Source: Escherichia coli | Lineage (GTDB): Bacteria > Pseudomonadota > Gammaproteobacteria > Enterobacterales > Enterobacteriaceae | Reading direction: 5' to 3' (one strand) | Assembly: GCF_044647545.1 (NCBI RefSeq) | Contig: NZ_CP172818.1 | DNA length: 64,000 nt | Part shown: one piece after another, positions 1-64,000 of the stretch | Layout: each line of letters starts with the position of its first letter | How positions within the stretch are numbered: the stretch's first letter is position 1 | Translations under genes and position numbers: made by a program | The notes under the pieces: model-generated | Databases searched by the model: none | What the model saw: the letters and a program-made list of their open reading frames with translations, nothing else | What the model was told of the DNA's origin: nothing

Positions 1-269
1 TTTTTAGCGGCGAGGCTGACACCCTTGTGCCGACACTGCTCAAATTAACTGACACAGGCGGAAGCGGTGGTATGGCAACGGGGATTGCTGTGCAAATTCT
101 TGATGCGCAAAGTCAGCAAGAAATCCCGCTCAATCAGGTCCTACCTCTTACGCCCTTAAAAGCCGGGGATAACACACTCAAATATCAACTTCGTTATAAG
201 TCCACAAAGGCGGGAGCAACGGGCGGTAATGCGACGGCGGTTCTCTATTTTGATCTGGTTTACCAGTGA
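1..269 (+). CDS. ycbU: Fimbrial-like subunit/adhesin, C-terminal fragment (gene begins upstream of window)
   Basis: Frame open from window edge to stop at 267-269; C-terminus ...ATAVLYFDLVYQ typical of chaperone-usher pilin subunits; position upstream of ycbV-ycbF-pyrD as in K-12 (recalled). Confidence 0.7.
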   Translation, partial: FSGEADTLVPTLLKLTDTGGSGGMATGIAVQILDAQSQQEIPLNQVLPLTPLKAGDNTLKYQLRYKSTKAGATGGNATAVLYFDLVYQ

Positions 270-276
270 AGGAGTG

Positions 277-792
277 ATGTTGAAACAGATAATCTGGATT
301 CTGTTCTTACTGGGATTAACGGGGGGCTGTGAGCTATTTGCCCATGATGGCACGGTCAACATTAGCGGATCGTTTCGCCGTAATACATGCGTGCTGGCAC
401 AGGATAGCAAGCAAATCAATGTGCAGTTAGGCGACGTCTCGCTGACACGTTTTTCTCATGGGAATTATGGCCCGGAGAAATCGTTCATCATTAATTTGCA
501 GGATTGCGGAACAGATGTCAGCACGGTTGACGTCACCTTTTCAGGAACCCCCGACGGAGTACAGAGCGAAATGCTGTCCATTGAAAGTGGTACGGATGCA
601 GCCAGTGGGCTGGCAATTGCAATTCTGGATGATGCGAAGATATTGATTCCGCTTAACCAGGCGAGTAAAGACTACAGCCTACATAGCGGTAAGGTGCCAT
701 TAACTTTTTACGCGCAATTGCGACCTGTCAATAGCGATGTGCAGTCGGGTAAAGTGAATGCCAGCGCGACATTTGTACTTCATTATGACTAA
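277..792 (+). CDS. ycbV: Fimbrial-like protein
   Basis: ATG at 277 gives MLKQIIWILFLLGLTGGCELFA (signal peptide-like); 171 aa; stop overlaps next gene start. Confidence 0.75.
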   Translation: MLKQIIWILFLLGLTGGCELFAHDGTVNISGSFRRNTCVLAQDSKQINVQLGDVSLTRFSHGNYGPEKSFIINLQDCGTDVSTVDVTFSGTPDGVQSEMLSIESGTDAASGLAIAILDDAKILIPLNQASKDYSLHSGKVPLTFYAQLRPVNSDVQSGKVNASATFVLHYD

Positions 793-1567
793 TACGTGGA
801 ACAGATTGGCGCTCTTGATTTTCGCCGTTTTATCGCTGCTGGTGGCGAGTGAATTGCAGGCAGGAGTGGTGGTCGGCGGAACGCGATTTATCTTTCCGGC
901 AGACAGAGATTCGATATCTATTTTATTGACTAATACCAGTCAGGAATCCTGGCTTATTAACAGTAAAATCAATCGCCCAACGCGTTGGGCTGGGGATGAA
1001 GCGTCGACAGTACCAGCACCATTACTGGCCGCTCCGCCACTTATTCTCCTGAAGCCCGGTACTACAGGCACATTGCGCTTGCTGAGAACGGAAAGCGACA
1101 TCTTGCCCGTGGATCGCGAAACGCTATTTGAGTTAAGCATTGCCAGCGTGCCATCCGGCAAAGTTGAAAATCAGAGCGTAAAAGTGGCGATGCGCTCGGT
1201 ATTTAAACTGTTCTGGCGACCCGAAGGTTTGCCGGGCGACCCGCTGGAAGCTTATCAACAATTACGCTGGACACGGAATTCGCAGGGTGTACAACTCACT
1301 AACCCAACGCCTTACTACATTAACCTGATTCAGGTGAGCGTAAATGGTAAAGCGTTAAGTAATGCGGGAGTTGTGCCACCTAAAAGCCAGCGTCAGACAA
1401 GCTGGTGTCAGGCTATAACACCGTGTCACGTCTCCTGGCGGACGATAAATGATTACGGCGGGTTGAGTTGCAAAGAAGGAGCAAAATCTGCCCTGAAACA
1501 GGCTCGGAAAACGTTTGCGCTTTTTTTGCCACAGGTCAATTCCCTTTTGGTCCGAACTCGCACATAA
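785..1567 (+). CDS. ycbF: Periplasmic pilus chaperone (start approximate)
   Basis: ATG at 785 gives MTNTWNRLALLIFAVLSLLVASELQAGVVVGGTRFIF, a PapD-like chaperone N-terminus; exact start and length not verified. Confidence 0.7.
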   Translation: MTNTWNRLALLIFAVLSLLVASELQAGVVVGGTRFIFPADRDSISILLTNTSQESWLINSKINRPTRWAGDEASTVPAPLLAAPPLILLKPGTTGTLRLLRTESDILPVDRETLFELSIASVPSGKVENQSVKVAMRSVFKLFWRPEGLPGDPLEAYQQLRWTRNSQGVQLTNPTPYYINLIQVSVNGKALSNAGVVPPKSQRQTSWCQAITPCHVSWRTINDYGGLSCKEGAKSALKQARKTFALFLPQVNSLLVRTRT

Positions 1568-1606
1568 TACGCCCCCGGTTTGCACACCGGGAATCCAGGA
1601 GAGTTC

Positions 1607-2617
1607 ATGTACTACCCCTTCGTTCGTAAAGCCCTTTTCCAGCTCGATCCAGAGCGCGCTCATGAGTTTACTTTTCAGCAATTACGCCGTATTACCGGAA
1701 CGCCGTTTGAAGCACTGGTGCGGCAGAAAGTGCCTGCGAAACCTGTTAACTGCATGGGCCTGACGTTTAAAAATCCGCTTGGTCTGGCAGCCGGTCTTGA
1801 TAAAGACGGGGAGTGCATTGACGCGTTAGGCGCGATGGGATTTGGATCGATCGAGATCGGTACCGTCACGCCACGTCCCCAGCCAGGTAATGACAAGCCG
1901 CGTCTCTTTCGTCTGGTAGATGCCGAAGGTTTGATCAACCGTATGGGCTTTAATAATCTTGGCGTTGATAACCTCGTAGAGAACGTAAAAAAAGCCCATT
2001 ATGACGGCGTTCTGGGTATTAACATCGGCAAAAATAAAGATACGCCGGTGGAGCAGGGTAAAGATGACTATCTGATTTGTATGGAAAAAATCTATGCCTA
2101 TGCGGGATATATCGCCATCAATATTTCATCGCCAAATACCCCAGGATTACGCACACTGCAATATGGTGAAGCGCTGGATGATCTCTTAACCGCGATTAAA
2201 AATAAGCAAAATGATTTGCAAGAGATGCACCATAAATATGTGCCGATCGCAGTGAAGATCGCGCCGGATCTTTCTGAAGAAGAATTGATCCAGGTTGCCG
2301 ATAGTTTAGTTCGCCATAATATTGATGGCGTTATTGCAACCAATACCACGCTCGATCGTTCTCTGGTTCAGGGAATGAAAAATTGTGATCAAACCGGTGG
2401 CTTAAGTGGTCGTCCGCTTCAGTTAAAAAGCACAGAAATTATTCGCCGCTTGTCACAGGAATTAAACGGTCGCTTACCGATCATCGGTGTTGGCGGCATT
2501 GACTCGGTTATCGCTGCGCGTGAAAAGATTGCTGCGGGGGCCTCACTGGTGCAAATTTATTCTGGTTTTATTTTTAAAGGTCCGCCGCTGATTAAAGAAA
2601 TCGTTACCCATATCTAA
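1607..2617 (+). CDS. pyrD: Dihydroorotate dehydrogenase (quinone)
   Basis: 336-aa ORF starting [21 protein letters not shown]; recognised as E. coli PyrD; GGAGAG RBS upstream. Confidence 0.95.
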
Positions 2618-2790
2618 TTATTTCTTCGAATTCCTCTTTATAAGATAATCAGGGCTTTATTTTAAGCCCTGGTTGTTTTATATTCATCACTGTTGCTTAT
2701 TTAGACATTTTGTACTTTTATTGTTGAGGTTATTAAGCGAAGCGACAATGGATTGTGTTGCTGCGGTTTTATAGGGTAGGGGAGAGGCAA

Positions 2791-3333
2791 ATGCGAATTA
2801 AACCAGACGATAACTGGCGTTGGTATTACGATGAAGAGCACGATCGAATGATGCTCGATTTAGCCAATGGTATGCTATTTCGCTCACGTTTTGCGCGCAA
2901 AATGTTGACTCCAGATGCCTTTTCTCCCGCAGGCTTTTGCGTTGACGACGCCGCGCTCTATTTCTCATTTGAAGAAAAATGCCGCGATTTTAATTTATCT
3001 AAAGAACAAAAAGCCGAACTGGTGCTTAATGCGCTGGTAGCAATTCGTTATCTCAAACCGCAAATGCCGAAAAGCTGGCATTTTGTTTCCCATGGTGAAA
3101 TGTGGGTGCCCATGCCGGGCGATGCGGCCTGCGTTTGGTTGAGCGACACTCACGAGCAAGTCAATTTGCTGGTCGTTGAATCTGGCGAAAATGCCGCACT
3201 ATGCCTGCTGGCACAACCCTGCGTTGTTATTGCGGGTCGCGCGATGCAGTTGGGCGACGCCATCAAAATCATGAACGACAGGCTGAAACCGCAGGTTAAT
3301 GTTGACAGCTTCAGCCTCGAACAGGCAGTTTAA
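2791..3333 (+). CDS. zapC: Cell division protein ZapC
   Basis: 180-aa ORF starting [24 protein letters not shown]; located after pyrD as in K-12. Confidence 0.9.
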
Positions 3334-4439
3334 CGCGTCAGCTTAAGTGCAGTCTTCGGTACACAACTACAGCAAAGAATAGTGCCATCATCACCCATTG
3401 CTGATTTTTTCAGCGGCGTGACTTCGCCTTCTAAAAGCTGAACACGGCAACTTCCACAAATGCCCGCGCGGCAAGAATAAGGGATACGAATTCCCTGATT
3501 TTCTAATTGCTCCAGCAGCACCTGTTGGTTATTTCCACGAAATGCCTGTCCCTGCCAGTCAATATCTACGTTTGCGTCCGGTTGTTGCGTGATGTTGGCA
3601 GTATCATCGGCGGCACCTGTGCCGTAAATTTTAGCTGGAGCCGTTGCCAGAATTTCCACCTCATCGCCAACGCGAATCACGCCGCTATTACGGGCAATTA
3701 AATTCTGACCAAAATCGACATCGCCGTTATCCTGGGCAGTACGGAAAGATTGCAGCGTTTTTAATGGTTCGCCTGCCGGATGTTTTTGCCCTTTTTCTGG
3801 GCTGACGGTGGTGAAAATACAGCGGCTACAAGGCTTAACCACATCAAACACGACATCACCAATGCGAATCACTTTCCAGCTATCTTCTTCCCAGGTCGAT
3901 GCACCGGAAACCACCAGATTGGGGCGGAATTGCTCCATTTTTACACTGGCCGGACAACGTTGTTGGAGATCACGTAACGAGGCCTCGTTAGCAAGAAGGT
4001 AAGGATAGCCATCAGCAAATGACAGGGGTACAGTGTTGTGGCGTTTCACGCGCCGGGTCATTTGTGGCCCCACCCAGCGTAATTGCACTTCGCGGGAGAA
4101 AAATCCACTTAGCCATTTGTTGATCGCGTCTGGCGCAATTCGCGCGGTAAAATGTGTGCCCCAAACTTCGGTTGGTGCGTCTTGTGTGGCGAAATCAGCA
4201 AAACGAACATATGCGCTACTGCCATCTGGTGCGGTGAGATGCAAGCCATCATGCACAGGTGAAGGAATAAACCGTACCATCTGGGGAAACTGGCGAGCAG
4301 TAATAAACGTACCGTCAGGTTCCGTGATCATAAAGATGCGATCGAAGGCCAGACCACTGACATCTGCCAGAGCATGTGTAAGACCAATGCCGCGCATCGA
4401 TTTAACAGGATGAATAAAAAGCCGGGTTAATGTCGCCAC
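3330..4439 (-). CDS. ycbX: MOSC/2Fe-2S ferredoxin-domain protein
   Basis: 369-aa [23 protein letters not shown]...; C-terminal CxxGxCGxC ferredoxin motif (CRAGICGSC). Confidence 0.9.
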
Positions 4440-4536
4440 GGTGCGGTCCTCAAATGAAAATAAGCCCTCAACTTTATGACATGACGCGCTTATTAGCTAT
4501 AATGCGCAACAATTTTCTTAGAGTAAAAGTGACGAT

Positions 4537-6645
4537 ATGAATTCTCTGTTTGCCAGTACGGCCCGTGGGCTGGAAGAGCTGTTAAAAACTGAACTGGAAA
4601 ACCTGGGGGCCGTTGAATGCCAGGTGGTTCAGGGTGGGGTCCATTTCAAGGGCGACACACGGCTTGTTTACCAGAGCCTGATGTGGAGCCGCCTGGCCTC
4701 GCGTATTATGTTGCCGCTGGGCGAGTGCAAGGTTTACAGCGATTTAGACCTCTATCTCGGTGTTCAGGCGATCAACTGGACAGAGATGTTTAATCCTGGC
4801 GCGACCTTCGCTGTCCACTTCAGTGGTTTGAATGACACCATACGCAACAGTCAGTACGGTGCGATGAAAGTGAAAGACGCGATCGTCGATACTTTCACGC
4901 GGAAAAATCTGCCGCGTCCAAATGTTGATCGCGATGCGCCGGATATCCGCGTTAACGTCTGGCTGCATAAAGAAACCGCCAGTATCGCCCTTGATCTCAG
5001 TGGTGATGGTTTACATCTGCGTGGCTATCGTGATCGTGCTGGAATTGCGCCGATCAAAGAAACCCTGGCAGCCGCGATTGTTATGCGATCCGGCTGGCAG
5101 CCAGGAACACCGCTGCTCGATCCAATGTGTGGTTCTGGTACGTTGCTGATTGAAGCGGCGATGCTGGCGACCGATCGCGCACCAGGCTTGCACCGTGGAC
5201 GTTGGGGCTTTAGCGGCTGGGCGCAGCATGATGAAGCTATCTGGCAGGAAGTGAAAGCGGAAGCGCAAACTCGTGCCCGTAAAGGCCTGGCGGAGTACAG
5301 CTCCCATTTCTACGGTTCGGACAGTGACGCACGTGTGATTCAACGTGCGCGCACTAACGCCCGTCTTGCGGGGATTGGTGAACTGATCACCTTTGAGGTG
5401 AAAGATGTCGCGCAACTGACCAATCCGCTGCCGAAAGGGCCGTACGGTACAGTGTTGAGCAACCCGCCATACGGTGAACGTCTGGACAGCGAACCGGCGC
5501 TGATTGCGCTGCATAGTCTGCTGGGCCGAATCATGAAAAACCAGTTCGGTGGCTGGAATCTCTCTTTGTTTAGTGCCTCGCCGGATCTGCTCAGCTGCCT
5601 GCAGCTGCGTGCAGACAAACAGTACAAGGCGAAAAACGGCCCGCTGGACTGCGTACAGAAAAACTACCATGTTGCCGAAAGCACACCAGACAGCAAACCG
5701 GCGATGGTAGCGGAAGACTACGCCAACCGTCTGCGTAAGAACCTCAAAAAATTCGAGAAGTGGGCTCGCCAGGAAGGGATTGAATGTTACCGCCTGTATG
5801 ACGCCGATCTGCCGGAATATAACGTTGCCGTTGATCGTTATGCCGACTGGGTGGTGGTGCAGGAGTATGCGCCGCCAAAAACTATTGATGCGCACAAAGC
5901 GCGTCAGCGTCTGTTCGATATTATCGCTGCAACCATTTCGGTACTGGGGATTGCGCCAAACAAACTGGTGCTGAAAACCCGTGAACGCCAGAAGGGCAAA
6001 AATCAGTACCAGAAACTGGGCGAGAAGGGCGAGTTTCTCGAAGTCACCGAATATAACGCTCACTTGTGGGTGAACCTGACGGATTACCTCGATACCGGTC
6101 TGTTCCTCGATCACCGTATCGCCCGTCGTATGCTCGGTCAGATGAGCAAAGGCAAAGATTTCCTCAACCTGTTCTCTTATACCGGCAGCGCCACCGTGCA
6201 TGCGGGATTAGGCGGCGCGCGCAGCACCACCACCGTGGATATGTCGCGTACTTATCTGGAGTGGGCAGAACGCAACCTGCGTCTGAATGGCTTAACCGGG
6301 CGTGCGCATCGCCTGATTCAGGCCGATTGCCTGGCGTGGCTGCGTGAGGCAAATGAACAGTTCGATCTGATCTTTATCGATCCGCCAACCTTCTCTAACT
6401 CAAAACGAATGGAAGATGCGTTTGATGTTCAGCGCGATCATCTGGCGCTGATGAAAGATTTGAAACGTCTGCTGCGTGCTGGTGGGACGATCATGTTCTC
6501 GAACAACAAACGCGGTTTCCGTATGGATCTCGACGGTCTGGCGAAACTGGGACTGAAAGCACAAGAAATTACGCAAAAAACGCTCTCCCAGGATTTCGCC
6601 CGTAACCGCCAGATCCACAACTGCTGGCTGATTACCGCAGCCTGA
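4537..6645 (+). CDS. rlmL: 23S rRNA m2G2445/m7G2069 methyltransferase RlmKL
   Basis: 702-aa [28 protein letters not shown]...; SAM-MTase motifs ([16 protein letters not shown]). Confidence 0.95.
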
Positions 6646-6656
6646 AAGGAATAGTA

Positions 6657-8564
6657 ATGTCATTAATCAGTATGCATGGCGCATGGCTGTCGTTCAGCGA
6701 CGTGCCGCTTCTCGATAACGCAGAACTGCATATCGAAGATAACGAACGTGTTTGTCTGGTAGGTCGTAACGGCGCAGGCAAATCGACGTTAATGAAGATC
6801 CTCAACCGTGAACAGGGGCTGGATGACGGTCGCATTATTTACGAGCAAGATTTGATTGTAGCTCGTCTGCAACAGGATCCGCCGCGTAACGTTGAGGGTA
6901 GCGTTTATGATTTCGTTGCCGAAGGCATTGAAGAACAAGCGGAATACCTGAAACGCTATCACGATATTTCGCGCCTGGTGATGAACGACCCGAGCGAGAA
7001 AAATCTCAACGAACTGGCGAAGGTTCAGGAACAGCTGGATCACCACAACCTGTGGCAGCTGGAAAACCGCATCAACGAAGTGCTGGCGCAACTGGGATTA
7101 GATCCTAATGTTGCGCTGTCGTCGCTTTCCGGCGGCTGGTTGCGTAAAGCGGCATTAGGACGCGCGCTGGTGAGCAATCCGCGCGTATTGCTGCTCGACG
7201 AACCGACTAACCACCTGGATATCGAAACCATCGACTGGCTGGAAGGGTTCCTCAAAACCTTCAATGGGACGATTATTTTCATCTCCCACGACCGTTCGTT
7301 TATCCGCAATATGGCGACGCGCATTGTTGATCTCGATCGCGGCAAGCTGGTGACCTATCCAGGGAATTACGACCAGTATCTGCTTGAAAAGGAAGAAGCC
7401 CTGCGTGTGGAAGAACTACAAAATGCCGAGTTCGATCGCAAACTGGCGCAGGAAGAGGTGTGGATCCGCCAGGGGATCAAAGCGCGCCGTACCCGTAATG
7501 AAGGCCGCGTACGCGCCCTGAAAGCAATGCGCCGTGAACGTAGCCAGCGCCGTGAGGTCATGGGGACGGCAAAGATGCAGGTGGAAGAAGCCAGCCGCTC
7601 CGGAAAGATCGTTTTCGAAATGGAAGACGTTTGCTACCAGGTTGACGGTAAGCAACTGGTGAAAGATTTTTCTGCCCAGGTTCTACGTGGCGACAAAATT
7701 GCCCTGATTGGTCCGAATGGATGCGGCAAAACCACGCTGCTGAAACTGATGCTCGGTCAGCTTCAGGCGGACAGCGGGCGTATTCACGTTGGCACCAAAC
7801 TGGAAGTGGCTTATTTCGATCAGCACCGTGCGGAACTGGATCCCGATAAAACGGTGATGGATAACCTTGCCGAAGGTAAGCAAGAGGTGATGGTTAACGG
7901 CAAGCCACGCCACGTATTGGGTTATTTGCAGGACTTCCTGTTCCATCCGAAACGGGCGATGACGCCGGTACGTGCGCTTTCTGGCGGTGAGCGGAACCGC
8001 TTGCTGCTGGCGCGTTTGTTCCTCAAACCAAGCAACTTATTGATTCTTGACGAACCGACCAACGATCTTGATGTCGAAACGCTGGAACTGCTGGAAGAAC
8101 TGATCGACAGCTACCAGGGCACGGTATTGCTGGTTAGCCACGATCGTCAGTTTGTCGATAACACCGTTACAGAATGCTGGATCTTCGAAGGCGGCGGTAA
8201 AATTGGTCGTTATGTCGGCGGTTATCATGATGCCCGTGGTCAGCAAGAGCAGTATGTGGCGCTCAAACAGCCTGCGGTGAAAAAAACCGAAGAAGCCGCC
8301 GCGGCAAAAGCAGAAACTGTAAAACGCAGCAGTAGCAAACTAAGCTATAAATTGCAGCGCGAACTGGAGCAGCTACCGCAATTGCTCGAAGATCTGGAGG
8401 CGAAGCTGGAAGCCCTACAGACGCAGGTGGCGGATGCTTCCTTCTTCAGTCAGCCGCATGAGCAGACGCAAAAAGTGCTCGCCGATATGGCTGCTGCAGA
8501 GCAGGAGCTGGAGCAAGCCTTTGAACGCTGGGAGTATCTTGAAGCGTTAAAAAATGGTGGCTGA
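6657..8564 (+). CDS. uup: ABC-F family ATPase Uup
   Basis: 635-aa ORF with two Walker A motifs (GRNGAGKST, GPNGCGKTT) and two ABC signature motifs (LSGGWLRKA, LSGGERNRL). Confidence 0.95.
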   Translation: MSLISMHGAWLSFSDVPLLDNAELHIEDNERVCLVGRNGAGKSTLMKILNREQGLDDGRIIYEQDLIVARLQQDPPRNVEGSVYDFVAEGIEEQAEYLKRYHDISRLVMNDPSEKNLNELAKVQEQLDHHNLWQLENRINEVLAQLGLDPNVALSSLSGGWLRKAALGRALVSNPRVLLLDEPTNHLDIETIDWLEGFLKTFNGTIIFISHDRSFIRNMATRIVDLDRGKLVTYPGNYDQYLLEKEEALRVEELQNAEFDRKLAQEEVWIRQGIKARRTRNEGRVRALKAMRRERSQRREVMGTAKMQVEEASRSGKIVFEMEDVCYQVDGKQLVKDFSAQVLRGDKIALIGPNGCGKTTLLKLMLGQLQADSGRIHVGTKLEVAYFDQHRAELDPDKTVMDNLAEGKQEVMVNGKPRHVLGYLQDFLFHPKRAMTPVRALSGGERNRLLLARLFLKPSNLLILDEPTNDLDVETLELLEELIDSYQGTVLLVSHDRQFVDNTVTECWIFEGGGKIGRYVGGYHDARGQQEQYVALKQPAVKKTEEAAAAKAETVKRSSSKLSYKLQRELEQLPQLLEDLEAKLEALQTQVADASFFSQPHEQTQKVLADMAAAEQELEQAFERWEYLEALKNGG

Positions 8565-8693
8565 TCGCAAAATAGTCGATTTAAACAGAGACGGCTGACA
8601 ACGGTAAAATTGCCTGATGAACTGGGTTTATCAGGCATGAAAACCAACACTTTGTTAGTCATCTGTAAAATAGCGCATCATTAAGGAGTACCA

Positions 8694-9947
8694 ATGTGCG
8701 AACATCATCATGCCGCGAAGCACATCCTGTGCTCGCAGTGTGACATGCTGGTGGCGTTACCGCGCCTTGAGCATGGTCAGAAAGCGGCATGTCCCCGGTG
8801 TGGCACAACGTTAACCGTGGCGTGGGATGCCCCTCGGCAGCGTCCCACCGCCTATGCGTTGGCTGCACTGTTCATGCTGTTGCTGTCCAACTTGTTTCCT
8901 TTTGTGAATATGAACGTTGCGGGAGTCACCAGTGAAATTACATTACTGGAAATTCCCGGCGTGCTTTTTTCAGAGGACTACGCCAGCCTCGGCACCTTTT
9001 TCCTGTTGTTTGTGCAACTGGTTCCCGCGTTTTGTCTGATAACCATTCTGTTACTGGTGAATCGCGCGGAATTACCGGTCCGTTTAAAAGAGCAACTGGC
9101 ACGGGTGCTTTTTCAACTCAAAACCTGGGGAATGGCGGAGATTTTCCTCGCGGGAGTGCTGGTCAGTTTCGTTAAACTGATGGCCTACGGCAGCATTGGT
9201 GTCGGCAGTAGCTTTCTCCCCTGGTGTTTATTTTGTGTCCTGCAACTGCGCGCCTTTCAGTGCGTTGATCGTCGCTGGTTATGGGACGATATCGCCCCGA
9301 TGCCAGAACTGCGCCAGCCGCTAAAACCTGGCGTCACGGGGATACGTCAGGGGCTGCGTTCTTGCTCCTGTTGTACGGCAATCCTTCCTGCTGACGAACC
9401 CGTGTGCCCGCGTTGTAGTACCAAAGGGTACGTTCGACGTAGAAACAGCCTGCAATGGACACTCGCGCTGCTTGTAACGTCCATCATGCTGTACCTTCCG
9501 GCTAATATTTTGCCCATCATGGTGACGGATTTATTAGGCTCGAAGATGCCATCGACGATTCTCGCTGGGGTCATCCTGTTATGGAGCGAAGGATCTTATC
9601 CCGTCGCTGCGGTTATCTTTCTGGCCAGTATTATGGTGCCAACGTTAAAGATGATCGCCATAGCGTGGTTGTGTTGGGATGCCAAAGGGCATGGCAAGCG
9701 CGACAGTGAAAGAATGCATTTGATTTATGAAGTTGTTGAGTTTGTAGGCCGCTGGTCGATGATTGACGTTTTCGTTATCGCGGTGCTCTCGGCGCTGGTG
9801 CGTATGGGAGGTTTAATGAGTATTTATCCGGCAATGGGTGCATTAATGTTTGCTTTAGTCGTCATAATGACAATGTTTTCTGCTATGACGTTTGACCCGC
9901 GTTTGTCGTGGGATCGTCAACCTGAATCAGAGCATGAGGAGTCCTGA
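8694..9947 (+). CDS. pqiA: Paraquat-inducible inner-membrane protein PqiA
   Basis: 417-aa ORF MCEHHHAAKHILCSQCDMLVALPRLEHGQKAACPRCG... with paired Cys clusters and hydrophobic segments. Confidence 0.9.
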   Translation: MCEHHHAAKHILCSQCDMLVALPRLEHGQKAACPRCGTTLTVAWDAPRQRPTAYALAALFMLLLSNLFPFVNMNVAGVTSEITLLEIPGVLFSEDYASLGTFFLLFVQLVPAFCLITILLLVNRAELPVRLKEQLARVLFQLKTWGMAEIFLAGVLVSFVKLMAYGSIGVGSSFLPWCLFCVLQLRAFQCVDRRWLWDDIAPMPELRQPLKPGVTGIRQGLRSCSCCTAILPADEPVCPRCSTKGYVRRRNSLQWTLALLVTSIMLYLPANILPIMVTDLLGSKMPSTILAGVILLWSEGSYPVAAVIFLASIMVPTLKMIAIAWLCWDAKGHGKRDSERMHLIYEVVEFVGRWSMIDVFVIAVLSALVRMGGLMSIYPAMGALMFALVVIMTMFSAMTFDPRLSWDRQPESEHEES

Positions 9948-9951
9948 CAGT

Positions 9952-11592
9952 ATGGAATCTAATAATGGGGAAGCCAAAATCCAGAAAGTGAAGAACTGGT
10001 CTCCCGTGTGGATATTTCCTATCGTCACGGCGCTCATTGGGGCCTGGGTTCTTTTTTATCATTACAGCCATCAGGGGCCGGAAGTGACCCTGATCACCGC
10101 GAACGCGGAAGGAATAGAAGGTGGTAAAACCACCATTAAAAGCCGTAGCGTTGACGTCGGCGTGGTTGAAAGCGCCACACTGGCTGATGATTTGACGCAC
10201 GTTGAAATCAAAGCGCGGCTGAATTCCGGTATGGAAAAATTGCTGCATAAAGATACCGTCTTTTGGGTGGTGAAACCGCAGATTGGTCGAGAAGGGATTA
10301 GCGGCCTGGGAACGCTGCTGTCTGGGGTTTATATCGAACTGCAGCCAGGCGCAAAAGGCAGCAAAATGGATAAATACGATTTGCTGGACTCGCCACCGTT
10401 GGCCCCGCCTGATGCGAAAGGTATCCGTGTGATTCTCGATAGCAAAAAAGCCGGGCAGCTCTCGCCAGGAGATCCCGTGCTGTTCCGTGGCTATCGGGTA
10501 GGTTCGGTTGAAACCAGCACCTTCGATACGCAAAAACGCAATATCAGCTATCAACTGTTCATCAATGCACCTTATGACCGACTGGTGACCAGCAATGTTC
10601 GCTTCTGGAAAGATAGTGGCATTGCGGTTGATTTGACGTCAGCGGGAATGCGTGTGGAGATGGGCTCATTGACAACGCTGCTTAGTGGCGGTGTCAGCTT
10701 TGATGTGCCGGAAGGTCTGGATTTAGGGCAGCCAGTGGCACCGAAAACAGCTTTCGTTTTGTATGATGATCAGAAGAGCATTCAGGATTCGTTGTACACC
10801 GATCACATTGATTATCTGATGTTCTTTAAAGATTCGGTACGCGGTCTGCAACCGGGAGCTCCGGTAGAATTCCGGGGTATTCGCCTGGGTACCGTAAGCA
10901 AAGTGCCATTCTTTGCGCCGAATATGCGTCAGACATTTAACGATGATTACCGTATTCCGGTACTGATTCGTATCGAGCCAGAGCGGCTGAAAATGCAGCT
11001 TGGCGAAAATGCGGATGTTGTTGAGCACCTTGGCGAATTGTTGAAACGTGGTTTACGCGGATCGCTGAAAACCGGAAACCTGGTCACTGGCGCACTGTAT
11101 GTTGATCTCGATTTCTATCCAAATACGCCTGCAATAACCGGTATTCGTGAATTTAATGGTTATCAGATTATCCCGACCGTTAGCGGCGGTCTGGCGCAAA
11201 TCCAGCAACGACTGATGGAAGCGTTGGATAAGATCAACAAACTGCCATTGAATCCGATGATTGAACAGGCAACCAGTACGCTTTCTGAAAGTCAGCGCAC
11301 AATGAAAAACCTGCAAACGACGCTGGATAGCATGAACAAGATCCTCGCCAGCCAGTCGATGCAGCAGTTACCGACGGATATGCAGTCAACGTTGCGTGAA
11401 TTGAATCGCAGTATGCAGGGCTTCCAGCCTGGCTCCGCAGCCTACAACAAGATGGTGGCGGATATGCAGCGACTTGATCAGGTGTTGCGAGAACTGCAAC
11501 CGGTGCTGAAAACGCTCAACGAGAAGAGTAACGCGCTGGTATTTGAAGCGAAGGACAAAAAAGATCCAGAGCCGAAGAGGGCGAAACAATGA
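9952..11592 (+). CDS. pqiB: MCE-domain intermembrane transport protein PqiB
   Basis: ATG at 9952 gives MESNNGEAKIQKVKNWSPVWIFPIV (546 aa); the track's longer ORF includes an upstream in-frame extension. Confidence 0.9.
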   Translation: MESNNGEAKIQKVKNWSPVWIFPIVTALIGAWVLFYHYSHQGPEVTLITANAEGIEGGKTTIKSRSVDVGVVESATLADDLTHVEIKARLNSGMEKLLHKDTVFWVVKPQIGREGISGLGTLLSGVYIELQPGAKGSKMDKYDLLDSPPLAPPDAKGIRVILDSKKAGQLSPGDPVLFRGYRVGSVETSTFDTQKRNISYQLFINAPYDRLVTSNVRFWKDSGIAVDLTSAGMRVEMGSLTTLLSGGVSFDVPEGLDLGQPVAPKTAFVLYDDQKSIQDSLYTDHIDYLMFFKDSVRGLQPGAPVEFRGIRLGTVSKVPFFAPNMRQTFNDDYRIPVLIRIEPERLKMQLGENADVVEHLGELLKRGLRGSLKTGNLVTGALYVDLDFYPNTPAITGIREFNGYQIIPTVSGGLAQIQQRLMEALDKINKLPLNPMIEQATSTLSESQRTMKNLQTTLDSMNKILASQSMQQLPTDMQSTLRELNRSMQGFQPGSAAYNKMVADMQRLDQVLRELQPVLKTLNEKSNALVFEAKDKKDPEPKRAKQ

Positions 11593-12152
11593 AAAAGTGG
11601 CTAGTGACGATTGCAGCACTGTGGCTGGCCGGATGCAGCTCCGGCGAAATTAATAAAAACTATTACCAGTTACCTGTGGTGCAGAGCGGTACACAAAGCA
11701 CCGCCAGCCAGGGTAATCGCCTGTTATGGGTTGAGCAGGTCGCTGTTCCTGACTATCTGGCGGGGAATGGTGTGGTTTATCAAACCAGTGATGTGAAGTA
11801 TGTGATTGCCAACAACAACTTGTGGGCCAGCCCATTGGATCAACAGTTGCGCAACACCCTGGTTGCCAACCTGAGCACGCAACTGCCCGGCTGGGTGGTT
11901 GCCTCCCAGCCTCTGGGAAGCGCCCAGGACACGCTCAATGTTACCGTAACGGAGTTTAACGGTCGCTATGATGGCAAGGTCATTGTCAGTGGTGAATGGC
12001 TGTTGAACCACCAGGGACAACTGATCAAACGTCCGTTCCGTCTGGAAGGGGTGCAAACTCAGGATGGTTACGATGAGATGGTTAAAGTACTGGCCAGTGT
12101 CTGGAGTCAGGAAGCCGCTTCTATTGCGCAAGAGATAAAGCGTCTACCTTAA
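11589..12152 (+). CDS. pqiC: Lipoprotein PqiC (YmbA)
   Basis: 187-aa ORF MKKWLVTIAALWLAGCSSG (lipobox LAGC); start overlaps pqiB stop (ATGA). Confidence 0.9.
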   Translation: MKKWLVTIAALWLAGCSSGEINKNYYQLPVVQSGTQSTASQGNRLLWVEQVAVPDYLAGNGVVYQTSDVKYVIANNNLWASPLDQQLRNTLVANLSTQLPGWVVASQPLGSAQDTLNVTVTEFNGRYDGKVIVSGEWLLNHQGQLIKRPFRLEGVQTQDGYDEMVKVLASVWSQEAASIAQEIKRLP

Positions 12153-12174
12153 TTATAAAGATTTGTAAATATAA

Positions 12175-12208
12175 CCGCCTCCGGTATGTTGCCTGAGGCG
12201 GTTTTTTT
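12175..12208 (+). terminator. Rho-independent terminator after pqiC
   Basis: GC stem ccgcctc...gaggcgg followed by TTTTTTTG. Confidence 0.7.
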
Positions 12209-12407
12209 GTCTCTAACGTGCGGAAAAAGTTGTTCCTCTTCACATTTTTTGTACAACTGACATGCCCGTGTAGCTCACAAATATGACAGTGGCGTGAATT
12301 TTGCGCATTGACGGCAGTTATGATTCGCGGTATTGCTTAACTGTGATTGCACATTTAGTAATCACTGTTTTCTTTTCCACCAGAAACCAGTATGAGGGAA
12401 ACGAGGC

Positions 12408-12575
12408 ATGAAGAGACAAAAACGAGATCGCCTGGAACGGGCACATCAACGTGGTTATCAGGCCGGCATAGCCGGACGCTCAAAAGAAATGTGTCCCTAT
12501 CAGACGCTGAATCAAAGGTCACAATGGCTGGGAGGCTGGCGAGAAGCCATGGCGGACAGGGTAGTAATGGCCTGA
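12408..12575 (+). CDS. rmf: Ribosome modulation factor
   Basis: 55-aa ORF MKRQKRDRLERAHQRGYQAGIAGRSKEMCPYQ...; absent from the track (under 60 aa); GAGG RBS upstream. Confidence 0.9.
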   Translation: MKRQKRDRLERAHQRGYQAGIAGRSKEMCPYQTLNQRSQWLGGWREAMADRVVMA

Positions 12576-12593
12576 TTCTGTCTCTTTAAAAAG

Positions 12594-12627
12594 AAACCTC
12601 CGCATTGCGGAGGTTTCGCCTTTTTAT
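12594..12627. terminator. Bidirectional terminator between rmf and fabA
   Basis: Hairpin aaacctccgc attg cggaggttt followed by TTTTT; lies between convergent genes. Confidence 0.7.
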
Positions 12628-12644
12628 ACTCTGTCTGATTATTA

Positions 12645-13163
12645 TCAGAAGGCAGACGTATCCTGGAACAGACCGACTTTCAGGTCGCTGGCGGTATAGA
12701 TCAGACGACCATCAACCAGCACTTCGCCATCTGCCAGACCCATAATCAGACGACGATTAACAATGCGTTTAAAGTGAATACGGTAGGTCACTTTTTTCGC
12801 TGTCGGCAGTACCTGACCAGTGAATTTCACTTCGCCAACGCCCAGCGCGCGGCCTTTACCTTCGCCGCCCAGCCAGCCGAGGTAGAACCCTACCAGCTGC
12901 CACATTGCGTCCAGGCCCAGGCATCCCGGCATAACCGGATCGCCAATGAAGTGGCATCCGAAGAACCACAGATCCGGATTGATATCCAGCTCTGCTTCAA
13001 CATACCCTTTGTCGAAGTTACCACCCGTTTCGGTCATTTTGACCACACGGTCCATCATCAGCATGTTCGGTGCTGGCAATTGCGGGCCTTTAGCGCCAAA
13101 CAGTTCACCGCGACCAGAGGCAAGAAGGTCTTCTTTTGTATAGGATTCGCGTTTATCTACCAT
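12645..13163 (-). CDS. fabA: 3-hydroxydecanoyl-ACP dehydratase/isomerase
   Basis: 172-aa ORF from internal ATG ([23 protein letters not shown]...); the track ORF is an upstream in-frame extension. Confidence 0.95.
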
Positions 13164-13231
13164 GTTCTCTGTAAGCCTTATTTTATTGAAGCACGCAGGA
13201 TAGCTAACACGTGTACGCTGAACAAGTCCGA

Positions 13232-14992
13232 TCAGTTCGGAATAAACCAGTTCAGCCAACGTAATGGCCATGGAAAACGGTGACGTCCTTCCTGTTGCGA
13301 TGCTTGTGCGATACGTTCCTGGATGGTTTGCATCAGCGTCGTTTGGCCTTCGCCATCCCACACCAGATTTAATAATAACGGCAGTGCGTCAGTCACATCG
13401 TCTACTGCCCAGATGGTGAATTTGCCTTCTTCTACCGCTTTCACCAGTTCACTGTGAAGACTTAAATGGCGAACGTTAGCAGTGGGGATAATGACACCTT
13501 GTTTCCCCGTTAACTCACGTTGCTGGCAAATAGCAAAGAAGCCTTCGATTTTCTCATTTAAACCACCGACTGGCTGGGCGCGACCGAACTGATCGACTGA
13601 ACCTGTGATAGCGATACTCTGATTCACCGGCACATCGGCGAGGGCGCTGATCAGGGCGCAGAGTTCAGCCATCGAGGCACTATCGCCATCCACTTCACTG
13701 TATGACTGCTCAAATGTCAGCGATGCTGAGAAGGGGATCTGTTGCTCAAGCTGTAGTTCCGACATCAGGAACGCTTGCATGATCATCATCCCTTTCGCAT
13801 GGATATTGCCGCCAAGCTCCGCTTTGCGTTCGATGTCGGTGAATTCACCATCGCCAATATGCACAACGCAGCTAATGCGAGAAGGTTCGCCAAAAGCGCG
13901 TGGATGACCAGGAAATTCAATGACCGAAAGGGCGTTAATTTGCCCGATGCGTTCGCCTTCGGTTTCAATCAGGATTTGCTCCTGAAGGATCTCATCCTGC
14001 ATGCGTTCAGCGAGGAAACCTTCACGCCATTCACGCTGCTGCAGCATTAAGTTTAGCTGCTCGCCGGAGAAGGTGTCGCCATCGCACAGGGAGGCGACCT
14101 CTTTACACTGGCGGAGGATCCACTGCGGGCTAAGCGGAAGTGTTTCTTGTTCACCGGTGTAGCGGGCTGCTTCGCGGATAAGTACCGGCCAGGCATCCGC
14201 TCCCGGTGCAGGTAAGTGATTATGTCTTGCGGTCAATGTTACCCAGCGACACCACTGGCTTACTGACTCCGCATCGACAATCTGCAGAGTATCTTCAAAT
14301 TCGCTATAAATAGCCTGCTCTGAAAGCTCTGGTTCCATCTCCTGGAAATCAGCCAATGATTCGCGTTCGCCTACCAGAATGACTTTCAGCTTCAATGGCA
14401 TCGAAGGCACAGAGACGGGGAGAGGGCGCGACTCATCAAACGCAACCCAGTCAAAACGCTCGCGGTTAACGATATTTTTCAGCCGCATCCACAGCAGAGG
14501 TTGCGCCAGCAGTGTACGCAAAGAGATGATGAGAATACCGCCATTTGCCTGATGCACCAGACCAGGCTGCAGGGTAATGTCGCCATTAAACTGGCGCAGG
14601 CAGCCAAAGAGTTGTTCCGCTTCTACCCAGTCGGCAGCGACAACTTGCGTTAAAGTCGCAAAATTATCATCTGCACTCACTGCGTTACGTAAGCGGATGG
14701 TGTGCCCGGAAACCTCATAGTGACAGCCCACCAGTTGGCCTGCATCGCTTTGTAGCGCACGCGCGGCATCGGCAATAAGATTCAGATACTCAGACTCTTC
14801 CGGGGCCTTCGCCAGCATAAAAGAGGAGGATGCTCGCGTATGCAGCAACTGCTCCAGCGCAAATTGCAGTCGCGGTTGAGTATCACTGAATAAAGGATCG
14901 TTTTCGTCAATCAAATGTGGCTGAGCAAATATTTCCTGATAGCTATCGGTATCAGGAACCAGGTCACGCCATGCAAGTTTCGTAATGGTCAA
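13232..14992 (-). CDS. ycbZ: Lon-like protease (protease domain without AAA+ module)
   Basis: 586-aa [27 protein letters not shown]...; Lon proteolytic-domain-like C-terminal half. Confidence 0.9.
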
Positions 14993-15177
14993 AGTTGATG
15001 TTTTTTAGTCTGTTGTCAAAGCCGCGATTATACCGTAACCGGCACTGCAGCACACGTAGAAAGCACCGACAATACTCCTGGCATGGGCGTTAAAGCTCAC
15101 AGGATGGAGATTCTTTTCTTCACTGGCCTAAAAAGCTGATATTCTGTAAAGAGTTACACGGTAACATTGAGATCGCT

Positions 15178-15630
15178 ATGAAATATCAACAACTTGAAAA
15201 TCTTGAAAGCGGTTGGAAATGGAAGTATCTGGTGAAGAAGCATCGCGAAGGGGAGTTAATCACCCGTTACATAGAAGCCAGTGCCGCCCAGGAAGCCGTC
15301 GATGTGTTGCTCTCGCTGGAAAATGAACCCGTGCTGGTAAATGGCTGGATTGACAAGCATATGAATCCGGAACTGGTCAATCGCATGAAGCAGACCATTC
15401 GGGCCAGACGGAAGCGCCATTTTAATGCGGAACACCAGCATACGCGCAAAAAATCGATCGATCTGGAATTTATTGTCTGGCAACGTCTGGCTGGTCTTGC
15501 GCAGCGTCGTGGTAAAACGCTTTCTGAAACGATTGTTCAGCTGATTGAAGATGCGGAAAACAAAGAGAAATACGCGAATAAAATGTCTTCTTTGAAGCAG
15601 GATCTGCAGGCATTGCTGGGTAAGGAATAA
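15178..15630 (+). CDS. matP: Macrodomain Ter protein MatP
   Basis: 150-aa [29 protein letters not shown]... Confidence 0.9.
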
Positions 15631-15662
15631 CTGACGAAAGTCAGTTCAATTTACGCAAGGCG

Positions 15663-15693
15663 AAAAAAAAACCCCGCAGCTGCGGGGTTTTTT
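15663..15693. terminator. Bidirectional rho-independent terminator (matP / ompA)
   Basis: A-run, palindrome ccccgcagctgcgggg, then T-run; lies between convergent matP and ompA. Confidence 0.8.
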
Positions 15694-15706
15694 ACCAGAC
15701 GAGAAC

Positions 15707-16747
15707 TTAAGCCTGCGGCTGAGTTACAACGTCTTTGATACCTTTAACTTCGATCTCTACGCGACGATCCGGAGCCAGGCAGTCGATCAGTGCAGCACGC
15801 TGTTTCACGTTGTCACAGGTGTTGCCAGTAACCGGGTTGGATTCGCCCATACCACGTGCGGAGATTTTGTCTGCCGGGATACCTTTAGAGATCAGGTAAT
15901 CAACAACGGACTGAGCACGACGCTCGGACAGAGCCTGGTTGTAAGCGTCAGAACCGATGCGGTCGGTGTAACCCAGAACAACTACGGAACCGTCTTTCGG
16001 ATCCAGGTTGCTCAGCTGGCTGTACAGCTGATCCAGAGCAGCCTGACCTTCCGGTTTCAGGGTTGCTTTGTTGAAGGTGAACAGAACGTCAGACTTCAGA
16101 GTGAAGTGCTTGGTCTGTACTTCCGGTGCCGGAGCTGGAGCCGGAGCAACTACTGGAGCTGCTTCGCCCTGACCGAAACGGTAGGAAACACCCAGGCTCA
16201 GCATGCCGTTGTCCGGACGAGTACCGATGGTGTGTGCGTCACCGATGTTGTTGGTCCACTGGTATTCCAGACGGGTAGCGATTTCAGGAGTGATCGCGTA
16301 CTCAACACCGCCAGCGAAGACCGGAGAAACGCCGGTGTCGTGGTTTTTACCATAAACGTTGGATTTAGTGTCTGCACGCCATACCATACCACCCAGACGA
16401 GTGTAAACGTCCAGATCGTCAGTGATTGGGTAACCCAGTTTAGCGGTCAGCTGAACGCCCTGAGCTTTGTATGCGCCGTTGATGTTGTCGCCTTTGTACG
16501 GCATACGACCTAACCAGTCGTAACCCATTTCAAAGCCAACATACGGGTTAACCTGGTAACCACCAAAAGCACCAGCGCCCAGTTGGTTTTCATGGGTCGG
16601 GCCATTGTTGTTGATGAAACCAGTGTCATGGTACTGGGACCAGCCCAGTTTAGCACCAGTGTACCAGGTGTTATCTTTCGGAGCGGCCTGCGCTACGGTA
16701 GCGAAACCAGCCAGTGCCACTGCAATCGCGATAGCTGTCTTTTTCAT
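15707..16747 (-). CDS. ompA: Outer membrane protein A
   Basis: 346-aa ORF from ATG at 16747: [21 protein letters not shown] signal peptide; APAPAPAPE linker; OmpA-like C-terminal domain. Confidence 0.95.
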
Positions 16748-17103
16748 TTTTTGCGCCTCGTTATCATCCAAAATACGCCATGAATATCTCCAACGAGATA
16801 ACACGGTTAAATCCTTCACCGGGGGATCTGCTCAATATTAACTCTACCGATATCTTCGGCTTATGCCGAGCACCCCTGGCGATGTAAAGTCTACAACGTA
16901 GTTGAAAACTTACAAGTGTGAACTCCGTCAGGCATATGAAAAAAAAGTCTTGTATAAGGTACGTTTAATCTTTTTTGTCAGCGACAATTTACAGAAAAAA
17001 ATCGCGGAAACCGCTTCACACAAGCCTCCGCAAGGAAAATTAGTCACGACTGAAAGCATTGGCTGGGCGACAAAAAAAGTTCCAGGATTAATCCTAAATT
17101 TAC

Positions 17104-17613
17104 TTAATGATACAAATTAGAGTGAATTTTTAGCCCGGAAAGTTGTCTCGTTGCGTGAGAGGATGCGCTTACCGGACGCATAATAAACCCCATAGCGTTA
17201 CCTTCATTTGCCGCATCAACAAGTTCAGCATGCTCTTCTTCAGTCAAATCATCTGCCAACCAACCGATCACCACACTGTAATTGCCCGTGCGTAAAGCGC
17301 GAACCATTGACTCCACGGTGTGGCAAGGGGAGAGCTGGCTAATCTGCATCACTTTCGTTAAGGGTAGCCCAGATGCCAGAACCCATTCCCGACTCAGTTT
17401 TTGTTGCGGTGTTAACCAGAGTTGCCAGCGCGATTGCTGACCGAGTTGCTGTAACAATGGCAACAGTAGAAGTTGCGTCATCATGGGCTGATCTTCGCGA
17501 TAGACAACTTCACTGATAAGCCCGGCTGTAGTGTTTTCCGTAGAGACACGCGCAATTTTACTTGCTGCGGATGAGAACGACGAAGAACGATGTGCATAGC
17601 CTGAAGTGTACAT
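17104..17613 (-). CDS. sulA: SOS cell-division inhibitor SulA
   Basis: 169-aa [32 protein letters not shown]...; LexA box immediately upstream. Confidence 0.95.
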
Positions 17614-17635
17614 AATCAATCCAGCCCCTGTGAGT

Positions 17636-17655
17636 TACTGTATGAATGTACAGTA
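17636..17655. promoter_or_regulatory. LexA operator (SOS box) of sulA
   Basis: tactgtatgaatgtacagta matches CTGT-N8-ACAG palindrome, 23 bp upstream of the sulA start. Confidence 0.8.
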
Positions 17656-17831
17656 CATCCAGTGACGACAAAGATCAACTCTATTTTCGGAAAGAGCCTC
17701 GCAAATTTTGTCGTTGGTGACGGGAAAACATAAATTAATCTTGCCCCTTAAGAATAAGTTGCCTATTTTCGTAGTTAACGGATCCGTTAATGTGAATCAT
17801 TCTTTTATGTTATGATTTTAAAAGGAATTTT

Positions 17832-18461
17832 ATGAAAAGCCTCTCCTATAAGCGGATCTATAAATCACAAGAATACCTGGCAACGTTGGGCACAATTGAA
17901 TACCGATCATTGTTTGGTAGTTACAGCCTGACCGTTGACGACACGGTGTTTGCGATGGTTTCTGATGGTGAGTTGTATCTTCGGGCTTGTGAGCAAAGTG
18001 CACAGTACTGTGTAAAACATCCGCCTGTTTGGCTGACATATAAAAAGTGTGGCCGATCCGTTACCCTCAATTACTATCGGGTTGATGAAAGTCTATGGCG
18101 AAATCAACTGAAGCTGGTGCGTCTGTCGAAATATTCTCTCGATGCAGCGCTGAAAGAGAAAAGCACGCGCAATACCCGGGAAAGACTGAAAGATTTGCCC
18201 AATATGTCTTTTCATCTGGAAGCGATTCTCGGGGAGGTGGGGATTAAGGATGTACGGGCGTTACGTATACTAGGGGCAAAAATGTGTTGGTTGCGACTGC
18301 GGCAGCAAAACAGTCTGGTGACAGAAAAGATTCTGTTTATGCTTGAAGGGGCCATTATCGGCATTCATGAAGCTGCGCTCCCGGTGGCACGCCGCCAGGA
18401 GCTTGCAGAATGGGCTGACTCTCTTACGCCGAAACAGGAGTTTCCTGCGGAACTTGAGTAA
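17832..18461 (+). CDS. sxy: Competence regulator Sxy/TfoX
   Basis: 209-aa ORF MKSLSYKRIYKSQEYLATLGTIEYRSLFG... Confidence 0.9.
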   Translation: MKSLSYKRIYKSQEYLATLGTIEYRSLFGSYSLTVDDTVFAMVSDGELYLRACEQSAQYCVKHPPVWLTYKKCGRSVTLNYYRVDESLWRNQLKLVRLSKYSLDAALKEKSTRNTRERLKDLPNMSFHLEAILGEVGIKDVRALRILGAKMCWLRLRQQNSLVTEKILFMLEGAIIGIHEAALPVARRQELAEWADSLTPKQEFPAELE

Positions 18462-20577
18462 TCTGGCGTTGCAGACGACCAATCTCTGGCAGTAATGCAA
18501 TCAATAACCCAACTTGTTGTACGACCAGAGGTTCTTTGCTGTCTGCCCGTGGTTCAAGTTGCTGCATCCGCTGTTTCAGGCCAGCTAATGCCTGATTGAC
18601 GCGTTCTTCATCAGCAGGTTGATGATGTAACGCGTCATCAACATAGCAAACTGCGTCATCAAGAAACGCCAGAATTTCAGGATTAGTTAACTGCTCCCGG
18701 TGAGCACCGAGGGCTGAGATATAGCTGGTAAACGTATGGTTAAGGCACAGCAACCGAAACGCGGCCTCACGAATTTGCGGGGTAACGTTCGGCTCGCTGG
18801 ACATATTTGATACCACCGACGCCAGTTCAGCATCACGGTTGTGTGCATCGCGGCGGGCAATACGATACGCCAGACGGTTATCACGCCCCTGATGGTATTG
18901 CTCCAGTATGGCATCGAGATAGCGACAGTTGGCCTCGGTGGCACGTTCGAGCATGCGCGGCAGATTGCGAAACTTCCAGTCAGGCCAGATGTAGCTCACC
19001 GCCGCCCACGCAATGGCACAACCAATCAGCGTATCGATTACGCGAGGTAACGCCACTTCAAAACCTTCACCCAGCAAGTTAAAACAAAGTAGCACCAAAA
19101 GTGTGATGAACATCGTTGCATGGGCGTATTGCACGTTACGGAAGGCAAAAAAGAGCACGCCGGTAATAACCAGTAGCACCAGTTGCCCTTCCAGTGACGG
19201 TACAAACCACAGCACAGGAATGCCAATCGCGATACCGACCAGCGTCCCAATAATCCTTAACTTCAGGCGGTGGCGAGTGGCGTTATAGTTTGGCTGGCAG
19301 ACAAACAAACTTGTCAGCAAGATCCAATACCCGTGATGCATTCCGGTTATCTGAATGATGGCGTAGCCGAAGCACAACACCAGCGACATTCTTACCGCAT
19401 GACGGAAGAGGGCGGATTCCGGCGTGAAGTGACGGCTAAGACGCAGCCAGATATCACTCAATCCGTGCGGGCTGTCATCAGCGAGCTCATTTTCGTCATT
19501 ATTATGGGGCAGTGCCTGGGCCTGTTCTGATTCAATTGTTGCCAGTTGGGCATCAATGGCGCGTAAATTGTTCAGCAAAAATCCCAGTGTTTTGAGTAAA
19601 TCGGCAGGTGCGCCGTTATCGCGCATCCGCTCCAGCGCAGCATCAATATGCGTAAAAGCGCGCTCGAAATGCGGATCATGTTGATAAGGCTGACGCAACA
19701 AAATACAACGTGACAGTTGCTGGCACGCCTGGCCCTGCATCGACATCAGTCGCTGAAAACGGAACAGCACGTCGCTGTGGCGAAAATGTTCACGCAATGT
19801 TTGATACTGAATATGAGAAGAGCTGGCACGCTCGTGAATATCCTGCGCGACAAAGTAATAATGCAGCGTGCGACGCGTTCCCCGTTGACCACGATCGCCA
19901 CGTAAGCGGGTCAGCAGCGAGAGTTTCGTCTGATTCAATGTCGCCATCAGTTGACCGTTGGCGAGAGCCAAATCGTACAGCGGTGCCTGGCTTTCATCTT
20001 CAATATCAGGATCAAACATGCGCGACTTGAGCTCAAGATAACGCGCCAGTTGTTCATAGCAACGCGCCAGGTTGTCCTGCAGCGGGCGGACCGGGAACAG
20101 CAGATGACCAATAAGTGTCAGGACGTTGTACCAGACGGCACCGGCCAGCAGATACATCGGCTGCTGATACCAGTGCTCATACAGTGACGTCCCCAACATA
20201 GTGTAAATGGCGATCAGTAACGCACCGAAGGCAATTGTTGCATAGCGTTGACCCAGACCGCCGAGCAAAATGAAGCCGCTGGTTGAGAGCGTTAAGCCAA
20301 TCGCAAATAGCCAGGGCCAGGGAAACAGCAGTTCTACTGAGGCCGAGGCGATAAAAAAGCAGAACAGCGTAATGATGAGGTTACGCAAACGTCCCGCCAG
20401 TCGGTCATCGAGATCGGTCAGCGCCGCTGCCACCATCCCCAGCGTCAGCGGAATCGTCAGTTTTACATCACCCAGCCACCACGGAAACGCTGTGGTTCCA
20501 CAAAGCGCAATAAAAATACCCGCGTAATACAGCCAGGCGCTGTTCCAGGTATAGCGTTTGAGCAAAGGACTTAGCAT
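18424..20577 (-). CDS. yccS: Inner membrane protein YccS (FUSC-like)
   Basis: 717-aa ORF from ATG at 20577 (MLSPLLKRYTWNSAWLYYAGIF...); multiple hydrophobic segments. Confidence 0.9.
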   Translation of the reverse strand: MLSPLLKRYTWNSAWLYYAGIFIALCGTTAFPWWLGDVKLTIPLTLGMVAAALTDLDDRLAGRLRNLIITLFCFFIASASVELLFPWPWLFAIGLTLSTSGFILLGGLGQRYATIAFGALLIAIYTMLGTSLYEHWYQQPMYLLAGAVWYNVLTLIGHLLFPVRPLQDNLARCYEQLARYLELKSRMFDPDIEDESQAPLYDLALANGQLMATLNQTKLSLLTRLRGDRGQRGTRRTLHYYFVAQDIHERASSSHIQYQTLREHFRHSDVLFRFQRLMSMQGQACQQLSRCILLRQPYQHDPHFERAFTHIDAALERMRDNGAPADLLKTLGFLLNNLRAIDAQLATIESEQAQALPHNNDENELADDSPHGLSDIWLRLSRHFTPESALFRHAVRMSLVLCFGYAIIQITGMHHGYWILLTSLFVCQPNYNATRHRLKLRIIGTLVGIAIGIPVLWFVPSLEGQLVLLVITGVLFFAFRNVQYAHATMFITLLVLLCFNLLGEGFEVALPRVIDTLIGCAIAWAAVSYIWPDWKFRNLPRMLERATEANCRYLDAILEQYHQGRDNRLAYRIARRDAHNRDAELASVVSNMSSEPNVTPQIREAAFRLLCLNHTFTSYISALGAHREQLTNPEILAFLDDAVCYVDDALHHQPADEERVNQALAGLKQRMQQLEPRADSKEPLVVQQVGLLIALLPEIGRLQRQITQVPQETPVSA

Positions 20578-20595
20578 AAAGGCCATATTAGTGGA

Positions 20596-21042
20596 TTATT
20601 CAAAACGACGACGTGCATTGGCTTCACGCGCAGCTTGCGCTGTTTCTACCGATACCACGCGACGACCGACCGGCCATAGTGCAATAGCGGCAATTTTAAA
20701 GTTCGCAATGCCGACAGGAATGCCAATGATGGAAATACATTGTGCGATGCCCGTTGCAATGTGCATCAGGCATAACCACCAGCCAAAGAAAATCAGCCAG
20801 AAAATATTCAATACCGTACCGCCAGTATTTAGCAGCACATTTTTGCCAGCCGGGTTCAGTTCATCGACATGAATAGCTTCATTGCCATAAGGCACTAGAG
20901 ACAGTTTAGTGATCTCCCAGCAGGATCGTGTCAGCGGTAAGGTAAAAATCAGCACAATACTGACCAGAGTCGCCAACAGCCAGCCCAGAGTGGTGGCAAA
21001 TCCGCCAAGCACAAAGTTCAGAATGTTCAAAACGGTACGCAT
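20596..21042 (-). CDS. yccF: Inner membrane protein YccF
   Basis: 148-aa ORF MRTVLNILNFVLGGFATTLGWLLATLV... Confidence 0.9.
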   Translation of the reverse strand: MRTVLNILNFVLGGFATTLGWLLATLVSIVLIFTLPLTRSCWEITKLSLVPYGNEAIHVDELNPAGKNVLLNTGGTVLNIFWLIFFGWWLCLMHIATGIAQCISIIGIPVGIANFKIAAIALWPVGRRVVSVETAQAAREANARRRFE

Positions 21043-21164
21043 AAAACCTCGCTTTACTGTGGTTTTCAGTAATGGGCGGCAATTGTAACGTTTTTTTGGG
21101 CTGGAGCACGTTTTCTCTGACGGTTACACTGATAAGAAATCATTTCGTGTGGATCTACAGAGTC

Positions 21165-23219
21165 ATGGAACTGAAAGCGACAACGCTTGGAAAACGTCTG
21201 GCACAGCACCCTTACGATCGGGCGGTGATCCTCAATGCCGGGATTAAAGTCTCCGGCGATCGCCACGAATACCTTATTCCTTTCAATCAATTACTGGCGA
21301 TTCACTGTAAGCGCGGTCTGGTATGGGGCGAGCTGGAATTTGTACTGCCGGACGAAAAAGTGGTGCGTCTGCACGGCACCGAATGGGGCGAGACGCAGCG
21401 TTTTTACCATCATCTTGATACTCACTGGCGGCGGTGGAGTGGGGAGATGGGCGAAATTGCGTCTGGCGTTTTACGTCAGCAACTGGATTTGATTGCCACG
21501 CGCACCGGAGAAAATAAATGGCTGACGCGTGAGCAAACCTCTGGTGTGCAGCAACAAATCCGCCAGGCTTTGTCGGCGTTGCCGTTGCCGGTTAACCGAC
21601 TGGAAGAATTCGATAACTGCCGTGAGGCGTGGCGTAAATGTCAGGCCTGGTTGAAGGACATTGAAGGCGCTCGGTTGCAGCATAATCAGGCGTATACCGA
21701 AGCCATGCTTACCGAGTATGCGGATTTTTTCCGCCAGGTCGAGTCTTCACCGCTGAATCCGGCGCAGGCCCGGGCAGTCGTTAATGGCGAGCATTCTTTG
21801 TTAGTGCTGGCTGGTGCAGGAAGCGGAAAAACGTCGGTGCTGGTGGCCCGTGCAGGCTGGTTGCTGGCACGTGGTGAAGCGTCCCCTGAGCAAATTTTAT
21901 TGCTGGCGTTTGGTCGCAAAGCCGCTGAAGAGATGGACGAGCGTATTCGCGAACGGCTACATACCGAAGACATTACCGCACGCACATTTCATGCGCTGGC
22001 GCTGCATATTATTCAGCAGGGCAGCAAAAAAGTTCCGATAGTCAGCAAACTGGAAAATGATACCGCTGCCCGTCATGAACTTTTTATTGCTGAGTGGCGC
22101 AAGCAATGCAGCGAAAAGAAAGCGCAGGCGAAGGGCTGGCGGCAATGGCTGACGGAAGAAATGCAGTGGTCAGTGCCAGAAGGTAACTTCTGGGATGATG
22201 AAAAATTACAGCGTCGTCTTGCCTCACGCATCGATCGTTGGGTAAGTCTGATGCGGATGCACGGTGGTGCACAGGCAGAAATGATTGCCAGTGCACCCGA
22301 AGAGATTCGCGATCTGTTCAGTAAACGTATCAAGTTGATGGCTCCGTTATTAAAAGCCTGGAAAGGTGCGCTGAAGGCAGAAAACGCTGTCGATTTTTCG
22401 GGCCTTATTCACCAGGCGATTGTGATTCTGGAGAAAGGTCGCTTTATCAGCCCGTGGAAGCATATTCTGGTTGATGAATTTCAGGATATCTCGCCGCAGC
22501 GCGCAGCGTTGTTAGCGGCATTACGCAAGCAAAACAGTCAGACGACGTTGTTCGCCGTTGGTGATGACTGGCAGGCGATTTATCGCTTCAGCGGTGCGCA
22601 AATGTCGCTCACCACCGCTTTCCATGAAAACTTTGGTGAAGGTGATCGCTGCGATTTAGACACGACTTACCGTTTTAACAGTCGTATCGGTGAGGTGGCA
22701 AACCGGTTTATTCAGCAGAACCCAGGCCAGCTGAAAAAGCCGCTAAACAGCTTAACCAATGGAGACAAAAAAGCCGTCACGTTATTGGATGAGAGCCATC
22801 TTGACGCTTTGCTGGATAAGCTCTCTGGTTATGCCAAACCGGAAGAGCGCATTCTGATCCTGGCGCGTTACCATCACATGAGGCCTGCCAGCCTGGAAAA
22901 AGCGGCAACACGCTGGCCGAAGTTGCAAATCGACTTTATGACCATTCATGCCAGCAAAGGGCAACAGGCGGATTACGTCATCATCGTTGGCTTGCAGGAG
23001 GGGAGTGATGGTTTTCCGGCTGCGGCGCGGGAGTCGATTATGGAAGAGGCGCTACTGCCACCGGTTGAGGATTTCCCGGACGCTGAAGAACGGCGGTTAA
23101 TGTACGTGGCGCTGACCCGGGCACGCCATCGGGTATGGGCACTGTTTAACAAAGAGAATCCCTCTCCATTTGTCGAAATACTGAAAAATCTGGATGTGCC
23201 GGTGGCGAGAAAACCGTAA
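21165..23219 (+). CDS. helD: DNA helicase IV
   Basis: 684-aa ORF from ATG at 21165 (MELKATTLGKRLAQHPYDRAV...); Walker A GAGSGKTSV; UvrD-like motifs. Confidence 0.9.
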   Translation: MELKATTLGKRLAQHPYDRAVILNAGIKVSGDRHEYLIPFNQLLAIHCKRGLVWGELEFVLPDEKVVRLHGTEWGETQRFYHHLDTHWRRWSGEMGEIASGVLRQQLDLIATRTGENKWLTREQTSGVQQQIRQALSALPLPVNRLEEFDNCREAWRKCQAWLKDIEGARLQHNQAYTEAMLTEYADFFRQVESSPLNPAQARAVVNGEHSLLVLAGAGSGKTSVLVARAGWLLARGEASPEQILLLAFGRKAAEEMDERIRERLHTEDITARTFHALALHIIQQGSKKVPIVSKLENDTAARHELFIAEWRKQCSEKKAQAKGWRQWLTEEMQWSVPEGNFWDDEKLQRRLASRIDRWVSLMRMHGGAQAEMIASAPEEIRDLFSKRIKLMAPLLKAWKGALKAENAVDFSGLIHQAIVILEKGRFISPWKHILVDEFQDISPQRAALLAALRKQNSQTTLFAVGDDWQAIYRFSGAQMSLTTAFHENFGEGDRCDLDTTYRFNSRIGEVANRFIQQNPGQLKKPLNSLTNGDKKAVTLLDESHLDALLDKLSGYAKPEERILILARYHHMRPASLEKAATRWPKLQIDFMTIHASKGQQADYVIIVGLQEGSDGFPAAARESIMEEALLPPVEDFPDAEERRLMYVALTRARHRVWALFNKENPSPFVEILKNLDVPVARKP

Positions 23220-23222
23220 AAA

Positions 23223-23242
23223 ACAGGTGGCGTTTGCCACCT
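23223..23242. terminator. Bidirectional terminator hairpin (helD / mgsA)
   Basis: Palindrome caggtggc gttt gccacctg preceded by an A-run; lies between convergent genes. Confidence 0.6.
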
Positions 23243-23250
23243 GTGCAATA

Positions 23251-23709
23251 TTACTTCAGACGGTCCGCGAGATAACGCTGATAATCGGGGATCAGAATAT
23301 CGACCGCATCGTTGAAATGCGGCGACTGGATAATGAAGTCTGCCGTTGCCACGTTGGTGGCGACCGGAATGTTCCATACCGTCGCCAGACGCAGCAAGGC
23401 TTTCACGTCAGGGTCGTGCGGCACGGCGTTTAGTGGGTCCCAGAAGAAAATCAATACATCAATTTTCCCTTCTGAGATCAATGCGCCAACCTGCTGGTCA
23501 CCCCCCATTGGGCCACTCAACATCGCGTTGACGTTCATGCCGGTTGCACGGGAAATCAAGTTACCGGTAGTGCCTGTTGCATACAGTACGTGTTGTTCCA
23601 GTAACGGTTGATGTCGTTCCACCCAGCTCATCAGCATTTGTTTGCAGTGATCGTGTGCCACCAGCGCAATATGTTTCCGCGCAGGTAAAGTGCGTGTCGT
23701 CAGTTCCAT
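23251..23709 (-). CDS. mgsA: Methylglyoxal synthase
   Basis: 152-aa [27 protein letters not shown]... Confidence 0.95.
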
Positions 23710-23804
23710 AATGTACATCCGTAGTTAACTTTCCTACAGATTACTGTAAGCACTTATCGCTGCAAGAGAAAGACCGAAAAAGCCTGCGCACAGGCACAAA
23801 AATC

Positions 23805-24467
23805 TCAGGAAGATGGTTGTTTTTCCGCCCATTGCAGGAAAGTATTTCGCGTTTGTGGGTCAGCCAGTTTAAACCAATACTTCAGCCGTTGTTCTGTGAG
23901 CACCTGAGACTGCGGTGGAATAGCATCCAGCTCGGAAACACCCGAAAGCAGCGTACTGTCATCTGCCATCATCGTGGCAAATTGCGGTAGTGAAGCGCGT
24001 TTCGCGGATTTGTTATAGCGTTCAACCTCGACCTCATAATCAATCGTTTTTGCCGTTGAGGTAATGGCGAGAATATCCAGCTTTACCGGAATCGGCGTCG
24101 CATCGCCATCCAACAATTCAAGGCGCGGCGCGGCATCAAAATGGTTAGCTTCCCGCTCATTCTCCAGGCGAGGCAGGCGAAAATTGACCTGGTTGATGAG
24201 CTGGGTATTAAAACTGACCACCAGCGGTGGGGAGATATACAGCCGTTCTTCACTATTGGAAAGATGAATCGTCTTCTCAACGCGAAACACTAACTGATGC
24301 GGTCCGTTATCCAGTTCAATGCTGTCCGCACCGCGCAGCAGAGAGCTGGAAACCTTCTTGCCGTCGAGTACCAGAAGATCGACATCGGTTGAAAGCCGCA
24401 ACGTGGTGGCAAAAACGGATACCGGCAAACATAATGCAATCAAGGTGGTCACGATGCCGGTTTTCAT
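23805..24467 (-). CDS. yccT: Periplasmic protein YccT (DUF2057)
   Basis: 220-aa [23 protein letters not shown] (signal peptide)... Confidence 0.85.
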
Positions 24468-24639
24468 AGGTAGCTCCTGTCAAAAGACCGCCCGAATAAT
24501 AATGTGTCAAAATTTTTCTTTAATCATACTTACTAACATATAGACATATTTCCCGCTTTTGCTCTCATTCATTCGTATTAGCTGCATGGTTGGCATGTCG
24601 GCTTTGTCGTACACTTTGTTAAACAGTCTGGAGGAAATA

Positions 24640-25053
24640 ATGAAAGAAACCGATATTGCAGGCATTTTAACGTCCACTCACACCATTGCGCTGGTGGGGG
24701 CAAGCGACAAACCCGATCGTCCCAGCTATCGCGTGATGAAATATCTACTAGACCAGGGGTATCACGTCATTCCGGTTTCGCCAAAAGTTGCTGGCAAAAC
24801 ACTGCTGGGCCAGCAGGGGTATGGCACGCTGGCAGAAGTTCCTGAAAAAGTCGATATGGTCGATGTTTTCCGGAATTCAGAAGCAGCGTGGGGCGTAGCG
24901 CAGGAAGCGATCGCCATCGGCGCGAAAACCCTCTGGATGCAACTGGGGGTGATTAATGAGCAAGCGGCAGTACTGGCACGGGATGCCGGATTAAATGTAG
25001 TGATGGATCGCTGCCCGGCTATTGAGATCCCTCGCCTGGGCCTGGCCAAATAA
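24640..25053 (+). CDS. yccU: CoA-binding protein YccU
   Basis: 137-aa ORF from ATG at 24640 ([30 protein letters not shown]...). Confidence 0.85.
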
Positions 25054-25097
25054 AAAATCCCCGGAAGGCAAAAACCTTCCGGGGATTTGTTCAGGGA

Positions 25098-25472
<375 letters not shown>

Positions 25473-26663
25473 TTACATGACGCGACAGGCAAACCCTTTC
25501 AGATATAGCCCTTCCGGATAGGTAGCGATCACCGGATGATCGGCTGCCTGACGGAACTGCTCTATAAATTGTACATCACGACCGGCATCAATTGCGGCAT
25601 CCGCGATGATTTTCTGAAATAAATCGCTGGTCATCAGGCCAGAACAGGAGAAAGTCAGGAGAACTCCGCCTTCATTCAGCAACTGAATCGCCAGCATGTT
25701 GATGTCTTTATAGCCACGACACGCGCCCATCAACTGGCTTTTATTCTCAACAAACTTCGGCGGGTCCATCACGATAACGTCAAATTTTTCACCGCGATCG
25801 CGATAGGTACGCAGCAATTTAAAGACATCATCACGGACAAACTCAGCCTTGCTCAGATCCAGTTTGTTCAGCTCAACGTTCTGCCGTGCAATATCCAGGG
25901 CTTCCTGGGAGGTATCAACGCTGACAACCTGGCTGCAACCGCCCATCAGTGCCGATACGGCGAAACCACCGGTATAGGAGAAACAGTTCAGTACGCGTTT
26001 ATTTTCAACGTAGCGGCGGGTAGCCAGGCGGCTATCACGCTGATCCAGGTAGTAGCCCGTTTTGTGTCCGTGCTGAATATCCACCAGCAGCTTCATGCCG
26101 TGTTCTTCAATCGGCAGCAGGGCAGGCGGCAACTCGCCGGTGACGGGGCCCTGGGTCAGCTCCATCCCTTCTTTTTTACGTACCGCGACGTCGCTGCGAT
26201 CGTAAATCGCACATTCCGGGTACAGCGTTTGCAGGGCACTAATTAATGCCGCGCGCTGATATTCTGCCCCAGCACTCAGCAGTTGCAGCACCAGAAAATT
26301 ACCGAAACGATCGATAGTAATACCCGGCAGGCCATCAGATTCTCCGGCGATTAAACGATAGCTGTTGAGGCCATCTTTTTGCGCCAGCCAGTCACGCCAT
26401 TTTTGTGCTTGTTGTAAACGTCGGGTAAAAAAAGCAATGTCGATAGATTCATTCGGGTCAAACGTCCAGACGCGCGCCCGGATTTGCGAAGCTGGCGAAT
26501 AAGCGCCGCGTGCTAACCATTTTCCCTGATGATCAACAATATCGATGGTTTCACCGAGGCTGGCTTTACCTTCCATGCGGGCAACGGCCCCGGAAAAGAT
26601 CCACGGATGGCGACGAAGTAATGATTTTTCGCGCCCTTTGGCTAACACTAAACGTACACTCAT
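25473..26663 (-). CDS. rlmI: 23S rRNA m5C1962 methyltransferase RlmI
   Basis: 396-aa [30 protein letters not shown]...; PUA and SAM-MTase features. Confidence 0.9.
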
Positions 26664-26757
26664 AATTTACTTTTCTGTCGATGCAAAGAAATGGGCGTCA
26701 TTGTCCGGAGTTTTCCATGGATTTGCAACGCGTCCATTAAGGATAAGGAGAGCAGCA

Positions 26758-27036
26758 ATGTCGAAAGTCTGCATAATTGCCTGGGTTTACGGGCGAGTTC
26801 AGGGCGTAGGATTCCGCTACACCACGCAGTACGAAGCGAAAAAACTGGGACTAACCGGGTACGCCAAAAATCTTGACGATGGCAGCGTGGAAGTGGTTGC
26901 CTGCGGTGAAGAAGGGCAGGTGGAAAAATTAATGCAGTGGTTAAAAAGTGGCGGCCCGCGTTCAGCGCGTGTGGAACGGGTGCTTAGCGAGCCGCATCAT
27001 CCCTCCGGGGAGTTAACGGATTTTCGTATCCGTTAA
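26758..27036 (+). CDS. yccX: Acylphosphatase
   Basis: 92-aa [41 protein letters not shown] (acylphosphatase signature VQGVGFR). Confidence 0.9.
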
Positions 27037-27362
27037 ATGCATTTTACCGGTTTAGGCAGGCCAGCAATTTTGGTGGCTTGCTTTGCCGGACCTTTCGGGA
27101 ACAGTCGGTACAGATAGCGGCTATTGCCTTTCTCTTCGCCAAATTTATTCGCCATCGCTTTTACCAGCATACGAATCGCCGGAGAAGTATTGAATTCCAG
27201 ATAGAAATCACGCACAAAACGCACCACTTCCCAGTGTTCTGGCGACAGCGCAATCCCTTCGTTCTCTGCAATCACCACCGCCAGTGGCTCACTCCACTGG
27301 CTGCTTTCTTTGAGATAGCCTTCGGTATCCGTTTCTATCTCTTTACCTTCGAAGATCAGCAT
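27033..27362 (-). CDS. tusE: Sulfur relay protein TusE
   Basis: 109-aa [33 protein letters not shown]...; DsrC-like C-terminus ...PKPVKCI. Confidence 0.9.
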
Positions 27363-27453
27363 AATTCTTTACTACCTTAATCAGACTGGCGGCAGTGTAA
27401 CAAAAAACAAAGCCCCGCATAAAGCGAGGCTATGAAAGTGTTAGCGGGTGAGA

Positions 27454-28113
27454 TTAATCGCGGCTGGCGAAGCCCAGAATGCTCAGCAGGCTGACGAAGA
27501 TGTTGTACAGCGAAACATACAGGCTAACCGTGGCACGAATATAGTTCGTTTCACCGCCATGAATGATGTTGCTGGTTTCAAACAAAATAGCGCCAGAGGA
27601 GATCAGAATGAAGACCGCGCTGATCGCCAGATGCAGAGCAGGCAGTTGCAGGAAGATATTAGCAACCATACCAATCAGCACCACCACAATACCCGCCATC
27701 AGCATACCGCCAAGGAACGACATATCTTTGCGGGTGGTCAGCACATACGCAGAGCAGCAGAAGAACACTAACGCCGTTCCGCCCAGTGCCATAGCGATTA
27801 CGTCACCCATTCCGGCAGACAGGTAGGTGTTCAGAATTGGTCCGAGGATATATCCCAGAAAACCGGTAAAGGCGAATGCGGAGATAATCCCGGTCGGCTT
27901 ATTCGCCGTTTTATAGGTCAGGAACATCAAACCATACATACCCACCAGCGTCAGAATCAGACCCGGAGATGGCAGCATCAGCACCGTACTGGCAGTTGCG
28001 GTAATCGCCGAAAAGGCCAGCGTCAGGCTCAGCAGAAAATAGGTATTACGCAGCACCTTATGGGTGCTAAGCAGTGATGTACGGTCATGTGAAGAACTAA
28101 CAATACGATCCAT
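27454..28113 (-). CDS. yccA: Inner membrane protein YccA (BAX inhibitor-1 family)
   Basis: 219-aa [33 protein letters not shown]...; seven hydrophobic segments. Confidence 0.9.
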
Positions 28114-28319
28114 TGAGTCACTCTCTATGACAGATGTAATTAATTAAGCAGCATAATGATAATGCGTAAGGGCACCCAGAAGTTTTACCCATCTTTACGC
28201 ATTTGATCTGGAACAGGTTTAACAGCGGATTATCAGGTCATTAAGCAAATATAACGCCCTGAGAATTTCGACAGGCAAAAGAAAAAGGGGTTAGCATTTA
28301 GCTAACCCCTTCTTTTATC

Positions 28320-28407
28320 TGGCGGAAGCGCAGAGATTCGAACTCTGGAACCCTTTCGGGTCGCCGGTTTTCAAGACCGGTGCCTTCAACCGCTCGGCCA
28401 CACTTCC
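28320..28407 (-). tRNA. serT: tRNA-Ser (anticodon UGA)
   Basis: Reverse complement reads GGAAGTGTGGCCGAGCGGTTGAAGGCACCGGTCTTGAAAACCGG...GCTTCCGCCA: 88 nt, long variable arm, CCA end, anticodon loop CT-TGA-AA; terminator hairpin at about 28285-28310. Confidence 0.9.
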
Positions 28408-28832
28408 GGAATGACGCGCACTATAAACATCCCGATGCGGCGTGTAAACCCCTAATATGTTTGTTTGCCTGAAAAACAGCCAAAAATGCATTGATAGCGT
28501 GAAATAACAGCAAATTGATCATTTCATCACCATGAATTCCTTCTCTTTTACTCGTTTAGCAACCGGCTAAACATCCCCACCGCCCGGCCAAAGAAAAATA
28601 GGTCCATTTTTATCGCTAAAAGATAAATCCACACGGTTTGTATTGTTTTGTGCAAAAGTTTCACTACGCTTTATTAACAATACTTTCTGGCGACGTGCGC
28701 CAGTGCAGAAGGATGAGCTTTCGTTTTCAGCATCTCACGTGAAGCGATGGTTTGCCTTGCTACAGGGACGTCGCTTGCCGACCATAAGCGCCCGGTGTCC
28801 TGCCGGTGTCGCAAGGAGAAGAGACGTGCGAT

Positions 28833-29951
28833 ATGAATAACGAGGAAACATTTTACCAGGCCATGCGGCGTCAGGGCGTTACCCGGCGCAGCTTTCTCAA
28901 ATATTGCAGTCTGGCTGCCACGTCGCTGGGATTAGGCGCGGGAATGGCACCAAAGATTGCCTGGGCGCTGGAGAACAAACCGCGCATTCCGGTGGTATGG
29001 ATCCACGGTCTGGAATGCACCTGCTGTACCGAATCTTTTATCCGCTCCGCTCACCCGCTGGCAAAGGACGTCATCCTTTCCCTGATTTCCCTCGATTACG
29101 ACGATACTTTGATGGCTGCCGCCGGAACCCAGGCGGAAGAAGTCTTTGAAGACATCATCACGCAATACAATGGCAAATATATCCTCGCAGTAGAAGGTAA
29201 TCCGCCGCTGGGCGAGCAGGGGATGTTCTGTATCAGCAGCGGACGACCGTTTATTGAGAAACTCAAACGTGCCGCTGCCGGAGCCAGTGCGATTATCGCC
29301 TGGGGAACCTGCGCGTCCTGGGGCTGCGTGCAGGCCGCGCGACCCAATCCGACGCAGGCAACGCCTATCGACAAAGTCATCACCGACAAACCTATTATCA
29401 AAGTACCTGGCTGCCCGCCGATCCCGGATGTGATGAGCGCCATCATTACTTACATGGTGACCTTTGATCGCTTGCCAGATGTCGACAGAATGGGCCGTCC
29501 GTTGATGTTCTATGGTCAGCGAATCCACGATAAATGCTATCGCCGCGCCCACTTCGACGCCGGAGAGTTCGTCCAGAGTTGGGACGATGACGCTGCCCGC
29601 AAAGGTTACTGCCTGTACAAAATGGGCTGCAAAGGGCCTACCACCTATAACGCCTGTTCCTCCACACGCTGGAATGATGGCGTTTCTTTCCCAATCCAGT
29701 CTGGTCACGGCTGCCTGGGCTGTGCGGAAAATGGTTTCTGGGATCGCGGTTCGTTCTACAGCCGCGTGGTCGATATTCCGCAAATGGGTACTCATTCCAC
29801 CGCCGATACCGTCGGCTTAACCGCGCTTGGCGTGGTGGCAGCGGCTGTTGGTGTGCACGCAGTCGCCAGCGCCGTTGACCAGCGCAGACGTCATAACCAG
29901 CAACCTACAGAAACCGAACATCAGCCAGGCAATGAGGATAAACAGGCATGA
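28833..29951 (+). CDS. hyaA: Hydrogenase-1 small subunit
   Basis: 372-aa ORF from ATG at 28833 ([25 protein letters not shown], Tat motif RRSFLK). Confidence 0.95.
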
Positions 29952-31741
29952 GCACTCAGTACGAAACTCAGGGATACACCATCAATAATGCCGGACGCCG
30001 CCTGGTGGTCGACCCGATTACGCGCATTGAAGGCCACATGCGCTGCGAAGTGAATATTAACGATCAGAATGTGATCACCAATGCCGTCTCCTGCGGCACC
30101 ATGTTTCGCGGACTGGAGATCATCCTGCAAGGGCGTGACCCGCGCGATGCGTGGGCGTTCGTTGAACGTATTTGCGGTGTCTGTACTGGCGTACACGCCC
30201 TGGCTTCGGTTTACGCCATCGAAGATGCCATCGGTATTAAAGTGCCGGACAATGCCAATATCATCCGCAACATTATGCTGGCGACGCTCTGGTGCCATGA
30301 CCATCTGGTGCACTTTTATCAGCTTGCCGGGATGGACTGGATCGATGTGTTAGATGCGCTGAAAGCCGATCCGCGGAAAACCTCCGAACTGGCGCAAAGT
30401 CTCTCCTCATGGCCGAAATCATCCCCTGGCTATTTCTTCGACGTACAAAACCGCCTGAAGAAATTCGTTGAAGGCGGGCAGTTGGGGATCTTCCGCAATG
30501 GCTACTGGGGGCACCCGCAGTACAAACTGCCGCCAGAAGCCAACCTGATGGGCTTTGCCCACTATCTTGAAGCTCTCGATTTCCAGCGTGAAATTGTCAA
30601 AATCCACGCGGTCTTTGGCGGTAAAAACCCGCATCCAAACTGGATTGTCGGCGGGATGCCTTGCGCCATTAACATTGACGAAAGCGGCGCGGTCGGGGCG
30701 GTCAATATGGAACGCCTGAACCTGGTGCAGTCAATCATTACCCGTACGGCGGATTTCATTAACAACGTGATGATCCCCGACGCCTTAGCCATCGGTCAGT
30801 TCAACAAGCCGTGGAGCGAAATCGGCACTGGCCTTTCGGATAAATGCGTTCTCAGTTACGGCGCGTTCCCGGATATCGCCAACGACTTTGGCGAGAAAAG
30901 TCTGCTGATGCCTGGCGGCGCGGTGATTAACGGCGACTTCAACAATGTGCTGCCAGTGGATTTGGTTGATCCGCAGCAGGTGCAGGAGTTTGTCGATCAC
31001 GCCTGGTATCGTTATCCCAACGATCAGGTCGGGCGTCATCCGTTCGATGGTATTACCGACCCGTGGTACAACCCCGGCGATGTCAAAGGCAGCGATACCA
31101 ACATTCAGCAGCTGAATGAACAGGAACGCTACTCGTGGATCAAAGCGCCACGCTGGCGCGGTAACGCGATGGAAGTGGGGCCGCTGGCACGCACGTTAAT
31201 CGCTTATCACAAAGGCGATGCGGCGACCGTTGAGTCGGTCGATCGCATGATGTCGGCGTTGAACCTACCGCTTTCCGGCATCCAGTCAACGTTAGGCCGC
31301 ATTTTGTGTCGCGCGCACGAAGCGCAGTGGGCCGCAGGCAAGTTGCAATATTTCTTCGACAAGCTGATGACCAATCTCAAAAACGGCAATCTCGCCACCG
31401 CCTCCACTGAGAAGTGGGAACCAGCAACCTGGCCGACAGAGTGCCGTGGTGTCGGCTTTACCGAAGCGCCGCGCGGAGCGTTAGGCCACTGGGCCGCCAT
31501 TCGCGATGGCAAGATTGATCTCTACCAGTGCGTGGTGCCGACCACCTGGAACGCCAGCCCGCGCGATCCTAAAGGGCAAATTGGCGCTTATGAAGCGGCG
31601 CTGATGAACACCAAAATGGCGATCCCCGAGCAACCGCTGGAGATCCTGCGTACTCTGCACAGCTTTGATCCGTGCCTCGCCTGTTCAACACACGTGCTGG
31701 GCGACGACGGTAGCGAGCTGATCTCCGTGCAGGTGCGTTAA
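29948..31741 (+). CDS. hyaB: Hydrogenase-1 large subunit ([NiFe])
   Basis: 597-aa ORF; N-terminal RxCGxC and C-terminal DPCLACSTH Ni-binding motifs; ATGA overlap with hyaA. Confidence 0.95.
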
Positions 31742-31759
31742 CAGCGAAGGAGAATCATC

Positions 31760-32467
31760 ATGCAACAGAAAAGCGACAACGTTGTCAGCCACTATGTCTT
31801 TGAAGCGCCAGTGCGTATCTGGCACTGGCTGACGGTGTTATGCATGGCGGTGTTGATGGTCACCGGTTACTTTATCGGCAAGCCGCTACCTTCCGTCAGC
31901 GGCGAGGCGACGTATCTGTTCTATATGGGCTACATCAGGTTAATTCACTTCAGCGCCGGGATGATTTTTACCGTGGTTTTGCTGATGCGGATCTACTGGG
32001 CTTTTGTTGGCAATCGTTACTCCCGCGAGCTGTTTATCGTGCCGGTATGGCGTAAAAGCTGGTGGCAGGGCGTGTGGTATGAAATCCGCTGGTATCTGTT
32101 TCTGGCAAAACGTCCGAGTGCCGATATAGGCCATAACCCCATCGCCCAGGCGGCGATGTTCGGCTATTTCCTGATGTCAGTTTTTATGATCATCACCGGC
32201 TTTGCGCTGTACAGCGAACACAGCCAGTACGCTATTTTTGCGCCGTTCCGTTATGTGGTGGAATTTTTCTACTGGACGGGCGGCAACTCAATGGACATTC
32301 ACAGCTGGCATCGGCTGGGGATGTGGCTGATTGGCGCGTTTGTGATCGGTCATGTCTACATGGCGCTGCGTGAAGACATCATGTCCGACGACACAGTGAT
32401 CTCCACCATGGTCAACGGCTACCGTAGCCACAAATTTGGCAAAATAAGTAACAAGGAGCGTTCATGA
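31760..32467 (+). CDS. hyaC: Hydrogenase-1 cytochrome b subunit
   Basis: 235-aa membrane [29 protein letters not shown]... Confidence 0.9.
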
Positions 32468-33051
32468 GCGAGCAACGCGTGGTGGTAATGGGGCTGGGCA
32501 ACCTGCTGTGGGCCGATGAAGGCTTCGGCGTGCGGGTGGCGGAACGGTTGTATGCCCATTACCACTGGCCCGATGAAGTCGAGATTGTTGATGGCGGCAC
32601 TCAGGGACTGAACTTGCTGGGGTATGTCGAAAGCGCCAGCCACTTGCTGATTCTCGACGCCATTGATTACGGGCTGGAACCCGGAACGCTGCGAACCTAT
32701 GCCGGAGAACGCATTCCGGCCTATCTCAGCGCGAAGAAAATGAGCCTGCACCAGAACAGTTTCTCCGAAGTACTGGCGCTGGCAGATATCCGCGGAAATC
32801 TGCCAGCACATATTGCCCTCGTCGGCCTGCAACCCGCGATGCTCGACGACTACGGCGGCAGCCTGAGCGAACTGGCGCGGGAGCAACTGCCCGCCGCGGA
32901 ACAGGCGGCGCTGGTACAGCTGGCGGCCTGGGGAATTGTACCGCAACCGACTGAGGAGTTGCGCTGTCTCAATTATGACTGTCTGTCGATGGAAAATTAC
33001 GAAGGCGTTCGCTTGCGTCAGTACAAGATGAGGCTGGAGGAACAGGGATGA
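32464..33051 (+). CDS. hyaD: Hydrogenase-1 maturation endopeptidase
   Basis: 195-aa [28 protein letters not shown]...; ATGA overlap with hyaC. Confidence 0.9.
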
Positions 33052-33446
33052 GCAACGACACACCATTTGATGCGTTGTGGCAACGAATGCTGGCGCGCGG
33101 CTGGACGCCGATCAGTGAATCCCGTCTTGACGACTGGCTTACGCAAGCGCCAGACGGCGTGGTGTTATTAAGTAGTGACCCGAAACGCACGCCAGAAGTC
33201 AGCGATAACCCGGTCATGATTGGCGAATTACTGCGCGAGTTTCCCGACTATACATGGCAGGTAGCGATTGCTGATCTTGAGCAGAGCGAAGCCATCGGCG
33301 ATCGCTTTGGCGTCTTTCGCTTTCCCGCCACATTAGTGTTTACCGGCGGAAACTATCGCGGCGTGCTGAATGGTATTCACCCGTGGGCGGAACTGATAAA
33401 CCTGATGCGTGGGCTTGTCGAACCACAACAGGAGCGTGCCTCATGA
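33048..33446 (+). CDS. hyaE: Hydrogenase-1 operon protein HyaE
   Basis: 132-aa [22 protein letters not shown]... Confidence 0.9.
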
Positions 33447-34300
33447 GCGAAACTTTTTTCCATCTGCTGGGGCCAGGAACGCAACCGAACGATGACAGTT
33501 TCAGCATGAATCCACTGCCGATCACCTGTCAGGTGAATGATGAACCGAGTATGGCGGCCCTGGAGCAATGTGCTCACAGCCCGCAGGTGATTGCGCTGTT
33601 AAACGAGTTACAACATCAACTAAGCGAACGCCAGCCGCCGTTGGGCGAGGTGCTGGCAGTCGATCTGTTAAATCTCAACGCCGACGATCGTCACTTTATC
33701 AATACGCTTCTCGGGGAAGGGGAAGTGTCAGTGCGCATACAGCAGGCTGACGACAGTGAAAGTGAAATACAGGAGGCGATCTTCTGCGGATTATGGCGGG
33801 TGCGCAGACGTCGCGGCGACAAGTTGCTGGAGGACAAACTGGAGGCTGGCTGCGCGCCGCTGGCATTGTGGCAGGCGGCAACGCAAAACGTCTTGCCGAC
33901 AGATTCGCTGTTACCGCCGCCCATTGATGGCCTGATGAATGGCCTACCGTTGGCGCATGAGCTACTGGCGCATGTACGTAACCCCGACGCGCAGCCGCAC
34001 AGCATTAATCTGACGCAATTACCCATCAGCGAGGCTGATCGGCTTTTTCTCTCACGTCTCTGTGGGCCGGGAAATATTCAGATTCGTACCATTGGCTATG
34101 GCGAGAGCTATATCAACGCCACGGGGTTACGCCATGTCTGGCATTTACGCTGTACGGACACCTTAAAAGGCCCGTTACTGGAAAGTTATGAAATCTGCCC
34201 AATACCGGAAGTGGTGCTGGCAGCGCCAGAAGATTTGGTCGACTCTGCGCAGCGGCTTAGCGAGGTATGTCAGTGGCTGGCGGAAGGTGCACCGACGTAA
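33443..34300 (+). CDS. hyaF: Hydrogenase-1 operon protein HyaF
   Basis: 285-aa ORF from ATG at 33443 ([20 protein letters not shown]...); ATGA overlap with hyaE. Confidence 0.9.
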
Positions 34301-34433
34301 AAAGACGGTAAGTATCGCTTTCAGTCTTATGAATATCGCAATCGGCGAATACCTCTGGTCGTAGAGTTTCAGGATAAAGAGGGAGATCTACCATTATCGG
34401 GTTATTTTTCTCTCTTCGCCTACAGGAGTGCGC

Positions 34434-35978
34434 ATGTGGGATGTCATTGATTTATCGCGCTGGCAGTTTGCACTGACCGCGCTGTATCACTTTTTATTTG
34501 TACCCCTTACCCTGGGGCTGATTTTTTTGCTGGCTATCATGGAAACCATTTACGTGGTCACCGGCAAAACAATCTACCGCGATATGACGCGCTTCTGGGG
34601 TAAGCTCTTCGGTATCAACTTTGCTCTTGGCGTGGCTACCGGCCTGACCATGGAGTTTCAGTTTGGTACTAACTGGTCATTCTATTCCAACTATGTGGGC
34701 GATATTTTTGGCGCACCGCTGGCAATGGAAGCATTAATGGCCTTCTTCCTCGAATCCACCTTTGTCGGGCTGTTCTTCTTCGGCTGGCAGCGGCTGAATA
34801 AATACCAGCACCTGCTGGTGACGTGGCTGGTGGCGTTCGGTTCAAATCTCTCTGCATTGTGGATATTGAATGCCAACGGTTGGATGCAATACCCGACCGG
34901 TGCGCATTTTGATATCGACACCCTGCGTATGGAGATGACCAGTTTCAGCGAGTTGGTCTTTAACCCGGTCAGCCAGGTGAAATTTGTGCACACCGTAATG
35001 GCGGGATACGTGACCGGGGCCATGTTTATTATGGCGATCAGCGCCTGGTATTTACTGCGCGGACGGGAGCGCGATGTCGCATTACGCTCGTTTGCCATCG
35101 GTTCCGTCTTCGGTACTCTGGCGATTATCGGTACGCTGCAACTCGGAGACAGTTCTGCGTATGAAGTCGCGCAAGTACAACCGGTAAAACTGGCGGCGAT
35201 GGAAGGGGAGTGGCAAACAGAACCTGCACCTGCACCGTTCCATGTGGTTGCCTGGCCGGAACAGGATCAAGAGCGTAACGCCTTTGCCATCAAAATTCCC
35301 GCGCTGCTAGGGATCCTCGCCACTCACTCATTAGATAAACCCGTGCCGGGTCTGAAGAATTTGATGGCTGAAACCTACCCACGCTTGCAACGCGGACGTA
35401 TGGCCTGGCTGTTAATGCAGGAAATATCGCAAGGCAATCGTGAGCCGCATGTGTTGCAGGCATTCCGGGAGCTGGAAGGCGACCTGGGTTACGGCATGTT
35501 GCTCTCCCGCTATGCGCCGGATATGAATCATGTCACAGCCACACAGTACCAGGCGGCGATGCGTGGCGCGATACCTCAGGTTGCGCCGGTATTCTGGAGT
35601 TTCCGCATCATGGTAGGCTGTGGTTCCCTGCTGTTACTGGTGATGCTGATTGCGCTTGTCCAGACGCTGCGTGGCAAAATCGACCAGCATCGCTGGGTGC
35701 TGAAAATGGCGCTCTGGAGTTTGCCGCTTCCGTGGATTGCGATTGAAGCCGGATGGTTTATGACCGAGTTTGGTCGTCAGCCGTGGGCGATACAGGACAT
35801 CTTACCGACATACTCCGCGCACTCCGCCTTAACCACAGGACAACTGGCTTTCTCACTGATCATGATCGTAGGGCTTTACACCCTGTTCTTAATCGCCGAA
35901 GTCTACCTGATGCAGAAATATGCCCGTCTGGGGCCGAGCGCGATGCAGAGTGAACAACCGACGCAGCAACAGGGGTAA
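34434..35978 (+). CDS. appC: Cytochrome bd-II oxidase subunit I
   Basis: 514-aa [34 protein letters not shown]... Confidence 0.95.
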
Positions 35979-35989
35979 AGGAGAAAATC

Positions 35990-37126
35990 ATGTTTGATTA
36001 TGAAACATTGCGCTTCATCTGGTGGCTGCTGATTGGCGTGATCCTGGTGGTCTTTATGGTCTCCGACGGATTTGACATGGGGATCGGCTGTCTGCTGCCG
36101 CTGGTGGCGCGTAATGATGATGAACGTCGGATAGTGATAAACAGCGTTGGCGCGCACTGGGAAGGCAATCAGGTCTGGTTGATCCTCGCAGGTGGGGCAT
36201 TATTTGCCGCCTGGCCCAGAGTGTATGCAGCGGCGTTTTCCGGCTTTTATGTGGCGATGATCCTGGTGCTGTGCTCGCTGTTCTTCCGCCCGCTGGCCTT
36301 TGATTATCGCGGAAAAATTGCCGATGCACGCTGGCGTAAAATGTGGGATGCCGGTCTGGTCATCGGCAGTCTGGTGCCGCCGGTAGTCTTCGGTATCGCC
36401 TTCGGCAACTTGTTGCTCGGCGTGCCGTTTGCCTTTACACCGCAATTACGCGTGGAGTATCTCGGCAGCTTCTGGCAACTGCTGACGCCATTCCCTTTAT
36501 TGTGCGGATTGCTCAGCCTTGGGATGGTGATTTTGCAAGGTGGCGTCTGGTTACAACTGAAAACTGTTGGTGTGATTCATCTGCGTTCACAGCTCGCGAC
36601 CAAACGCGCCGCACTACTGGTGATGCTGTGCTTTTTGCTGGCGGGTTACTGGCTGTGGGTCGGTATTGATGGCTTTGTACTGCTCGCCCAGGATGCTAAC
36701 GGTCCTTCCAATCCGTTAATGAAACTGGTGGCAGTGCTACCTGGTGCCTGGATGAATAATTTTGTCGAATCGCCCGTTTTGTGGATCTTCCCGCTGCTGG
36801 GGTTCTTCTGCCCATTGCTGACGGTGATGGCGATTTATCGTGGTCGCCCGGGTTGGGGATTTTTGATGGCATCATTGATGCAATTTGGCGTGATTTTCAC
36901 GGCAGGCATCACGCTGTTCCCCTTTGTCATGCCGTCAAGCGTGAGTCTAATCTCCAGCCTGACGTTGTGGGACAGCACTTCCAGTCAGCTGACGCTGAGC
37001 ATTATGTTGGTAATCGTGCTGATATTTTTGCCTATTGTGTTGCTCTACACTCTCTGGAGCTACTACAAAATGTGGGGACGCATGACGACAGAAACTCTCC
37101 GCCGTAACGAAAACGAGCTGTACTAA
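35990..37126 (+). CDS. appB: Cytochrome bd-II oxidase subunit II
   Basis: 378-aa [36 protein letters not shown]... Confidence 0.95.
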
Positions 37127-37138
37127 GGAGCAGGAACA

Positions 37139-37231
37139 ATGTGGTATTTACTTTGGTTCGTCGGCATTTTGTTGATGTGTTCGCTCTCCACCCTTGTGTT
37201 GGTATGGCTGGACCCGCGTCTGAAAAGTTAA
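37139..37231 (+). CDS. appX: Cytochrome bd-II small subunit AppX (YccB)
   Basis: 30-aa hydrophobic ORF MWYLLWFVGILLMCSLSTLVLVWLDPRLKS with AGGAG RBS; too short for the supplied track. Confidence 0.8.
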   Translation: MWYLLWFVGILLMCSLSTLVLVWLDPRLKS

Positions 37232-37240
37232 CGAACGTAA

Positions 37241-37272
37241 GCCTGATGTGGCGCATTAGCATCGCATCAGGC
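37241..37272. repeat. REP-like palindrome / terminator hairpin after appCBX
   Basis: gcctgatg...catcaggc inverted repeat. Confidence 0.55.
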
Positions 37273-37310
37273 AATCAATAATGTCAGATATGAAAAGCGG
37301 AAACATATCG

Positions 37311-38576
37311 ATGAAAGCGATCTTAATCCCATTCTTATCTCTTCTGATTCCGTTCACCCCGCAATCTGCATTCGCTCAGAGTGAGCCGGAGCTGAAGCTG
37401 GAAAGTGTGGTGATTGTCAGTCGTCATGGTGTGCGTGCTCCAACCAAGGCCACGCAACTGATGCAGGATGTCACCCCAGACGCATGGCCAACCTGGCCGG
37501 TAAAACTGGGTTGGCTGACACCGCGCGGTGGTGAGCTGATCGCCTATCTCGGACATTACCAACGCCAGCGTCTGGTAGCCGACGGATTGCTGACGAAAAA
37601 GGGCTGCCCGCAGCCTGGTCAGGTCGCGATTATTGCTGATGTCGACGAGCGTACCCGTAAAACAGGCGAAGCCTTCGCCGCCGGGCTGGCACCTGACTGT
37701 GCAATAACCGTACATACCCAGGCAGATACGTCCAGTCCCGATCCGTTATTTAATCCTCTAAAAAATGGCGTTTGCCAACTGGATAACGCGAATGTGACTG
37801 ACGCGATCCTCAGCAGGGCAGGAGGGTCAATTGCTGACTTTACCGGGCATCGGCAAACGGCGTTTCGCGAACTGGAACAGGTGCTTAATTTCCCACAATC
37901 AAACTTGTGCCTTAACCGTGAGAAACAGGACAAAAGTTGTTCATTAACGCAGGCATTACCATCGGAACTCAAGGTGAGCGCCGACAATGTCTCATTAACC
38001 GGTGCGGTAAGCCTAGCGTCAATGCTGACGGAGATATTTCTCCTGCAACAGGCACAAGGAATGCCGGAGCCGGGGTGGGGAAGGATCACTGATTCACACC
38101 AGTGGAACACCTTGCTAAGTTTGCATAACGCGCAATTTTATTTACTACAACGCACGCCAGAGGTTGCCCGCAGTCGCGCCACCCCGTTATTGGATTTGAT
38201 CATGGCAGCGTTGACGCCCCATCCACCGCAAAAACAGGCGTATGGTGTGACATTACCCACTTCAGTGCTGTTTATCGCCGGACACGATACTAATCTGGCA
38301 AATCTCGGCGGCGCACTGGAGCTCAACTGGACGCTTCCTGGTCAGCCGGATAACACGCCGCCAGGAGGTGAACTGGTGTTTGAACGCTGGCGTCGGCTTA
38401 GCGATAACAGCCAGTGGATTCAGGTTTCGCTGGTCTTTCAGACTTTACAGCAGATGCGTGATAAAACGCCGCTATCATTAAATACGCCGCCCGGAGAGGT
38501 GAAACTGACCCTGGCAGGATGTGAAGAGCGAAACGCGCAGGGCAGTGTTCGTTGGCCGGTTTTACGCAAATCGTGA
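37311..38576 (+). CDS. appA: Periplasmic phytase / acid phosphatase AppA with frameshifted, truncated C-terminus
   Basis: ATG at 37311 gives MKAILIPFLSLLIPFTPQSAFA signal peptide; RHGVRAP histidine acid phosphatase motif. Frame ends ...NAQGSVRWPVLRKS*, whereas the +1 frame reads LAGFTQIVNE (the expected AppA C-terminus, recalled) before running into GC-rich DNA. Confidence 0.85.
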   Translation: MKAILIPFLSLLIPFTPQSAFAQSEPELKLESVVIVSRHGVRAPTKATQLMQDVTPDAWPTWPVKLGWLTPRGGELIAYLGHYQRQRLVADGLLTKKGCPQPGQVAIIADVDERTRKTGEAFAAGLAPDCAITVHTQADTSSPDPLFNPLKNGVCQLDNANVTDAILSRAGGSIADFTGHRQTAFRELEQVLNFPQSNLCLNREKQDKSCSLTQALPSELKVSADNVSLTGAVSLASMLTEIFLLQQAQGMPEPGWGRITDSHQWNTLLSLHNAQFYLLQRTPEVARSRATPLLDLIMAALTPHPPQKQAYGVTLPTSVLFIAGHDTNLANLGGALELNWTLPGQPDNTPPGGELVFERWRRLSDNSQWIQVSLVFQTLQQMRDKTPLSLNTPPGEVKLTLAGCEERNAQGSVRWPVLRKS

Positions 38577-38581
38577 ATGAA

Positions 38582-38840
38582 CGGGGGGACGACGGGCGAC
38601 GGGGGCCGCGGGGAAGACGACGGGACGCGGGGCTATCCGCCAGCGCGGCTGTTCGCGTTGCGGGTCGCGGCGCGGGCCCCGTGGTGCGCCTGCCGCTGGG
38701 CGCCTGGCCTGCTCGGCCTGCGGGGGTTGGTGCGGCGGGGCCGCTTGTCCCGCCGGGCGCCGCGCGCGTCCGCGGGCGGCCGTCGGCGCTCGGCGCGGGC
38801 GGGCCGCGCCTCGGGGGCCGCCCCCCCCGGGCGCCTCTCC
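38582..38840. other. Compositionally foreign GC-rich block (about 85% GC) at the appA-cspH junction; origin unknown
   Basis: Counted 80-93% GC per 60-nt line against roughly 50% in flanks; G/C homopolymer runs (8 C at 38821-38828); open frames on both strands with Arg/Gly/Pro/Ala-rich translations and no RBS. Confidence 0.8.
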
Positions 38841-38841
38841 A

Positions 38842-39054
38842 TCAAGACAAATAAACATTTGCCGCTGTTGGTCCTCGCAGGCCATTTACGCGGCAAAATT
38901 CCACGCGTAATCCTGGTATAAGCACTTCTGCGTCGCGGGGAGTGAATGCGGAAATATGGACCTGGACTTCTTTACGACCGTCGGAGGGGATAATGAATCC
39001 TTTGCCGCTTTTGCGATCAAAGGTTTTGACAATTCCTGTCATTTTACGGGACAA
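38842..39054 (-). CDS. cspH: Cold-shock-like protein CspH
   Basis: 70-aa [40 protein letters not shown]... Confidence 0.9.
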
Positions 39055-39339
39055 ACAAATTCCTTACTGAAAATACTGCGCTGCACTATACGGGGTTAAT
39101 AAAATAAAGCCAGCGATATTTAAGACCGCCGGACGGCTAAAATAAAATTTGCTTAATCTCAATTATCATGCGTTAATAGCTGCGTCGGTTTGAAAGACAG
39201 ACAGCATACAAAGTAGTTTACTAAAGCAGTTCTCATTATCAGGCATTATCCCCTTCTTTTGAGTCTCTCTCCTGAACACTAAGTAGTTTCTGTATTAAAG
39301 CCCTGTTTGCCGAAAGGCCCAAAATGAAGGAAGTAAAAT

Positions 39340-39552
39340 ATGTCTAATAAAATGACTGGTTTAGTAAAATGGTTTAACGCAGATAAAGGTTTTGGCTTTA
39401 TCACTCCTGATGATGGCAGCAAAGACGTTTTCGTCCATTTCACCGCCATCCAGAGCAATGAATTCCGCACGCTGAACGAAAATCAGAAAGTTGAATTTTC
39501 TATTGAGCAGGGGCAACGTGGTCCCGCGGCAGCGAACGTTGTTACGCTCTAA
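39340..39552 (+). CDS. cspG: Cold-shock protein CspG
   Basis: 70-aa [40 protein letters not shown]... (RNP1-like KGFGFI). Confidence 0.95.
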
Positions 39553-39725
39553 GGTTGCCGTTATTACTCAACATCTCCATTTCCGCTGTCCATGTTGTCA
39601 TGGTTCACAGTACCGCACATCGGCATTCGATGTGACGGAGCGAAATCCTTTAGGGGCAAAGTGTATTTTTTGTAAATCGACGATGATCACCTTTGATAAC
39701 GTCGCGCTGCAAATACGCACTGAGC

Positions 39726-39956
39726 ATGCGCCGCTGGATTTCACAAAATAATATCAGGCTCCCTCGTGGAGCCTTTTTTATATCTGCCTTATTTTTCTTC
39801 AACGCTGTATGTATAGTAAGCGATAACCTGTTGATTATTGAATCTTTCGGGGAGATGGCTTATAACATTTCTTACCTGACCAGGGTACCGGGAACCAACA
39901 CCTTACTGGCGTGTTGCTGTCATTTAAGACCAGAAGAGGTTAACAGTGAATATTGA
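39726..39956 (+). CDS. ymcE: Small protein YmcE (cold-shock locus)
   Basis: 76-aa ORF MRRWISQNNIRLPRGAFFISALFFFNAVCIV... Confidence 0.7.
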   Translation: MRRWISQNNIRLPRGAFFISALFFFNAVCIVSDNLLIIESFGEMAYNISYLTRVPGTNTLLACCCHLRPEEVNSEY

Positions 39957-40119
39957 AGAGTTAAAAAAACAAGCCGAAACGGAAATCGCTGACTTTATCG
40001 CGCAAAAAATCGCCGAGCTGAACAAGAATACAGGGAAAGAAGTCTCTGAAATTCGCTTCACCGCACGAGAAAAAATGACCGGGCTTGAAAGTTATGATGT
40101 CAAAATCAAAATAATGTGA
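39946..40119 (+). CDS. gnsA: GnsA (secG-null suppressor, unsaturated fatty-acid regulator)
   Basis: GTG start at 39946; 57-aa ORF (M)NIEELKKQAETEIADFIAQKIAELNKNTGKEV...; under the track threshold. Confidence 0.75.
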   Translation: MNIEELKKQAETEIADFIAQKIAELNKNTGKEVSEIRFTAREKMTGLESYDVKIKIM

Positions 40120-40167
40120 TTTTGTGAACATCACCCCGTGCGAGGTGATGTTCCGCTTGTTGCTAAT

Positions 40168-41241
40168 TTAGTGACCAATCATTGGCGCTTGCGGAATTAA
40201 GCGTCGGTACAATTCCTGCGGCACCGGGCTTTGCCATACTCCCGCATACATTGCGTAACCAATCACCGCAAACATAATCCCCAGAACCAGTAGCGTCATT
40301 AACCAGCCAGACAACGCAAAGGCTTTTTTATTTGCCGCAGGTTTTTGCAGTGAAAAGGTTAATGTTGAGGCTACCGGACATGACTCTACGCAAGTCATAC
40401 AGCCGGTACATTCCACTGTTCGTACCTGAATTAATTTATCGACCGGGATCCGTGATGGGCAATTTTTTGCGCATTTGCCACAGTCGATACAACTTTCGGC
40501 ATTGCGACGAATCTTAAACGGCGATAATAGCGAAACCATGCCCATCAGCGCGCCATATGGGCAAAGATAACGACACCAGGCATGGCGAATAAACAGGCTG
40601 GCAATCAGCAAAACGGTCACGCTGATTAATGTCGCGGTCCCCATATGACGAAAGAAATCGAGCATTTTAACGTCCATCACCACGCTGTAGGGCGACAACA
40701 TAAAATAGTGAATCGCCTGAGCGGGCATCAATAACGCGATATAGAGAAAAAAACTCAACAGCAAATACTTCACGCCGCGCAGAGGAATATCCAGCCAGCG
40801 GGGAAGGACACATTGCCGACCAAACAGTTTGTTACCGAGATCGCCGATTAATTCAGAAAGCGTACCAACCGGGCATAACCATGAGCAAAAGGCCTTTTTG
40901 AGTAATAGACTGATGACGATAAAAGCGACCAATAACAGCATCGCGGCGGCGTGGACGGACGGTAACTGACCTGTTGCAAGGCTATATTTCAGATTCATCA
41001 GACCGGCAATCGGTAGCCAGCCTTCGATACCTCCCGGTCTGGCGACAAATGTCGTACTACCTGCCGTTTCGTAATAGCGCACCCAATACCAGAACGTGAT
41101 GGCAATATAAATATTCATTGCCAACAGTAATAATTGCGTCGCTTTACGCCAGGTCGTGGCATTGCGCCAGTCATTCCACGGTAATTTGCCGCCCGTCGTG
41201 CCTGGCCGCCGCTGCCAGCGGGTTCTTTTTTTCTCTGCCAT
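40168..41241 (-). CDS. yccM: Membrane-bound 4Fe-4S ferredoxin-like protein (NapH/MauN family)
   Basis: 357-aa ORF MAEKKRTRWQRRPGTTGGKLPWNDW...; two CxxCxxCxxxCP clusters. Confidence 0.9.
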   Translation of the reverse strand: MAEKKRTRWQRRPGTTGGKLPWNDWRNATTWRKATQLLLLAMNIYIAITFWYWVRYYETAGSTTFVARPGGIEGWLPIAGLMNLKYSLATGQLPSVHAAAMLLLVAFIVISLLLKKAFCSWLCPVGTLSELIGDLGNKLFGRQCVLPRWLDIPLRGVKYLLLSFFLYIALLMPAQAIHYFMLSPYSVVMDVKMLDFFRHMGTATLISVTVLLIASLFIRHAWCRYLCPYGALMGMVSLLSPFKIRRNAESCIDCGKCAKNCPSRIPVDKLIQVRTVECTGCMTCVESCPVASTLTFSLQKPAANKKAFALSGWLMTLLVLGIMFAVIGYAMYAGVWQSPVPQELYRRLIPQAPMIGH

Positions 41242-41323
41242 GATTTTGCCAGTCCGTTAAGTTGCATACCAAATGCCACTATTCTAGTTGTTCTTAACTG
41301 GCTGATATTGATTCAAATCGCGT

Positions 41324-44056
41324 TCAGGTCTTTCTTATTAACCATGCTTCCAGAGCGGCAACACTGCGTGTAATTTCTTCGTGTGGAAGGGGGGCAGATA
41401 ATGGCTGCTGCTCCAGTTGTGCGCAAAGCTGGCTGGCGCTACGCATTCCCAGACTCGAGCAACTGCTTTTTAGCTGATGTGCGGCACGCTTTATTTTTTC
41501 GCTGTTCTGGCTGGCGCGGGCAATGTCGATTTCATCGAGAAGCGGCAGGGCATGTTGTTTAAATAATATCAGCCATTCGTGGATCTTCTCCGTCCCCATC
41601 AACTGAGCATCTTCATTGAGTTGCGATACATCCAGCGGTTGATCGTTATTGACTTGTAGTTGGAGATAGTGCGCCAGTAACTGACCGAGCACTTCACGCG
41701 GCACCGGTTTAGGGATAATCCCGCGAAATAATGAACTGGTACGCTGGCGCAACGTTTCGTCGATGACATGAGCGCTAAAGCCAATCAAAACCAGCGACGG
41801 ATATTGCTGTGCCAGTTGCCGGGCAAGCGTGATGCCGTCGATATCGGGCAGATCAAAATCCACCAGTGCGGCAGCAAACGGTTCACTATTTTGCAACGTC
41901 TCTATCGCGTGCGCGGCATTTCCTACCGCAACGACCTGCGCACCACTGGTAGTCAGCATCTCGACGGTAATTCGCTGGGTTAGCGGGTTATCTTCAATTA
42001 ACAGCAAACGTAAACCGTCCAGACGCACCGCCTGATTGACTGTTTTTGGCACGGGAGCAGTGGCAACACGTAACGGCAAGCGTAAACAAAAACAGCTTCC
42101 AACTTCCGGCGTGCTGGTGGCGCTCAGTTCGCCGCCCATCGCCTGGGCCAGACGGCTACTGATAGTCAGCCCCAGCCCGGTGCCGCCGCGTTTGCCGCTT
42201 ACCTGCACAAATGGCTGGAAGATTTCTGCCAGTTTCGCGGGATCAATACCGCAGCCGCTGTCTTCCACTTCGACCAGCCATTGCTCGCCATCAGTGCGGC
42301 TACGTAAAACGATCTGCCCTTCGTCAGTAAAACGCAGGGCGTTGCTCAACAGGTTGGTTATAACCTGACGAATACGTCGCGGATCGCCCATTAACGCGGT
42401 CGGTACATCGTCGGCAATTGCTGTTGCCAGGTGAATCGGGCGACCTTTAACCCGTCCGCTCATTAATTGCAGGGTACTTTCCAGCAGCGGGCGCGGTTCA
42501 AAGGGCTCATCGCTGACCGAAACATTCTTGCCACCCGCTTCGATAGCCGAATAATCGAGAATATCGTTGAGGATGGTCAGCAACGATTCACCAGAGTCGG
42601 TAATTGCCCGCAAATCATCACGCTGGGCATTAAGTGCGGGGTTATCTGCCAGCAGTTGCGCGGTGCCAAGAATACCGTACAGCGGTGTGCGGATCTCATG
42701 GCTCATCGCCGCCAGAAACGCCGATTTTGCCTGGCTGGCTTTTTCTGCTTCCGCCCGTGCCTGTCGGTGTTCTATCACCAGTTCCTGCAATTCAGCTGTA
42801 CGCGCTTTGACCTGCGCCGCCAGCTGTTCACGGTGGCGATTCAGTGCATGAACACTGCTGCGAAACGCATCCATCAGCCGCCCGATGGTGTCCAGCTCCC
42901 GCACGCCAGCGGTTTCCGGGAAAGGGGAGTTGATATCACCGTCCAGCAGCCGTTGCAGCGCCTGCGTTTGTTCGGCAAGTGGACGCGTGACTGAGCGATA
43001 AACCACGCGCCAGAGGATCAGAATCAGTGCGCAAAGTGAAACCATCCCCAGCAATAACAGGCTGTATTGCCCGCGTGCACTGGCTTTTTCCAGATGCGCC
43101 AGTCCGTGCTGATTACGCAGCTCAATGGTGTCGACCAGCTGACTGACTTCGCTACTAAACTGCGCGAACTGGGCGATGTTATTTTGGGCGAGAGTTTGCA
43201 GGCGATTGCTGATTTCACTGTCCTGCTGATACAGCGCCAGCAAATCGCTATATTGGCTAACGGTAGTTAACGTTGTTGCGACCTGAGCACGAACTCCCGG
43301 ATCTTCAATGCGTATTTGCCGACGTTGCAGAATTTTCACCGCATTATTGAGCTGGTGTTCCAGCGTTGCTGCATTTTTCTGGATCTGCTCCAGCCCAAGA
43401 TTCATCACCATTTGCTGCACCCGCAGGGCGCTAAGGCGCAGTTCATTCATCTGGTTAACATACTCAAGATCGATATCAATCAGCCGATCGAGTGCACTTT
43501 CTGCGGCCTGACGCTGATGTTGTTCGATCAAATCGTAAATCCCGGCCTGGGTCGCTCCGGCGGAAGTTGCCGCATTATTCGCCTGACCTTGCGCCAGGCG
43601 TGCGATTTCATCGGCGGCGGCGACTATCTGCTGACTGAGTCGCTGTTGTTGCTGGCGCAGTTGCAAACGCTGCCCCACCAGTTCCCCTTGCTGACGTAAC
43701 GAACGGGAGATCTCCTGCTCCTGTTGTTCAATAGCGGTGGTATCAAAACCTTGTTCCCGTAACGCTTGCAGCAACGCATTAATCTTCAGGCTTTGTGCGG
43801 TGAGCATTCGCCCCTGCGCCTGCCACATCTTTTCGTTATCGGCACTGGTCAGGTTCTGCGCGGCGAAAAGTTCCCAGGCGCTGGCTTCGCTCAACTGGCG
43901 CGCCATATTCATGGTAGGAATCAATGCCTGAGTGTTGTCTTTTTCCACTTGGCTGATAAAGCGCAGGTTGTACCATCCCACCAGGGTACTGGTCAGGGTT
44001 AACAGCGCCATCAGGGCAAAGCCCATCCAGAGTCTTCGGGTCAGGGTTAAATTCAC
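41324..44056 (-). CDS. torS: TMAO sensor hybrid histidine kinase TorS (start approximate)
   Basis: Long ORF with HisKA (SHEIRTPL), HATPase, receiver and HPt regions; probable GTG start at 44056 giving (M)[18 protein letters not shown]; start codon choice not verified. Confidence 0.85.
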
Positions 44057-44138
44057 GGTCGGTGCACTTAAGATGAAAAAGGTTGAGTCGCAAAGCGGAA
44101 TGCATCTAGCATAAAGCCTTATTATTGATGAGGCTATC

Positions 44139-45167
44139 ATGCGCGTACTGCTATTGTTACTTCTTTCCCTTTTCATGTTATCGGCATTTTCGGCTGATAA
44201 CCTGTTGCGCTGGCATGATGCGCAGCATTTCTCGGTGCAACCCTCTACGCCGCTTAAAACCAAACGTGCATGGAAACTGTGCGCGCTTTATCCCAGCCTG
44301 AAAGATTCATACTGGTTATCGTTGAACTATGGTATGCAGGAGGCTGCTCGCCGCTACGGTGTGGATTTAAAAGTGCTGGAGGCAGGCGGCTACAGCCAGT
44401 TGGCTACCCAGCAAGCACAAATCGACCAGTGTAAACAGTGGGGCGCAGAGGCCATTTTGCTCGGTAGTAGCACGACGTCATTTCCCGACCTGCAAAAGCA
44501 GGTAGCAAGTCTGCCGGTGATCGAACTGGTAAATGCTATTGATGCTCCCCAGGTGAAAAGCCGCGTTGGTGTACCCTGGTTTCAGATGGGCTATCAACCA
44601 GGACGATATCTGGTGCAATGGGCGCACGGTAAACCACTGAACGTGCTGTTGATGCCCGGACCCGATAACGCCGGGGGCAGTAAGGAGATGGTCGAGGGTT
44701 TTCGCGCAGCCATTGCCGGAAGCCCGGTACGTATTGTTGATATTGCGCTTGGCGATAACGATATTGAAATCCAGCGTAACCTGTTGCAGGAGATGCTGGA
44801 GCGCCATCCAGAAATCGACGTCGTTGCCGGAACGGCCATTGCGGCAGAGGCGGCAATGGGGGAAGGGCGTAACCTGAAAACACCGCTTACCGTGGTGTCG
44901 TTTTATCTTTCACATCAGGTGTATCGCGGGCTGAAGCGGGGAAGAGTGATTATGGCTGCCAGCGATCAAATGGTCTGGCAGGGGGAACTGGCGGTTGAGC
45001 AGGCCATCAGGCAATTACAGGGGCAATCGGTGTCTGATAATGTCAGCCCACCGATTTTAGTTCTGACGCCGAAAAATGCCGACCGCGAACATATCCGCCG
45101 CTCGCTGTCACCGGGGGGATTTCGTCCGGTCTATTATTATCAGCACACATCAGCGGCTAAGAAATAA
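44139..45167 (+). CDS. torT: Periplasmic TMAO-binding protein TorT
   Basis: 342-aa [28 protein letters not shown]... (signal peptide); divergent from torS. Confidence 0.9.
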
Positions 45168-45832
45168 CCTTCGCCATGTTGTGTCACCAGTAAATCCGCG
45201 CTGAGTTTATGGCGTAAACGACGAATTAACACATCGACGGTGCGCAGGTCAGGGTTTTCCACCCGACGCGCAGAGAGCATACGCCGCAGACGTTCACGGC
45301 TAAGAATTTCGCCCGGATTCGTCACAAATGCCACCAACATTTCATACTCTGCGCGGGTCAGTTTAATCGGCTCGCCATCTCGTTCCAGCGTATGGCGCGA
45401 CACATTCAGGCAATAACCGGCAAAGCGATAGCAGTTGTCCTGAGTGTGCGGTTGAGCTTGTCGCGCGAGGTCGATTCGCCAGAGCAGATTTTTCACCCGT
45501 ACTACCAGTTCGCGCAGTTCCAGCGGTTTGGTGACGTAATCGTCTGCGCCCATTTCCAGTCCAACAATACGGTCAATCCGATCGCTGCGTCCGGTAACCA
45601 GAATAATCCCCACCGTTGAGCGTTCTCGCAGGGCGCGGGTTAACATCAGGCCATTTTCATCGGGCAAATTGATATCCAGCAGAATTAAATCCACCGACTG
45701 ATTCTGCATAATTTCCCGCAGCCCGGCACCGCTCGCCGTAACGGAAACGGTATACCCCTCCTGAGTGAAGTAGGATTGTAATCGCGCCTGGGTAACCGGC
45801 TCATCTTCAACAATAACAATGTGATGTGGCAT
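45140..45832 (-). CDS. torR: Response regulator TorR (OmpR family)
   Basis: 230-aa ORF MPHHIVIVEDEPVTQARLQSYF...; receiver plus winged-helix domains. Confidence 0.95.
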   Translation of the reverse strand: MPHHIVIVEDEPVTQARLQSYFTQEGYTVSVTASGAGLREIMQNQSVDLILLDINLPDENGLMLTRALRERSTVGIILVTGRSDRIDRIVGLEMGADDYVTKPLELRELVVRVKNLLWRIDLARQAQPHTQDNCYRFAGYCLNVSRHTLERDGEPIKLTRAEYEMLVAFVTNPGEILSRERLRRMLSARRVENPDLRTVDVLIRRLRHKLSADLLVTQHGEGYFLAADVC

Positions 45833-45850
45833 CAGAGGGTTTTACTCATT

Positions 45851-45913
45851 CTGTTCATATCTGTTCATATTCTGCCGTAAGCCGTTCATCCTGACCAGTG
45901 CCGCTGTTCATAT
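45851..45913. promoter_or_regulatory. TorR binding sites (four tor boxes) in the torR-torCAD intergenic region
   Basis: Decamers ctgttcatat (45851-45860), ctgttcatat (45861-45870), ccgttcatcc (45882-45891), ctgttcatat (45904-45913); matches known tor-box consensus CTGTTCATAT. Confidence 0.85.
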
Positions 45914-45961
45914 TTACTCATTAAGATCGCTTCACTAAACCATAATTTTACAGGGGCTATT

Positions 45962-47134
45962 ATGCGGAAACTCTGGAACGCGCTACGCCGACCCAGTGCT
46001 CGTTGGTCGGTACTGGCGCTGGTCGCTACTGGGATTGTGATTGGCATTGCGCTGATTGTATTGCCACACGTTGGGATCAAAGTCACCAGCACAACCGAAT
46101 TTTGTGTCAGTTGCCACAGTATGCAACCGGTGTATGAAGAATATAAACAGTCGGTGCATTTCCAGAACGCCTCCGGCGTGCGAGCTGAATGCCATGACTG
46201 TCATATCCCGCCGGATATTCCAGGCATGGTGAAGCGCAAACTGGAAGCGAGCAACGACATTTACCAGACCTTTATTGCCCACTCCATTGATACACCAGAG
46301 AAATTTGAAGCCAAACGCGCGGAACTTGCCGAGCGTGAATGGGCGCGAATGAAAGAAAACAACTCGGCAACCTGCCGCTCCTGCCATAACTACGATGCGA
46401 TGGACCATGCGAAGCAGCATCCTGAAGCGGCGCGTCAGATGAAGGTGGCAGCGAAAGATAATCAATCCTGCATCGACTGTCATAAAGGTATTGCCCACCA
46501 GTTACCGGATATGAGTAGTGGCTTCCGTAAGCAGTTCGATGAGCTGCGCGCCAGTGCTAATGATAGTGGTGACACGCTGTACTCCATTGATATTAAGCCG
46601 ATTTATGCGGCGAAAGGCGATAAAGAAGCCTCTGGTTCTCTGCTGCCTGCTTCGGCAGTGAAAGTCATTAAACGTGACGGCGACTGGCTGCAAATTGAAA
46701 TCACTGGCTGGACGGAAAGTGCAGGACGTCAGCGTGTACTCACCCAATTCCCAGGTAAACGCATCTTTGTTGCCTCGATTCGTGGTGATGTGCAGCAGCA
46801 GGTGAAAACGCTGGAGAAAACCACCGTTGCCGACACCAATACCGAGTGGAGCAAGTTGCAAGCCACTGCGTGGATGAAGAAAGGCGACATGGTAAACGAT
46901 ATCAAACCGATCTGGGCTTATGCGGATTCGTTGTACAACGGCACCTGTAACCAGTGCCACGGCGCACCGGAAATCTCTCACTTTGACGCTAACGGCTGGA
47001 TCGGCACGCTCAACGGCATGATTGGCTTTACCAGCCTCGATAAACGTGAAGAACGCACCTTGTTGAAATATCTGCAAATGAATGCGTCTGATACCGCAGG
47101 TAAGGCTCACGGCGATAAGAAGGAAGAAAAATAA
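45962..47134 (+). CDS. torC: Pentahaem c-type cytochrome TorC
   Basis: 390-aa ORF MRKLWNALRRPSARWSVLALVATG...; multiple CxxCH haem motifs (CVSCH, CHDCH, CRSCH, CIDCH, CNQCH). Confidence 0.95.
   Translation: MRKLWNALRRPSARWSVLALVATGIVIGIALIVLPHVGIKVTSTTEFCVSCHSMQPVYEEYKQSVHFQNASGVRAECHDCHIPPDIPGMVKRKLEASNDIYQTFIAHSIDTPEKFEAKRAELAEREWARMKENNSATCRSCHNYDAMDHAKQHPEAARQMKVAAKDNQSCIDCHKGIAHQLPDMSSGFRKQFDELRASANDSGDTLYSIDIKPIYAAKGDKEASGSLLPASAVKVIKRDGDWLQIEITGWTESAGRQRVLTQFPGKRIFVASIRGDVQQQVKTLEKTTVADTNTEWSKLQATAWMKKGDMVNDIKPIWAYADSLYNGTCNQCHGAPEISHFDANGWIGTLNGMIGFTSLDKREERTLLKYLQMNASDTAGKAHGDKKEEK

Positions 47135-64000: not shown

Follow-up and report, generated by a model that had tools for sequence, protein, structure and literature searches.

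The window analysed here is a 64,000-nucleotide stretch of Escherichia coli DNA in which the convergent genes sxy (tfoX) and yccS overlap at their 3′ ends. The coding features at this junction are:

17832-18461, plus strand: sxy (tfoX) coding sequence, 209 amino acids, with its TAA stop codon at 18459-18461.
18424-20586, minus strand: yccS coding sequence, 720 amino acids in the PGAP annotation, with its TAA stop codon read as TTA at 18424-18426.
18424-18461, both strands: tail-to-tail overlap of the sxy and yccS coding sequences, 38 bp.
20596-21042, minus strand: yccF coding sequence; yccF opens the yccF-yccS transcription unit.

The open reading frame list and inspection of the sequence place each stop codon inside the coding sequence of the opposite strand, and RefSeq agrees, so the gene identities and the 38-bp overlap reported in the initial annotation are right. 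The RefSeq annotation of FDAARGOS_497, which is 100% identical over the tested stretch, gives both genes identical coordinates. The comparison with reference annotation that had been proposed as a check extends to K-12 MG1655 (RefSeq), in which sxy (b0959, 1021138-1021767) and yccS (b0960, 1021730-1023883) also overlap by 38 bp. The yccS start differs between annotations (window 20577-20586): PGAP places the ATG at 20586, for 720 amino acids, and K-12 b0960 uses an ATG 9 bases downstream, for 717. The locus is found in 5425 of 5426 complete E. coli genomes and the overlap is conserved across genera, which bears out the suggestion that it is native.

Both reading frames are genuine protein-coding genes, as judged from Pfam matches and from orthologues in many genera. 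Sxy matches TfoX_N (E 1.4e-25) and TfoX_C (E 3.3e-27), the latter ending at residue 194 of 209, and YccS matches FUSC-like (E 1.8e-115) and FUSC_2, with the last match ending at residue 685 of 720. The domains of both proteins stop short of the overlap, which encodes Sxy residues 198-209 and takes in the final 12 codons of yccS. The overlap is real, ancient, and already annotated. The convergence of sxy with the yccF-yccS operon was noted in 2014, and a 2025 catalogue lists the pair, already present in the reference annotation, as an excludon.

Statistically, the 38-bp overlap is unremarkable. The window has 14 convergent annotated pairs, five of which overlap; besides sxy/yccS these are:

3330-3333: zapC/ycbX, convergent coding overlap of 4 bp.
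27033-27036: yccX/tusE, convergent coding overlap of 4 bp.
38609-38621: appA/cspH, convergent coding overlap of 13 bp.
44907-44934: torT/torR, convergent coding overlap of 28 bp.

These four pairs share the geometry of sxy/yccS and an origin by stop-codon movement, and the sxy/yccS overlap exceeds the rest in length while staying of the same order. In a census of E. coli, 663 adjacent pairs overlap, 75 of them convergently, and the convergent class is ascribed to movement of stop codons (PMC4161906). By simple arithmetic, the chance that a random frame meets no stop in 12 further codons is about (61/64)^12 = 0.56. Elsewhere in the window, torS (41080-43823) is a frameshifted pseudogene in the FDAARGOS_497 annotation.

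Thirty related loci were gathered by pattern search and exact-protein look-up, and the window itself was added. The spacing between sxy and yccS in the 30 loci runs from a 44-bp gap to a 47-bp overlap, with values (negative for a gap) of -44, -2, 4, 11, 14, 20, 23, 26, 32, 35, 38, 41, 44, and 47 bp. By lineage these are:

Escherichia, including E. fergusonii: overlap of 38 bp.
E. albertii: overlap of 41 bp.
Salmonella: overlap of 14 bp.
Citrobacter: overlap of 11, 23, 32, or 47 bp.
Intestinirhabdus: overlap of 35 bp.
Enterobacter and Lelliottia: overlap of 44 bp.
Leclercia: overlap of 20 bp.
Yokenella: overlap of 4 bp.
Relatives with 38-47% Sxy identity: spacing of 4, 26, -2, and -44 bp.

Even the distant loci L028 and L029 overlap, and a gap occurs only in two other distant relatives. 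Gene order (matP-ompA-sulA-sxy-yccS-yccF-helD) is retained in the loci with listed flanks, the exception being L028, in which yccF and sulA are uncalled. The cores of the two proteins, ...RRQELAEW in Sxy and ...LLPEIGRLQRQI in YccS, are conserved, and their C-terminal 10-13 residues vary between genera in both sequence and length. The variable tails and spacing fit drifting stop codons rather than a designed element. The arrangement suggested by these alignments is a native, ancestral tail-to-tail pairing of sxy with yccF-yccS that lacks an intergenic spacer: the conserved cores end about 46 bp apart, and each frame continues as a weakly constrained tail until it reaches a stop. Overlap length would then drift between lineages because stop codons move within these tails. 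A seeming rule that overlap length is always 2 mod 3 is true of the first 22 loci and is broken by the 4-bp overlaps of Yokenella and L028. Two Citrobacter loci (sp. Awk 4 and NCU1; L010 and L012) carry an earlier TAA in sxy that makes Sxy 9 residues shorter and the overlap 11 bp, and their sequence past this TAA can still be aligned with the longer tail of other species.

Published transcript ends add a second layer to the junction. The transcription features, together with the structure and composition found around them, are:

21073, minus strand: yccF-yccS transcription start (K-12 1024379; PMC6131387).
18374, minus strand: yccF-yccS mRNA 3′ end (K-12 1021680, labelled novelTTS in sheet M9_TTS of Supplementary Data 1; PMC6131387).
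18377-18402, minus strand: GC-rich stem-loop GCUCCUGG-CGGCGUGCCA-CCGGGAGC in the yccF-yccS 3′ UTR, inside sxy codons 183-190.
18209-18329, minus strand: C-rich, G-poor stretch lying 45-165 nt past the 3′ end, with a C/G ratio of 2.0-3.3 per 60 nt.
17776, plus strand: sxy unit transcription start (K-12 1021082), for which no defined 3′ end is reported (PMC6131387).

SMRT-Cappable-seq resolves a yccF|yccS unit spanning K-12 1021680-1024379 on the reverse strand (PMC6131387). Window positions equal K-12 positions minus 1003306, and the 3′ end was checked on the K-12 sequence. The unit has 88 reads at its start, while 13 reads end at 1021680 and 6 pass it, with a median read-through of 298 nt; the 3′ end is thus supported by 13 long reads from one condition in one study (PMC6131387). 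It falls 50 nt after the yccS stop, which leaves a 50-nt 3′ UTR wholly within sxy and makes the yccF-yccS mRNA overlap the last 88 nt of the sxy coding sequence. In the Term-seq tables of Adams 2021, which mention neither sxy nor yccS, no minus-strand 3′ end is listed from K-12 1020120 to 1026525, possibly owing to low expression.

The mapped end coincides with the foot of the stem-loop. It follows the final base pair of the core stem by 3 nt and falls in the GCAG arm of the outer CUGC/GCAG pairs, which lengthen the stem to 18373-18408. The hairpin lies about 20 nt 3′ of the yccS stop. Folding of the minus strand over 18280-18480 is unusually stable (z = -3.25), with energies of -18.6 kcal/mol for the core stem and -22.5 kcal/mol for the extended one. 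The hairpin lies inside the sxy coding sequence because there is no intergenic spacer to hold it.

A codon alignment of 26 distinct sxy sequences reveals strong synonymous constraint at the stem. The stem codons are near-invariant (CTC 25/26, CCG 25/26, CGC 24/26, CAG 20/20, and GAG 25/26), whereas conserved residues adjoining the stem are each encoded in three to six ways. Mean normalised synonymous entropy is 0.125 for the five stem codons versus 0.667 for the gene, and none of 20000 random five-column sets is as low. The stem is paired in 90.4% of cells, and three pairs change on both sides, as in one that appears as G-C, G.U, and A-U among Enterobacter and two Lelliottia. The covariation is modest and the sequences are related; 3 of 500 shuffles reach the observed score. 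The protein motif LPxxRR(Q/R)EL is conserved and limits the variation possible at the stem, but Yokenella keeps the motif (LPACRRKEL) and has lost the stem, so the palindrome is not forced by the protein. The island of frozen synonymous sites in sxy is instead attributed to the embedded yccF-yccS hairpin: without a spacer, the stem-loop that forms the 3′ end of one operon would sit in the coding sequence of the other gene and freeze its synonymous sites.

In most lineages a stable hairpin, with z scores of -2 to -5, follows the yccS stop at a distance of 2-24 nt. At the equivalent place L029 has a perfect 13-bp hairpin, and L031, the most distant locus, has a GC hairpin in its 44-bp intergenic spacer; folding finds no convincing hairpin past the yccS stop in the distant loci L028 and L030. 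In Leclercia (L027, 4085-4125) a canonical minus-strand intrinsic terminator (CAGCUGCCGG...CCGGCAGCUUUUU) with a U5 run spans the yccS stop. The other strand of this Leclercia region codes for the Sxy tail KKLPVETPLTPAAD. Yokenella (L026, ~4075-4125) has a different stem (CUGGUUUAA...UUGAACCAG) across the yccS stop where the ancestral hairpin is lost, and this stem may be a replacement 3′ structure. Rfam has no family match; its sole hit, at 17781-17858 to a snoRNA model, is below threshold and due to chance. A palindrome in the overlap itself (CAGGAGTTTCCTG) was considered as a terminator and set aside: it is unconserved in other genera, lacks a U tract, and precedes both stops.

For an intrinsic or bidirectional terminator, we looked for a GC-rich stem followed by at least 5 U within about 8 nt, with an A tract upstream in the bidirectional case; neither strand of the E. 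coli junction has this arrangement, which appears only in Leclercia, on the minus strand. A terminator scan of 17000-21200 likewise finds no terminator-like site at the junction beyond the shuffle level. The stem is followed by GCAGCUUCAUGAAUG, which contains no U-rich tract, so the hairpin does not qualify as a canonical intrinsic terminator. Nor can it terminate productive sxy transcripts, because it lies upstream of the sxy stop. Downstream on the minus strand, the C-rich stretch at 18209-18329 is a possible Rho-loading region, judged by its composition. C-rich composition is, however, common on the antisense strand of genes.

These features recall a described class of Rho-dependent 3′ ends, in which a stem-loop without a U tract lies just upstream of the 3′ end and Rho-loading sequence lies downstream; termination there is diffuse and downstream, and exonucleases trim the transcript back to the protective stem-loop (PMC6061677). 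The likeness to the stem-loops of Dar and Sorek 2018 covers the stable GC stem without a U tract, the precise 3′ end, and the C-rich sequence downstream, but here the stem is not intergenic: it lies inside the coding sequence of a convergent gene and doubles as eight Sxy codons (PMC6061677). A junction stem-loop could also position head-on collisions of RNA polymerase, as described for bidirectional terminators (Wang et al. preprint, 10.1101/2022.10.23.513370), although the E. coli hairpin lacks the flanking A or U tracts of those elements. Because the 3′ end sits at the base of the stem, no U tract follows, and a C-rich stretch lies downstream, the yccF-yccS hairpin most likely acts like the 3′ stem-loops of Rho-terminated transcripts, from which we infer a role for Rho and exonucleases. 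Termination would occur further downstream in a Rho-dependent manner, exonucleases would trim the yccF-yccS mRNA back, and the hairpin would define, and probably protect, its 3′ end. About one third of the transcripts read on into sxy as antisense RNA.

Taken jointly, a native spacerless tail-to-tail pair with drifting stops, a yccF-yccS 3′ hairpin embedded in sxy, and a Rho-type end make up the explanation that we regard as probable. The overlap as first described changes little; what is added is a single stretch of DNA with two roles, in that eight sxy codons double as the 3′-end hairpin of the mRNA of the neighbouring operon. The new detail is that this hairpin is embedded in the sxy coding sequence and constrains it, which makes it a new case of a known kind of element. 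This dual use is relevant to any recoding, deletion, or tagging of the sxy or yccS 3′ end: removing sxy cleanly also removes the 3′ hairpin of yccF-yccS, and deletion of yccS can shorten Sxy.

The sxy transcript has no conserved terminator of its own. Synonymous sites in yccS codons 668-710 vary freely, which argues against a conserved sxy terminator embedded there. The same variation counts against a candidate plus-strand terminator at about 18481-18545 (CUCUGG...CCAGAG followed by GUUCUUUGCU). Over roughly 500 nt beyond the sxy stop, the plus strand shows no C-rich composition. With no conserved terminator, sxy transcripts would run into yccS as antisense RNA.

Transcript overlap at this junction is obligatory, because neither mRNA can include its required stop codon without entering the opposite gene. 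The initial annotation had held that its idea of overlapping convergent transcripts would fail if neither mRNA entered the other gene, an outcome that is impossible for functional mRNAs. Such transcripts do exist: the yccF-yccS mRNA ends within sxy (PMC6131387), and ExcludonFinder places sxy-yccS among 165 convergent excludons present in at least 50% of 58 MG1655 transcriptomes (PMC12288877). The pair thus consists of tail-to-tail overlapping genes with the transcript overlap expected of an excludon, a concept that draws its meaning from mutual exclusion and RNase III processing, both hypothetical for this pair. Like other members of the E. coli excludome, in which it is explicitly listed, it joins adjacent convergent genes with overlapping transcript 3′ ends, but here the coding sequences themselves overlap, and transcript overlap is unavoidable rather than a product of long 3′ UTRs (PMC12288877).

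Antisense reads are present in both genes. Sense and antisense counts, in RPM, are 32.7 and 9.7 for sxy (listed as yccR) and 63 and 20.9 for yccS, compared with 62 and 1.7 for matP, 17 and 0.5 for yccF, and 138 and 12.5 for helD (Huang et al.; PMC7373196). In these data the antisense-to-sense ratio is about 0.3 for sxy and yccS versus 0.03-0.09 for the three neighbours. Two dsRNA hot spots captured by p19 lie in yccS, at U00096.2 1021518-1021539 and 1022410-1022431 (PMC7373196). They correspond to window 18989-19010 and 19881-19902, respectively 528 and about 1420 nt beyond the stop of sxy, and they imply plus-strand antisense RNA deep in yccS, arising from sxy read-through or from internal antisense promoters. 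Upstream of sxy, sulA (17104-17613) also has a high antisense count (105 and 27 RPM, sense and antisense; PMC7373196), and a stationary-phase antisense transcription unit has been described over it (Conway et al.).

The strongest rival explanation holds that the pair is a selected excludon, in which collisions between RNA polymerases and RNase III cleavage of the duplex bring about mutual repression that helps to silence sxy. The excludome listing is in its favour, as are the roughly 30% of yccF-yccS long reads that pass the hairpin, antisense reads at about 30% of sense in both genes, and the tail-to-tail arrangement kept across genera. It would also sit well with the lack of any known condition that naturally induces E. 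coli sxy (PMC3330819). The listing, however, is expected, because overlap of the coding sequences makes overlap of the transcripts unavoidable: overlapping convergent coding sequences score as excludons by construction, and four of the five overlapping pairs in the window are listed, with zapC-ycbX, yccX-tusE, and torT-torR alongside sxy-yccS (PMC12288877). Among the p19 hot spots listed, none falls between U00096.2 1019873 and 1021518, and thus none in sxy or the overlap (PMC7373196). Loss of RNase III does not raise the sense reads of sxy or yccS in either of two rnc mutants; for sxy they stand at 21.6 and 16.0 RPM against 32.7 in the wild type (PMC7373196). Overlap length is also unconserved, falling to -2 and -44 bp in distant relatives, and sxy and yccS are both weakly expressed. 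Selection for mutual repression is therefore unlikely, regulation of sxy through the overlap has no support so far, the RNase III data giving no sign of it, and any effect of the overlap on sxy expression is inferred to be small. The initial annotation had linked the overlap to tight post-transcriptional control of Sxy. Such control is documented, but at the 5′ leader and in H. influenzae (PMC2248739, PMC3739930); the evidence found does not concern the E. coli 3′ end.

A related idea treats the hairpin as a leaky gate, through which about one third of yccF-yccS transcripts pass, run antisense through sxy, and lower its expression. By arithmetic, antisense read density over sxy exceeds what is expected if most yccF-yccS transcripts stopped at the hairpin, so the hairpin is an inefficient barrier or other antisense promoters contribute. 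If the gate were real, yccF-yccS transcription or Rho activity would help to decide when the cryptic competence regulon is switched on. Repression of sxy by antisense read-through would also bear on the absence of a known natural inducer of the E. coli competence genes, yet nothing found supports it, and a literature search on antisense control of sxy returned nothing specific. We hold this gating role to be improbable.

Equally doubtful is the proposal that the palindrome serves sxy itself, either as a plus-strand RNA element involved in pausing, processing, or stability or as a DNA site for a dimeric protein. The plus strand folds nearly as well as the minus strand (-18.1 versus -18.6 kcal/mol for the E. 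coli core, and equally well in some species), the outer arms stand at fixed spacing, and synonymous constraint alone does not tell which strand is selected. Wobble pairing, in contrast, favours the minus strand, on which 179 of 198 cells are paired versus 163 of 198 on the plus strand. The asymmetry comes with 23 G.U cells on the minus strand versus 7 would-be G.U cells on the plus, a minus-strand G.U being an A.C mismatch on the opposite strand. The 3′ end mapped 3 nt after the stem is likewise a minus-strand end. As a plus-strand element it would precede the sxy stop by 57 nt, in translated sequence that ribosomes would unwind. The unrelated hairpins, or the true terminator, found 3′ of yccS in other lineages also point to yccF-yccS as the operon served.

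That the overlap is an artefact of annotation or chance, with one protein ending earlier, could appeal to the poor conservation of the final 12 residues of Sxy and YccS outside the Pfam domains, but this is effectively refuted, given that stops, unlike starts, are fixed by the frame, that both frames are open to their stops, that K-12 and PGAP annotate the same structure independently, and that every related locus shows overlap or near-abutment.

One further sequence recovered in the locus search (L023) is a 276-bp contig in an assembly of Alkalicoccobacillus porphyridii (Bacillota). It is 99% identical to E. coli sxy, its name gives a coverage of about 1x, and this sxy fragment is almost certainly contamination.

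Follow-up and report, generated by a model that had tools for sequence, protein, structure and literature searches.

Four short genes hidden by the rules of an open reading frame list in a 64-kb window of an Escherichia coli chromosome are known genes, and a nearby GC-rich block is most likely an artefact

The window considered here, by which we mean the whole analysed stretch of 64,000 nucleotides, is a segment of an E. coli chromosome running from ycbU to putA with 99.98% identity to strain FDAARGOS_497. Apart from one GC-rich block it differs from this closest genome at about ten places, and the rest of the sequence is of high quality. The complete set of annotated coding sequences shorter than 60 aa within the window consists of four genes, listed here with the hairpins that follow two of them.

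12408-12575, plus strand: rmf, ribosome modulation factor (55 aa, ATG start; RefSeq coding sequence at the same coordinates, K-12 b0953)
12593-12617, bidirectional: terminator-like hairpin with an 11 bp stem, after rmf
37139-37231, plus strand: appX (cbdX, formerly yccB), cytochrome bd-II subunit (30 aa, ATG start; RefSeq cbdX, K-12 b4592)
39946-40119, plus strand: gnsA (57 aa, GTG start; RefSeq, K-12 b4517)
55958-56131, plus strand: ymdF, KGG-repeat stress protein (57 aa, ATG start; RefSeq, K-12 b4518)
56184-56204, bidirectional: terminator-like hairpin between ymdF and rutG

A sequence-only reading of the window had picked out these four as genuine genes that would be missed or mis-started if one relied on the accompanying track of open reading frames. 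This track applied a floor of 60 aa and always took the furthest-upstream start codon, and it is because of these two rules that the four genes were lost or altered. It further mis-starts at least three genes (ymdF, ymcF and ymcE), and it contains spurious frames, namely a 65-aa out-of-frame ORF across rmf and four ORFs of 87-114 aa in the GC-rich block.

The coordinates, lengths and start codons given by that reading held for all four genes. RefSeq places coding sequences at exactly these positions in the 99.98%-identical genome, the K-12 annotation carries the same four genes, and the RMF, AppX, GnsA and YmdF proteins are 100% identical to those of K-12, the few nucleotide differences being synonymous. 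All four proteins score above the Pfam gathering cut-off; RMF and AppX also pass the cut-offs of NCBIfam equivalog models. For GnsA and YmdF, which have no hit among the NCBIfam models, the Pfam result is decisive, and three of the four (RMF, AppX and GnsA) match solved structures. As a measure of the initiation signal, the anti-SD duplex energy was calculated for each start and compared with the start codons of the window, of which the 5th percentile lies at -5.9 kcal/mol. An initiation signal, on which the sequence-only reading had staked its calls, was found at every one of the four starts: -6.1 kcal/mol for rmf (GAGGG at approximately 12394-12398), -8.3 for appX (AAGGAG at 37125-37130, overlapping the appB stop codon at 37124-37126), -6.5 for gnsA (AGAGGT at 39935-39940) and -10.2 for ymdF (GGAGGT at 55947-55952). 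The annotated starts thus all rank in the best 5% or so of window start codons, and rival starts of the same genes lack an SD sequence (about 0 kcal/mol or above). The main texts of two ribosome-profiling papers (Stringer et al., Weaver et al.) do not mention these genes.

That one or more of the four might be a chance ORF, or begin elsewhere, is extremely improbable. The best case for it is ymdF, which the track displays solely as a 67-aa ATG-extended frame from 55928 to 56131, and this longer frame is indeed open and starts with ATG; its SD energy, however, is +1.2 kcal/mol at 55928 against -10.2 at 55958, and it is 55958 that both K-12 and PGAP use. In the family models, too, the alignments start at the first residue of the annotated proteins, and in the frame of gnsA the GTG at 39946 is the furthest-upstream start possible. 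We therefore regard it as practically certain that rmf, appX, gnsA and ymdF are known, conserved and translated E. coli genes, missed or mis-started only through the rules of the ORF track. No observation spoke against this reading. Position, reading frame, family membership, protein identity with K-12 and ribosome-binding signals are direct observations for all four, and the functions discussed below are those that sequence identity would lead one to expect in this strain.

For rmf, the open reading frame, RefSeq, K-12 and both family databases agree on the 55-aa call. RMF reaches 79.6 bits with Pfam PF04957 (cut-off 27.9, E 1.7e-22, model positions 1-52 of 53) and 92.1 bits with the NCBIfam equivalog NF011162 (cut-off 40). 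Its residues 1-55 match chains named 'Ribosome modulation factor' by the depositors in PDB 6H4N and 4V8G, both of them ribosome complexes. In stationary phase RMF attaches to the 30S subunit and brings 70S ribosomes together as dimers, the hibernating 100S form; identity to the K-12 protein and the full-length structure matches suggest that the protein encoded here would do the same.

The appX gene lies directly downstream of the genes for the large oxidase subunits, appC (34434-35978) and appB (35990-37126), and its start 12 nt past the appB stop suggests coupled translation. The 30-aa call was matched exactly by the open reading frame, RefSeq, K-12, the family models and structure: AppX spans positions 1-30 of 30 of the CbdX equivalog NF011333 (80.8 bits, cut-off 57), scores 45.4 bits with Pfam PF08173 YbgT_YccB (cut-off 26.2, E 8.5e-12), and matches chain C of PDB 7OSE over residues 1-30 (E=8e-16) as well as chain X of 7OY2. 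Direct reading of its sequence, MWYLLWFVGILLMCSLSTLVLVW, shows it to be hydrophobic, and AppX would form a single transmembrane helix against AppC helices 1, 5 and 6 of cytochrome bd-II. Both mass spectrometry and cryo-EM have shown the protein to be present in the complex (PMC8585947).

The GTG start of gnsA overlaps the 3' end of ymcE by 11 nt, and here too the open reading frame, RefSeq, K-12, Pfam and structures agree on the 57-aa product. GnsA aligns from residue 1 with positions 1-54 of 54 of Pfam PF08178 GnsAB_toxin (122.3 bits, cut-off 27, E 7.6e-36), and residues 1-57 match PDB 4XO1 and 4XO2. Clones of gnsA and gnsB rescue growth defects caused by low fluidity, and unsaturated fatty acids increase with gnsA (bioRxiv 10.1101/2024.03.27.586906). 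Over-expression of this identical GnsA may be predicted to give a higher unsaturated fatty-acid content. The role of GnsA as toxin of a putative GnsA-YmcE pair is an annotation taken from the Pfam name, to which the present data add the adjacency and the 11-nt overlap of the two genes.

The ymdF gene had been described as visible only as an N-terminally longer frame, and the ORF list, RefSeq, K-12 and the SD signal bear out both this description and the 57-aa form. YmdF contains two repeats matching Pfam PF10685 KGG (67 bits, cut-off 20.4, E 1.6e-18). It is a glycine-rich 'hydrophilin' and paralogue of YciG, and by analogy with the Salmonella orthologue, the one to which the literature refers, its expression may depend on RpoS; in Salmonella, LC-MS found YmdF peptides, and these depend on sigma-S (PMC5437024).

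Between appX and gnsA lie a group of further features, several of which bear on how the surrounding sequence is to be read.

38545, plus strand: deletion of one nucleotide (T), 37 nt upstream of the GC-rich block, frameshifting the 3' end of appA
38582-38833, no strand assigned: GC-rich block (252 bp, 86% GC)
38842-39054, minus strand: cspH (70 aa, TTG start; CspH equivalog model 176 bits, cut-off 141)
39184-39606, plus strand: cspA-type thermoregulator, cspG 5' UTR and coding sequence (Rfam RF01766)
39340-39552, plus strand: cspG (70 aa)
39563-39751, plus strand: ymcF (62 aa, non-canonical ATT start; RefSeq 'cold shock small protein YmcF', K-12 b4723)
39726-39956, plus strand: ymcE (76 aa; shown in the track as an 87-aa TTG frame)
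39756-39774, plus strand: intrinsic-terminator-like hairpin with T-run, 5 nt past the ymcF stop and within the annotated ymcE coding sequence

As regards ymcE, we observed that it lacks an SD sequence (+1.3 kcal/mol) and contains the terminator-like hairpin internally, which does not strengthen a toxin-antitoxin reading. Of the genes in this region ymcF is the most plainly mis-started, and it was absent from the sequence-only reading. It begins 10 nt after the cspG stop, and the track renders it as an 86-aa TTG frame (39491-39751) overlapping cspG. YmcF is a zinc-ribbon-like small protein with a CxxC…CxxC arrangement and matches Pfam PF23641 YmcF-like over positions 1-62 of 62 (164.4 bits, cut-off 27).

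The sequence-only reading had also cautioned that, although other small proteins might exist in the intergenic regions 39055-39339 and 55586-55957, none could be supported there, and this caution proved correct on the Rfam search, the SD scan and the comparison with the Qin prophage. In the wrbA-ymdF spacer (55586-55957) no ORF has an SD energy of -5 kcal/mol or better. The best candidates were two minus-strand ATG ORFs upstream of cspH, 39166-39246 (26 aa) and 39159-39236 (25 aa), both preceded by GAAGGGG (-7.9 kcal/mol when scored from -20 to -3, -6.7 in the window-wide scan) and situated in a cspH-cspG intergenic region that has an identity of 99% or more in 5,082 of 5,413 matching records and of 100% in K-12. 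This conservation, however, is accounted for by the cspG 5' UTR thermoregulator on the opposite strand, which matches RF01766 over model positions 1-428 of 428 (157.1 bits, gathering 78, E=5.7e-41) and whose stretch 39184-39339 occupies approximately the cspG-proximal half of the spacer. The paralogous Qin spacer, between cspB and cspF, lacks the first ATG and carries a frame-shifting indel of 1 nt, and four of the five codon changes in the second ORF are non-synonymous; both ORFs were rejected after this comparison. Moreover, six of the 122 intergenic ORFs of 12-59 aa in the window reach such SD strength, which is the chance rate, and K-12, whose small proteins have been curated more thoroughly than any others, has no entry in the cspH-cspG spacer. 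Further unannotated small genes in the two spacers are therefore very improbable.

The GC-rich block at the appA/cspH 3' junction went unremarked in the sequence-only reading although it falls within 37139-40119, and it lies in no small gene. It stands in place of a 19-nt hairpin, GCACGCATACCGGCGTGCG, and is composed of 123 G, 93 C, 26 T and 10 A, with no A past 38642 (its last 191 nt). Together with the deletion at 38545, after which the 3' end of appA reads …NAQG followed by SVRWPVLRKS and a stop, the block truncates appA, and it creates the four spurious ORFs of the track. As a candidate source, transition- or transversion-hypermutated local DNA or DNA of the K-12 gfc region was tried and rejected, the best value of 0.65 in reduced alphabets being that of chance.

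The block most likely arose as an error of sequencing or assembly. An insertion of genuine, strain-specific foreign DNA at an appA/cspH deletion junction is unlikely, yet deserves consideration, since the junction is recombination-prone (the etk-gfc-IS1 segment of K-12 is missing here), the rest of the window shows the high quality and few differences described above, and the block has a weak 3-periodicity, with a GC content of 0.94 in one codon phase against 0.81 and 0.82 in the others. A real coding origin is nevertheless unlikely because G+C reaches approximately 82% at the presumptive second position of codons, which sets the block apart from real high-GC genes, and this, with the A-free last 191 nt, makes the composition unnatural. 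Against an insertion there is also the failure of every search to find a relative: blastn returned nothing from E. coli genomes and only chance matches from plasmids, Rfam gave nothing at E up to 10, exact words of 22-25 nt were not found in four scans of genome, viral and metagenome collections, and an exact look-up of the four ORF products in public gene calls had none on record. The block shows no target-site duplication or terminal repeat, a search for internal and inverted repeats yielded weak pairs only, and a folding test gave no special fold (z = +0.36). Finally, both the block and the frameshifting deletion only 37 nt upstream of it are missing from the 5,426 complete E. coli genomes searched, and a 66-mer across the deletion had no match of at least 99% among 5,419 genomes. 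The more specific proposal that real non-E. coli DNA was captured or synthesised at the junction, replacing the hairpin and truncating the AppA phytase, appears somewhat more doubtful still. With an artefact as the preferred reading, the block serves chiefly as a quality warning for the stretch 38582-38833 of this record.

The finding on the four genes is already known, as the genes, their products and three structures have been published, and it brings no new biology; its lesson is one of method, in that a list which keeps the longest ORFs and drops those under 60 aa conceals four real genes in a 64-kb window.

In comparison with K-12, rmf (b0953) occupies the same place between pqiC and fabA, has an SD sequence and terminator of its own and encodes an identical protein of 55 aa, and a single synonymous nucleotide is the one difference detected. 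The appX gene (b4592, CydX family) is the last gene of appCBX and is identical in nucleotides and protein, with no difference found. The gnsA gene (b4517), whose GTG start overlaps the 3' end of ymcE, likewise encodes an identical protein of 57 aa, and YmdF, of the YmdF/YciG type (b4518), is an identical 57-aa protein with two KGG repeats, located between wrbA and rutG. The ymdF-rutG spacer falls short of the 257 nt seen in K-12, being 83 nt long in the closest genome, and for a 2-nt deletion adjoining the ymdF terminator the genome collection holds no more than one counterpart. YmcF differs from its K-12 counterpart (b4723) by one conservative substitution, E54 here in place of D. Within the Qin prophage, the module cspI-ynfQ-ynfR-ynfN-gnsB is paralogous to the cspH / cspG-ymcF-ymcE-gnsA neighbourhood. 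The two differ between the ymcF and gnsA homologues, where ymcE stands here and ynfR and ynfN stand in Qin with no detectable similarity, and tblastn of Qin YnfR, YnfN, YnfS and YnfU against the window gave chance-level matches only. On either side of this segment the likeness is clear: DNA identity is 75% between cspG-ymcF and cspI-ynfQ and 73% between gnsA and gnsB, ynfQ starts with ATT as ymcF does, and YmcF and YnfQ share a length of 62 aa, two CxxC pairs and a cspA-family gene 10 nt upstream. From this paralogy, the gnsA neighbourhood is probably of prophage origin.

The sequence-only reading had named rmf, appX, gnsA and ymdF as real small genes that an ORF track with a cutoff of at least 60 aa misses or mis-starts. 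This observation is confirmed and its interpretation supported by mechanical ORF lists, by the RefSeq annotation of the closest genome (FDAARGOS_497), in which CDSs sit at exactly these positions, and by the K-12 annotation. Curated Pfam cut-offs served, together with NCBIfam equivalog cut-offs, as family test.

Small genes, with Pfam scores and cut-offs
12408-12575, + strand: rmf, ATG start, 55 aa, in the mechanical ORF list; K-12 b0953; RMF, 79.6 bits (cut-off 27.9)
37139-37231, + strand: appX, ATG start, 30 aa, in the mechanical ORF list; K-12 b4592; YbgT_YccB, 45.4 bits (cut-off 26.2)
39946-40119, + strand: gnsA, GTG start, 57 aa, in the mechanical ORF list; K-12 b4517; GnsAB_toxin, 122.3 bits (cut-off 27)
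55958-56131, + strand: ymdF, in the ORF list only within a longer, N-terminally extended 67-aa ATG frame (55928-56131); K-12 b4518; KGG, 67 bits (cut-off 20.4)

All four products are identical to the K-12 proteins, the few nucleotide changes being synonymous. RMF and CbdX (AppX) exceeded the NCBIfam equivalog cut-offs, and solved structures exist for three of the four (AppX, 7OSE and 7OY2; GnsA, 4XO1 and 4XO2; RMF, 6H4N and 4V8G). Since neither the RefSeq annotation of the closest genome nor that of K-12 holds any other CDS below 60 aa in the window, the list is complete for that class. A 65-aa ATG ORF in another frame (12392-12589), devoid of a Shine-Dalgarno (SD) sequence, covers rmf nearly whole, and a track of at least 60 aa would show it instead of the real 55-aa gene. 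The finding as such contains nothing that was not already known and annotated; what the analysis adds is a missed ATT-start gene, ymcF, an account of part of the 'empty' cspH-cspG spacer, a negative result on further small genes and a caution on a GC-rich block at 38582-38833.

Initiation signals were scored by how well positions -20 to -3 pair with the 3' end of the 16S rRNA, against a background of ATG, GTG and TTG triplets sampled across the window (median -2.1, 5th percentile -5.9 kcal/mol). The starts of rmf (12408, -6.1 kcal/mol), appX (37139, -8.3), gnsA (39946, -6.5) and ymdF (55958, -10.2) all lie beyond this 5th percentile, so that an initiation signal is present at each. The corresponding energies were +1.2 kcal/mol for the 67-aa extension of ymdF (55928), +0.2 for the 65-aa out-of-frame ORF over rmf (12392), and +0.1 and +0.3 for the TTG extensions of ymcF (39491) and ymcE (39693). 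The SD of appX (AAGGAG, 37125-37130) shares nucleotides with the appB stop codon, an arrangement that fits coupling of appX translation to that of appB. The 3' end of ymcE overlaps gnsA, taken from its GTG, by 11 nt, and strong bidirectional hairpin terminators lie downstream of both rmf and ymdF.

RMF acts in 100S ribosome hibernation, a role that would extend to the present protein given its identity to K-12 RMF and its full-length matches to PDB chains named 'Ribosome modulation factor'. YmdF is a KGG-repeat hydrophilin and a paralogue of YciG. Its Salmonella orthologue has been detected by LC-MS and is sigma-S dependent (PMC5437024). AppX, identified by mass spectrometry and cryo-EM, is a membrane-buried single helix of 30 residues touching AppC helices 1, 5 and 6 (PMC8585947). 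Clones of gnsA and gnsB rescue growth defects associated with low fluidity of the membrane, and expressing gnsA increases 16:1 and 18:1 fatty acids (bioRxiv 10.1101/2024.03.27.586906, where Rock 1996 and Sugai 2001 are cited).

The statement that no further small protein could be supported in 39055-39339 or 55586-55957 held up in an SD scan, a comparison with the Qin prophage and the assignment of the cspG 5' UTR. The first region is 100% identical to K-12, is found at 99% identity or more in 5,082 of 5,413 matching records, and carries no annotated feature among the 25 records listed. The Rfam cspA thermoregulator model spans 39184-39606 (157 bits, gathering threshold 78), and the cspG 5' UTR accounts for 39184-39339, roughly the cspG-proximal half of the spacer. 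We assume that the other ~130 nt, on the cspH side, hold divergent csp promoters; a consensus promoter scan there gave one weak match, at chance frequency. Two nested ORFs downstream of a GAAGGGG motif, both antisense to the cspG 5' UTR, were considered as genes:

39166-39246, - strand: ATG ORF, 26 aa
39159-39236, - strand: ATG ORF, 25 aa

The paralogous cspB-cspF spacer of Qin lacks the first ATG and has a 1-nt indel, and changes in the second ORF are mostly non-synonymous; being unconserved in this paralogue, both were judged fortuitous, and conservation over them is best attributed to the opposite-strand UTR. In 55586-55957 none of the ORFs of at least 10 aa has an SD as strong as -5 kcal/mol. 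Across the window, -6.5 kcal/mol is attained by 6 of 122 unannotated intergenic ORFs (12-59 aa), a share that equals the background.

A 3.5-kb query around 37139-40119 found a match in 5,422 of 5,426 complete E. coli genomes. FDAARGOS_497 (NZ_CP033850.1, 3433108-3496876) aligned with the 64-kb window in two pieces (99.984% and 99.980% identity), with about ten differences when the block at 38582-38833 is left aside; in its annotation, locus coordinates equal window coordinates upstream of the block, and downstream of it window = L003 + 37125, L003 being the annotated locus there. At the appA/cspH junction (38576/38842) this lineage is without the ~9-kb K-12 etk-etp-gfcEDCBA-IS1D segment, and appA abuts cspH, its 3' end overlapping cspH by 13 nt in the closest complete genome; in ~1,680 of 5,426 genomes 80% or more of the 3.5 kb matched at one place, which suggests that they share this compact arrangement. 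A 1-nt insertion at 1468, in ycbF, recurs in 11 other, ST648-like genomes, which marks it as a real polymorphism; for a 2-nt deletion at 56183, adjoining the ymdF/rutG terminator, the genome collection offers no more than one counterpart. Rfam further matched naRNA4 (CssrE, a REP-derived nucleoid-associated RNA; 50288-50366, minus strand, torD-cbpM spacer, 81.9 bits), a PyrD leader (1539-1612) and tRNA-Ser (28323-28407; annotated 28320-28407).

The block itself, 252 bp at 85.7% GC (other 252-bp windows of the stretch: mean 51.6%, s.d. 5.2%, maximum 63.9%), stands where the closest genome has the 19-nt hairpin GCACGCATACCGGCGTGCG. It is composed of G123, C93, T26 and A10, with the ten A's confined to the first 61 nt and the last 191 nt A-free. 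Searches found no match in complete E. coli genomes or in Rfam at E up to 10, only chance-level matches in plasmids, and none of its exact 22-25-mers in genome, viral and metagenome collections. At 38545, 37 nt upstream, a single T is absent, frameshifting the end of appA, and a 66-mer with this deletion was matched at 99% or more by none of 5,419 genomes; exact-product look-ups in public gene calls returned neither the truncated AppA nor the products of the block's ORFs. We consider a sequence or assembly artefact the likeliest explanation. A genuine insertion appears unlikely: target-site duplications and terminal repeats were looked for and not found, shuffled sequence folds just as well as the block (z = +0.36), and a G+C of ~82% at would-be second codon positions argues against a real coding origin. 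Derivation from nearby DNA by transition or transversion hypermutation was tested and did not apply. Artefact or not, the block gives rise to four spurious ORFs of 87-114 aa, which a track of at least 60 aa would present as candidate genes.

One gene was absent from the gene list of the sequence-only reading:

39563-39751, + strand: ymcF, 62 aa, ATT start, 10 nt after cspG; K-12 b4723

PGAP names its product 'cold shock small protein YmcF', and Pfam YmcF-like aligns over residues 1-62 of 62 (164 bits). Because the track accepts just ATG, GTG and TTG, ymcF appears as an 86-aa TTG frame beginning inside cspG, and tracks so limited mis-start it by 24 codons. Five nt past its stop, within the annotated ymcE CDS, a canonical intrinsic-terminator-like hairpin with T-run (39756-39774) encodes the YmcE '…RLPRGAFF…' stretch; no SD match was found at the ymcE start. 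The Qin-prophage paralogue of ymcF, ynfQ, also starts with ATT, and cspH/cspG-ymcF-ymcE-gnsA (38842-40119) and cspI-ynfQ-ynfR-ynfN-gnsB of the cryptic prophage Qin (3610-4668 of L006, the Qin locus) are paralogous modules, which suggests that the cluster is of prophage-remnant origin. DNA identity to the Qin module is 75% for cspG-ymcF and 73% for gnsA, whereas the middle is unrelated to its Qin equivalent, the position of the terminator-like hairpin being taken there by the 21-aa ynfR ('…APSGAFLL…').

Follow-up and report, generated by a model that had tools for sequence, protein, structure and literature searches.

In Escherichia coli the etk, etp and gfc genes have been described as a variable 'virulence gene group', confined for example to the STc28-related part of phylogroup B2 (PMC8715443), and the variable presence of the cluster has been discussed elsewhere as well (PMC6678207). 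The group 4 capsule (G4C) region of strain K-12 MG1655 corresponds to b0981-b0988 (etk, etp, gfcEDCBA and IS1D), and the MG1655 record gives the order appA, etk, etp, gfcE, gfcD, gfcC, gfcB, gfcA, IS1D (insA4/insB4), cspH, exactly as given in a preliminary description of the DNA studied here. A second arrangement, in which appA lies directly beside cspH and etk, etp, gfc and IS1 are missing, is found in an ST648 strain (NZ_CP008697), in ECONIH1 (NZ_CP009859) and in FDAARGOS_497 (NZ_CP033850). In these three genomes appA is 1311 nt long (436 aa), reads through ARIPAC-ALHQDK and overlaps the 3' end of cspH with its last 13 nt, so that no intergenic spacer exists there. The C-terminus of AppA also distinguishes the two arrangements, ending in ...PACSL in K-12 and in ...PACALHQDK in genomes without gfc.

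The window, that is the whole stretch of 64,000 nt analyzed here, was aligned to 15 kb of MG1655. Two homology arms were obtained, one joining K-12 positions 1-3889 to window positions 34694-38581 with 98.0% identity and the other joining K-12 12963-15001 to window 38841-40879 with 99.0% identity, and the capsule island between them has no counterpart: the homology with K-12 ends at 38581 and restarts at 38841, and 9073 bp of K-12 are skipped. The flanking genes, appCB-appX-appA on one side and cspH-cspG-ymcF-ymcE-gnsA-yccM on the other, are collinear in the two sequences at 98-99% identity, and the difference from the K-12 capsule region consists of the 9073 bp between the homology arms, which the window lacks. 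Searching the K-12 island against all 64 kb by blastn and tblastx returned a 33-nt chance match only, which bears out the earlier observation that nothing similar to etk, etp, gfc or IS1 is present in the window. As regards membership in the group 4 capsule systems, coding sequences for etk, etp, gfcE and gfcABCD are absent between appA and cspH. The two genes converge, and 265 nt separate the appA stop (38576) from the cspH stop (38842), in agreement with the distance of about 265 bp reported before.

The absence of etk-etp-gfcEDCBA and of IS1 is an inherited, ordinary state of the lineage and not an event of this strain; it is a common polymorphism and is already known. A 1.8-kb query over the region found matches in 5422 of the 5426 complete RefSeq E. 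coli genomes, and in 1674 of the 5426 (~31%) appA is directly contiguous with cspH through a single conserved junction. The natural junction, taken as a 501-nt query, maps 501-to-501 with 98.0-100% identity in exactly those 1674 genomes, and in the remaining ones it breaks at positions 242 and 250-253. Of the 5426 complete genomes, 3742 carry the 7.7-kb stretch of K-12 that runs from etk to gfcA, and locus-positive and tight-junction genomes together account for 5416 of the 5426. The two sets complement each other almost exactly, so that a genome with the tight junction does not have the locus at another place either, which argues for absence rather than for relocation.

The preliminary description had proposed a precise deletion or replacement at this locus, and the part of that claim that stands is the absence of the locus and of the IS1. 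A strain-specific event, by which the 9-10 kb of the G4C locus and the IS1 would have been precisely removed or replaced in a K-12-like ancestor, is in keeping with the K-12 gene order, which is as described, and with the 9073 bp of K-12 that find no counterpart in the window. However, we assign it next to no probability, given that the same junction occurs in 1674 of 5426 genomes at 98-100% identity and that all the closest relatives of the window are already without the locus. The IS1, moreover, is a K-12-type feature. When the CspH protein of the window was looked up exactly in public assemblies, two neighborhoods only were found among the 629 contigs read: in one gfcA-gfcB-gfcC-gfcD adjoin cspH without an IS1, and in the other a 436-aa appA overlaps cspH. 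For capsule biology the missing locus brings nothing new, being a polymorphism of an accessory locus, and K-12 is a poor reference for the 'expected' gene order in ST648-type strains; presumably the same applies to B2/F-type strains generally, an extension that follows our own assignment.

Judging from sequence identity, the window belongs to a clone of the ECONIH1 / FDAARGOS_497 type, which was already without the capsule locus. Identity to FDAARGOS_497 amounts to 99.98% in each of its arms, and the likeness to the haplotype without gfc includes the same gene order, ~99.98% identity over 64 kb, an identical cspH, the lack of etk, etp, gfc and IS1, and the ycbF and torS pseudogenes, which are held in common. 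The window differs from this haplotype in that 19 nt of the junction are replaced by 253 nt of 86% G+C and in that appA is frameshifted by a 1-nt deletion. It therefore agrees with the haplotype in its flanks, but the 13-nt overlap without spacer is lost because of the block. The spacer had been taken for 265 bp of plain appA-cspH gap; this reading has to be abandoned, for what lies there is the 86% G+C block and not natural intergenic DNA.

Apart from the block, the first 50 kb of the window show five differences only from ECONIH1, namely 3 substitutions, the single-base loss in appA and, where the alignment meets the right edge of the block, one mismatch with a gap. When ECONIH1, FDAARGOS_497 and the whole collection are taken as reference, four changes in the 64 kb are private to the window: a SNP, two small deletions (of 1 and 2 nt) and the block. 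The SNP, a C>A at 22230 in helD, changes HelD by L356I, and an exact look-up of the resulting protein in the public assembly collection found no record. The 2-nt deletion removed an AT at 56182, in the interval that separates ymdF from rutG, and is shared by no complete E. coli genome, the best identity being 99.3%; the site is immediately 5' of a CCGCCGG-TAACC-CCGGCGG hairpin, the ymdF/rutG terminator. An extra T at 1468 is common to other genomes of the clone and is not private.

The coordinates of the features discussed are collected in Table 1. The start of appA in the window is the same as the annotated start in the compared loci, and the private deletion leaves the gene with 421 codons instead of the 436 found in the clone, changing the C-terminus of AppA from ...NAQGMCSLAGFTQIVNEARIPACALHQDK to ...NAQGSVRWPVLRKS, followed by the stop. 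This shortening does not agree with the earlier assertion of an expected length for every other gene, which is contradicted also by the ycbF and torS pseudogenes. The deletion occurs in none of the 5419 matching complete genomes (best identity 99.5%), and truncated AppA, of either 421 or 431 aa, was found nowhere in the public assembly collection, in which the intact 436-aa AppA of the clone, serving as positive control, is present in 4201 blocks. Whether frameshifted or read through, AppA loses the Cys in ...GMCSL... and/or the one in ...IPAC; according to the published structure of AppA, these cysteines are engaged in the disulfide bonds C382-C391 and C133-C408 of the mature protein. Taking the sequence as written, appA is a pseudogene, and if the sequence is real the consequence would be a loss of AppA function and not a gain, two cysteines near the C-terminus having disappeared.

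Table 1. Features at and around the junction between appA and cspH (positions in the window)
Feature	Position	Strand	Basis or remark
appA (acid phosphatase/phytase), frameshifted	37311..38576	+	translation; alignment to ST648 and FDAARGOS_497
Site of private 1-nt deletion (one T at 38544; GGGCATGTG -> GGGCAGTG)	38544..38545		alignment; 38 nt upstream of the block
Orphan block, 253 nt, 86% G+C	38582..38834	.	alignment to natural junction
Sole G-quadruplex motif of canonical form in the 64 kb, GGGGGGACGACGGGCGACGGGGGCCGCGGGG	38583..38613	+	motif in the block
CTCTCCA, bases of the natural junction that separate the replaced hairpin from the cspH stop	38835..38841	.	clone identity resumes here
cspH, intact, 70 aa	38842..39054	-	identical protein in genomes with and without gfc
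cspG with cspA-type thermoregulator leader (39184 onward)	39340..39552	+	ORF, annotation, Rfam

The junction sequence that the block replaces is a 19-nt hairpin, GCACGCATACCGGCGTGCG, which has a 6-bp stem and encodes the ARIPAC of AppA. The base counts of the block are G123 C94 T26 A10, and an interval of 250 nt placed on it reaches 85.6% G+C (z = 6.5), against a mean of 51.6%, an SD of 5.2% and a maximum of 63.6% elsewhere in the 64 kb. Its ten A's are all located at or before 38642 and its T's all at or after 38634; with the A's confined to the left and the T's to the right, the longest T-free run of the window (55 nt, 38579-38633; the next longest has 39) borders on its longest run without A (198 nt, 38643-38840; the next longest has 49). 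This arrangement suggests that a single A-poor type of sequence supplied both parts of the block, in opposite orientations, but the inverted repeats between the two parts do not exceed 76-92% over 12-21 nt. Dinucleotide counts are near those expected from the base composition, and the left junction of the block is clean.

In net terms 234 nt are gained, a number divisible by 3, so that the block is open in the frame of appA and ends at the natural appA stop, but the deletion at 38544 breaks this frame through the block and appA stops at 38576. All six frames of the block are open for the simple reason that no stop codon is possible without an A on one of the two strands. The G-quadruplex motif listed in Table 1 is likewise a by-product of composition.

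A relative of the block was searched for in prokaryotic, viral, plasmid, metagenomic and protein collections. No relative was found by blastn (11-nt words) in the 5426 E. coli genomes and their plasmids, nor was there any match in 50,697 phage records, and PLSDB gave a single chance match in Massilia (63 nt, 78% identity, E = 5e-3). Exact words of 58, 22, 22 and 24 nt taken from the block were all absent from IMG/VR, and a 22-mer was absent both from 100,044 species-representative genomes (GTDB) and from the JGI metagenomes; a 20-mer gave 8 and 23 seeds in these same two collections (31), none of which extends past 20-31 nt. The six frames, concatenated and compared with 5.8 billion protein clusters, produced 0 matches at E <= 1e-3, and the six candidate ORFs of the block were not found by exact look-up in the public assembly collection. 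Six words of 16-18 nt did not appear in a full-text literature search. In Rfam the block had no match, either within a 1.1-kb query or alone at E <= 10, conserved rRNA regions being included. Since truncated AppA, the ORFs spanning the block and HelD L356I occur in no public assembly, we consider the allele to be a singleton.

Several identities for the block were considered and rejected. A mobile element (IS or MITE) does not agree with the lack of a target-site duplication, of terminal inverted repeats and of further copies, as the only repeats present are imperfect and driven by composition. As a structured RNA or a REP-BIME-type repeat the block has no Rfam match, and its folds on the two strands give z-scores of +0.46 and +1.32 against dinucleotide shuffles. 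Horizontally acquired coding DNA was discarded in view of the missing protein homologue and of a weak period-3 signal (A+T counts 16/5/16). A copy of the window or of the K-12 island hypermutated by transitions (A>G / T>C) was also dismissed, the best purine/pyrimidine agreement being 65%, which equals the background. A terminator scan found none at the junction, neither in the window nor in ST648.

We consider the block to be non-functional filler, most likely produced as an artifact of sequencing, assembly or sequence handling at the hairpin, and we put the probability of this reading at roughly 0.55-0.6. What leads us to it is the combination of a singleton allele, its linkage to a nearby indel and its position on a hairpin. 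If the consensus was corrupted locally at the junction hairpin, the block and the appA deletion would both follow naturally. We estimate at ~0.4% (3 x 80/64000) the chance that one of the three other private changes falls within 40 nt of the block. A deletion at a distance of 38 nt therefore indicates a common local origin of the two lesions, which is what a consensus gone wrong at this spot would produce. Hairpins are found at or beside the block and also the second private indel, the AT loss. On the other hand, we know of no error of a standard sequencing platform that yields 253 nt of mixed G/C, and the clean left junction argues against an artifact. The in-frame gain of 234 nt would also fit a real event, though it is expected one time in three by chance. 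Vertebrate genomes, rDNA spacers and herpesvirus genomes, which lie outside the collections searched, have an A-poor, very GC-rich style that the block resembles, and a real donor could thus exist; this is the main ground for keeping a donor in consideration.

It is possible, if unlikely, that the block is a real and recent one-off insertion of foreign high-GC DNA, similar to a CpG island or rDNA spacer of the host or of another eukaryote, or coming from a GC-rich virus or an unsampled organism. The junction hairpin, a plausible fragile site, would then be the place where illegitimate recombination or break repair took up such DNA, the 1-nt deletion being a product of the same error-prone repair; the insert would have no function of its own and would abolish that of AppA. 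The clean left junction and the net gain in frame are compatible with this history, as are the T-free and then A-free segments, which look like pieces of one A-poor type in opposite orientations; besides, the quality of the window is high elsewhere, 3 other private differences being all that it shows, and a donor among eukaryotes or herpesviruses would lie outside the collections searched. Against these points it must be considered that no donor was found in the prokaryotic, viral, plasmid, metagenomic or protein collections, that no rRNA match was obtained in Rfam, that the clone is represented by thousands of assemblies, none of which has this allele, and that 86% G+C is, to our knowledge, higher than the average of any bacterial genome; nor do we know of any pathway by which E. 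coli routinely captures such filler DNA. With filler DNA at illegitimate-recombination junctions the block has in common that it is a short non-homologous segment, without mobile-element ends, at a single site and in a single lineage. It differs from filler-DNA captures because no donor was found, its composition is far outside that of the host genome and an indel lies nearby, and the block is known from this sequence alone. A narrower and less probable version is that, at the hairpin between appA and cspH, a clinical-type clone took up a piece of eukaryotic DNA resembling a CpG island or an rDNA spacer of the host, or else ultra-GC-rich DNA from some other unsampled source. Capture of host DNA by bacteria is reportedly rare, a human L1 fragment in Neisseria gonorrhoeae being a case; if true, the present one would be a rare documented capture of non-homologous foreign DNA in the E. 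coli chromosome.

Lower still we rank a deliberate or in-silico origin of the block and of the small indels private to the window, in a synthetic, engineered, edited or simulated sequence. The private alleles (truncated AppA, HelD L356I and the ORFs of the block) are in no public collection although the backbone is nearly identical to public genomes, the block is statistically near to a random sequence of its own composition, and the private changes are an unusual mix of a SNP, a 1-nt deletion, a 2-nt deletion and a block. However, an unpublished isolate would be equally missing from the collections, the block is unlike any known scar, cassette or vector, and no reason is apparent for engineering a clinical ST648-type background at appA. 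That the block is a functional novelty, either as a 78-residue Arg/Gly/Ala/Pro-rich insertion close to the AppA C-terminus or as a structured RNA or G-quadruplex in the 3' region of cspH, seems to us very improbable. It is true that the block is open in the appA frame up to the natural stop and that it contains a canonical G-quadruplex motif, but the frame is broken by the upstream deletion and the six open frames are owed simply to the absence of A; furthermore the block has no protein homologue, folds no better than its shuffles, has no match in Rfam and is a singleton without conservation.

The importance of the block is chiefly one of quality control. As written, it makes appA a pseudogene and would give rise to spurious ORF calls. 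If it is real, its biological interest would lie in the capture of foreign, possibly host-derived, DNA, and cspH would gain a GC-rich 3' flank.

Some further features of the window were observed. CspH is identical in the haplotypes with and without gfc, and its last codons differ synonymously (CTC TCT TAA with gfc versus TTG TCT TGA without, at window positions 38842-38860); homology between the haplotypes therefore spans the stop codon and breaks immediately beyond it. Upstream of cspG, the leader at 39184-39400 corresponds to the Rfam family RF01766 with 75.6 bits, against a gathering score of 78, and the slight deficit is explained by the query having ended at 39400. A second and very weak thermoregulator match lies upstream of cspH, at 39023-39126 on the minus strand (E = 2.2). 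As to the two pseudogenes, ycbF (~758-1496) is annotated as frameshifted in ECONIH1, and torS (41312-44055, minus strand) is frameshifted in ECONIH1, FDAARGOS_497 and ST648; no difference between the window and ECONIH1 occurs across either gene, indicating that they are pseudogenes at the level of the clone. Finally, an AT-rich island at 51800-53200 (32-36% G+C) corresponds to the YccE-family gene of the reference annotation.

What the first reader, a model, noticed from the sequence alone, without database searches (positions are those of the whole stretch)
38541..38581. appA carries a 1-bp deletion that frameshifts and truncates its C-terminus
The appA frame ends ...NAQGSVRWPVLRKS* at 38576, while the +1 frame reads LAGFTQIVNE, matching the AppA C-terminus as I recall it (...NAQGMCSLAGFTQIVNEARIPACSL). 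That implies loss of one T in the ATG codon near 38544/38545 (ggcagtgtt here versus an expected ggcATGtgtt), plus replacement of the last 8 codons by the GC-rich block. The altered tail would remove both C-terminal cysteines (precursor Cys413 and Cys430) that, by my recollection of the AppA structure, form two of its four disulfides. Stable, active phytase is therefore doubtful. It could also be a homopolymer-independent sequencing error.
Basis: partly seen in the sequence, partly recalled or inferred. Interest (0 to 1): 0.5.

Follow-up and report, generated by a model that had tools for sequence, protein, structure and literature searches.

The report
Private appA frameshift beside orphan GC-rich insert
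In this ST648-type E. coli sequence the phytase gene appA has lost one base and, 37 bases further on, 19 native bases are replaced by 253 bases of 86% G+C DNA that matched nothing searched, so the gene is probably dead; this is an ordinary private lesion or an assembly fault.

Summary
One T is missing between 38544 and 38545, in the Met412 codon of appA. The frame shifts to SVRWPVLRKS and stops at 38574-38576, giving 421 aa without Cys413 and Cys430. None of 5,426 complete E. coli genomes has this deletion.

The interpretation needs correcting. The window is almost identical to ST648-lineage genomes, where the etk-gfc cluster is absent. There appA is 436 aa (...NEARIPACALHQDK*) and overlaps cspH tail to tail, as in 1,662 of 5,426 genomes. 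In the window, 19 native bases (GCACGCATACCGGCGTGCG) are replaced by 253 bases (38582-38834) of 86% G+C DNA, within an A-free run of 198 bases (38643-38840). The net change is +234 bases, which is in frame.

The block matched nothing in E. coli genomes, plasmids or phages. Exact k-mers (22-27 bases) found only one 23-base chance match in reference-genome, metagenome and viral contigs. It has no protein relative in any frame, no Rfam match, no RNA structure signal and no transposon ends.

The lesion is private and looks like one complex event. It is either a real break repair that captured foreign DNA or an assembly fault, and only reads or PCR can decide. If real, AppA loses two of its four disulfides and is very likely inactive. 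Interest is low.

The parts
37311..38576 (+). appA coding sequence as it stands: 421-aa precursor from the RefSeq-type start MKAIL (an upstream in-frame ATG lies at 37281). It matches intact AppA up to Gly411.
   Evidence: ORF list. PDB AppA chains 1dkl and 7z1j align up to residue 411-412. NCBIfam NF007552 scores 802 bits against a cut-off of 585, but only profile positions 5-415 of 436 are matched.
38544..38545 (+). Site of the 1-base deletion: the T of the ATG codon for Met412 is missing between these two bases.
   Evidence: Alignments to ST648 and WP5-S18-ESBL-08. Absent from all 5,426 complete E. coli genomes.
38544..38576 (+). Frameshifted tail SVRWPVLRKS followed by a TGA stop.
38546..38581 (+). 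Native appA codons 413-424 (CSLAGFTQIVNE), now out of frame. This stretch holds the Cys413 codon.
38582..38834 (.). Orphan block of 253 bases, 86% G+C, replacing the native 19 bases GCACGCATACCGGCGTGCG (a 6-base-stem hairpin, codons ARIPAC plus one G). It lies within an A-free run at 38643-38840. It is open in the unshifted appA frame. The right edge is ambiguous by about 7 bases.
   Evidence: No similar sequence found. No protein relative. No Rfam match. No excess folding energy. No transposon-like ends.
38835..38854 (+). Surviving native 3' end of the lineage's appA (codons LHQDK and TAA stop at 38837-38854), overlapping the end of cspH. It is no longer translated as part of AppA.
38842..39054 (-). 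cspH, intact and identical to relatives. Its stop codon is 7 bases from the right edge of the block, so its 3' flank is changed.

Best explanation
A single, strain-private, complex lesion at the 3' end of appA has turned the gene into a pseudogene.

Shown:
- The native 19-base hairpin that ends the lineage's appA is replaced by 253 bases of foreign, 86% G+C DNA.
- 37 bases upstream, one T is lost from codon 412.
- The product is a 421-aa precursor with a 10-residue nonsense tail. It lacks the last 25 residues of the 436-aa lineage allele, including Cys413 and Cys430.

Inferred:
- A double-strand break at or near the convergent appA/cspH junction was resected by about 19 bases and rejoined by illegitimate (alternative) end joining, capturing a piece of exogenous high-GC DNA. 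Error-prone repair synthesis left the 1-base deletion nearby.
- Cys404 and Cys155 lose their partners, so two of four disulfides cannot form. The periplasmic enzyme should misfold or be degraded, and phytase / pH 2.5 acid phosphatase activity should be lost.
- cspH is untouched except for its 3' flank.
- A two-step history (in-frame block insertion first, T deletion later) is a variant of this explanation.
For: - The T deletion and the block are both present and both private.
- The rest of the 64 kb is identical to a finished ST648 genome except for one SNP and one 2-base deletion. The assembly is therefore locally of high quality, and the lesion is not part of a general error pattern.
- Both flanks of the block are collinear at one locus with only 19 bases lost. 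Chimeric reads or a contaminant would not easily produce that.
- The deletion lying 37 bases from the junction points to one event (inference).
- Loss of Cys413 and Cys430 is shown. Their disulfide partners, and the poor yield of variants lacking them, come from PMC8010977.
- The truncated protein misses the last 21 positions of the AppA family profile.
- A native end-joining pathway using RecBCD and short microhomology exists in E. coli (bioRxiv 10.1101/605246, describing the model of Chayot et al.).
Against: - No source for the block was found anywhere. That includes all complete E. coli genomes, plasmids and phages, exact k-mers in reference-genome, metagenome and viral contigs, and protein searches of all six frames.
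- The composition is unlike normal bacterial coding DNA: 86% G+C, a 198-base run without A, and only weak codon periodicity (p about 0.03-0.09).
- Neither the truncated AppA nor any ORF over the block is in a collection of about 15 billion proteins.
- Two of the window's three private small changes are deletions outside homopolymers. That ratio is unusual for natural divergence.
- Capture of exogenous DNA by end joining in wild E. coli is rare, and the model described concerns deletions. That the pathway can insert unrelated DNA is my recollection of Chayot et al. 2010 and was not checked here.
Confidence: 0.45

Rival explanations
1. Assembly, consensus, finishing or later data fault. The living strain has the ordinary 436-aa appA overlapping cspH. 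The 253-base block and the nearby single-base discrepancies are not in its DNA.
For: - The block is a complete orphan with an unnatural composition: G 123, C 95, T 26, A 10 over 38582-38835, and no A for 198 bases.
- It has no homologue at DNA or protein level.
- It has no structure signal and no regulatory signals.
- Small discrepancies cluster at its edges: the T deletion 37 bases to the left, and a possible T>G plus an extra C within 7 bases of the right edge.
- Two of three other private changes in the window are small deletions.
- The allele is unknown in 5,426 genomes and in about 15 billion proteins.
Against: - The other 64 kb is essentially perfect.
- Standard short-read or long-read assemblers would favour the high-coverage native path over a junk path.
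- A contaminant or chimeric read cannot explain a block joined on both sides to the same locus with only 19 bases missing.
- The deletions are not in homopolymers, where platform indel errors concentrate.
Confidence: 0.4
2. Deliberate engineering or synthetic DNA. A designed in-frame insertion at the 3' end of appA was later spoiled, or was accompanied, by a 1-base deletion.
For: - The net change is exactly +234 bases, or 78 codons.
- With the T restored, the ORF runs ...IVNE, then 85 block codons, then back into the native LHQDK*.
- There is no natural source for the block (all searches).
Against: - An in-frame length has a 1 in 3 chance.
- An 86% G+C sequence has almost no stop codons in any frame; five of six frames are open.
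- The encoded Arg/Gly/Pro/Ala-rich peptide matches no known tag or domain.
- There are no scars, selection markers or recombination sites.
- ST648 is a clinical and environmental lineage, not a laboratory chassis.
Confidence: 0.07
3. The block is a small functional or mobile module, such as a miniature transposable element, a structured RNA or a small protein gene, that inserted at the appA/cspH junction.
For: It has a discrete size, sits between two convergent genes, and carries open frames of 87-114 aa on both strands.
Against: - It has no terminal inverted repeats and no target duplication. Instead 19 bases of target are deleted.
- There is no second copy in the window or in 28 Gb of E. coli sequence.
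- There is no Rfam match.
- It folds no better than shuffled sequence: z +0.64 and +1.99.
- It has no promoter-like or terminator-like sites.
- It has no protein relatives.
Confidence: 0.03

Closest known systems
Frameshifted or truncated pseudogenes of non-essential genes in E. coli isolates (the kind PGAP labels 'frameshifted', such as torS and ycbF in the same lineage)
   Same: A 1-base deletion in an otherwise intact, well-known gene produces a premature stop. The gene is dispensable in the laboratory. The lesion is strain-private.
   Different: Here the frameshift is coupled to a 253-base replacement by orphan DNA 37 bases downstream, so it is a complex lesion and not a simple indel.
AppA disulfide-deficient variants (C155S/C430S and C404S/C413S; Berkmen et al. 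as cited in PMC8010977)
   Same: The partners of Cys155 and Cys404 are lost. In the experimental variants, removal of either bond lowers activity or yield.
   Different: Both bonds are lost at once here, together with the last 25 residues of the lineage allele, and 10 unrelated residues are added. The effect on the enzyme was not measured here.
Alternative (Ku/LigD-independent) end joining in E. coli, as in Chayot et al. 2010 and described in bioRxiv 10.1101/605246
   Same: A few bases are lost at the break, unrelated DNA ends are joined, and no homology is needed.
   Different: The source of the filler DNA is unknown, so microhomology at the junctions cannot be checked. Dependence on RecBCD and LigA cannot be tested from sequence. 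Reported events are mostly deletions.
The natural appA-cspH fusion allele (etk-gfc cluster absent; 436-aa AppA WP_022645486.1)
   Same: This is the genomic background of the window. The same junction bases CTCTCCATCAAGACAAATAA and an identical cspH are present.
   Different: The window has lost the 19 bases before that junction and gained the block and the T deletion. The natural allele keeps all eight cysteines.

Membership tests
AppA family phytase / histidine acid phosphatase (NCBIfam NF007552; HP2 clade) | Whole-protein score above the curated cut-off | tested here: met
   802 bits against a cut-off of 585. About 98% identical to PDB AppA chains over residues 23-411.
AppA family phytase / histidine acid phosphatase (NCBIfam NF007552; HP2 clade) | Catalytic motifs RHGxRxP and HD | tested here: met
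   RHGVRAP and HDTN are present in the translation.
AppA family phytase / histidine acid phosphatase (NCBIfam NF007552; HP2 clade) | Complete C-terminus (profile positions 416-436) | tested here: not met
   The match ends at profile position 415 of 436. The PDB alignment breaks at residue 412.
AppA family phytase / histidine acid phosphatase (NCBIfam NF007552; HP2 clade) | Eight cysteines forming four disulfides (C99-C130, C155-C430, C200-C210, C404-C413) | tested here: not met
   The window protein has Cys 99, 130, 155, 200, 210 and 404 only. The pairing is taken from PMC8010977.
Frameshift pseudogene | An indel whose length is not a multiple of three relative to intact orthologues, leading to a premature stop | tested here: met
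   One T is missing. The stop comes 10 codons later.
Frameshift pseudogene | The lesion is present in the organism's DNA, not only in the consensus sequence | not testable with these tools
   No reads are available. The allele is absent from 5,426 genomes and from the protein collections.
Insertion sequence / miniature transposable element | Terminal inverted repeats and a target-site duplication | tested here: not met
   No terminal inverted repeats were found. Nineteen bases of target are deleted, not duplicated.
Insertion sequence / miniature transposable element | Further copies in the same or other genomes | tested here: not met
   No match in 28 Gb of E. coli genomes in near or distant mode, nor in plasmids or phages.
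Known structured RNA | A match to an Rfam family, or folding energy better than shuffled sequence | tested here: not met
   No Rfam match at E up to 10. Fold z-scores are +0.64 and +1.99.
End-joining repair with captured filler DNA | Loss of a few bases at the break and an unrelated insert between otherwise collinear flanks | tested here: met
   Nineteen bases are lost and 253 unrelated bases gained, with flanks identical to relatives.
End-joining repair with captured filler DNA | An identifiable donor sequence and microhomology at both junctions | tested here: inconclusive
   No donor was found. The DNA collection scans were exact k-mers only, and vertebrate genomes could not be searched.

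The most novel reading that the evidence does not exclude
The 253-base block is genuine DNA from an unsampled source, captured into the chromosome of a wild ST648 E. coli by illegitimate end joining. One possible source is host (vertebrate) non-coding GC-rich DNA such as an rDNA spacer or a CpG island, whose G>C, T>A, A-poor composition it resembles. That would be a natural case of orphan or cross-kingdom DNA capture in E. coli. The resemblance to vertebrate DNA is from memory only and was not tested.
Probability: 0.08. Interest if true: 0.6.

Novelty: new member of a known kind. Interest (0 to 1): 0.22.

Why it matters
If real, this strain lacks a working periplasmic phytase / pH 2.5 acid phosphatase. 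That is a minor, strain-specific phenotype in a clinically important lineage (ST648). It would also be an example of a complex break-repair scar with captured foreign DNA in a wild E. coli. If it is an artefact, it is a useful warning: a locally perfect assembly can still hold a junk block that creates a false pseudogene. In neither case does it open a larger biological question, unless the block proves to come from an unexpected donor such as the host.

Tried and rejected
**Search for a source of the block**
1. Megablast and blastn against all complete E. coli genomes, plasmids and phages gave nothing. The only hit was a 63-base, 78% chance match in a Massilia plasmid.
2. Exact k-mers of 22-27 bases were taken from four parts of the block. 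They found nothing in viral contigs or metagenome contigs. In reference-genome contigs there was one hit, in an Anaerolineae MAG. It matches only 23 bases and is chance.
3. Protein searches of all six frames gave nothing. NCBIfam found nothing for the ORFs over the block.
4. Rfam gave nothing.

**Ideas tested and rejected**
5. The block as a transition-hypermutated (A>G, T>C) or otherwise recoded copy of local sequence. The best purine/pyrimidine and keto/amino pattern matches were 64-66%, which is chance level.
6. Internal repeats, tandem repeats or terminal inverted repeats. Only weak low-complexity matches were found.
7. An evolved RNA structure. The block folds no better than shuffled sequence.
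8. Promoter-like or terminator-like sites in the block. None was found.

**Search for the allele elsewhere**
9. The truncated AppA (both possible starts) and the block ORFs are not on record.

**Left open**
10. Codon periodicity of the block is weak (p 0.03-0.09) and does not settle whether it was once coding.

Full report
**1. What is in the sequence**

The window reads ...GAA ACG CGC AGG GCA GTG TTC GTT GGC CGG... around 38530-38560. The appA ORF (37311-38576 from the RefSeq-type start MKAIL; an upstream in-frame ATG lies at 37281) ends ...LAGCEERNAQGSVRWPVLRKS* with TGA at 38574-38576. The other frame reads CSLAGFTQIVNE at 38546-38581. After GAA (Glu, ending at 38581) the sequence changes abruptly to very G+C-rich DNA. 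This is the only stretch above 72% G+C in the 64 kb.

**2. The right reference is not K-12**

The window is essentially identical to ST648-lineage E. coli genomes. Against strain WP5-S18-ESBL-08 the whole window shows only these differences:
- one SNP at 22230;
- the missing T at 38544/38545;
- the block;
- a 2-base deletion at 56183.

In this lineage the 9,048 bases that separate the appA and cspH stop codons in K-12 (etk, etp, gfcEDCBA and an IS1) are absent. There appA is 436 aa, ends ...IVNEARIPACALHQDK*, and overlaps the end of the convergent cspH by 13 bases. This arrangement is common and natural. The 81-base junction is found in 1,662 of 5,426 complete genomes. The exact 436-aa protein is on at least 1,000 contigs.

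**3. Anatomy of the lesion**

Compared with the lineage:
- The T of ATG (Met412) is deleted.
- 37 bases downstream, the 19 bases GCACGCATACCGGCGTGCG are replaced by 253 bases at 38582-38834. The 19 bases form a small hairpin that encodes ARIPAC plus the first base of the next codon.
- The native bases CTCTCCATCAAGACAAATAA follow unchanged, and cspH (38842-39054, minus strand) is intact.

BLAST can extend the right flank 7 bases further into the block at the cost of one mismatch and one gap. In such G+C-rich sequence that may be chance.

The net length change is +234 bases, or 78 codons. If the T is restored, the frame runs through the block and rejoins LHQDK*, giving a 514-aa ORF. An in-frame length has a 1 in 3 chance. 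Five of six frames of the block are open simply because it has so few A and T. I give this little weight.

**4. The lesion is private**

- No complete E. coli genome has the T deletion. 1,785 genomes match the 70-base query with that gap as the only difference, and none matches at 99% or better.
- None covers the block.
- The truncated AppA and four ORFs over the block are absent from a collection of about 15 billion proteins and from the gene-position index.

The window's other two differences are also private: HelD L356I at 22230, and the 2-base deletion next to the terminator hairpin between ymdF and rutG at 56183. With only three private small changes in 64 kb, the chance that one falls within about 40 bases of a block edge is about 0.004 (my estimate). 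The T deletion and the block therefore most likely belong to one event, or one fault.

**5. What the block is not**

Counted over 38582-38835, the block has G 123, C 95, T 26 and A 10. There is no A from 38643 to 38840.

| Test | Result |
|---|---|
| Similar DNA in E. coli genomes, plasmids, phages | none |
| Exact k-mers in viral and metagenome contigs | none |
| Exact k-mers in reference-genome contigs | one 23-base chance hit |
| Protein relatives, six frames, about 5.8 and 1.84 billion proteins | none |
| NCBIfam match for ORFs over the block | none |
| Rfam family | none |
| RNA folding versus shuffles | no better (z +0.64, +1.99) |
| Terminal inverted repeats, target duplication, tandem structure | none |
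| Promoter-like or terminator-like sites | none |
| Recoded copy of local sequence | no |
| Codon periodicity | weak (p 0.03-0.09) |

So it is not a transposable element, a known E. coli repeat, a known RNA or a recognisable gene fragment.

The collection scans have limits. They were exact k-mers and would miss donors below about 95% identity. No vertebrate or eukaryotic-virus DNA database was available.

**6. Consequence for AppA**

The protein still scores as AppA: NF007552 at 802 bits against a cut-off of 585, with the RHGVRAP and HDTN motifs present. It matches only profile positions 5-415 of 436, and it leaves the solved AppA structures at residue 412.

Precursor cysteines are 99, 130, 155, 200, 210, 404, 413 and 430 in both K-12 and ST648. 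The window protein lacks 413 and 430. PMC8010977 gives the native bonds as C99-C130, C155-C430, C200-C210 and C404-C413. [quoted passage not shown] It cites Berkmen et al. for reduced activity when any bond is removed.

Losing both bonds and the last 25 residues of the lineage allele, with 10 wrong residues added, should give an unstable, inactive periplasmic protein. This is inference; nothing was measured.

**7. Real or artefact?**

For a real lesion:
- The rest of the window is essentially perfect.
- Both block junctions sit at one locus with only 19 bases missing. Contaminant or chimeric reads do not explain that easily.
- Assemblers normally prefer a well-covered native path.
- The deletions are not in homopolymers.
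- E. coli has a native end-joining pathway.

For an artefact:
- The block is a complete orphan with a very odd composition.
- Small discrepancies cluster at its edges.
- Two of the three private small changes in the window are deletions.
- The allele is unknown elsewhere.

I put a genuine complex break-repair lesion at about 0.45 and an assembly, consensus or data fault at about 0.40. Engineering is about 0.07 and a functional or mobile module about 0.03. Reads or a single PCR would settle it.

**8. Comparison with what is known, and verdict**

This is a new instance of a known kind: a strain-private pseudogene of a dispensable gene. The accompanying orphan insert is unusual. The reference, the extent of the replacement and the link between the two changes needed correction.

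Interest is low (0.22). The only reading with more interest is that the block is captured DNA from an unexpected donor such as the host. I give that about 0.08.

Noticed in passing
window 38835-38854 and 38842-39054; L001 2780-2830: In this lineage the etk-etp-gfcEDCBA (group 4 capsule) region, 9,048 bases in K-12, is absent. appA (436 aa...ACALHQDK*) overlaps cspH tail to tail by 13 bases. The same junction is in 1,662 of 5,426 complete E. coli genomes.
   Followed up: partly
window 22230: Private SNP: A here, C in relatives, giving HelD L356I. No complete E. coli genome shares it; the best match over 71 bases is 98.6%.
   Followed up: partly
window 56183: Private 2-base deletion (GCCATCACC becomes GCCCACC) just upstream of the terminator hairpin CCGCCGGTAACCCCGGCGG between ymdF and rutG. 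No complete E. coli genome shares it. With the appA deletion, two of the window's three private small changes are deletions outside homopolymers.
   Followed up: partly
window about 41312-44055 (minus strand): torS is annotated as 'frameshifted' in the near-identical relatives ST648 and WP5-S18-ESBL-08. The window is identical to them there. The longest ORF in the window stops at 41324, 12 bases short of the annotated end. This is a lineage-wide feature, not private.
   Followed up: no
window about 758-1496 (plus strand): The fimbrial chaperone gene ycbF is annotated as 'frameshifted' in WP5-S18-ESBL-08. The window is identical there and shows an open 269-aa ORF at 758-1567. I did not examine this.
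   Followed up: no
L004 5370-5392 (Anaerolineae MAG JALOOJ010000136.1): A 23-base exact match to block positions 38716-38738. The similarity does not extend beyond it, so it is a chance hit in 298 Gb of genomes.
   Followed up: yes
window 38582-38633 versus 38634-38834: The first 50 or so bases of the block are G/A-rich with many G runs (8 A, no T; G-quadruplex-like). The rest has T but almost no A. This suggests two segments of opposite strand polarity or a composite origin. No inverted repeat between the two parts was found.
   Followed up: partly

Follow-up and report, generated by a model that had tools for sequence, protein, structure and literature searches.

What is the GC-rich block that separates appA from cspH in this chromosome, and does it belong to the organism or to its sequence record? 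The window, by which we mean the whole 64-kb stretch (64,000 nt) analyzed here, is ordinary Escherichia coli chromosome running from ycbU to putA. Positions 38582 to 38840 contain 123 G, 98 C, 28 T, and 10 A residues, i.e., 85.3% GC. The window averages 51.7%, and the GC-richest 259-nt stretch elsewhere reaches 64.1%; the block lies about 6.5 standard deviations above the mean. The original prediction had described a block of about 85% GC that is alien to E. coli, and this description holds, while the interpretation offered with it is supported in part: megablast and blastn searches of 5,426 complete E. coli genomes (28 Gb) returned no match at E ≤ 10. The run of eight C residues at 38821 to 38828 and several runs of four to six G residues, noted in the same description, are present as well.

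Alignment to near-identical genomes defines the edges of the block. On the left, native sequence extends to 38581 (...GTGAATGAA), and on the right it is again unambiguous from 38835 (CTCTCCATCAAG...), so that the foreign part measures 253 nt (38582 to 38834). The right edge can be placed only to within about 7 nt, since CGGGCGC at 38828 to 38834 partly resembles the native CGTGCG. The block was first thought to end 2 bp before the cspH stop codon, but its aligned end lies 7 nt before that codon (38842 to 38844).

Within these limits the plus strand falls into two compartments. The left compartment (38582 to 38633) is T-free and rich in G and A, with 9 of the 10 A residues of the block; the right compartment (38634 to 38834) has almost no A, the last one being at 38642, and holds all 26 T residues in a background of about 49% G, 38% C, and 13% T. 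Thus, all 10 A residues fall between 38589 and 38642, within the first 61 nt, the last 192 nt have none, and the first T of the block is at 38634. An A precedes a T in 257 of the 260 possible A/T pairs (permutation p < 5e-6). The longest run of A and T is TAT, and k-mer diversity is that of shuffled sequences. The composition of the block is unlike that of ordinary double-stranded genomic DNA.

It had also been suggested that the G tracts could form stable secondary structure. With a criterion of at least four tracts of three or more G residues separated by loops of 1 to 7 nt, a regular-expression search located a canonical G-quadruplex motif on the plus strand at 38583 to 38613, GGGGGGACGACGGGCGACGGGGGCCGCGGGG (G6-N5-G3-N4-G5-N4-G4), a match at the level of sequence motif. 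The overall fold of the block, on the other hand, is no better than that of shuffles of the same composition (z = +0.74), of which 156 of 200 fold at least as well, and stable structure in general is not supported.

What the block displaced can be read from its relatives. In K-12, about 9 kb comprising etk-etp-gfcEDCBA-IS1D lies between appA and cspH, and the block was originally proposed to replace that locus. However, appA overlaps cspH directly in 1679 of the 5426 complete E. coli genomes, including every near-identical relative, and the 9-kb etk-etp-gfcEDCBA segment is absent there. The lineage already had abutting appA and cspH genes, so that the K-12 etk/gfc locus was not what the block replaced. 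The native order in the relatives is ...GTGAATGAA-GCACGCATACCGGCGTGCG-CTCTCCATCAAG..., in which the 19-nt GCACGCATACCGGCGTGCG gives way to 253 nt here. Those 19 nt form a hairpin with a 6-bp stem, a 6-nt loop, and one further base (GCACGC-ATACCG-GCGTGC+G) that folds modestly (z = -2.0), and a terminator scanner called no terminator at this position in either the window or a relative. We note that the convergent overlap of appA and cspH spans 13 nt in the relatives examined, with the junction directly after the GCACGC/GCGTGC hairpin, and that AppA ends in ...PACALHQDK* in these relatives and in ...PACSL* in K-12. A literature search on appA, cspH, and gfc returned nothing relevant.

The nearest relatives of the window, found by alignment to complete genomes, are ST648-type E. 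coli genomes and are nearly identical to it. Over about 63.8 kb aligned with WP5-S18-ESBL-08 there are four differences. One is a SNP at 22230 in helD (21165 to 23219) that is non-synonymous (HelD L356I); the exact protein has no record in a large assembly collection. Another is a 1-nt deletion on the plus strand at 38544/38545, where the T of GGGCATGTGTT is gone in alignments to both FDAARGOS_497 and WP5-S18-ESBL-08. The block itself, to which no strand is assigned, is the third, and the fourth is a 2-nt deletion, GCC[AT]CACC, at 56183 between ymdF and rutG. The 56183 deletion allele had no full-query match in the complete E. coli genomes, the best full-length match being 96.9% identical. Three of the four private differences are thus indels, both small ones being unique, and since the helD SNP is the sole SNP relative to the nearest genome, private indels outnumber private SNPs. 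Consensus errors would more typically produce such a ratio than clonal divergence would. As a separate observation, a GC-rich, terminator-like hairpin, ACCGCCGG-TAACC-CCGGCGGT, lies 2 nt downstream of the 56183 deletion.

Both flanking genes are touched by these changes. The appA gene, for an acid phosphatase/phytase, occupies 37311 to 38576 on the plus strand according to the open reading frame list and the annotation of relatives, and is truncated: its product reads ...AQGSVRWPVLRKS, compared to ...AQGMCSLAGFTQIVNEARIPACALHQDK for the intact protein. It is the deletion of T at 38545, 37 nt upstream of the block, that shifts the frame and ends the reading frame at 38576; this deletion, and not the block, truncates appA, a point that the original prediction missed. 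None of 1785 complete genomes with the same appA 3' allele carries the deletion. In the large assembly collection, the exact products of the truncated appA (from two starts) and of two reading frames of the block are not on record, and the intact AppA allele, our positive control for exact-protein lookup, was found in 4201 blocks of that collection. Past the frameshift, the native appA frame is open on the plus strand from 38552 to 38854: the net gain of 234 nt amounts to 78 codons, and the frame therefore crosses the block and reaches the native ...LHQDK* end. Retention of the frame is a one-in-three chance event that means little at 85% GC, and it is not evidence of coding. On the other side, cspH (38842 to 39054, minus strand) is intact but has lost its downstream hairpin.

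Collections of many kinds were searched for a relative or donor of the block. Against 72,556 plasmids (vectors included) and 50,697 phages, blastn gave only short chance hits to high-GC bacteria (E values of 0.006 to 0.9). Species genomes (100,044) were scanned with one wobble-degenerate pattern of 35 nt and six peptide patterns of 8 residues, with no match confirmed; this test used seven short stretches with exact or degenerate matching, and so leaves room for a divergent or unsampled donor. Two patterns had no match in JGI metagenomes, and neither DNA nor peptide patterns matched viral contigs; across these three collections, therefore, no donor could be identified for a horizontal fragment from a high-GC bacterium. 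At the protein level, the concatenated six-frame translation found none among 5.8 billion clusters at E ≤ 0.01, an exhaustive HMMER search of the six-frame translation found none among 1.84 billion representatives at E ≤ 1e-3, and four open reading frames of the block had no match in NCBIfam. A local template is no better supported, as comparison with the rest of the window and with the K-12 etk/gfc region gave chance matches only. We also considered whether the block is a native sequence collapsed to purine/pyrimidine or amino/keto classes, which models hyper-transition or two-color channel loss. This was rejected for the nearby sequences tested, the best match fraction being 0.66 with 0.50 ± 0.03 expected and at least 0.9 needed.

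Two readings would give the block a purpose, and we regard both as very unlikely. The first, a functional element in the form of a small gene, a structured RNA, or a hairpin-targeting miniature mobile element, draws on several features. All six frames are nearly open, as originally stated, with one stop codon in total. The A and T positions avoid one codon phase (16/15/5), a weak and marginal three-base periodicity (p ~ 0.014), and GC is about 80% at both non-wobble positions. On the minus strand, the frame in keeping with this periodicity has its stop, a TAG, at 38635 to 38633, where the composition switches, and the insertion site is a hairpin. Against this, every frame is a low-complexity string of Arg, Gly, Pro, and Ala with no protein relative, which is also why the minus-strand string is not read as a gene; no frame has a homolog, a domain, or an ordinary amino acid content, in agreement with the early judgment, now backed by the six-frame and NCBIfam searches, that the block is not gene-like. 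Rfam at E ≤ 10 had nothing in the block, the sole match in the searched stretch being a weak one to the cspA thermoregulator over the cspH leader, and folding does not exceed that of shuffles. Neither terminal inverted repeats nor a target duplication is present, 19 nt of target having been deleted instead; internal direct and inverted repeats are weak, tandem arrays are trivial, and there is no foldback or inverted duplication between the left and right compartments. A second copy was found neither in E. coli genomes, plasmids, or phages nor elsewhere in the window. The block is comparable in size (~250 nt) to MITEs and to the PATEs derived from IS200/IS605, and it shares with them an intergenic-type hairpin site between convergent genes, but unlike them it has no terminal inverted repeats or target-site duplication, deletes 19 nt, and occurs once, with relatives in none of the collections searched. 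The functional reading is thus already largely refuted. Deliberate genome editing at appA that left a scar, a barcode, or a landing pad, one of the origins initially proposed, has an equally slight chance of being correct. The replacement is precise, the net change of +234 nt is a multiple of three, and the appA phytase is a biotechnological target. Nevertheless, nothing among the 72,556 plasmids and vectors matches, the flanks are not primer-like or restriction-site-like, and the background is that of a wild ST648-type chromosome, with environmental and clinical isolates identical to it; 85% GC with a G-quadruplex-forming sequence would also be a poor design choice. FRT and loxP have AT-rich cores or spacers, which cannot be present where the longest A/T run is TAT, and a cloning or recombineering scar (FRT, loxP, or vector remnant) was accordingly rejected. 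The block is not a gene, a known RNA, a transposon-like element, or a standard cloning scar. It looks like a one-off, non-functional replacement scar of orphan GC-rich filler that encodes nothing and belongs to no element.

The remaining question is where the filler was acquired, in the cell or in the sequence record. Genuine insertion in vivo is possible but doubtful. It would have started from a double-strand break at or near the appA/cspH hairpin, at which Ku-independent (alternative) end joining captured exogenous DNA; repair would have removed about 19 nt, taken in the 253-bp filler, and introduced an error-prone -1 deletion at a distance of 37 nt, and the outcome would be an appA pseudogene with no new function. 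A preprint reports a native end-joining activity in E. coli (bioRxiv 10.1101/605246). Several features of the locus are those expected of filler DNA in alternative end joining (A-EJ): a short target deletion is filled by unrelated DNA between intact and collinear flanks, target bases are lost and not duplicated, a private frameshift lies within 37 nt in a window that is otherwise almost error-free, and CGGGCGC versus CGTGCG may represent microhomology at the right junction. A-EJ was reportedly described by Chayot and colleagues in PNAS in 2010, and DinB-dependent -1 frameshifts occur near double-strand-break repair. The base content, strongly non-random along the block, is also unlike simple noise. 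The block differs from such filler in being compositionally extreme and without an identified donor in any collection searched, and the event in the cell is presumed; 85% GC and a 192-nt A-free run are atypical of bacterial DNA, and, among the lineage's thousands of assemblies, the block stands alone. Its alternating T-free and A-free GC-rich segments may resemble vertebrate rDNA spacers or expansion segments in composition, a likeness that would make a real transfer extraordinary. That the block entered the chromosome through end-joining capture of 253 bp of exogenous DNA, as a candidate capture from host to bacterium, we consider improbable. A human L1 fragment is reported to occur in Neisseria gonorrhoeae (Anderson and Seifert, 2011), and the block would likewise place a short eukaryote-like, non-coding piece of DNA in a host-associated bacterium; however, the Neisseria fragment is shared by many isolates, whereas the block is a singleton, and its eukaryotic origin would be a matter of compositional resemblance.

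We favor a technical origin of the filler, in the sequence record, which we judge to be somewhat more likely than genuine insertion into the chromosome and to which we give about an even chance. The filler could have come from a long-read consensus of poor quality, from a gap or break closed wrongly, or from a molecule that was chimeric or a contaminant. In a lineage that is well sampled, and in which the intact AppA allele is abundant, the block was seen once and there is no record of the truncated product; it is accompanied by two other small private deletions, against one SNP in the same 64 kb; no donor or homolog was found; its composition, with A confined to the first 61 nt, is unlike that of ordinary genomic DNA; and nothing in the Rfam search, fold, repeats, or k-mer diversity suggests function. 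In addition, neither the RefSeq complete-genome set nor the large protein collection contains the source assembly. In its singleton state, its lack of a homolog, and the excess of private indels over SNPs around it, the block resembles artefacts of assembly, gap closure, or consensus known from draft and long-read genomes. Typical artefacts, however, are found where contigs end, or are duplicated or inverted copies of native sequence, whereas the block is internal and returns to the exact locus, and its composition is patterned and not noise-like. The clean return after 253 nt makes simple contamination or a de Bruijn mis-join an unlikely source and would call for molecules or reads that cross both junctions. 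Elsewhere the window is accurate, differing at three other places in 64 kb, and the loss of target bases, the possible right-junction microhomology (CGNGCG), and the nearby -1 frameshift also fit double-strand-break repair. We can name no specific sequencing or assembly mechanism that gives such a composition.

The two origins have different consequences. If the block is an artefact, the consequence is purely practical: the record needs a flag, and such evidence is by itself no ground for annotating appA as a pseudogene in this strain. Should the block exist in the chromosome, it would act only destructively: the AppA C terminus would be lost, from a gene already frameshifted, together with the hairpin downstream of cspH. 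A real block would be a clean natural case of foreign filler taken up during end-joining repair, in a clinical E. coli lineage, and, given a eukaryotic donor, a rare transfer from host to bacterium. Artefact or real, it indicates no new gene, RNA, or system.

Some minor features of the window were also seen. The stretch covering the cspH leader and coding region (38794 to 39100, minus strand) has a weak Rfam match to the cspA thermoregulator (16.4 bits, E = 0.075), for which the gathering score of 78 is well above the match; such a match is expected for a cspA paralog and lies outside the present finding. A T insertion at 1468, at the 3' end of ycbF, was seen relative to FDAARGOS_497. It is common to 11 complete genomes, including ECONIH1 and WP5-S18-ESBL-08, and is thus a marker of a sub-lineage and not an error of the window; ycbF is annotated as frameshifted in WP5-S18-ESBL-08. 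Finally, torS (about 41312 to 44055, minus strand, from inferred coordinates) is annotated as a frameshifted pseudogene in both FDAARGOS_497 and WP5-S18-ESBL-08, and since the window is identical to both relatives there, it presumably carries the same lineage-wide torS frameshift.

Follow-up and report, generated by a model that had tools for sequence, protein, structure and literature searches.

A private ultra-G+C-rich block and a nearby frameshift at the convergent appA/cspH junction of an ST648-type Escherichia coli sequence

The closest described counterpart of the locus studied here is the short, island-less junction between appA and cspH, which is present in 1,669 of 5,426 complete E. 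coli genomes, ST131 JJ1886 included. In relatives of our sequence that carry this junction, appA (plus strand) and cspH (minus strand) are convergent and overlap by 13 bp, and the appA frame terminates ...ARIPACALHQDK* within the end of cspH. In K-12-type genomes, about 9-10 kb of gfc-etk genes and IS1D separate the two: on the 3' side of cspH, K-12 has approximately 417 bp of AT-rich DNA, and then IS1D and the 9-kb gfc-etk island (group 4 capsule). When the K-12 and ST648 loci are compared, the appA-side junction of the island falls directly after GCGTGC, and in island-less lineages the appA frame runs four codons further, into cspH; thus, the C-terminal residues of AppA depend on the lineage (…PACSL versus …PACALHQDK).

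Other known systems are similar to the locus in particular respects. REP/BIME, ERIC, MITEs and IS provide short non-coding inserts at gene 3' ends. When a broken chromosome is mended by illegitimate (end-joining-type) repair, insertion-deletions that contain filler DNA can result. Rho-dependent termination and the suppression of antisense transcription reportedly operate at convergent gene ends in E. coli (for example, Peters et al. 2012).

The stretch of DNA that was analysed, called the window below, is 64 kb long and resembles ST648-type E. coli; both flanks of the locus are essentially 100% identical to many RefSeq genomes. The closest RefSeq relative is NZ_AP022161.1 (WP5-S18-ESBL-08), from which the window differs at only four places over 64 kb: a SNP at 22230, a 1-bp (T) deletion at 38544/38545, a 253-bp block and a 2-bp deletion at 56183. 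The SNP, in helD, is an A in the window and a C in both aligned relatives, and is the sole substitution in 64 kb. The 2-bp (AT) deletion at 56183 is private to the window and lies between ymdF and rutG, outside any homopolymer and just 5' of the ymdF terminator hairpin (ACCGCCGG-TAAC-CCCGGCGGT, then TTTCTGTTT). Two genes elsewhere in the window, torS (about 41300-44260) and ycbF (about 1100-1840), carry a 'frameshifted' label in the closest RefSeq genome, to which the window is identical at both genes; these pseudogenes are older than the private changes and unrelated to the block. The features of the junction itself are as follows.

37311-38576, plus strand: appA, truncated to 421 aa from its annotated start (ORF list, protein comparison)
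38544/38545, plus strand: point in appA at which one T is missing, a private frameshifting deletion 37 bp to the left of the block (alignments)
38582-38834, no strand: private 253-bp block, 85.8% G+C, in place of the native 19 bp GCACGCATACCGGCGTGCG (alignments, composition)
38582-38642, plus strand: left sub-block, purine-rich (G+A 69%), with every A of the block (composition)
38643-38834, plus strand: right sub-block, with zero A (G 91, C 77, T 24) (composition)
38835-38841, no strand: native heptamer CTCTCCA separating the cspH stop from the block (aligned with ST648, FDAARGOS_497 and WP5-S18-ESBL-08)
38840-38854, plus strand: orphaned native end of appA, the HQDK codons and a TAA stop at 38852-38854 (formerly overlapping cspH by 13 bp; within ORF 38552-38854)
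38842-39054, minus strand: cspH coding sequence, intact, 70 aa, TTG start, TGA stop (ORF list; identical copies annotated by RefSeq in ST648, FDAARGOS_497 and WP5-S18-ESBL-08)

The genes, their orientation and their flanks are the same in the window as at the native gfc-less junction of ST648, ST131 JJ1886 and others (the flanks at 100% with ST648-type genomes), and in both settings a canonical intrinsic terminator is absent between the genes. The window differs in that the overlap is broken, 19 bp have gone, 253 foreign bp are present and appA is frameshifted. None of the 1,669 genomes with the native junction, among the 5,426 complete E. coli genomes, contains the block there. The gfc-etk island and IS1D occupy the same position between appA and cspH, and the appA junction of the island lies within 1-18 bp of the block boundaries; however, the island is made up of annotated genes, spans about 9-10 kb and has a base composition usual for E. 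coli, the block has no similarity to it, and the flanks of the window are those of the island-less junction.

A first-pass annotation had identified the minus-strand ORF at 38842-39054 as cspH, with its stop codon at 38842-38844, a high-G+C block directly on its 3' side and appA converging from the far side of that block. RefSeq annotation and 100% protein identity bear out the identification of cspH, base composition the block, and the ORF list together with the annotation of relatives the convergence of appA. The distance from the stop codon to the block, given then as 2 bp, is in fact longer: the alignments leave seven native bases, with the block ending at 38834. The native 3' flank of cspH had also been described as lost. 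The sequence adjacent to the gene has indeed changed, but only the 19 bp are missing; the remainder of the flank, which is the 3' end of appA, is retained and has been pushed 253 bp away. The net gain of 234 bp (78 codons) preserves the appA frame and contains no stop codons, and the two genes, formerly overlapping, are now about 260 bp apart. K-12, which had been proposed as the reference, is the wrong comparator, since its cspH is followed by AT-rich DNA, IS1D and the gfc-etk island. With its boundaries corrected, the earlier observation is essentially right as a description of the sequence, and its interpretation is right in part only.

The block is composed of 123 G, 94 C, 26 T and 10 A. 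Its G+C content exceeds the window mean of 0.517 by about 6 SD (SD 0.055 in 250-bp windows), and it is the sole place in 64 kb that exceeds 0.68; next to the 3' end of cspH, values of 0.80-0.88 are found in 100-bp windows. The few A and T residues are segregated in a non-random manner (Mann-Whitney p = 8e-6), with 10 of 10 As within the initial 61 nt and all but two of the 26 Ts beyond, a pattern suggestive of two fragments from a strand-asymmetric source, linked in opposite orientation. At the left end, positions 38583-38613 (plus strand) form a canonical G-quadruplex motif, defined as four runs of at least three Gs with loops of at most 7 nt; it is the only such motif in the 64-kb window and is on the template strand for cspH transcription. 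The G+C content by codon position is 0.81, 0.82 and 0.94, so that two positions are too G+C-rich for coding DNA, and the period-3 G+C signal is marginal (p about 0.05, chi-square on codon-position counts). An ATG adjoining the new AppA stop (TGAATG) opens a 114-aa stop-free ORF at 38577-38921 (plus strand), which extends across the block and antisense into cspH. This ORF is without homologues and probably arises simply because the DNA contains hardly any A or T, but a gene caller could annotate it.

Searches for the origin of the block were made at several levels. A blastn search with 11-base words against 5,426 E. coli genomes (28 Gb) gave no match and no second copy, and a comparison with plasmids and phages gave only chance-level hits (E 5e-3 to 0.8) to unrelated genes of high-G+C bacteria. 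Five exact 23- to 26-mers taken from three parts of the block were absent from the collections scanned (three were sought in viral_contigs, and two each in genome_contigs and metagenome_contigs); such exact-word scans detect near-identical donors only, and a diverged donor from bacteria, eukaryotes or eukaryotic viruses would escape them. At the protein level, a concatenate of the six reading frames had zero matches in either of two protein libraries, one of 5.8 billion clusters and one of 1.84 billion representatives, and the exact products of the locus, namely frameshifted AppA of 431 and 421 aa and two block ORFs, were absent from a catalogue of 153 billion gene positions. A search of Rfam at E <= 10 gave no family match to the block.

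The block has no terminal inverted repeats, the repeat search returning imperfect internal pairs only, and inverted k-mers are rarer in it than in shuffles. Tandem repeats amount to two weak 2.4-copy rows, and k-mer self-similarity is at the shuffle level. The alignment reveals no target-site duplication; 19 native bp were deleted instead. Blastn carries the right-hand alignment 7 nt into the block (CGGGCGC versus CGTGCG), but this is not significant at such a composition, and microhomology at the junction was rejected on that ground.

Several candidate identities were considered and discarded. As an IS or MITE, the block lacks terminal inverted repeats, a target duplication, further copies and any transposase homologue; as REP/BIME or ERIC, it is contradicted by the blank blastn result in 28 Gb of E. 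coli genomes. Although inserts of these classes resemble it in being short, non-coding and placed at gene 3' ends, the block differs from them in being unrepeated in any E. coli genome, in lacking palindromic units and in its 86% G+C. A structured non-coding RNA was rejected on the Rfam result and on folding no better than that of dinucleotide shuffles (z = +1.4 in the cspH sense and +0.46 in the appA sense), and a protein-coding gene on the zero homologues and the two codon positions too rich in G+C. To consider a transition-hypermutated local copy (A to G, T to C), purine/pyrimidine and amino/keto patterns were scanned over the window, ST648-type loci and the K-12 island, and the agreement was at chance level. 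The purine/pyrimidine comparison with the K-12 gfc-etk island, which reached a maximum of about 0.64-0.66, was likewise at chance, and together with the lack of a blastn match this disposed of a gfc-etk remnant.

On the other side of the block, the sequence points to a clearer consequence, which the first-pass annotation missed: appA is frameshifted and truncated. The gene that is clearly damaged would be appA, not cspH. Every one of the best-matching E. coli genomes listed has the T that is deleted here (a 12,582-base query corresponds to 12,583 bases in each record). As a result of the frameshift, the last 25 native residues of AppA, MCSLAGFTQIVNEARIPACALHQDK, are replaced by 10 unrelated ones, SVRWPVLRKS, and the new stop codon at 38574-38576 is reached 5 nt ahead of the block. 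The shortened protein is without Cys413 and Cys430, and therefore without the C404-C413 and C155-C430 pairs, two of the four native disulfides (cysteine numbering from PMC8010977). That article, citing Berkmen et al., reports that all four are important to the production or activity of AppA. Provided that the sequence is right, this strain very probably has appA only as a pseudogene.

In contrast to appA, cspH is unaltered. The CspH protein is 100% identical to that of K-12 and to that of ST648, and from 38835 on, the coding sequence and everything upstream of it are the same as in the closest relative, with the leader and promoter region unchanged in that alignment. CspH is a divergent member of its family whose function is not known (PMC6719143), and cspH transcription is responsive in uropathogenic strains (PMC8205139). 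Upstream of the gene, a terminator-like hairpin with a T-tract lies at 39110-39132 on the minus strand, 56 nt upstream of the cspH start codon and in the same orientation as the gene. Both ST648 and K-12 conserve it, and it may serve as an attenuator in the leader or mark where a minus-strand transcript from further upstream ends. In Rfam, the cspH leader (39023-39126) gives a weak match resembling the cspA thermoregulator (E 2.2), and the cspG leader (39184-39400+) a strong one.

Our preferred reading, to which we give roughly an even chance, is that the block is a real insertion-deletion private to this strain, located at the convergent appA/cspH junction and made of filler DNA whose source was not found. 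In the proposed event, the 19 native bp, which form a small hairpin within the coding sequence of appA, would have been lost, 253 bp of non-E. coli, ultra-G+C-rich filler would have taken their place, and the linked 1-bp deletion 37 bp away would have accompanied the exchange. If the two small private deletions were scattered at random over 64 kb, one would come within 40 bp of the block with a probability of only about 0.25%; thus, the T deletion and the block are linked, biologically or technically. Lesions left by filler-DNA repair likewise combine a short deletion with an unrelated insert, are free of target duplications and terminal repeats, and may have a second small lesion nearby. The window departs from the usual lesions of this kind in that the donor was not found, the composition is extreme and such capture is rare in E. 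coli. E. coli is not known to have an efficient end-joining pathway for the capture of foreign fragments, which counts against a real insertion, as does a G+C content of 86% over 253 bp, which is abnormal for E. coli and above that of typical coding DNA in the G+C-richest bacteria. The failure to match any donor, and the absence of frameshifted AppA and of the two block ORFs among 153 billion gene positions, weigh on the same side. On this reading, the block is not an evolved element, being no gene, structured RNA, terminator or mobile element, and the locus is a one-off lesion at a natively overlapping convergent gene pair and not a novel system.

The strongest competing explanation, which we regard as a substantial possibility somewhat short of even, is that the block arose as an artefact of assembly or sequencing (from a fragment that was chimeric or a contaminant, or from a badly garbled consensus), that the 1-bp deletion is a consensus error of the same low-quality patch, and that cspH and appA are native in the organism. 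The block occurs in none of the other genomes among the 5,426 and had no match in any collection searched. Its composition is non-bacterial, and the separation of A from T is like that of a two-piece chimera. Three of the four differences from a relative otherwise identical over 64 kb are of the indel type, which is more typical of consensus error than of natural divergence, and one of them is the deletion 37 bp from the block; the single SNP is 3 nt from a GATC site. Taken together, the SNP at 22230 and the two small deletions make an indel-heavy private pattern that may point to consensus errors. The exact protein products are also missing from the very large gene catalogue. However, known technical noise does not yield 253 bp of complex, non-repetitive sequence at 86% G+C, a consensus assembler would need the block in most of the reads, and the native junction contains neither a repeat nor any other feature that breaks assemblies. 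A real G+C-rich insert that is hard to sequence would also account equally well for the neighbouring 1-bp error.

It is also conceivable, though unlikely, that the block is genuine and non-bacterial in origin, namely host- or virus-like DNA captured very recently at the convergent junction by an ST648-type extraintestinal E. coli. A sequence that is free of A over most of its length, poor in T, rich in CpG and 86% G+C presumably recalls vertebrate rDNA spacers and expansion segments, or herpesvirus repeats. As part of the same doubtful capture, the event would have introduced the only G-quadruplex motif in the 64 kb, and appA would have been knocked out subsequently or simultaneously, with its stop codon 5 nt before the insert.

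The next explanation is the one offered at first pass: that a native terminator or 3' UTR of cspH was removed, with read-through, changed stability of the cspH mRNA and new antisense transcription into appA as the outcome. We consider it improbable. The 19 missing bp form a hairpin with a 6-bp stem (-10.3 kcal/mol), 7 nt after the cspH stop, and it is the only structure removed; in the cspH sense its tail is UUCAUUCACGAUUU. This hairpin is followed only by UUCAUUCA, and hairpin and tail, like the K-12 flank, fail even a permissive terminator consensus. It is part of the appA coding sequence and also occurs in K-12, where it is 9 kb from cspH, and it differs from one lineage to another; it was rejected as a dedicated cspH terminator for these reasons. 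A consensus scan found no intrinsic terminator 3' of cspH in the window, at the native ST648-type junction or in K-12, and in the window the first run of at least three Ts in the cspH sense is 272 nt past the stop. Since the scans are negative in all three flanks, no recognisable terminator has been lost, and the claim that a native one was replaced is not supported.

The folding of RNA downstream of cspH had been proposed earlier as a check. The new 3' flank is extremely structured, with a predicted -158 kcal/mol over 341 nt, but the stability of the block is purely compositional, the shuffles folding as well or better. Antisense transcription into appA was put forward as a possible consequence, but it is not new, since the native appA frame enters cspH by 13 bp. 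The block would postpone the antisense run of cspH into appA and does not create it.

The same region can be compared with convergent gene ends at which Rho acts. As at these, the RNA downstream of the cspH stop in the window is untranslated, has an excess of C over G (C/G reaching 2.1) and lacks an intrinsic terminator. The new 3' region in the cspH sense is C-rich overall (49% C). Its proximal 100 nt, however, have a C/G ratio of 0.9-1.4 with 37-47% G and are heavily paired, and this proximal part of the block, with about 47% G in strongly paired RNA, is unlike Rho sites and unfavourable for Rho loading. Over the distal third and the antisense-appA stretch that follows the block, C/G reaches 1.6-2.1; it rises to 1.8-2.1 with 21-28% G in the distal part and further on, and ratios above 1.7 with at most 28% G occur nowhere else in the new 3' region. 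We infer that cspH transcripts would run through the block and acquire a very stable, C-rich 3' extension of about 250 nt or more, and their composition suggests that they may end in a Rho-dependent manner in the distal third or in the antisense-appA sequence beyond. Any net change in CspH output is speculative and would probably be small or nil.

Finally, it is scarcely credible that the block is an evolved element (a MITE, IS remnant or REP/BIME, a structured RNA or insulator, a small gene or a remnant of a gfc-etk-type island), since its location within 1-18 bp of the gfc-etk/appA joining point of K-12-type genomes, its stop-free ORFs of 87-114 aa on both strands and its marginal period-3 G+C signal (0.94 versus 0.81 and 0.82) are set against a single copy with none other in any E. 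coli genome, a 19-bp deletion in place of inverted repeats or a target duplication, no Rfam family and no folding beyond shuffles, no protein homologues in any frame, the expectation of long ORFs where A and T are nearly absent, and a lack of likeness to the K-12 island even in purine/pyrimidine pattern.

In practical terms, the value of the finding is as a flag: the block and the frameshift are doubtful ground for the annotation of ORFs, or for inference about appA and cspH, in this strain. If the preferred reading is correct and the insertion-deletion is real, this would be an unusual case of an E. coli chromosome that has captured orphan, ultra-G+C-rich DNA, and the phytase AppA would be inactivated. 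The biology of cspH would be little affected, as both the gene and the region that controls it are native and a recognisable terminator has not been lost.

Follow-up and report, generated by a model that had tools for sequence, protein, structure and literature searches.

The 28-bp convergent overlap of torT and torR in Escherichia coli, a native arrangement that is probably the passive consequence of a missing spacer

The genes torT and torR of Escherichia coli were found to share their last 28 bp on opposite strands in a stretch of 64,000 nucleotides (contig NZ_CP172818.1; the whole stretch is referred to as the window). The locus is best explained, with good confidence, as the native and annotated E. 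coli tor locus, in which the overlap is a passive consequence of the lack of a spacer between two convergent genes. The overlap is already known as the standard annotated arrangement and is of an ordinary kind, and the shared 28 bp of coding sequence do not look like a dedicated regulatory element. According to the proposed mechanism, the torT frame would pass the torR stop, stay open for eight further codons and then end at a stop made by the antisense of the conserved Gly-Tyr codons of TorR, and the eight overlapped TorT residues would be a dispensable tail whose sequence follows from selection acting on TorR's C-terminal wing. As there is no room for a terminator between the two genes, both mRNAs would read on into the partner gene, each extending as untranslated RNA antisense to the partner until Rho acts; the Rho stop, ~430 nt into torT, is documented for the torR strand and presumed for the torT strand.

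Identity of the genes and reality of the overlap

torT (44139..45167, plus strand), encoding a periplasmic TMAO-binding protein of 342 aa, and torR (45140..45832, minus strand), encoding an OmpR-family response regulator of 230 aa, were identified from the ORF list, their translations and the family models NF008185 and NF008034, respectively. The tail-to-tail coding overlap occupies 45140..45167 on both strands (28 bp) and comprises TorT residues 335-342 (QHTSAAKK) and TorR residues 223-230 (YFLAADVC), each plus the stop. The 3' end of torT reads tat tat tat cag cac aca tca gcg gct aag aaa TAA, and that of torR reads GGT TAT TTC TTA GCC GCT GAT GTG TGC TGA (...GYFLAADVC and stop). The torT stop TAA (45165..45167, plus strand) lies antisense to the last base of the TorR Gly222 codon (GGT) and the first two of the Tyr223 codon (TAT), and the torR stop TGA (45140..45142, minus strand; tca as read on the plus strand) is embedded in the TorT codons Tyr334-Gln335 (taT CAg). 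The overlap is in phase (123:213), in the notation taken from PMC2174442, with third codon positions of one gene opposite third codon positions of the other.

TorT scored 492 bits against the NCBIfam equivalog NF008185 (cut-off 200) and 437 bits against TIGR02955 (cut-off 310). TorR scored 425 bits against the NCBIfam equivalog NF008034 (cut-off 275), with residues 1-230 aligned to positions 1-231 of the 231-position profile; its second-best family match was ArcA, under ArcA's own cut-off, and its residues 1-121 (receiver domain) are identical to PDB 1zgz. With both equivalog models passed, the names torT and torR in an earlier note on this DNA, made from the sequence alone, are right. In the K-12 MG1655 RefSeq record (NC_000913.3), torT is at 1056261..1057289 (plus strand) and torR at 1057262..1057954 (minus strand), with an overlap of 28 bp, and the PGAP annotation of ECONIH1, from which the window is one SNP apart over 40000-50000, has a 28-bp overlap as well. 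The junction sequence was found in 5406 of the 5426 complete E. coli genomes. The coordinates and the length of the overlap put forward in the earlier note agree with the ORF list and with both genomes, the comparison with annotated K-12 coordinates that it had proposed returned an identical overlap, and the arrangement is native as it had supposed, since the same geometry is annotated in K-12 MG1655 and ECONIH1.

Errors of 3'-end extension underlie many long convergent overlaps in databases (PMC2478687), and an annotation artefact, in which the torT or the torR frame is mis-called at its 3' end and the true genes do not overlap, was considered for that reason; its probability is negligible. 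The 3' ends of both genes are fixed by stop codons, the same two stops are present in K-12, ECONIH1 and 13 other species/strains, the TorR equivalog match reaches the last residue, TorT has 342 aa in 119 of the 120 best E. coli protein clusters listed by the TorT homologue search, and neither gene has a frameshift relative to its relatives. Mis-called stops were accordingly ruled out by the family-model coverage and by the conservation of both stops. The overlap is independent of gene-calling choices because stops, unlike starts, cannot be re-assigned; corrected start or stop assignments, which the earlier note had named as what might remove the overlap, leave it in place. torT and torR are a genuine convergent overlapping pair, both frames being real genes with stops on opposite strands and bases in common.

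torS, the divergent region and the tor boxes

The Tor (TMAO) module is represented in the window by TorS, TorT and TorR, all of which pass their family cut-offs, and by tor boxes. The tor boxes lie in the torR-torC intergenic region (45851..45913, plus strand) as decamers CTGTTCATAT, which, from the established knowledge of the tor promoter, we take to be TorR-binding sites. Exact copies are at 45851, 45861 and 45904 and are the sole exact matches in the 64-kb window; a degenerate copy, CCGTTCATCC, is at 45882.

torS, encoding an unorthodox sensor kinase, is annotated from a GTG at 41324..44056 on the minus strand (NF008543, 1893 bits, cut-off 982, profile positions 1-909 of 914) and is divergent from torT according to the ORF list and the ECONIH1 annotation. 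The divergent intergenic region (44057..44138) measures 82 bp to the annotated GTG and 112 bp to the functional ATG. When the torS start was determined by lacZ translational fusions, only the ATG 30 nt downstream of the GTG was active (Carey et al. 2019, PMC6814406). This ATG maps to 44026 in the window and is Met11 of the annotated protein, the annotated GTG being at 44056; since only the downstream ATG is used, reference annotations over-extend TorS by 10 residues, and the experiment speaks against both the annotated GTG start and the '82-bp' gap that is measured from it. The spacing of about 80 bp between the torS and torT starts, as claimed previously, is correct for the annotated GTG and incorrect for the functional ATG (PMC6814406). 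The region also contains a shared IscR site and the HK022 attB site (PMC6814406).

At the 3' end of torS (41313-41345), the window differs from K-12 by a 1-nt deletion and a substitution near the stop, and ...EAWLIRKT replaces ...EAWLHKKDLNAI before the stop. The identical torS of ECONIH1 is called a 'frameshifted' pseudogene by PGAP. The allele is common to 1078 of 5401 complete genomes of E. coli, and the TorS family model is still matched at 909 of 914 positions; in all likelihood it is a lineage variant that remains functional.

Frequency of convergent overlaps

For the count of convergent pairs, the ECONIH1 annotation was moved onto the window, collinearity was checked and stop codons were verified. 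Of 14 convergent pairs in the 64-kb window, four overlap. Besides torT/torR, these are zapC/ycbX (3330-3333) and yccX/tusE (27033-27036), with overlaps of 4 bp formed by two facing TAA stops (TTAA), and sxy/yccS (18424-18461), with an overlap of 38 bp that is longer than that of torT/torR. The arrangement had been called unusually compact, which is not borne out by these numbers or by the literature, in which the class is well described and accounts for 7% (3,035/42,055) of the well-characterised prokaryotic overlaps (PMC2478687). How the convergent overlaps of E. coli are spread over the phases is accounted for by a simple stop-codon-mutation model, and phase (123:213) is the rarest of the three phases, yet it makes up 22% of the E. 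coli convergent overlaps longer than 4 bp (PMC2174442). The fit of that model to E. coli was counted in favour of the reading of the torT/torR overlap as passive.

Two further differences from ECONIH1 were observed elsewhere in the window. At 38582-38827, a stretch of ~246 nt with 80-88% G+C lies at the appA 3' end, adjoining cspH; it truncates the appA frame at 38576 and abolishes the convergent overlap of appA and cspH, which is 13 bp long in the ECONIH1 annotation. Neither ECONIH1 nor any of the 5,426 complete E. coli genomes contains the stretch, the best matches covering the flanks only, and it had no match in the plasmid collection and none in Rfam; possible origins include a foreign insertion and an assembly artefact. 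At 51913-53169, between cbpA and agp, the window has an intact ORF of 418 aa, and ECONIH1 has an IS1 insertion and a truncated hypothetical gene there; the window is therefore from a strain closely related to ECONIH1 and not from ECONIH1 itself.

The junction in relatives

The TorT genome scan covered 18 Enterobacterales loci, with three loci added via distant TorT representatives; the tor loci of Salmonella, Vibrio and Shewanella were not recovered by it. torT and torR were convergent neighbours in all 18 scanned loci. The 28-bp overlap was present in Escherichia (coli, albertii and whittamii), four Citrobacter, three Providencia and Enterobacter ludwigii, with TorT identity down to 64%. The overlap measured 21 bp in Serratia sp. 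H1w, 54 bp in a Serratia liquefaciens MAG and 4 bp in Edwardsiella hoshinae, and three other Edwardsiella species had a gap of 7 nt. At one distant locus (L023, TorT identity 44%), a 31-bp overlap in the same phase was found, with the torT TAA opposite the regulator's Gly-Tyr codons, and at another (L024, TorT identity 45%), torT and the regulator gene were separated by 1.27 kb with an acetyltransferase gene. The overlap is conserved beyond close relatives, though it is not universal, as the 7-nt gap of Edwardsiella shows. Those relatives in which a gap or a 1.3-kb insert separates the genes show that the locus can do without the coding overlap. The convergent order, kept down to 44% TorT identity and often accompanied by an overlap with the torT stop at the homologous Gly-Tyr codons, could reflect selection for a tight junction and not inertia.

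The C-terminus of TorR (HGEGY[FL][FL]...) was constant across the lineages. TorT was conserved through ...FRPVYxYQ, and beyond this point the tail changed wherever the junction changed, the tails by junction being HTSAAKK, PAPKAE, PASPRQGNGAG, SADVGG and VTAEPNR. When the three plus-strand frames entering torR were followed to the first antisense stop, overlaps of 21, 28 or 65 nt were obtained, and the predicted 21- and 28-nt overlaps both match lengths seen in relatives. The junction with the Edwardsiella gap (~5000-5035 of loci L014, L015 and L019) and the E. coli junction with the overlap (45135-45170 of the window) differ by a single 35-nt indel with TCAG on both sides. Taking these 35 nt out of the Edwardsiella sequence gave ...LYQATSAARK and a stop, which is the 28-bp type (as we read the sequences). 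Such an indel with TCAG microhomology would be a single-step route between gap and overlap, by deletion or by insertion.

The Providencia loci (L010, L011 and L013; Morganellaceae) have the same 28-bp junction, with TorT 70-72% and TorR 85-89% identical to E. coli/Citrobacter; the values of the Edwardsiella and Serratia loci (L014-L020) are lower (TorT 58-70%, TorR 79-86%). The closeness of Providencia to E. coli/Citrobacter hints at a possible horizontal transfer of the tor regulatory cluster.

Constraint on the shared codons

The TorT family model TIGR02955 stops at residue 333. The crystallised TorT of Vibrio parahaemolyticus (3o1h) ends one residue past the position aligned to E. coli residue 332, as does the homologue 4yhs, and when 1.8 billion representatives were searched, the alignments of distant TorT homologues went no further than about residues 329-335. 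TorT residues 335-342 therefore form a tail outside the conserved fold. Pfam Trans_reg_C spans TorR residues 153-225, and the overlap therefore holds the last three residues of the wing (Tyr223-Phe224-Leu225) and a five-residue tail. The motif GEGY[FL][FL]-[AG]-[AS] was present at the TorR end in every relative, overlapped or not.

Among the 14 loci with the 28-bp overlap, the shared third codon positions were variable at 9 of 10 sites and the other positions at 4 of 18; the adjacent 30 nt that belong to torR only gave 9 of 10 and 2 of 20, respectively, in the same loci. The torT stop was TAA or TAG in all 14 loci, tracking the synonymous choice of GGT or GGC in torR, and the torR stop TGA was invariant across them. 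In phase (123:213), positions 1 and 2 of the torT codons complement positions 2 and 1 of the torR codons, and selection on TorR alone therefore accounts for the conserved look of the TorT tail. From these comparisons, the eight overlapped TorT residues may themselves be dispensable.

The near invariance of TSAAKK in Escherichia, Citrobacter and Providencia would also be expected if the TorT tail (...TSAAKK) had its own function and the overlap were kept since both peptides are needed. Such dual selection is very improbable, as the conservation of TorR alone fixes the TorT tail in this phase, the tails at other junctions (PAPKAE, PASPRQGNGAG, SADVGG and VTAEPNR) are unrelated, and the Vibrio TorT crystallised with TorS has no such tail. 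Under the preferred reading of a passive overlap, torT/torR is a worked example of a gene that extends to a stop supplied by the antisense of its neighbour's conserved motif, with an overlapped tail carried along by the neighbour's constraint. For engineering, an indel at the torT 3' end alters torR too. Published strains with a torT-lacZ fusion are recorded as torR-deleted as well.

Transcription termination at the junction

In a terminator scan around 45140-45167, no intrinsic-terminator-like site was found near the torT or the torR stop. Four folds around the overlap, on either strand, were no better than shuffled sequence (z-scores from -0.17 to -1.74), and no Rfam match was obtained in 43800-46100, even at E <= 1. 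A bidirectional intrinsic terminator was rejected as a candidate, the junction having no G+C-rich hairpin with A-/U-tracts above background.

On the minus strand, a C-rich and G-poor tract past the torR stop and antisense to torT (44780..45059) is a plausible Rho loading region; in the 80-nt windows from +81 to +360 after the torR stop, the fraction of C was 0.31-0.42, that of G was 0.16-0.26 and the C/G ratio peaked at 2.6. A Rho termination region was mapped in K-12 at 1056830 on the minus strand, designated 'antisense torT' (Adams et al. 2021, PMC7815308, supplementary file 2), with upstream/downstream reads of 39/14 without the Rho inhibitor bicyclomycin (BCM) and 52/81 with it, a Rho score of 4.34 and p = 2.2e-5. 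The equivalent position in the window is 44708 (minus strand), 432 nt past the torR stop. The most natural interpretation is that transcription of torR continues into torT and adds to the mRNA an untranslated antisense extension, which Rho brings to an end. Given a weaker C-rich tract 100-240 nt beyond the torT stop, Rho termination of the torT mRNA within torR is plausible.

A weak sigma-70-like match (TCGGCA-17-TAAAAT, 9/12) was observed at 45082-45054 on the minus strand, just past the torR stop inside torT; such 9/12 promoter-like matches were no more frequent at the junction than in shuffled sequence. An internal antisense promoter, and not the torR promoter, could be the source of the Rho-terminated minus-strand RNA.

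Termination could in principle also be driven by collision, with the converging polymerases stopping each other at the torT/torR junction, as was suggested for hundreds of convergent genes in E. coli (bioRxiv 10.1101/2022.10.23.513370), and a weak imperfect hairpin does lie over 45145-45184. This hairpin is, however, no stabler than shuffled sequence (z from -0.8 to -1.7) and lacks U/A tracts on its flanks, the minus-strand signal is bicyclomycin-sensitive and located ~430 nt past the junction, and termination was reported to be less efficient for weakly expressed pairs (bioRxiv 10.1101/2022.10.23.513370). Bidirectional termination of this kind was considered very improbable.

Possible coupling of expression

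The earlier note had raised the possibility that the antisense overlap couples the expression of the two genes. torT-torR is among the 165 convergent excludons of MG1655 reported with ExcludonFinder (NAR 2025, PMC12288877, Table 1), for which overlapping RNA-seq coverage in at least 50% of 58 samples was the criterion; zapC-ycbX, sxy-yccS and yccX-tusE are on the same list, and p19 validation was declared unfeasible for convergent excludons by the authors of that work (PMC12288877). By this listing the torT and torR transcripts overlap in MG1655, and the K-12 Rho region inside torT on the torR strand lends support. A literature search returned no pair-specific experiment on torT/torR coupling or reciprocal expression, and antisense coupling of the two genes may occur, being plausible in outline. 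Any such coupling would stem from the transcript overlap of hundreds of nt and not from the 28 coding bp.

In an excludon-type coupling, the complementary 3' regions would lead to interference or RNase III cleavage, one gene would lower the other, and TorR autoregulation would be linked to the TorT level. The lack of a terminator separating torT and torR, the minus-strand Rho-dependent region ~430 nt inside torT, the presence of the pair on the MG1655 list (PMC12288877) and the widely conserved convergent order are all consistent with it. Several points weigh on the other side. The listing is defined by overlapping read coverage; TorT and TorR are needed together in the same cell, which makes mutual exclusion biologically odd; torS and torT expression is exceptionally low under aerobic conditions (PMC6814406), so that encounters of polymerases should be rare; the locus L024, where 1.27 kb with a further gene separates torT from the regulator, indicates that close juxtaposition is not obligatory; and even a real coupling would depend on read-through and not on the 28-bp coding overlap. 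Coupling of this type was therefore judged unlikely, though it is the least unlikely of the alternatives. Strong mutual exclusion in particular seems unlikely because TorT and TorR act together, torS and torT are low aerobically, and some relatives do with the two genes spaced by a gap or by an inserted gene.

The ratio of TorT to TorS reportedly governs the cell-to-cell variability and bet-hedging of torCAD expression, as found by Carey, Goulian and co-workers. Read-through between torR and torT, limited by Rho ~430 nt inside torT, might set the very low TorT level or add noise to it and in this way shift the TorT:TorS ratio; this was regarded as a long shot. If it were true, TorR autorepression would feed back on the co-receptor of its own sensor via antisense transcription. 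The passive overlap stays the preferred explanation of the junction.

Comparison with known systems

The closest system is the tor locus of K-12 MG1655 (torT, b0994; torR, b0995), in which the order is identical (torS leftward, torT rightward, torR leftward, torCAD rightward), as are the 28-bp overlap and the 82-bp annotated torS-torT gap. TorT is 98% and TorR 100% identical between K-12 and the window, and the differences are strain-level SNPs, e.g. TorT residue 333, which is Tyr in the window and Phe in K-12. Within the window, zapC/ycbX, sxy/yccS and yccX/tusE have the same geometry as torT/torR; the two genes of each of those pairs are unrelated in function, while torT and torR serve the same signalling pathway.

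With the excludons (PMC12288877), including mscL-arfA (PMC10070815) on the same list, torT-torR has in common that it is a convergent pair with overlapping transcripts. The hallmarks of an excludon are reciprocal expression and RNase III processing; torT-torR, in contrast, is known by coverage, and its products cooperate in one pathway and are not opposed. Like the convergent overlaps of prokaryotes at large (Lillo & Krakauer 2007, PMC2174442; Palleja et al. 2008, PMC2478687), that of torT/torR is shorter than 60 bp, is formed 3' to 3' and is found in several genera, and as in that class one gene runs on to the next antisense stop. The detail that is special to torT/torR within the class is that the stop of the extending gene is the antisense of the conserved Gly-Tyr motif in the wing of an OmpR-family regulator.
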